A stretch of 20,000 nt of DNA, taken from the IMG/VR virus record IMGVR_UViG_3300027969_000094; one strand, given 5' to 3'. The translations under genes were made by a program, and so were the position numbers. The DNA is from an uncultured virus (IMG/VR IMGVR_UViG_3300027969_000094) (taxonomy: Duplodnaviria > Heunggongvirae > Uroviricota > Caudoviricetes). A model generated the notes under the pieces. The model was not told where the DNA came from. It worked only from the letters and a program-made list of their open reading frames with translations, and searched no databases. Of this stretch, positions 1-20,000 are shown one piece after another (position 1 is the stretch's first letter; each line of letters begins with the position of its first letter).

Positions 1-598
1 AATAAACAAGAACTTTTCCTGGATTACCAACATTACCAGGGTTAGCGCCACCTGGACCAGGGCTAGCGCCTGTAGTTTCACTTCCAGTTGTCCATAAGAC
101 AGGCTGATAAAGAGGTGAGCCACTTATTGTTAGTTGTGCTAAAGGTGAACTACCACCATTGCCTGGATTTCCTGGCTCGCCATTACCCAAACCACCATTA
201 CCACCATTACCACCATTTGCAGTTAACAAATTTCCAAAAGAACTTGCACCGCCAGCGCCGCCTGCATTTCCAAAGTTGGCATTATTGCCACGATTACCGC
301 CGTTTCCAACAGTAACTGTGTAAGCTGTGCTTGCAGTAGTTGTGTAGTAACCAGCGCCGACAATTCCTGTACCGCCGCCGCCGCCATAAGACTGTGAGGG
401 TGAACCGCCACCAGAGCCGCCACCTGCGCCACCTACAACAACATAGACTCTTGTGACATTTCCTGGGGTTGTAAAAGTACCAGAGGTGTTAAAAGTTTGT
501 ACTGATGAAATGCCACCGCCCGCCGAACCAGGGAAAGCAGTATTCTGAGTTGTTGCATCGTTAAAAACTATATTAGTTCCGTTTACTGTTACTGACAT
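1..598 (-). CDS. Glycine-rich tail/virion protein; partial, runs off the left window edge; not in ORF track
   Basis: Manual translation from ATG at 598 is open to position 1: MSVTVNGTNIVFNDATTQNTAFPGSAGGGISSVQTFNTSGTFTTPGNVTRVYVVVGGAGGGSGG...GNPGKVLVY. The TF.TSGTF/V.V.GAGGG and terminal G.V.VY patterns are typical of phage glycine-rich domains. Strong RBS TAGGAGC-AAAAA-ATG. Confidence 0.85.
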   Translation of the reverse strand, partial: MSVTVNGTNIVFNDATTQNTAFPGSAGGGISSVQTFNTSGTFTTPGNVTRVYVVVGGAGGGSGGGSPSQSYGGGGGTGIVGAGYYTTTASTAYTVTVGNGGNRGNNANFGNAGGAGGASSFGNLLTANGGNGGNGGLGNGEPGNPGNGGSSPLAQLTISGSPLYQPVLWTTGSETTGASPGPGGANPGNVGNPGKVLVY

Positions 599-663
599 TT
601 TTTGCTCCTATAAATTAAACACTATTACCGCTACTTAACTTGTCTTGAATGGTTTTAGTCATA

Positions 664-1704
664 TTATGCTTTCATAATATATGCAAGAGCATAATATGGA
701 GGCAGGTTAGCATTTGTGCCAGACGAACCAGCAGCAGCAACAGTAGTTGTAATATTTGCGTTGCCTGTAGCAGTTGTTCCGCTTGTTGTTTGAATGTAAT
801 CAGGAATACTACCAGCAGCATTATTTGGTGATAATGATGGAGCTGTATAGCCATGCGTATGCCCTGCATCAGTAGAGGTTGCTGTATGAGTATGTGTTAC
901 TACAATTGCATTTGCTGAACCACCTGTTGCGGCTACGGCATAAGTAGAGCCAGCGCCAACAACAAATCTATCTCTTAAGTCTGGAGTTCCGCTTGAACCA
1001 TCACATAGCAGCCAACCACTAGGTATAGAAGCAATAGAGCCAGACCACAAAATAATAGCGCCAGATGGGATTCCATTAGCTAAAGCAAAAGCTGTAGTTG
1101 CTATTTGTGCTGTATTTGTTCCAGCGGCTGCATTTGGAGCTAAAGGAATTCCAGTAAGCGTAGGAGAAGCAGATAACACCATATTCCCTGTGCCAGTAAC
1201 CGCATTAGCTAGCGAGACTCCACCGTAGTTCAAAGCGCTAGACAAAGTTGTAGCACCAGACAAAGTTGTAGTCCCAGCTACCGTAAAGTTACCAGCTGTT
1301 CCAGATAGTCCAGAATAAAAATTTGTACCGTTGCAATAAACAAGTGTTGTAGCACCATTAGGAATATTTACACCTGTACCAGAAACTCCAATAACCCGAA
1401 TATCGTACCCACCTGTAGTATTGTTTACGATGGTGTACATTTTTTCCACAACTGGCGGTATTAAGTCACGAACAGCATTATTTGCACCAGTAACCACTAT
1501 AACTGCATTTCTAGCTTCGTCTGATACACCGTTAAAACTAGTAAGGGTGTAATTGGCATCCGCCATATTGACTGTAACAACACCAGTAATAGCTTGTTCC
1601 AGCAAAGTACCTAAGTTAGTATTGGTAGTCTGACCCCAAATACCCGCTTGATCTCCGTCCCCAATTAGGGTAATTTTTAAACTAGTTGAATATGTACTTG
1701 CCAT
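664..1704 (-). CDS. Tail/baseplate-associated protein with C-terminal tail-collar-like domain
   Basis: 346 aa, Thr/Gly/Ala-rich. C-terminal IPSGAIILWSG...GWLLCDG...TPDLRDRFVVGAG...NLPPYYALAYIMK is the phage tail-collar/short-fibre pattern. RBS AAGGA. Confidence 0.8.
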   Translation of the reverse strand: MASTYSTSLKITLIGDGDQAGIWGQTTNTNLGTLLEQAITGVVTVNMADANYTLTSFNGVSDEARNAVIVVTGANNAVRDLIPPVVEKMYTIVNNTTGGYDIRVIGVSGTGVNIPNGATTLVYCNGTNFYSGLSGTAGNFTVAGTTTLSGATTLSSALNYGGVSLANAVTGTGNMVLSASPTLTGIPLAPNAAAGTNTAQIATTAFALANGIPSGAIILWSGSIASIPSGWLLCDGSSGTPDLRDRFVVGAGSTYAVAATGGSANAIVVTHTHTATSTDAGHTHGYTAPSLSPNNAAGSIPDYIQTTSGTTATGNANITTTVAAAGSSGTNANLPPYYALAYIMKA

Positions 1705-1713
1705 AATTTATCC

Positions 1714-2445
1714 TTAAGCTGCTATTCCATCTGGAACTAAAACAGTAGTCCAATTTGGTGTTTGTACTGGGTTTATAACACCCCAAACGTTAACTGTATT
1801 TAGTCTAACAACCGTTATAACCCCAGTCAAATTAACAATTGCACTAACATCAACTGTTACAGTGCCAACTTCTCCAATTGCATAAACACCTGTTAAGTTA
1901 ACTACTGCAGTCGCTGTAGCGTCTACATTACCTAATCGACCTACTGCATAAACACCATTTAGATTAATGATTACAGAACCTTGAACTTCATAATCACCAA
2001 TAACACCAATGCTTGTTACACCTGTAACATTAACCGTAGCTCCACCAGTAGTCTCGGTAGTATTACCAAGAACCCCAATAGCGGATACTCCAGTAACATT
2101 AATTAGTACACCAATACCCTCAATGATTGTTACATTGCCGATAACTCCTATAGCGTTTACACCTGTTACATCAATGTTTTGGTCTGTTTGGGTATCTATG
2201 TTACCAATTCTACCTACTGCATATACTCCAGTTACTACAACATTTCCATCAGCCTGAACCGTTAAAGTACCAACCTGACCTATGGCATTTACGCCTGTTA
2301 CATTTATATTATTATCAGTGTTAACACCTACAGTACCAATAACACCTACTGCAGTTACCCCAGTAAGCTGAACTGAAATACCTTGGCTAGTATCACCAGT
2401 TCCAGCAAATGTATCGCCAGAGAAAGGAAACCCTGCAAAACTCAT
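1714..2445 (-). CDS. Repeat-containing virion structural protein (nine ~22-aa V-x-[LV]-T-G-V-x-A-x-G repeats)
   Basis: 243 aa, Val/Gly/Thr-rich. The ATG overlaps the upstream stop (TAATG at 2443-2447). Located in the tail module. Confidence 0.75.
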   Translation of the reverse strand: MSFAGFPFSGDTFAGTGDTSQGISVQLTGVTAVGVIGTVGVNTDNNINVTGVNAIGQVGTLTVQADGNVVVTGVYAVGRIGNIDTQTDQNIDVTGVNAIGVIGNVTIIEGIGVLINVTGVSAIGVLGNTTETTGGATVNVTGVTSIGVIGDYEVQGSVIINLNGVYAVGRLGNVDATATAVVNLTGVYAIGEVGTVTVDVSAIVNLTGVITVVRLNTVNVWGVINPVQTPNWTTVLVPDGIAA

Positions 2446-5432
2446 TATCTAGCCTTTAATTGAGCTATTTCCGCACGTAACTCTTCAACAGCTTTAGCAA
2501 GCTCAATAGCCGAAACTAATGCTGCACCGCCATAATTAACTGATAGGAACCCATCTGCGCCTTCAACTACGGCTTCTGGTAATACAGGCATAAAGGACTG
2601 CGCACCAACACCAGGCTCACGATTACCGCTATCTTTACGGCTAAATACACCGTGTTTAACTTTAGCCAGTTTTTCTATAAAGTCAGGAGCTACATCAGTC
2701 CAGTTTTCTTTTAAACGCTCATCTGAGTTAGATGTATGAACTGTAGCAGTTAAAGTACCTGTTGATGGGTTAAAGAATAGCTTGGTATTTGAAGTATTTG
2801 CTGCACTAATTGAGCCAGATGTAGCAGTAGTTAACGTTACATAATAACTAGCATTAGTAGTTGTATCGTTAGTAATTGTAATACCAGATGTTACCGCTGC
2901 CCAAGTAGAGTCACCTCGTAGATAGGTAGAACTATTAGCTGTTCCAGTTGCAAGACGAGCTGTAGCTACTGTTCCGCTAGAAATATTAGAAGCGTTTATA
3001 GAAGTAACTGCTGAACCATCACCACTAAATGTAGCTGTTATTGTTCCAGCAGCAAATTCACCAGAAGATCCACGCAAAACAATAGTAGAAGCACCGTTAG
3101 CAGAAGCAGCAGTCGTTCTTGCATTTGCAATAGTCCCCGAAGCAATGTTGGACGCATTAATAGCGGTTAAAGCTACGCCATTACCTGAGATAGAAACAGC
3201 CGTAATATCACCAGCACCGAAGCCACCAGAACCATCACGAAGAACAATTGTAGAAGCTCCATTAGCTGTAGCAGCTGTAGTACGAGCGTTAGCTACGGTT
3301 CCAGACGAAATATTAGACGCATTGATTGCACTAATTGCTGATCCATCTCCACTAAAGGCAGCGGAAATAGTATTGGCGCCAAAGTTACCAGTCGCATCAC
3401 GGAGAACTATTGTGCTTGCACTATTAGATGTATTACCTGTAGTACGAGCATTAGCAATTGTTCCGCTAGAGATATTGGACGCATTGATAGCTGTTAGGGC
3501 TACGCCGTTACCAGAAACGTTAGTAAATGAACCTGTAGTTGCAGTTACAGTAGTAGCGTTTACGTTTGTAAAAGTTCCAGCATTAGCTGTGCTACCGCCA
3601 ATAACTACATTATCAAGCGAACCACCAGTAATAGTTACGGCATTAGCGTTCTGAGTAGACATCGTCCCCAGACCAGAAATATCAGCAGCAGCTACTTGTA
3701 CCCATGAAGGCGCAGCAGAGTTAGCTCCATCACCTACCTGTTGTAAGTACTTCTTAGTTGTTGTAATATTGCCAGTTAACTTAGCAAGACTATTAGTGGC
3801 GTTGGAATAAATAATATCGCCAAGCGTATAAGTAGACTGCCCTGTACCGCCATTAGTTGCACCTAAAGTACCAGATACAGCATTAGCAGAACCTAAAGCA
3901 ACGTTACCCCATGAAGGAAGTCCTCCAGCGCTAACAACTAAAGAGTTGTACTGAGAACCAATAGCTAGAGCACTAATCGTATTGGCAGTATTAGCGTAAA
4001 CAACATCACCAGCAACAAAGGTTGTTAAGTTTGTACCACCCTTATTTACAGGGACAGTGGTTAAAGAAATAGTCTGTCCAGACACATTAATTGGGGATGT
4101 GCCTATGTACGCAGGTACTCTACTAAATTCACCAAAAGTAATATTAGTAGTACCAAAAACAATTGTGCCTACCGTGTTAACCACAAAAGCGTAGTACGCT
4201 AAAGTATCACCAGCATTAACAAAATAGTAAGAACCTTGGCTAAATTCAGCTGAAGTATCGGAATCAGTAGCGCGAGTTAATATATACGCAGTCCCTGCGT
4301 CACCTTCTGTAGTAACTGTGTATACACCATTTTGCACAGCATTAGCTTGGCTTTGTACAAGGATACGGAATCCAGCATCAGCATTTTGCCCGTCAACACT
4401 TAAAAATCCTACGCCAGCAGCAGTAAGAGTTGCGCCTACACCATTTCCAGCACCGCCAGGTTGGTTATAAGTTGGAGTACCAGATAGTACAGCTACAGTT
4501 GCTAAATCAACAGCAGTATGAATATCAAGGCCAGCTGAAACAGCATTGTCAACATAAGCCTGAGTTACTAAAACAGTACTATTTGCAGCGTTGGCAATAT
4601 TGCCACCTGCATAAGCAAAGTTGGTAACAGTAACGTTATTAGCACCAAGAGTTTTAGTTACAGTAACGCCATTAGCAAAGGTAGCATTTTGGTCTGTACC
4701 AGAAATAGTAAGGGCTGTATTGTTAGGATCTACACCACCAGCAAAAACAACTACGTTTGCGTCTGGAGACTCTGTACCAATCATTAAACGACTTACTGTT
4801 GTAGCATTTCCGTAACTGTATAAGTAAGCGTCATTAGCTTGAAATATTGGGTACCCAGCTTGGTTATAAGCGCTACTAGCTATGCCCATATCCACAAAGA
4901 AATAAGTACCATCACCTAGCTCGTTATAAGCTGCAATATCCGTAGAGGCGTTAGCATCGCTACTTTGGTTCTGGATATAAAGCTGAGAATAATTAGCTTC
5001 ATTAGAAGTAAATTGAGCCAATGTAGAACTGAAAGCACCTGCCGTAGCGTTAGCGCCAACCACAGAAATAGGACCTTCGTTAAACTCAGTTAGTCCGTTT
5101 GTTTGTTGAAATACAGCTTGTTCAGAAGGATAGGTAATAAATACTTCAAGACCGTTAGTTCCAGCAGTAAAGTTTACAAGAGCGCCAGCATTTGAGGATG
5201 AGTAAACATTAGTTCTAACCAATGTATCTGGAGTAGTGAACGTACCATAGCCAACTTCCCACTCGGTATCATACCCAACAGCTAAGTTGTGAATACAGTA
5301 GTAAACAATAGATCCAGTAGGTACACACGATACAAATGTACGGTAGCCAGGAATAGCTCCGCCTAACGTAATATTCCCAGTACCAGAGCTAGAGCTAGTC
5401 TCTTTGACCCTATCTTGCAGAACTAAAGCCAT
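2445..5432 (-). CDS. Long tail fibre with C-terminal intramolecular chaperone (Peptidase S74-type)
   Basis: 995 aa. N-terminal LQDRVKET..S.GTG.ITL fibre-anchor-like start, Gly/Ser/Thr/Ala-rich shaft repeats, then the SDERLKENW autocleavage motif followed by a C-terminal coiled coil (AVEELRAEIAQLK). RBS GGGAGG. Confidence 0.88.
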   Translation of the reverse strand: MALVLQDRVKETSSSSGTGNITLGGAIPGYRTFVSCVPTGSIVYYCIHNLAVGYDTEWEVGYGTFTTPDTLVRTNVYSSSNAGALVNFTAGTNGLEVFITYPSEQAVFQQTNGLTEFNEGPISVVGANATAGAFSSTLAQFTSNEANYSQLYIQNQSSDANASTDIAAYNELGDGTYFFVDMGIASSAYNQAGYPIFQANDAYLYSYGNATTVSRLMIGTESPDANVVVFAGGVDPNNTALTISGTDQNATFANGVTVTKTLGANNVTVTNFAYAGGNIANAANSTVLVTQAYVDNAVSAGLDIHTAVDLATVAVLSGTPTYNQPGGAGNGVGATLTAAGVGFLSVDGQNADAGFRILVQSQANAVQNGVYTVTTEGDAGTAYILTRATDSDTSAEFSQGSYYFVNAGDTLAYYAFVVNTVGTIVFGTTNITFGEFSRVPAYIGTSPINVSGQTISLTTVPVNKGGTNLTTFVAGDVVYANTANTISALAIGSQYNSLVVSAGGLPSWGNVALGSANAVSGTLGATNGGTGQSTYTLGDIIYSNATNSLAKLTGNITTTKKYLQQVGDGANSAAPSWVQVAAADISGLGTMSTQNANAVTITGGSLDNVVIGGSTANAGTFTNVNATTVTATTGSFTNVSGNGVALTAINASNISSGTIANARTTGNTSNSASTIVLRDATGNFGANTISAAFSGDGSAISAINASNISSGTVANARTTAATANGASTIVLRDGSGGFGAGDITAVSISGNGVALTAINASNIASGTIANARTTAASANGASTIVLRGSSGEFAAGTITATFSGDGSAVTSINASNISSGTVATARLATGTANSSTYLRGDSTWAAVTSGITITNDTTTNASYYVTLTTATSGSISAANTSNTKLFFNPSTGTLTATVHTSNSDERLKENWTDVAPDFIEKLAKVKHGVFSRKDSGNREPGVGAQSFMPVLPEAVVEGADGFLSVNYGGAALVSAIELAKAVEELRAEIAQLKAR
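2952..3515 (-). repeat. Intragenic tandem repeat, about 3.5 units of 54-55 codons, in the tail fibre shaft
   Basis: Units SG[ND]G.A...INASNI.SGT[IV]A.AR...ASTIVLR start at 3515, 3353, 3188 and 3026 (spacings 162/165/162 bp). Confidence 0.9.
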
Positions 5433-5445
5433 ACGGCCTCCCTAA

Positions 5446-5877
5446 TTAACTAGCGGTCAAACGGATAATTGCACTGGTTGAATCTGCTGTTGGGAAGTTC
5501 ACTGCAAACGTACCGTTGGTTGAAGTCTTATCACCACCAAAAGATAGTACAGCAACAGCTGCATTTGCTACGTTTGCGTTATAAATTAAAGCTCCAGCAG
5601 CAGTAATAGTTGCATTTGACCAAGAAGTATTAGTAAACGAAATAAATGCTACGTTTCCAGTATTTGTTGGTGTTACGCTAACTGATAAAGTATTACCACC
5701 AGCACTGTAGTTACCTGTTGAAGCTACTTCATTGCTTGTAGTATATGCAGTTGTATTCTCATTTAAAGTAGCTGATGCTGTGTACAACGCTAACTTAAAT
5801 GTGTTTGCTGAAAAGTTTTGCTGACCATTCAAAAGTTGAACTTTAAACGATGTAGCCATTGCTTGAGTAATTGCCAT
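5446..5877 (-). CDS. Conserved-type phage tail/virion structural protein
   Basis: 143 aa with FKLALYT..ATL...TT.Y...NEV...Y.AGG and ITA.GALIYN motifs of a kind common in phage tail modules. RBS TAGGAGC-AAAAA-ATG. Confidence 0.7.
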   Translation of the reverse strand: MAITQAMATSFKVQLLNGQQNFSANTFKLALYTASATLNENTTAYTTSNEVASTGNYSAGGNTLSVSVTPTNTGNVAFISFTNTSWSNATITAAGALIYNANVANAAVAVLSFGGDKTSTNGTFAVNFPTADSTSAIIRLTAS

Positions 5878-5894
5878 TTTTTGCTCCTAAAAAA

Positions 5895-6803
5895 TTAATT
5901 GGTTGGCCCAGGTACAGGCATCCTAAGTTGTCCATCACGGTAGGCACTGCGTCTATCTTTACCTTCACCCAACATAGCAAGTAAAGCTAAAGATTCTTGG
6001 TACTTCTGCTCATAGTACGTAACCATATCTTGTTCTCCCTTTTGGAAGATCACAGCCTCACGTAATGAACCATATAACAAAACAGTTTCAAAATTATCAC
6101 CCAGCCAAGAAGTACCAGCTGCGTTTTGAATATTATTTACAAGTACAGAGAACCCACTTCCAGTACCACCTATTGTAGCGGTAGTAGCGCTTAAAGAGTT
6201 ACCAACAAGATATAAATATCCAGGGTTAACTAAAGTTAATGCAGTTACAGAACCACCAGATACAGTAATAGTTGCGGTTCCATTAGCTCCATCACCACCT
6301 GTTAATGTTATATTTTCATATACACCATCGGTATATCCAGAACCACCTGTAATGGAACCAAAACCAGCAATACCACCTTGAACTATAGTTGTTGGGTAAT
6401 AGTAATAGTTCAACTCAGTCTGATAAGCAGCGTTTGGGGTAGGTCCAATAATGTAGGTATATGGTAAAAACTGAGCATAGTATTTTGGAATACCTGTATC
6501 GGTAGTTGGGTTTGGGTAAGACTGACGAATAAAGTTAACGTCTTTATCTATTAGATACTCATAATTTCCACTTGCATCAATAACTGCAAGGGAAAATGAA
6601 GCTAGATAATCAGTAGGCAAGGCAAGGTATGTATCCCCGCTTGTAAAGCTACCAATAACGTTCTTACGAATAGCAGGTATCTGAACAGCGTTATAAACAC
6701 GCTCTTCACAAAGTTGTACAAAGTTTGGGATGTTCTGAACAAATAACTGTTCAGTTGATTCCGTATAGCTTTGAATAGCTGCAGATAGCTGCTGGAAGTT
6801 CAT
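5895..6803 (-). CDS. Putative head-tail adaptor / tail tubular protein with inserted beta-rich domain
   Basis: 302 aa. Helical N-terminus (IPNFVQLCEERVYN), YLALPTDYL, G.PKYYA, IGPTP..AY and WL...F..VLLYGSL.EA patterns resemble adaptor proteins. Lies between head and tail genes. Confidence 0.65.
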   Translation of the reverse strand: MNFQQLSAAIQSYTESTEQLFVQNIPNFVQLCEERVYNAVQIPAIRKNVIGSFTSGDTYLALPTDYLASFSLAVIDASGNYEYLIDKDVNFIRQSYPNPTTDTGIPKYYAQFLPYTYIIGPTPNAAYQTELNYYYYPTTIVQGGIAGFGSITGGSGYTDGVYENITLTGGDGANGTATITVSGGSVTALTLVNPGYLYLVGNSLSATTATIGGTGSGFSVLVNNIQNAAGTSWLGDNFETVLLYGSLREAVIFQKGEQDMVTYYEQKYQESLALLAMLGEGKDRRSAYRDGQLRMPVPGPTN

Positions 6804-6806
6804 AAT

Positions 6807-7073
6807 TTATGCCATTGGTCCACGGCATTTAATGCCTTTGGTAGCAGCGCCACCTCCACGCATGGTAATTTCGCCATTTTTGTTCATTGGGGTGTAGTTA
6901 CCTTTGCTAATACCAGCAACAGACATATTAACGTCATTAACACCGTTTTTACCTGGTTTAACAACAGAGTCTTTAGCTGTAGTCATAGCTTTGCCGTCCA
7001 TAGTATGTGGCTTAGCATAGATACTGGCTGGACCAACTTCCTTGCCGCCTTTTTTCATAGAAAATTTAGCCAT
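6807..7073 (-). CDS. Small basic protein (MKKGG and RGGGAATKG motifs)
   Basis: 88 aa, Lys-rich, in the tightly packed minus-strand operon with a GAGGA RBS. Confidence 0.75.
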   Translation of the reverse strand: MAKFSMKKGGKEVGPASIYAKPHTMDGKAMTTAKDSVVKPGKNGVNDVNMSVAGISKGNYTPMNKNGEITMRGGGAATKGIKCRGPMA

Positions 7074-7075
7074 GA

Positions 7076-7267
7076 TTAACGTCCTCTTCCAGCTTTTTGG
7101 TTAGCTACTTTAGCCAAGTTACGACCCATTAGCTTCATGTTCTTATTTAAAGTACTTGTGCTAGCTTTTGGACCGCTTAAAATTACGCTTGGACCGCTAT
7201 TTGGATAAATCTTTGGGTCAGTTTTACCTTGTTTGGTAATACCATCCGCACCTTTTTTGTATCCCAT
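7076..7267 (-). CDS. Small basic protein (KGADGITKQGKT motif)
   Basis: 63 aa. RBS TAGGAG overlaps the upstream stop. Shares the ADG...GKT motif with genes at 9334-10079. Confidence 0.75.
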   Translation of the reverse strand: MGYKKGADGITKQGKTDPKIYPNSGPSVILSGPKASTSTLNKNMKLMGRNLAKVANQKAGRGR

Positions 7268-7276
7268 TTTTAACTC

Positions 7277-7699
7277 CTAAGTTGTTGTTACTGTAACTGT
7301 ACCTAAAACTACACCAGAAACCAAGTCATTTGGCGTCATAGGCCAGTTAGACCCACCACCAACAGGGTTCCAACCCCACTGAAATACTCTACTACCTAAC
7401 TCAGGTACACCAAAACCGCTTGGTGTAACTCCACCATTTATTTCCGTCTGCAACCCGCTTTGCCCTGATACTAAGTAGCTTACATCAGGTCTTGGCTCTC
7501 GTACAGCTTGTGGGTCATTTACTGGATACAGACCTAATGATAACTGTGGTTGATCTGGATCCCAACAAGATCTACAAACTTTAACTTGGTAAGGTTTAGT
7601 CTTTAATATCTGTATCCGTAATTCCTTAAGCATATATCGCTGAGCGCATCTATCGCATTCAGCAATTGAATTCTTTCCAGAAGCATATTTACTTGGCAT
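7277..7699 (-). CDS. Hypothetical phage protein with two CxxC motifs (putative Zn-binding)
   Basis: 140 aa, containing CDRC and CRSC followed by DP.QPQL. Confidence 0.75.
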   Translation of the reverse strand: MPSKYASGKNSIAECDRCAQRYMLKELRIQILKTKPYQVKVCRSCWDPDQPQLSLGLYPVNDPQAVREPRPDVSYLVSGQSGLQTEINGGVTPSGFGVPELGSRVFQWGWNPVGGGSNWPMTPNDLVSGVVLGTVTVTTT

Positions 7700-7705
7700 G
7701 GCATA

Positions 7706-8644
7706 TCATCGGTAGTAGAACGAATTACGTGGTACAAACCGAACAGGGGCTTTTTCCCGATCTTCGGAAGAAGCAAAGTCCCATTGCTGCTCATAATCAG
7801 CTTTTAGCATGGCTATTCTATTCATATCCACTTCAGGCATTTTACTGCTTAAATAAAAGGCAAGACCAGCAGCCATACAAGGTATAAAGCGGAACGGTAT
7901 ATCTTCAGTTCTTACGCCTGTACCCGCATCTTGCATCCTGCGTAACCTGTAATACACAAAAGTGTATTGGTTTCCTGGAGGGTTTGGAGTAGGCCAAACG
8001 TTAATACAAGGCAGGTTATTTACATAGACATCTGCAAGCGCTGCATGGCTAGTAGCTGTAGTGCCGTTTTGACCACGCCAAGCGTTAAGTATTTGATTTC
8101 CAACAATATTTTGATAGCCGATAGTTTCAGCGCCAATGTTTACAAAACCCTGAGTAGGTAAACCAGTTACTGAAGTAAGAGTAATAGTAGTATCTTCATC
8201 AGATATTGGATACCCAACAGCAAGGGTTGTCTGCGGGATGGTAGCTATGTTTCCTGATTGACGGTTAACCCATACTTGGATAGGTCGTCCATTAGCATTT
8301 TTATTAGGAATAGTAATGTAAGTAGACTCGCTAATACGGCTGATGTTAATGTCAATCTGGTTATTAGCTTGCCCGTTGTTAGTCCTGACAACAGTATCTA
8401 GAAGGTCAATGGTGTCTACAGGAATGGGGTAAATAGCCTGATTGGTATTCATCACAATCTGACCCTGTTCAATAGTCCACAGGTTAATACCCCTGTTAGC
8501 CCACTCAATAGTCAATAAGTTTAAAGACCGCCTAGCAGTCCTAAAGTCATAACCAGAACGAAGCTCTAAACCACAACGCTCAAACGCCTCCTCAACGAGG
8601 TCATTCATGTCTAAGTTAAAGGTGGTTATGCCTGTAGTAGTCAT
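7706..8644 (-). CDS. Putative head-tail connector/adaptor (head completion protein) with inserted domain
   Basis: 312 aa. Helical N-terminus LVEEAFERCG...ARRSLNLL..EWANRG.NLW, plus GRP.Q and VWPTP, and C-terminal IP.RF..CM.AGLA.YL, resembling podovirus adaptor-type proteins. ATGA overlap with the upstream gene. Confidence 0.65.
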   Translation of the reverse strand: MTTTGITTFNLDMNDLVEEAFERCGLELRSGYDFRTARRSLNLLTIEWANRGINLWTIEQGQIVMNTNQAIYPIPVDTIDLLDTVVRTNNGQANNQIDINISRISESTYITIPNKNANGRPIQVWVNRQSGNIATIPQTTLAVGYPISDEDTTITLTSVTGLPTQGFVNIGAETIGYQNIVGNQILNAWRGQNGTTATSHAALADVYVNNLPCINVWPTPNPPGNQYTFVYYRLRRMQDAGTGVRTEDIPFRFIPCMAAGLAFYLSSKMPEVDMNRIAMLKADYEQQWDFASSEDREKAPVRFVPRNSFYYR

Positions 8645-8814
8645 TTCATCTTCTTCAAAGTTTGAGCTAATCTAGCTCTTTGCCCCAGTTTTCCTGGTTT
8701 TTTGGCTGCCGCTGCTAGCTTTTTGGCTGGGATTGGTTGACCCGCTTTTGCCCCCAATTGCGCTCTTAACGCCCCTGGTTTTTTAATTGCTTTTTGGATC
8801 CACTTTTCCGCCAT
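8641..8814 (-). CDS. Small very basic protein, 57 aa; not in ORF track
   Basis: Manual translation: MAEKWIQKAIKKPGALRAQLGAKAGQPIPAKKLAAAAKKPGKLGQRARLAQTLKKMK*. It exactly fills the gap between 8817 and 8644 and ends in an ATGA overlap. Confidence 0.85.
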   Translation of the reverse strand: MAEKWIQKAIKKPGALRAQLGAKAGQPIPAKKLAAAAKKPGKLGQRARLAQTLKKMK

Positions 8815-8816
8815 GA

Positions 8817-9068
8817 TTATTTAACCTTTCGGAATGGTTTTACTTTTGCTTTTACCTTTTGCGGCTGCGGCACGAACTGCTGCCCCTGTGCTTTTCCTGC
8901 TCGTTTTGCTCGTGTTGTTGCTGCGTACTCCTGTGGGCTTAACGCTTGTATTGCTTTTTTTGGCAGGTACCGCTCGCCTGTTTCGGACGACGGTTTTCCT
9001 GACTTGGTTGTCCACTTCTGGTCGCCCCAAGCCTTTAAAGAACGTTGCGATTTTGCTAAACCACTCAT
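8817..9068 (-). CDS. Small basic protein, resembling the C-terminal half of DUF5872-type proteins
   Basis: 83 aa with QRSLKAW..QKW.TKSG...GERYLPKKA...LS..E...T..KR...G.QFV. Family name recalled, not searched. ATGA overlap with the upstream gene. Confidence 0.75.
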   Translation of the reverse strand: MSGLAKSQRSLKAWGDQKWTTKSGKPSSETGERYLPKKAIQALSPQEYAATTRAKRAGKAQGQQFVPQPQKVKAKVKPFRKVK

Positions 9069-9337
9069 TTATACCCACCACCAGCCGCCTTATATTTTTT
9101 AGCTACTAGTTGCGCTTTACGAGCCGACCACTGACCTGCGCCAGTACCCTGTGTTGCAGCTGCTTTAACTTGAGAAACTATACGTTTACGCATTTCTGGT
9201 TTTGTGTAATTACCAGCCTCATTGACCGTGCCGCCTTCTTTATACTGTGTAAAGTCAGTATTATCACGGCGAGCTTTTTTGACGCCGTTAGGCATCTTTG
9301 ACGGAGAAATTGCGCCCATACCTCTGCTTGGTCTCAT
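9065..9337 (-). CDS. Small basic protein, resembling the N-terminal half of DUF5872-type proteins, with an N-terminal extension ending in YKEGG
   Basis: 90 aa containing NYTKPEMRKRI...GQWSARKAQLVAKKYKAAGGGY. ATGA overlaps at both ends. Confidence 0.75.
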   Translation of the reverse strand: MRPSRGMGAISPSKMPNGVKKARRDNTDFTQYKEGGTVNEAGNYTKPEMRKRIVSQVKAAATQGTGAGQWSARKAQLVAKKYKAAGGGYK

Positions 9338-9525
9338 GCTCTTGTCTTTCCACGAACGCAGCAGCCATCTGCACGGGCGGAAGCAGATTTAACCTTACCG
9401 CCAGACTTCATTCCTTTGGATGCTTTTTCTACATCCTTATAGTCTTTGTATTTAGAAGAAGTAGTTCCTGTTTTAGACATACCTTCCTCAAACATTTCAA
9501 CTATTTTTGGTGCCATAAATCCCAT
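9334..9525 (-). CDS. Small basic protein with C-terminal MKSGG...RADG...RGKTRA module
   Basis: 63 aa. The last 25 aa are paralogous to those of 9528..9893. Confidence 0.8.
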   Translation of the reverse strand: MGFMAPKIVEMFEEGMSKTGTTSSKYKDYKDVEKASKGMKSGGKVKSASARADGCCVRGKTRA

Positions 9526-9605
9526 AACTAAGCCCTCGTCTTTCCACGAATTGCAATACCGTCTGCACGGGCAGAAGCGGATTTAACCTTACCACCAGAC
9601 TTCAT
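9334..9605 (-). repeat. 78-bp diverged direct repeat (9334-9411 and 9528-9605) encoding the shared C-terminal module
   Basis: Codon alignment by hand: 22 of 25 aa are identical, and 8 of those identical residues use different synonymous codons. Confidence 0.9.
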
Positions 9606-9893
9606 AGCTCTTGGGTTTGTAATGCTTTTTAATTCTGCAGCGCCCGAATTACCACCAAACCCACCAGATGTTGGGCCTGTTCTTGGTCCTGTATCTGAAT
9701 AAGCCTTGCCAGTATATTTAGGTTCAGCTCTAGTTGTTTCAGCCATCTTACTTATTTCAGCCTTAGCCCTATCAGATTTAGCTTTTTCTAAATCTTCATC
9801 AAACTTTCCAGGACCATGCTTTGGCTTGGCTGGATACTTCTCCTGCCCATCACCGTCAGTCTTTTTAGAAGGATCTACAGGCTCAATTGGCAT
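9528..9893 (-). CDS. Low-complexity protein with C-terminal MKSGG...RADG...RGKTRA module
   Basis: 121 aa, starting immediately after the upstream stop. GGAG RBS. Confidence 0.8.
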   Translation of the reverse strand: MPIEPVDPSKKTDGDGQEKYPAKPKHGPGKFDEDLEKAKSDRAKAEISKMAETTRAEPKYTGKAYSDTGPRTGPTSGGFGGNSGAAELKSITNPRAMKSGGKVKSASARADGIAIRGKTRA

Positions 9894-10079
9894 TTAGCAA
9901 GCTCCGCCGCCCATCATCTTAATCATTTTGCCTTTGGTGTGACCTTTAGTTACACAGCCGTCAGCACGAGTTACGCCGCCTTTAGCCATACCATGCATCT
10001 TTTTCTCATGAGTAGCAACTTCTTGCTTAGCTACTTTTTTCATCATTGGCATATCTTGTTTAATATCATCGTGTTTCAT
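9894..10079 (-). CDS. Small basic protein (MAKGGVTRADGCVTKGHTKG motif)
   Basis: 61 aa from the ATG at 10079 (MKHDD...), 2 nt after the stop of 10082..10222. The ORF-track start at 10088 overlaps that gene. Confidence 0.78.
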   Translation of the reverse strand: MKHDDIKQDMPMMKKVAKQEVATHEKKMHGMAKGGVTRADGCVTKGHTKGKMIKMMGGGAC

Positions 10080-10081
10080 AG

Positions 10082-10222
10082 TTAGCAAGCCTTTCCGCTT
10101 TTAGTTGTTTTCTTAGCTACGCCGCCTTTTTTCATAGGCATTGCAGCGCCTTTAGCTGGCTTTTTACCAGCAGCTTCTTTTTTCTTTGCAATCATTTCCA
10201 TAAATGGGTTTGGCTTTTTCAT
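10082..10222 (-). CDS. Small very basic protein, 46 aa; not in ORF track
   Basis: Manual translation: MKKPNPFMEMIAKKKEAAGKKPAKGAAMPMKKGGVAKKTTKSGKAC*. It fills the gap exactly, has AAGGT upstream and carries the MKKGG motif. Confidence 0.8.
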   Translation of the reverse strand: MKKPNPFMEMIAKKKEAAGKKPAKGAAMPMKKGGVAKKTTKSGKAC

Positions 10223-10225
10223 AAT

Positions 10226-10462
10226 TTACCTTTGAATAAGTTGGTCAATCTTGCTTTCAAGCTTGTTAAAGCGAGCATCGATGTGCTCCATAATGCGGTC
10301 AACTTCTGCTTTAGTAACGTTATCACGAGCTACCTCTTCTCTTGTTTTGTTTAACAAAATACCAATACGACCAAGTTCATTAAACTTTTCGTGCATGACA
10401 TATCCGATTAGGGCTACAAATATAGTTAACCCACCAGTCCAAAGTTCCATCATATCTAGCAT
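10226..10462 (-). CDS. Small membrane-anchored coiled-coil protein
   Basis: Hydrophobic segment LWTGGLTIFVALIGYVM followed by a heptad-like tail (VDRIMEHIDARFNKLESKIDQL). The start is uncertain (10462, 10453 or 10450); GAGGT lies upstream of 10462. Confidence 0.7.
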   Translation of the reverse strand: MLDMMELWTGGLTIFVALIGYVMHEKFNELGRIGILLNKTREEVARDNVTKAEVDRIMEHIDARFNKLESKIDQLIQR

Positions 10463-10713
10463 TTCCACCTCTTTAAAGAGGCAGCCTTACGAGTAGGGCG
10501 ACCTTTTTCATCTTTCATTGGGCCTGGCATACCAGACATCCTAGCGCAAAAAGACTTTTTACGAGGACCACCTTCAGGCTGTGGAGCCTTTAGATTCGAG
10601 CCAGTAGCTGCATTATACTTAGCACGACCTTTGGCGGTAAGCCCAGCGCCCTTAGATACAGGCAACTTTTCACCACGACCAACCGCAAGGGAGGGACCTT
10701 TTTTCTTAGCCAT
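10456..10713 (-). CDS. Small basic protein, DUF6321-like
   Basis: 85 aa with GAGLTAKGRAKYN..TGSNLKAP and RKKSFCARM...RWKC motifs. Family name recalled, not searched. Confidence 0.75.
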   Translation of the reverse strand: MAKKKGPSLAVGRGEKLPVSKGAGLTAKGRAKYNAATGSNLKAPQPEGGPRKKSFCARMSGMPGPMKDEKGRPTRKAASLKRWKC

Positions 10714-10996
10714 GGAAAACTGTTACCGCTGCGTTGGTTGGTAAATTTACATACACACCATTATTAAACCTAATACCTTCACCAGGTATTAATGTAGAAA
10801 TAATAGCTGTGTTTACAGTAATATTTATTTTTAAACGCTCAGTACCCGAAGCAGAATTAGCTGCAGTGTCATAAAAAATAATTTCACCAGCGGTTCCACC
10901 AGAAGCTACTTGATACCCTTTAATTCTAGTAGGACCAATAATAAGTTGAACGTCTCCATCTGCATGCGCTGCTTGTACGTCATATTGCATACCCAT
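10706..10996 (-). CDS. Small beta-rich virion-associated protein
   Basis: 96 aa with the GPTRIKG...IPGEGIRF..GVYV pattern. RBS GGAGA. Confidence 0.75.
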   Translation of the reverse strand: MGMQYDVQAAHADGDVQLIIGPTRIKGYQVASGGTAGEIIFYDTAANSASGTERLKINITVNTAIISTLIPGEGIRFNNGVYVNLPTNAAVTVFHG

Positions 10997-11021
10997 AATT
11001 AATCTCCAAAAAAAGTTAAGA

Positions 11022-11045
11022 TGAGTTAGGGAAAACCCTAACTCA
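11022..11045 (-). promoter_or_regulatory. Perfect 10-bp intergenic stem-loop (possible weak terminator, processing or stability hairpin)
   Basis: TGAGTTAGGG-TTTT-CCCTAACTCA on the minus strand. The T7 tract lies 7 nt downstream rather than adjacent. Confidence 0.65.
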
Positions 11046-11054
11046 CAAGATTAA

Positions 11055-11507
11055 TTAAGTATTGCCAGTGCAAAGAACCATTTGGCTTGCAGCCCAAGGA
11101 GCGTCAGGATTACCGTTGCCGCCGTACTCAACAGCATAGCCAGCAGGTAAAACAACGCCATCTGCGTCCAAGTTAACACGTTGGAATACGCCAGCAGATG
11201 TCTGATAACCAGCTAAAACGTGGGCAACTGCGCCATAGTTCAAAATAAAACCACGTAGACCAGCATAGTTAGGATCTGCGTTAGTAATGCTAAAGGCTTG
11301 ACCGTTGGTTGTCTGTACTAAAGGCAAAGTTAAAGTAACTTCACTAGCAGGACCGCCATCAGCAGGTGAAAGAATAAGGACTTGTGAACCAGCAGTAATA
11401 GGAATTACGTTGCTGTATTGGGCAGCTAACGCTGAAGTAATGTAAATAATAGGCTGTGCAAAACCGTTAAGCGATCTGACGGGGCCTGTAAAAGTGGTAA
11501 ATGCCAT
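11055..11507 (-). CDS. Putative capsid-associated (decoration / head fibre-like) protein
   Basis: 150 aa from the ATG at 11507 (MAFTTFTGPVRSLNGF), with an AAGGA RBS. First gene after the major capsid gene. Confidence 0.7.
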   Translation of the reverse strand: MAFTTFTGPVRSLNGFAQPIIYITSALAAQYSNVIPITAGSQVLILSPADGGPASEVTLTLPLVQTTNGQAFSITNADPNYAGLRGFILNYGAVAHVLAGYQTSAGVFQRVNLDADGVVLPAGYAVEYGGNGNPDAPWAASQMVLCTGNT

Positions 11508-11519
11508 GATAAATTTTCC

Positions 11520-11592
11520 TTCATACAAAGTTCAGCTTATTAGTCTTGTATGCGTCTGCTGGGGCAGTCTAATAAGCGGGTAACACCCAGAT
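11520..11592 (-). ncRNA. Structured cis-RNA element downstream of the major capsid gene (candidate Mu-gpT-DE-like motif)
   Basis: Three interleaved complementary pairs: CTGGG/CCCAG (11590-86 with 11563-59), GCTTATTAG/CTAATAAGC (11577-69 with 11543-35) and CATACAA/TTGTATG (11552-46 with 11528-22). The position matches my recollection of the Mu-gpT downstream element; not verified by search. Confidence 0.65.
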
Positions 11593-11611
11593 ATTTAAAT
11601 CTTACTACAAA

Positions 11612-11640
11612 TAAAACAAAAAGGGGGGATTTCTCCCCCC
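11612..11640 (-). terminator. Rho-independent terminator after the major capsid gene
   Basis: GGGGGGA-GAAA-TCCCCCC stem with a GNRA loop, followed by TTTTTGTTTT, 5 nt after the capsid stop codon. Confidence 0.9.
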
Positions 11641-11645
11641 AATTT

Positions 11646-12554
11646 TTAGGCTCCTTGGGAACCCCACATACCTAGTGGATCTGACCAGCCAAAGCTATAA
11701 CGCTCACGAGACTTGTAACGTACGTTACCTGTATCGAAGTCACCATCCATAGAATTCTGGAGTGGTGTACGAACGAAATGCTTCATACCGTTTGGAACAT
11801 CAGTTGTCAAGAACCATGCGTTTGTGTCGGTCAAGAAGTGGTTAATTGTGTAACCTTCTGGAATCGAGCCATTGTTCTTAATTGCGTTGATGTCGTTATC
11901 AGCTGTACCAACACGCAGTTCAGTTTCGAGCAAACGAGTTGCAACGAACTGTAATGATGGAGGGACAATCATCTTCTTAGGTTTAGCAGCGATCAACAAT
12001 GAACGCTCGTCAGTCCACAAAGAGATTTGAATAACAGCGGCTTCCAAAGAAGTCTCATTCAAGTCTGATGGGGTTGCTGGGATGTTACTGTTGGTACCAC
12101 CAGAAACCAATGGGTGATCGTTAGCAAACAATGCAACACCGTCACCACCTGGGTAGCTAGCGTTAAAGCCATTGTTGATAACAGCAGCACCACGAACTTG
12201 CTTGGTATACGCCATGGAACGAGCTAAAGCCTTGGTATAACGAGCAGACAATGAGTCATACAAGTTATCTTCAATTGCTTCTTCGGTCAGAGAGAAACCC
12301 TGAGCGATCGTTACGTGTGTATAGCGAGCAGTCCATGCTTCTTGCCCGTTGTCATAAGCGATTGCGGAGCCTTCGTTTTTAACTGGGGCAGCACTAAAGC
12401 CAGACAATTTGGTTTCTTCTTCGAAGGAACGCTCAGAGGATTCAGTTTCGTAAATCTCGTTAGTTTCTTCACCATACTTTGCATACTCAAGTCCGAACAA
12501 TGCGTTCAAGCCTGGGAGCAACTCTTTCAGTAGTTGTGCGCGTGAAATAGCCAT
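11646..12554 (-). CDS. Major capsid protein (Mu gpT-like, HK97 fold)
   Basis: 302 aa with LLPGLNALFG.EY, K.EG.AI.YD, F.LTEEA.EDNLY and DGDFDTGNVRYK.RERYSFGWSDP patterns. Strong RBS and a downstream terminator; lies downstream of the portal and scaffold genes. Confidence 0.9.
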   Translation of the reverse strand: MAISRAQLLKELLPGLNALFGLEYAKYGEETNEIYETESSERSFEEETKLSGFSAAPVKNEGSAIAYDNGQEAWTARYTHVTIAQGFSLTEEAIEDNLYDSLSARYTKALARSMAYTKQVRGAAVINNGFNASYPGGDGVALFANDHPLVSGGTNSNIPATPSDLNETSLEAAVIQISLWTDERSLLIAAKPKKMIVPPSLQFVATRLLETELRVGTADNDINAIKNNGSIPEGYTINHFLTDTNAWFLTTDVPNGMKHFVRTPLQNSMDGDFDTGNVRYKSRERYSFGWSDPLGMWGSQGA

Positions 12555-12567
12555 TTTTTAGCTCCTA

Positions 12568-13188
12568 TTAGGCTGCATAATCCAAGCCAGTAGCTCGGAG
12601 AATTTGCGGGTTGTTTAACTTAACTACTACTTCTGTATAACCAGCAGAAGTGGCAGTCGCTGGGACAACTTCAACAGCACGAACAGGCAGTGTTGCTGCG
12701 TTACCTGCGTTGTCAGTAGCAACAAGAACACCCGTACCAGAGTTACCAGTGGTTGTATCACCAGTACCTTGGTCAATTGCCATGTTTACACCAACAATGC
12801 TTTGGTTAACTGTAGTAACAACGCTATTTGCGTATACAACAGCTACTTTAAAAGCAGCCATAGGATCGTCAACTACATAAGCAATAGCGTCAGTAACGCT
12901 GGTGCCTGGATAGTATTGAGCCTGTACTGTTTGACTTTGACCATTTACATACTGACAACCCATAAATACACCATAGGTGTAATTAGCAGCTGAAGTTGTA
13001 GAGTCATTTGTAACGCCTGATTTTGCAATAGTGCCACCATCAACTATAGCCACAATATCCCCGTAGAAAATCGCAGTATTGTAATTACTTGCGATTGGCA
13101 ACTGACGGGTTGCACCAGCGTAGGGTTTACCATCCACGCTGTTGATTGGGCGTAAGCCGTAGGGAGCATTAACGGTTGGATAAGCCAT
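12568..13188 (-). CDS. Putative capsid cement/decoration protein
   Basis: 206 aa, beta-rich (PYGLRP, AIFYGD.V, GVFMGC.Y, AYVVDDP). Immediately upstream of the major capsid gene, with an AGGAG RBS. Function inferred from position. Confidence 0.6.
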   Translation of the reverse strand: MAYPTVNAPYGLRPINSVDGKPYAGATRQLPIASNYNTAIFYGDIVAIVDGGTIAKSGVTNDSTTSAANYTYGVFMGCQYVNGQSQTVQAQYYPGTSVTDAIAYVVDDPMAAFKVAVVYANSVVTTVNQSIVGVNMAIDQGTGDTTTGNSGTGVLVATDNAGNAATLPVRAVEVVPATATSAGYTEVVVKLNNPQILRATGLDYAA

Positions 13189-13211
13189 TTGAATCTCCTA
13201 AAATTAAAAAA

Positions 13212-13661
13212 TTAACCACCTTTGCCAAAGCTACTTGTAGTTTTACCTTCATTGAAGATAGGCATACGAGGATCACTTTGACGCATAAGAGTGTTCTCTA
13301 CAGCATTCATTTGAGCATCTGATTGTTTAGCATAATGTGCATTGCGCTGGTCAACGAACTCAAGTGGAGTCTTGCAAAGTAACAAACCACCGACCTCAAT
13401 ATTGTCCTTAAAGCGACTATTGGGATCAGCTAGCAGTTGAAATTTGGGTTGCTCTTCTAGTCTTACAGGTTCCCATCCTTCTCTTAACTTCGCTGAGAGG
13501 TTGCGAGGATCGGCCTGATTAAGGGTAGAAACACGAATCCATCTGTAGGCATATCCAGCTTGCTTATCGGGTTCAGGGAGAAGCTCAGGTTGCGACCACT
13601 GCTTTGGGCGCTCTGACTGGGTACGACTTTCTAATTCTCTTTGTAATCTGTTTGTTGCCAT
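13212..13661 (-). CDS. Conserved-type phage head-module protein of unknown function
   Basis: 149 aa from the ATG at 13661 (GGAGG RBS, 1 nt after the upstream stop). Motifs GY.YRWIR, REGWEPV and VGGLLLCK. Ends in FGKGG. Confidence 0.75.
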   Translation of the reverse strand: MATNRLQRELESRTQSERPKQWSQPELLPEPDKQAGYAYRWIRVSTLNQADPRNLSAKLREGWEPVRLEEQPKFQLLADPNSRFKDNIEVGGLLLCKTPLEFVDQRNAHYAKQSDAQMNAVENTLMRQSDPRMPIFNEGKTTSSFGKGG

Positions 13662-13662
13662 G

Positions 13663-14640
13663 TTAGGCCTCCAATTTATTAAGTTCACGGGCATACTGCT
13701 CAGGGCTTAAGCCAAACTTTTTAGCCAAAGCCACTTGCGTTTTTGTCAATACAATCTTTTTTGAAGATGTACTGCGTCTTGCAGGCGCTACGACCGTACT
13801 CAACCTAGATGTACGTTGAGGCTTTTCTTCCTCATCGTTTTTTACTTCAATGTCGTCGAATTCTTCTGGAAAGCGACGTTGTACTTCTGTGTCAATACGT
13901 TTGAAATATTCATCCGTACCAACAAATGCTCTACCAAACTTTTCTTCAAGCTCCTCATGAATAAATACAGCATATTTACTCATTGATTTCTTGTCTGGAT
14001 CAACGTACCAGGGGTTGTTTGACACCCATTCAGCAACTTTATCATCCATCTGTGCAGGCTGCTGAGACTGCTTAGTTTGTATTTTTACATCATTTTCAGC
14101 AATTTGTACAGTAGGTTTGAAATTTTTTGCTTTGTCAAGTTTAAGTTGCGCCCGCATCATATCTTCTTGAGCTTCTGCTAATGCATCAGAATCCCCAGAA
14201 TCGTACGCTTCTTTGTACGCTTTTCTTGCCTGTGCCGCTTCTAACTCAGCAGAGTTTTGGTAGCTAGAAATTAACTCTTTCTCGCCACTTTGCAGGACTT
14301 CTTTTAGACGCCGATTCTCATCTAAGATTGATTGCGCCGCTGCCAAAGCCTCTTGTTGTTCACGTAAAGCTGCTTCTTTTGCCCTACGCTCGTCATGCCA
14401 AGCTTTTTTATATTGTGTAAACTTATCCTTTACATTTTTAGAGTATTCTGCAGACGAATCAGCAGTTTCTAAGTCTTTTTTGATGTCATTAGGTAAAGGT
14501 TCTACGTTCCGATCCTCTTTAGGGGTATCGTCAACAATCTCAACGTTTATCGAGCCTTCTTCTAATTCATCTACGGGTTTACCCTTAGTTTCTTCCATCT
14601 CGTCAGGAAATTGAAAGTCATCTTTTTGCATTTCAGCCAT
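13663..14640 (-). CDS. Putative capsid scaffolding protein
   Basis: 325 aa with an acidic N-terminus, a long coiled coil and a C-terminal helix-turn-helix-like LTKTQVALAKKFGLSPEQYA. Located between portal and capsid genes. Confidence 0.7.
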   Translation of the reverse strand: MAEMQKDDFQFPDEMEETKGKPVDELEEGSINVEIVDDTPKEDRNVEPLPNDIKKDLETADSSAEYSKNVKDKFTQYKKAWHDERRAKEAALREQQEALAAAQSILDENRRLKEVLQSGEKELISSYQNSAELEAAQARKAYKEAYDSGDSDALAEAQEDMMRAQLKLDKAKNFKPTVQIAENDVKIQTKQSQQPAQMDDKVAEWVSNNPWYVDPDKKSMSKYAVFIHEELEEKFGRAFVGTDEYFKRIDTEVQRRFPEEFDDIEVKNDEEEKPQRTSRLSTVVAPARRSTSSKKIVLTKTQVALAKKFGLSPEQYARELNKLEA

Positions 14641-14650
14641 GTTTTATCTC

Positions 14651-15070
14651 CTAGATAAATTTGCGTTTAATGCCGCGTGGGTCTTGTACAACAGCTTCCA
14701 CGGAGTCGTCATTAATTATGCGGAACTCACGGTCATGTATAACTAGACGTGTGCCCGCGTTTGGTCGAACCAGAATAAAGTCGCCCTTTTTGCACCAAGG
14801 CCCAGTTGGATAGCGCTCAGGATCTTTATAGCAATCTTCACCTAAGTCAACTACAAATAGAACAGTGGTTAAAAGTTCATCAGTTCTAATTAATTCATCA
14901 GGTTTAAGAATGCCAGACTCAAACTCTTTTTCAACTTCGGGAATAGCACAAAGTATTCTGTAGCCTTTCGGTGTAGGAAGTTGTTTGGCTCTTTCTTCTA
15001 CTTCTTTATTCAATATTGCACTTAAATCTACTGCTCTGGTTAAATCTACCGCTGTCTGTTGGTCACTCAT
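14651..15070 (-). CDS. groES: GroES/Cpn10-like co-chaperonin
   Basis: P.GYRIL...E....SGI..P mobile-loop region, V.LG...Y, KKGDF.L....GT...I......IINDD.V.AVV, all matching the Cpn10 pattern. Confidence 0.8.
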   Translation of the reverse strand: MSDQQTAVDLTRAVDLSAILNKEVEERAKQLPTPKGYRILCAIPEVEKEFESGILKPDELIRTDELLTTVLFVVDLGEDCYKDPERYPTGPWCKKGDFILVRPNAGTRLVIHDREFRIINDDSVEAVVQDPRGIKRKFI

Positions 15071-15260
15071 CCGAGTTCTCCATTGCTTTATTAAGGTCGG
15101 TTATGTAGTTACGTGCAGTTAGGAGACCTCTCACCTCACCACACACTTTTTTGTACTCGTCGTATGTCTCTACGCGACCGTCTGCGAGAGCTTCCTGGAG
15201 TTGCAAAATCTTGTCGTCAATTTGACGTTTTAATACATCGAAAGCCTTATCAGCTTGCAT
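15063..15260 (-). CDS. Small helical phage protein between portal and GroES
   Basis: 65 aa with the L..G....YDEYK..CG...GL motif. TAATG overlap with the portal stop. Confidence 0.75.
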   Translation of the reverse strand: MQADKAFDVLKRQIDDKILQLQEALADGRVETYDEYKKVCGEVRGLLTARNYITDLNKAMENSDE

Positions 15261-17776
15261 TATTTACCTTTCTTTGTTTGCTCCTTTTGCCTCCGAGCAA
15301 TATCACGTTGATGTGCAAGGGTAGTTTGATGTTTTATCATCTCAATCCCCGCTTTACTACCTTCTATTTTCTGTGCAGCTTCGCGAGCTTCTTTATCAGT
15401 TATCGCTTTCATAGCTGCTTGTGCTCCTGCTGTTTGCTGTTGAGCTTGGATTCTCTCTCGTTCTACAGCAATTTGTTCCTGCTTAAGTTGTGCATCGACC
15501 ATGTCTTTTTGGGCTTTGCGTTGCTGCTCTGCTGCTTTAATTTGTAACTCTTGTTGTTGCATTTGAATAATTGGATCTTGGGCTTGTTGCTGTGCCTGTT
15601 GAGCCTGAGCTTCTTGTTGGTTTTGCATTAACAACTGTTGAGACGCTTGAGCTGCCATCTGTGCTACTTGATCTGCCATTTCTGGAGGCATTGGTTTAGG
15701 CTGTTCACCATCTTCAAGCATTGGAGGTAACTGCATACCCATAGCTTGTTCAATCTGTAGGCGATATTCAAAGCCTAAATGCTCGTTGATGTGTGCCATC
15801 ATTGTTAACTGCAGTTGTTGTGCCACCTGTGGGTTCATAGACAAAATCTGTTGGATCTTTGGATCTTGCATTGCTGCCATATGAACGCCAATATGAGCTT
15901 TGTGGTTTTGCTCAATAAAAGCTTTAACAGGTTTTTGTTTCAGAATGTTTTGGTTTTCGGCGACTGGATCCATTGGAGTCATGTCCTCAGCCATCGGTAC
16001 TAACTTCTGATAATTTTTGATTCCCAACACGTCTAGCATCTGACGGTGTAATAACGGTAGATCATAGAGCTGCGGTGCTGTTTGAGCGAGTTGTAGAGCT
16101 GCTTGATACTGTACTACTTTTTGCGCCATAGTAGCCGCGTTGGGATCGGAGACTGGAAGCACGTAGACCATGTCATAGTCTGATTGCTTAGCCATACGGC
16201 TGCCTTCTACAGGCTCATAGCCATACTCATCTGGAGTGTAGTCACGGATGATGTCTTTTAATAATTGAAACTCTTGCTTCATCGAATAGTGGATACGAGC
16301 TTGTATCGCACTCATTGTCTTAAGAGTTCTTTCTAAGATTGCTAGAGTCGTTCCTACTGGAGCATTAGCGCTCATGTCAGAAGCTTGTAGCTCAGTAGAG
16401 CCAGCAAATCTGCGACCTTCTTCTACGATTGTTCCTAATAGACTGTATAAGACTTGACTAGGTTCTTTGTAGGGAAGCGGTAACAAGTTGTCACGCATTG
16501 TCCCTGATGGAACATCTACATCACGGAACTCACCTGGGGCAATTGGGGTGTCGTCACCTTTGATTCGCAAGCCACGGGTCTTAAAGCCACCTGGCAAGTT
16601 GCTAAGTGTTCCTGCATCCACGAGTTGCCGAATAATACTAGTACCAGACTTAGCAAAAGCCCCGATAAGATGGATAAGCCCAAAAGCATAAAAGCCAAAG
16701 CCTGGAATGTACGGATAATGGACAAAATGGTTTCTCTTCTGATGTGTATCATCTTCGGGTCTCCAGTTACGACGAATAGCTAGGATAGTATTAGTACCCT
16801 TTTCAATAGTTACAACATAAGGCAAGCCAATGCCTGTAGCTTCACCATCTTCGTCTTTATGTTCAAAGCCAGGAATATCTAGCTCAACATGCATCTCTAA
16901 TAATTTAAAGCGATTGTCAGTAGTCGCTCTAAAGCCGAGCTTCTCTGCAATCTTCTTCTCTACCTCATCCATTACTTGGACAGGATCACCTAAATCACAC
17001 TCACGATAAAAGCCCGCAGCCTGCAAGCGGCGCACATCGTTCTCTGTCTTACGCATCACATGCGTGACACGCTCAGCTGCCTCTAAACTAGAAGCTCCAT
17101 AGGGGACAACTACATCTTCTGCAGGAACATACATAGATACTTGACGACCAAGACTTGGGTCAAAGTAAACTTTCTTAAACGCATTACCTGCTAAGCCCAA
17201 GCCCCACAACATGCGCTCATGCTCAGGGCGATATTCTTTCATTACATCAGTAATCTGATAGTTCATGTCATTTTGGACACGCTCAGCTGCATCTTTTTTC
17301 TCAGGAGTTTCTTTACCAATGATCTGAGTTTTTACTGGACCTGCCGCAGGCATGGTCTCCATCATGGTTTCAGCTTGGAACTTTACTAACGCCTCAGATA
17401 GAAGTGGGTGATATACACCGCAAGCACCTTCCCATGGTTCTGTACGTTCTTCAATCTTCAAACCTAATAGTTCTAAACCGTCTACATAAGTTTGAATCCA
17501 ATCTTTGCGAGAGCCAATGTCGTCTTCAAAGTCAGATGTTAAATCTGATGCGAGGGTCTGTAATGCTTGTTCGCTAATAACTTCTGCTAAGTTTTCGTCA
17601 AACTTTTCTTCCTCTTCTTCCTCTTCTATACGTAGAATAGGTTCGCCGTCAATCCCAATCTCTACCGCTTCTGGGTCTTCAATAGTAATCTCCAGAGCTG
17701 GCTCATCACCCATCATTTCTGGATCTAATTGGTCAAGTCCTAGTGGAGCTTGCGATAACGACTTATCTATTGCCAT
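15260..17776 (-). CDS. Portal protein (P22-like, with long Gln-rich C-terminal coiled coil)
   Basis: 838 aa directly after the terminase. Motifs PWEGACGV.HPLL.EA, AERV...MNYQ, G.AFKKVY.D and PGFGFY..GL; Q-rich tail. RBS AAGGA. Confidence 0.88.
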   Translation of the reverse strand: MAIDKSLSQAPLGLDQLDPEMMGDEPALEITIEDPEAVEIGIDGEPILRIEEEEEEEKFDENLAEVISEQALQTLASDLTSDFEDDIGSRKDWIQTYVDGLELLGLKIEERTEPWEGACGVYHPLLSEALVKFQAETMMETMPAAGPVKTQIIGKETPEKKDAAERVQNDMNYQITDVMKEYRPEHERMLWGLGLAGNAFKKVYFDPSLGRQVSMYVPAEDVVVPYGASSLEAAERVTHVMRKTENDVRRLQAAGFYRECDLGDPVQVMDEVEKKIAEKLGFRATTDNRFKLLEMHVELDIPGFEHKDEDGEATGIGLPYVVTIEKGTNTILAIRRNWRPEDDTHQKRNHFVHYPYIPGFGFYAFGLIHLIGAFAKSGTSIIRQLVDAGTLSNLPGGFKTRGLRIKGDDTPIAPGEFRDVDVPSGTMRDNLLPLPYKEPSQVLYSLLGTIVEEGRRFAGSTELQASDMSANAPVGTTLAILERTLKTMSAIQARIHYSMKQEFQLLKDIIRDYTPDEYGYEPVEGSRMAKQSDYDMVYVLPVSDPNAATMAQKVVQYQAALQLAQTAPQLYDLPLLHRQMLDVLGIKNYQKLVPMAEDMTPMDPVAENQNILKQKPVKAFIEQNHKAHIGVHMAAMQDPKIQQILSMNPQVAQQLQLTMMAHINEHLGFEYRLQIEQAMGMQLPPMLEDGEQPKPMPPEMADQVAQMAAQASQQLLMQNQQEAQAQQAQQQAQDPIIQMQQQELQIKAAEQQRKAQKDMVDAQLKQEQIAVERERIQAQQQTAGAQAAMKAITDKEAREAAQKIEGSKAGIEMIKHQTTLAHQRDIARRQKEQTKKGK

Positions 17777-17785
17777 TTTTTATCC

Positions 17786-19318
17786 TTAATAGTACGCAGC
17801 TTTTTTGCGGTACTTATACAACATGTCATCTTCGGGTTCATCATTCGGTAGACGTATAAAGCCACCCTGCCTGAATCTTAACAGAGCTAATGTAGTAGAG
17901 TCTACCAAGTCATCATTAGTTCCGCTAGGAAAATCGTTACATTCCTCAATTACTTCCTTCGCCCACCTGCGGTCTGGCGCCCAGACGACCCCGCCCGAAA
18001 ACAAATCTGAGACAGCATTAACACGAGCAATCTTATCTTGACCTTTGCCAGGTGTGAATTCCCCGACTGGTATGCCCATGCGGCGTAGTTCCTGATAGAG
18101 CGCTGCCCCGTTGGACTTTTTCTCGACCATGAACGCATCTGGTTGCCATTCTTTATACTCCTCAAGTACAAGCTTCTTAAGTTCTGGAAACTCCAACCGC
18201 TTTTTAATGGAGTTAAGGAGGATAATGTTGTAATTGTTAACCTCGTCATTGAAGAATACACCCCACGTCGTAAGCGCATTGTAGTCAGCCCTATTAGTTG
18301 CTTCTTGTGCCGCGTCTAGCGACATGATCGTAAATTCACAATCAGGTGGATCTTCCTTATCCCAAATTTTCCACCATTCCCGTTTAATCAGAGCGCCTTC
18401 TTCTGATACTGGGTTTTGCATGTACTGGGCATTCCAGTATCTTATGTCAAGTGCCGCCTTCTTTGCTAATAGCTCTTCTACAGGCCAAAATTCGGGCCAA
18501 AGTGCCTCTCCATCATCTTTAATTGCAGGAAACTCAACTACTTCCCATTTATCAACATCGTCATTATTTTCTTGTTGCTTTACTATTTGTCCCGTTAAGT
18601 CAAGTTTACTCCAGCGGGTCATAACAACAATAATTGCACCACCAGGCATGAGGCGCTGCAAAGGACCAGACTGAAACCACTCCCAAGCAGGAAGAAAAAC
18701 GTCGGGGCGTCCAGTCTTGGCTTCTTGCTCCGAGTGAGGATCGTCAATAATAAAAAGGTCAGCACCCCTACCAGCAAGAGCACCACCGACACCAATAGCG
18801 AAGTATTCTCCATTAAAATTTGTTCCCCATCTAGATGCTGATTTACTGTCCGCTTGTAATTCTATTTGCGGGAATATGCCTTTATACGACTCTGAACCCA
18901 CCAGATTCCTGACTCGACGACCGAAATTAACAGCAAGGTCCGCCGTATGCGAAGCCATGATAACTTTCTTTTGAGGGTATTTACCCAAGAACCAGGCGGG
19001 AGCAAGATATGAGATAAGTTCGGATTTGCCATGTCGCGGAGCAATGTTGACGATAACTCGCTTCTTTTTTCCTGCAGCGATATCTTCAAAGATTTGAGCA
19101 AGTTTAAGATGGTGTGGTCCAACTTTATATCCTGGATAAACGTGTTTAACAAAGTCCAAAAAGGAGATTTTTCCCCTTTCTTGGGTGAGAAATTCATCAT
19201 GTTGGGCTAATAATTCCTTTGCTTTTCGCTTAATTACGTCAGGTACTTTAGGGTTTTTGACTACCTGACGTAGCTTAAACAGGTGTTCTGGCGTTAATTT
19301 ACGCAGGTTTTGGGTCAT
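17786..19318 (-). CDS. terL: Terminase large subunit
   Basis: Walker A (IAPRHGKS), Walker B (FIIDDP), coupling motif VMTRW, YMQNP, and RNase H-like nuclease residues (SLDAA, ADY.A, VEKK.NG, DDLVDS). Confidence 0.95.
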   Translation of the reverse strand: MTQNLRKLTPEHLFKLRQVVKNPKVPDVIKRKAKELLAQHDEFLTQERGKISFLDFVKHVYPGYKVGPHHLKLAQIFEDIAAGKKKRVIVNIAPRHGKSELISYLAPAWFLGKYPQKKVIMASHTADLAVNFGRRVRNLVGSESYKGIFPQIELQADSKSASRWGTNFNGEYFAIGVGGALAGRGADLFIIDDPHSEQEAKTGRPDVFLPAWEWFQSGPLQRLMPGGAIIVVMTRWSKLDLTGQIVKQQENNDDVDKWEVVEFPAIKDDGEALWPEFWPVEELLAKKAALDIRYWNAQYMQNPVSEEGALIKREWWKIWDKEDPPDCEFTIMSLDAAQEATNRADYNALTTWGVFFNDEVNNYNIILLNSIKKRLEFPELKKLVLEEYKEWQPDAFMVEKKSNGAALYQELRRMGIPVGEFTPGKGQDKIARVNAVSDLFSGGVVWAPDRRWAKEVIEECNDFPSGTNDDLVDSTTLALLRFRQGGFIRLPNDEPEDDMLYKYRKKAAYY

Positions 19319-19877
19319 TACGCTCTTTATTAACGACTTCTTTAGCCTCTACGTCTATATATTTGCTCTCTACCTCGTCCAAAAGCTCCAATAACTCAGT
19401 CTCAACCTCTTCCATTGTCTGAATTTTGTGAGTAATCTCGGTTCTTTTCTTAAATGCATCCACTCCATCAACCTCACCAAGGGCACGAAGGGCTGTAATC
19501 TTGGTTTTTACGTCTTTTGAAGCCTCAACCGAGTGAACTAGGTGGTTAACTACGTATGTTTTAAGCTCTGCTAGCTCGTCTACTACCGAGACGTTCATCT
19601 GAGCCACCATACCAGCTAGCATAGCAAGCGTCTCGTTAGGATATTTAGCAAAATCGGGCCTAACTGTTGGATTTGTAAGCATTTCTTTAGCTAATTCTTT
19701 AGCTTCTTGAGCGTTTTCCTGGGTAGGAGAGATTGGTTGCCCTGTTAAATCGGACATTAAAGCTACTACTGCGGCTCGCATGTTTAATTCTTCAGTCGGA
19801 GTTAAATCAGGGAATGCTTCTTGAGCATTCTTAGGCAGAGGAACGTTTTCCTCAATACTGGGTATTAATACATCCAT
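19299..19877 (-). CDS. Putative terminase small subunit
   Basis: 192 aa from the ATG at 19877 (AAGGG RBS, promoter upstream). Helical, with KITALRALG...F..R.E.TH near the C-terminus. Overlaps the terL start. Function inferred mainly from position. Confidence 0.6.
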   Translation of the reverse strand: MDVLIPSIEENVPLPKNAQEAFPDLTPTEELNMRAAVVALMSDLTGQPISPTQENAQEAKELAKEMLTNPTVRPDFAKYPNETLAMLAGMVAQMNVSVVDELAELKTYVVNHLVHSVEASKDVKTKITALRALGEVDGVDAFKKRTEITHKIQTMEEVETELLELLDEVESKYIDVEAKEVVNKERNDPKPA

Positions 19878-19900
19878 GTCTGACCCTTGCAGTTTTCGCA

Positions 19901-19930
19901 AGTATATAGTGGATTTTAATTTTTTGTAAA
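19901..19930 (-). promoter_or_regulatory. Candidate sigma70-type promoter for the packaging/structural operon
   Basis: -35 TTTACA (19930-19925), 18-bp spacer, -10 TATACT (19906-19901), 23 nt upstream of the ATG at 19877. Confidence 0.6.
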
Positions 19931-20000
19931 GAAAATTTTGACGATTGTAAAGAACTTGGTGGGGTGGAAATCTACCGTGCCCACCCCCCGCAGGGCTCAC

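What the first reader, a model, noticed from the sequence alone, without database searches (positions are those of the whole stretch)
11507..11600. Compact, probably double-pseudoknotted RNA between the capsid terminator and the next RBS
Seen: the minus strand reads CTGGG-TGTTACCC-GCTTATTAG-ACTGC-CCCAG-CAGACG-CATACAA-GA-CTAATAAGC-TGAACT-TTGTATG-AAGGA. Three perfect complementarities occur in interleaved order (P1a,P2a,P1b,P3a,P2b,P3b; 5, 9 and 7 bp), giving two chained pseudoknots in about 70 nt. P3b ends directly against the AAGGA Shine-Dalgarno of the 11507 gene. Alternative hairpins (GGGT-GTT-ACCC and CTGC-CCCA-GCAG) compete with P1, which suggests a switch. Known (from memory): a metagenomic RNA motif of unknown function, Mu-gpT-DE, occurs downstream of Mu-gpT-like capsid genes. 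Inference: this is a riboswitch-like or protein-binding translational control, a processing or self-cleaving element, or an exonuclease block that sets post-capsid gene stoichiometry.
Basis: partly seen in the sequence, partly recalled or inferred. Interest (0 to 1): 0.8.

Follow-up and report, generated by a model that had tools for sequence, protein, structure and literature searches.

The report
Double-pseudoknot leader RNA before capsid-spike gene
A small, tightly knotted RNA fold sits at the very start of the message for the gene that follows a phage's capsid gene, is kept by hundreds of lake and ocean phages, and most likely tunes how much of that surface protein is made.

Summary
On the minus strand, 11590-11522, the three interleaved helices exist (P1 5 bp, P2 9 bp, P3 6-7 bp), plus a fourth, Px (CUG/CAG), whose loop carries the 3' strand of P1. 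The fold recurs in 72 of 80 loci found through the capsid protein and in many more phage contigs, once per genome. Covariation is strong: 92.5% of cells paired against 64.7% in shuffles, and 22 of 24 pairs show double changes. No Rfam family matches it.

It is not a capsid 3' element. It is the 5' leader of the next gene, a hypervariable beta-sandwich protein, possibly a capsid spike or cement protein. A -10-like box ends 7-9 nt before P1 in 115 of 155 instances. The Shine-Dalgarno starts 0 nt after P3 in 89 of 124.

In related Roseobacter phages the same slot holds Mu-gpT-DE (RF03012). That motif shares the junction nucleotides and pairs with the ribosome-binding site, but the models do not cross-detect.

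Best reading is a cis-acting leader that sets translation initiation and mRNA stability. A conserved alternative hairpin (P0, 85 of 156) hints at a switch whose trigger is unknown. I consider ribozyme and exonuclease-block readings unlikely.

The parts
11623..11640 (-). Intrinsic terminator of the capsid gene (GGGGGGAGAAATCCCCCC followed by a T run)
   Evidence: 7-pair stem, 6 GC pairs, T run; sequence.
11599..11604 (-). -10-like hexamer TAAGAT, ending 8 nt before P1a. The -35 is poor in this window (1 of 6).
   Evidence: A TANNNT hexamer ends 7-9 nt before P1a in 115 of 155 instances (72 at exactly 8). The window's own promoter score is only 5 of 12, and the consensus scan found none.
11586..11590 (-). 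P1a (CUGGG), 5' strand of pseudoknot helix P1; predicted to lie 1-2 nt from the transcript's 5' end
   Evidence: Variants: CUGGG/CCCAG, CCGGG/CCCGG, CCGGA/UCCGG, CCAGGA/UCCUGG, UAGGGU/ACCCUA, CCAAG/CUUGG. Also CUAGG/CCUAG and CUGUA/UACAG in HTVC027P.
11578..11585 (-). J1/2 linker (UGUUACCC). Its ACCC can pair with GGGU of P1a to form the alternative local hairpin P0.
   Evidence: P0 of at least 4 bp occurs in 85 of 156 instances, against 6.1 expected from shuffles (maximum 15). It covaries with P1a.
11569..11577 (-). P2a (GCUUAUUAG)
   Evidence: RNAalifold finds P2 on its own; all 9 pairs show changes on both sides.
11568..11568 (-). Invariant junction A between P2 and Px
   Evidence: Invariant in A1; A:100 of 100 in A2.
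11556..11567 (-). Px hairpin, CUG-[C CCCAG]-CAG. The loop 11563-11559 is P1b.
   Evidence: The middle pair reads UA:73, AU:22, CG:4, GC:1.
11553..11555 (-). Conserved junction ACG between Px and P3
   Evidence: A 98, C 87 / U 13, G 91 of 100. Part of the sample was pattern-selected; A48 is at least 90% in the unselected A1.
11546..11552 (-). P3a (CAUACAA). Six pairs are conserved; the seventh is not.
11544..11545 (-). Conserved junction GA before P2b
   Evidence: A at 11544 is invariant; G 87 / A 13 at 11545.
11535..11543 (-). P2b (CUAAUAAGC)
11529..11534 (-). L3 loop (UGAACU) crossing P2. The CU is conserved in this subfamily but not in the CUAGG or HTVC027P subfamilies.
11522..11528 (-). P3b (UUGUAUG), ending directly against the Shine-Dalgarno
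   Evidence: The gap from P3b to the SD is 0 nt in 89 of 124 instances, an overlap of 1-3 nt in 19, +1 in 14 and +3 in 2.
11517..11521 (-). Shine-Dalgarno AAGGA
11055..11507 (-). Controlled gene: a 150-aa hypervariable beta-sandwich protein, possibly a capsid spike, cement or decoration protein
   Evidence: AF2 model with pLDDT 88.1. The best PDB match is the Pa223 capsid spike 9ny6_C at E 6.9e-3, which is weak. The gene in the same slot of DSL-LC04 is annotated 'cement protein'. Only the N-terminus is shared among loci.
11021..11046 (-). Terminator closing the one-gene unit
11646..12554 (-). Upstream major capsid gene (Phage_capsid_4 / Mu-like gpT)

Best explanation
This is the 5' leader of the mRNA for the gene that follows the capsid gene. 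About 70 nt fold into a compact double pseudoknot. P2 encloses a small hairpin, Px. The loop of Px pairs with the first nucleotides of the transcript (P1). A segment inside P2's loop pairs with the stretch just 5' of the Shine-Dalgarno (P3).

Shown here: the four helices, their covariation, one copy per genome, a fixed position after a -10-like box, and the fact that P3 abuts or overlaps the Shine-Dalgarno.

Inferred: the fold acts in cis on this one message. It tucks the 5' end into a helix, which would protect it from RNases that depend on a free 5' end. It also puts a rigid helix against, and in some relatives on, the ribosome-binding site, which would set how readily 30S subunits start. 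Expression of the capsid-surface protein would then be set independently of the capsid protein.

About half of the family can instead pair the 5' strand of P1 with a nearby copy of its partner (hairpin P0). This gives two exclusive states and hints at a switch. The trigger is unknown. I put about 40% on some effector, with a protein more likely than a metabolite, and the rest on a constitutive tuning element.
For: - Covariation of all four helices. P1 and P3 were not in the model that made alignment A2.
- 86 G-U cells favour the gene-sense strand.
- 72 of 80 capsid-linked loci carry the motif. There were 100 hits in 100 sources, one each, and one copy each in 3 of 4 near-complete genomes.
- The motif stays directly before the SD and ATG of the variable gene, even where other ORFs are inserted after the capsid gene.
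- A -10-like box ends 7-9 nt before P1a in 115 of 155 instances. A full sigma-70-like promoter (at least 9 of 12) occurs in 32 of 155, against 4.0 in shuffles, and 27 of those 32 have 8-nt spacing.
- The SD starts 0 nt after P3b in 89 of 124 instances and overlaps it in 19. P3b is the SD itself in L155 and in L203/L038, and overlaps the SD in HTVC027P.
- P0 is present in 85 of 156 instances, against 6.1 expected, and covaries with P1a.
- In CRP-901/902 the positional counterpart, Mu-gpT-DE, has its 3' helix strand in the SD and a segment complementary to the start codon.
- Junction nucleotides are conserved.
Against: - No experiment bears on function.
- In this window and most of the long form the SD itself is unpaired, so repression by pairing is not evident.
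- P0 is absent from 71 of 156 instances.
- The window's own promoter is weak (5 of 12). The consensus scan found none. Metatranscriptome contigs bridge the capsid 3' end, the motif and the ORF, so read-through RNA or carried-over DNA cannot be told from a leader-initiated RNA.
- The minimum-free-energy nested fold of the window is not unusual (z -1.09). Pseudoknots are not modelled there.
- Much of the sample is related, and 40 of the 100 rows of A2 came from a pattern that fixes Px and part of P1b.
Confidence: 0.6

Rival explanations
1. A small-molecule riboswitch. The junction of P2, Px and P3 binds a metabolite, and binding stabilises P1 and P3 over P0 and changes access to the ribosome-binding site.
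For: The fold is compact with invariant junction nucleotides. It has an exclusive alternative hairpin. The pseudoknot's 3' strand lies at or on the SD, as in known pseudoknot riboswitches (the comparison is from general knowledge).
Against: - No Rfam riboswitch matches.
- The controlled gene is a hypervariable virion-type protein with no metabolic link.
- The SD is unpaired in most instances.
- The L3 loop is not conserved between subfamilies.
Confidence: 0.12
2. A self-cleaving ribozyme or RNase processing site that cuts the message between the capsid gene and the next gene.
For: Double pseudoknots with about ten conserved nucleotides are typical of small ribozymes, which are common in phage metagenomes (general knowledge). 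Contigs from RNA libraries bridge the capsid gene and the motif.
Against: - No match to any Rfam ribozyme.
- The strand order differs from HDV-like ribozymes: P1b lies inside the Px loop and there is no P4 (by inspection).
- A -10-like box directly in front leaves little to cut off.
- The fixed contact with the SD points to translation.
Confidence: 0.04
3. An exonuclease-resistant block (xrRNA-like), or a purely protective 5' cap structure without any effect on translation.
For: The 5' end is drawn into a pseudoknot, or into P0, within 1-2 nt of the predicted start.
Against: A block against degradation coming from upstream is not needed if transcription starts at the motif. The fixed junction of P3 and the SD is not explained by protection alone.
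Confidence: 0.1
4. A cis-acting RNA that modifies RNA polymerase (put-like processive antitermination), so that transcripts started here read through the terminator after the variable gene into the later structural genes.
For: The element lies directly after a promoter. Terminators follow the variable gene in the window (11046-11021) and in many loci.
Against: Many loci have no terminator after the variable gene. The tight link to the SD and the pairing with the ribosome-binding site in relatives are not expected for a polymerase-binding RNA. There is no resemblance to the two-hairpin put RNAs (recalled).
Confidence: 0.05
5. A DNA-level feature, such as a recombination boundary of the swapped gene cassette, rather than an RNA.
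For: The downstream gene is swapped as a cassette. Contigs diverge from the window at 11513 and 11522, at the 3' edge of the motif (table 7).
Against: Compensatory changes keep four helices, and 86 G-U cells are compatible with one strand only. Neither is expected for a DNA site.
Confidence: 0.02

Closest known systems
Mu-gpT-DE RNA motif (Rfam RF03012; orphan, typed 'sRNA')
   Same: - It occupies the same slot: after the Mu-gpT-like capsid gene and its terminator, and immediately before the next gene, whose product starts M-A-x-(S/T)-T-F-x-G-P.
- A -10-like box lies 8-9 nt upstream.
- The layout is the same: an enclosing helix, a single A, a hairpin that opens C-W-G and closes C-W-G, then A-C-R, then a 6-nt strand that pairs downstream at the translation start region, then (N)GA, then the 3' strand of the enclosing helix.
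- The two forms replace each other among related phages: HTVC023P carries the long form and CRP-901/902 the short form.
   Different: - Mu-gpT-DE has 53 positions, against about 70 nt here.
- Its outer helix is 4 bp and contains the SD, against 9 bp well upstream of the SD.
- Its inner hairpin is 5 bp with a conserved GCAU loop, against 3 bp with a loop that pairs with the 5' tail (P1, which is absent from the short form).
- Its downstream pairing covers the start codon rather than the stretch before the SD.
- There is no cross-detection. RF03012 gives no hit on the window at E<=10 and 10.8 bits on one relative. R1 gives no hit on CRP-901/902. An nhmmer profile of 106 short forms scores 0 of 156 long forms at 8 bits or more.
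Pseudoknotted translational operators in 5' leaders (phage T4 gene 32 leader; E. coli rpsO and alpha-operon leaders). Recalled, not tested.
   Same: A pseudoknot at or next to the ribosome-binding site of the controlled gene, at the 5' end of the message.
   Different: Those bind a known protein, which is the gene's own product. Here no partner is known, and the downstream protein is hypervariable apart from its N-terminus. The Rfam Alpha_RBS family and others did not match.
5'-terminal stem-loop mRNA stabilisers (the ompA leader type). Recalled.
   Same: The first helix starts within about 2 nt of the predicted 5' end.
   Different: Those are simple hairpins. Here there are four covarying helices and conserved junction nucleotides.
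HDV-like and twister double-pseudoknot ribozymes
   Same: Small size and two crossing helix pairs.
   Different: The strand order differs (by inspection). There is no Rfam match. This RNA is locked to a promoter and an SD.

Membership tests
Mu-gpT-DE (RF03012) | Score at or above the family's gathering cut-off (49 bits) with the Rfam covariance model | tested here: not met
   There is no RF03012 hit on window 11350-11800 at E<=10, none at gathering threshold in the window, and none in 19 related loci at E<=1. A relative's motif scores 10.8 bits (G003). As a positive control, CRP-901 and CRP-902 score 72.3 bits.
Mu-gpT-DE (RF03012) | Lies downstream of a Mu-gpT-like major head gene | tested here: met
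   The capsid ORF 12554-11646 matches PF10124 Mu-like_gpT (E 8.8e-8) and PF25209. The motif starts 56 nt after its stop.
Mu-gpT-DE (RF03012) | 4-bp outer helix whose 3' strand (CAGG) runs into the SD, and a 5-bp inner hairpin with a conserved GCAU loop | tested here: not met
   In the window the outer helix P2 is 9 bp and ends 13 nt before the SD. The inner hairpin is 3 bp with loop CCCCAG (against the consensus).
Mu-gpT-DE (RF03012) | Junction nucleotides: A after the outer 5' strand, AC(R) after the hairpin, and (N)GA before the outer 3' strand | tested here: met
   The window has A11568, ACG 11555-11553 and GA 11545-11544. These are conserved in the family and present in the RF03012 consensus.
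Any curated Rfam family (riboswitches, ribozymes, leaders) | Covariance-model match | tested here: not met
   Only sub-threshold matches appear, on the terminator or coding flank, and none over 11590-11522.
Double (chained) H-type pseudoknot | Two pairs of crossing helices, each helix supported by compensatory changes | tested here: met
   P1 crosses P2 and Px, and P3 crosses P2. 22 of 24 pairs show changes on both sides. The three-dimensional feasibility of the loop lengths is inferred, not modelled.
HDV-like ribozyme | Strand order P1-P2-P3-L3-P3'-P1'-P4-P2', with cleavage at the 5' edge | tested here: not met
   Here P1' lies inside the loop of the small hairpin and there is no P4. No Rfam HDV family matches. 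Cleavage itself cannot be tested with these tools.
Riboswitch (general) | Ligand-dependent structural change that controls expression | not testable with these tools
   Only indirect features were found: conserved junction nucleotides, the alternative hairpin P0, and contact with the SD.

The most novel reading that the evidence does not exclude
The long form found here and the orphan Mu-gpT-DE motif are two versions of one phage leader family. That family would be a true two-state translational switch, toggling between P0 and the pseudoknot. The trigger would be a phage or host factor, for example unassembled capsid or spike protein, or a metabolite, and the switch would time or dose synthesis of the capsid-surface protein. 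This would give Mu-gpT-DE its first function and add a new effector-sensing double-pseudoknot class that is present in cultured pelagiphages.
Probability: 0.3. Interest if true: 0.8.

Novelty: new variant of a known kind. Interest (0 to 1): 0.62.

Why it matters
The RNA is abundant in lake and ocean phages, including cultured SAR11 phage HTVC023P, yet no Rfam model finds it. It is unusually well supported by covariation for its size. Its position reinterprets the 'downstream element' of Mu-gpT genes as the 5' leader of the next gene, a fast-evolving protein that is possibly on the capsid surface. If the leader is a switch, it would show how phages that use host promoters set the dose or timing of a single virion component. 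Even if it is constitutive, it is a compact natural module (promoter, knotted leader, ribosome-binding site) for stable, high expression. It also offers a clean model for a 5'-end-capturing pseudoknot.

Tried and rejected
- Rfam at gathering threshold and in E-value mode found nothing over the motif. The weak PrrB/RsmZ match (22.4 bits against a cut-off of 44) lies on the capsid 3' end and terminator.
- The nested minimum-free-energy fold of the window has z -1.09, which is uninformative because pseudoknots are not modelled.
- I tested whether the J1/2 linker is an anti-SD that P1 releases. Mean best complementarity was 3.10, against 2.92 and 3.09 in two nulls, so I rejected the idea.
- Sequence homology between the short and long forms was not detectable. 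nhmmer scored 0 of 156 long forms at 8 bits or more, against 1 of 1560 decoys. The covariance models do not cross-detect.
- The consensus promoter scan of the window found 0 sites.
- tblastn of the 150-aa protein against phage records found no match.
- Foldseek against the PDB found nothing at E<=0.001, so the 'capsid spike' reading is only a lead.
- The pattern scan of genome contigs gave 1 real motif among the 80 loci fetched (L209). The other 79 were chance matches.
- The RNA runs are contigs only and show no starts, ends or strand.
- I could not check whether the motif is among the >10,000 candidates of PMC10690425. Its alignment archives could not be read, and its tables held no motif string.
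- The supplement of PMC5737381, which describes Mu-gpT-DE, could not be read.
- The marginal R1 hit in the Alcaligenes phage (15.6 bits) shows no motif on inspection.

Full report
**What is in the sequence.** On the minus strand the capsid gene (12554-11646) matches PHROG 371 'major head protein', Pfam Phage_capsid_4 and Mu-like_gpT. It ends in a strong terminator at 11640-11623.
- P1: CTGGG 11590-11586 with CCCAG 11563-11559.
- P2: GCTTATTAG 11577-11569 with CTAATAAGC 11543-11535.
- P3: CATACAA 11552-11546 with TTGTATG 11528-11522.
- AAGGA follows at 11521-11517, and the ATG at 11507.

In 5000 shuffles of the 84-nt stretch, 45 had a perfect stem of 9 bp or more, and none had the interleaved arrangement. 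The nested minimum-free-energy fold alone is unremarkable (z -1.09), which is expected when the main features are pseudoknots.

**Conservation and covariation.** A search with the capsid protein returned 80 IMG/VR loci with 82-93% identity.
- nhmmer found the motif in 61 of them.
- A covariance model (R1) that contained only P2 and Px raised this to 72 of 80. Of the other eight, some loci end soon after the capsid gene (L016, L069), and L050 has only a weak match.
Six of these were judged false on inspection.
- R1 gave exactly one hit in each of 100 sources, about 300 kb in total. It gave one copy each in 3 of 4 near-complete 58-66 kb genomes.

On alignment A1 (62 sequences), 91.6% of cells pair against 66.3% in shuffles (0/500 reach it). 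The covariation score is 0.703 against 0.226, and slid partners give 22-39%. On A2 (100 sequences), 92.5% pair against 64.7%, and 22 of 24 pairs have changes on both sides. P1 and P3 were not part of the model that made A2. RNAalifold finds P2 and Px on its own. P1 has at least 5 contiguous Watson-Crick pairs in 156 of 156 unique instances, with many compensatory versions. Eighty-six G-U cells fit only the gene-sense strand.

One caveat applies. The 40 pattern-derived rows of A2 have Px and part of P1b fixed by the search pattern. A1 has no such bias and gives the same picture.

**Corrected anatomy.** There is a fourth helix, Px (CUG/CAG), whose 6-nt loop is almost entirely P1b. P1 is therefore a pairing between the 5' tail and a hairpin loop. 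The 7th pair of P3 is kept in only 29 of 100 sequences. The unpaired nucleotides at the junction of P2, Px and P3 are highly conserved: A11568, ACG 11555-11553 and GA 11545-11544. The loop that crosses P2 is not conserved between subfamilies.

**It belongs to the downstream gene.** The motif always lies directly before the SD and ATG of the next substantial gene. This holds even where other ORFs are inserted after the capsid gene and in HTVC027P, where two small ORFs intervene. Three positional constraints stand out.
- A TANNNT hexamer ends 7-9 nt before P1a in 115 of 155 instances, 72 of them at exactly 8 nt. At most other offsets the count is 0-8, though one offset (13 nt) reaches 22.
- A full sigma-70-like promoter (at least 9 of 12) occurs in 32 of 155 instances, against 4.0 in shuffles. 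In 27 of those 32 the spacing is 8 nt. The predicted start is an A two nucleotides before P1a, found in 106 of 155 instances.
- The SD begins 0 nt after P3b in 89 of 124 parsable instances, overlaps it by 1-3 nt in 19, and lies at +1 in 14 and +3 in 2.

In divergent members P3b is the SD itself (L155 and L203/L038) or overlaps it (HTVC027P). The window has the -10-like TAAGAT at the canonical 8 nt but a poor -35 (5 of 12), and the consensus scan found no promoter. For this phage, read-through from the capsid gene therefore remains possible. Contigs from lake-water RNA libraries bridge 11389-11720 and 11545-11720. Contigs cannot show transcript ends or strand, and they may reflect DNA.

**The alternative hairpin.** The 5' strand of P1 can instead pair with the 3' end of the linker to P2, forming P0. 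P0 of at least 4 bp occurs in 85 of 156 instances, against 6.1 expected (maximum 15 in 200 shuffles). It covaries with P1a: CCGG/CCGG, CUGG/CCAG, CCAGG/CCUGG and CCAAG/CUUGG in L203. The window's GGGU/ACCC belongs to this class. P0 and P1 are mutually exclusive, which is the best hint of a two-state element. However, 71 of 156 instances lack P0. My idea that the freed linker acts as an anti-SD failed its test.

**The controlled gene.** Its products range from 55 to 246 aa and share only their N-termini: MAxTTFSGPV, MGFATHLGPW or MAVSTTQSIW. RNA-library contigs diverge from the window at 11513 and 11522, so the gene is swapped as a cassette at the motif's 3' edge. The window's protein has 144 homologues at E<=1e-5, and the 120 listed are unnamed or called 'hypothetical protein'. 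It models as a beta sandwich with pLDDT 88.1. Its best PDB match is weak: the capsid spike of phage Pa223 at E 6.9e-3, followed by tailspike and baseplate trimers. The gene in the same slot of DSL-LC04 is annotated 'cement protein' and is preceded by the motif. In the window the gene is closed by its own terminator.

**Relation to Mu-gpT-DE.** RF03012 is Mu-gpT-DE (PMC7657543, one passage read). It does not match the window or 19 relatives. It does match Roseobacter phages CRP-901 and CRP-902 at 72.3 bits. There it lies between the gpT-like capsid gene and a gene starting MATSTFSGP, and the model ends in the SD and the AUG. Pelagibacter phage HTVC023P carries the long form instead (56.4 bits).

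The two forms share the same layout: an enclosing helix, an A, a hairpin that opens C-W-G and closes C-W-G, then A-C-R, a 6-nt strand, (N)GA, and the 3' strand of the enclosing helix.

In 106 unique short-form instances, the 6-nt strand is complementary to U and G of the start codon plus the second codon. The four core pairs are kept in 101, 105, 106 and 101 of 106 sequences. One pair switches from G-C (91) to C-G (10) when the second codon changes.

Statistically, however, the forms do not detect each other. I therefore treat them as positional counterparts and probable distant relatives, at roughly 55-60%. The window's RNA does not meet the RF03012 membership criteria.

**Mechanism.** Position and anatomy argue for a cis-acting leader that works at the 5' end and at the ribosome-binding site. 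I commit to this at 0.6. The mechanism splits about 40:60 between an effector-driven switch and a constitutive element that stabilises the message and tunes initiation. Ribozyme, exonuclease-block, antiterminator and DNA-site readings are each weakly supported, for the reasons given under the rival explanations.

**Novelty.** Library searches found no paper that holds both 'pelagiphage' and 'pseudoknot'. 'Mu-gpT-DE' and 'RF03012' occur only in the CaCoFold paper and its preprint. The motif may be among the unnamed candidates of PMC10690425 (passages read; tables searched; alignment archives unreadable). The supplement of PMC5737381 could not be read.

Noticed in passing
L206:2930-2990 (Roseobacter phage CRP-902) and L332-L451: Rfam types Mu-gpT-DE (RF03012) as an sRNA, but it looks like a 5' leader. 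The model ends in the SD and AUG. Its cUAGCCA segment is complementary to the start codon plus the second codon in 101-106 of 106 unique instances, with a G-C to C-G switch in 10. A -10-like box lies 8-9 nt upstream.
   Followed up: partly
window 11055-11522 (-); L001-L200: The gene after the capsid gene is a swapped cassette. The leader and the first roughly 10-20 codons are conserved, and the rest is hypervariable (55-246 aa). RNA-library contigs diverge from the window at 11513 and 11522.
   Followed up: partly
L065, L066, L006, L002 and L204:3430-3460: In several relatives the -35 hexamer of the leader's promoter (TTGTGC or TTGCAA) lies inside the loop of the capsid gene's terminator hairpin, so the terminator and promoter overlap.
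   Followed up: no
L012, L040, L051, L070, L072 (downstream of the capsid stop): Extra ORFs with N-termini such as M..IYKIINVVNNKFYVG are inserted between the capsid gene and the motif. They look like GIY-YIG homing endonucleases (recalled motif, not tested). Each has its own promoter-like sequence and a small hairpin.
   Followed up: no
window 11615-11749 (-): There is a sub-threshold PrrB/RsmZ match (22.4 bits against a cut-off of 44; E 0.0034) over the capsid 3' end and terminator. It is also seen in L001. It is probably chance, from GGA-containing hairpins plus a terminator.
   Followed up: no
window 14651-15070 (-): A GroES-like co-chaperonin gene (PHROG 3188, E 8.5e-9) lies between the portal and capsid genes. 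The equivalent genes of DSL-LC04 and HTVC027P are annotated the same way.
   Followed up: no
L171:267-382: One instance carries an insertion in the loop between P2b and P3b, with CCCC and GGGG flanking P3b. These could form a hairpin that competes with P3.
   Followed up: no
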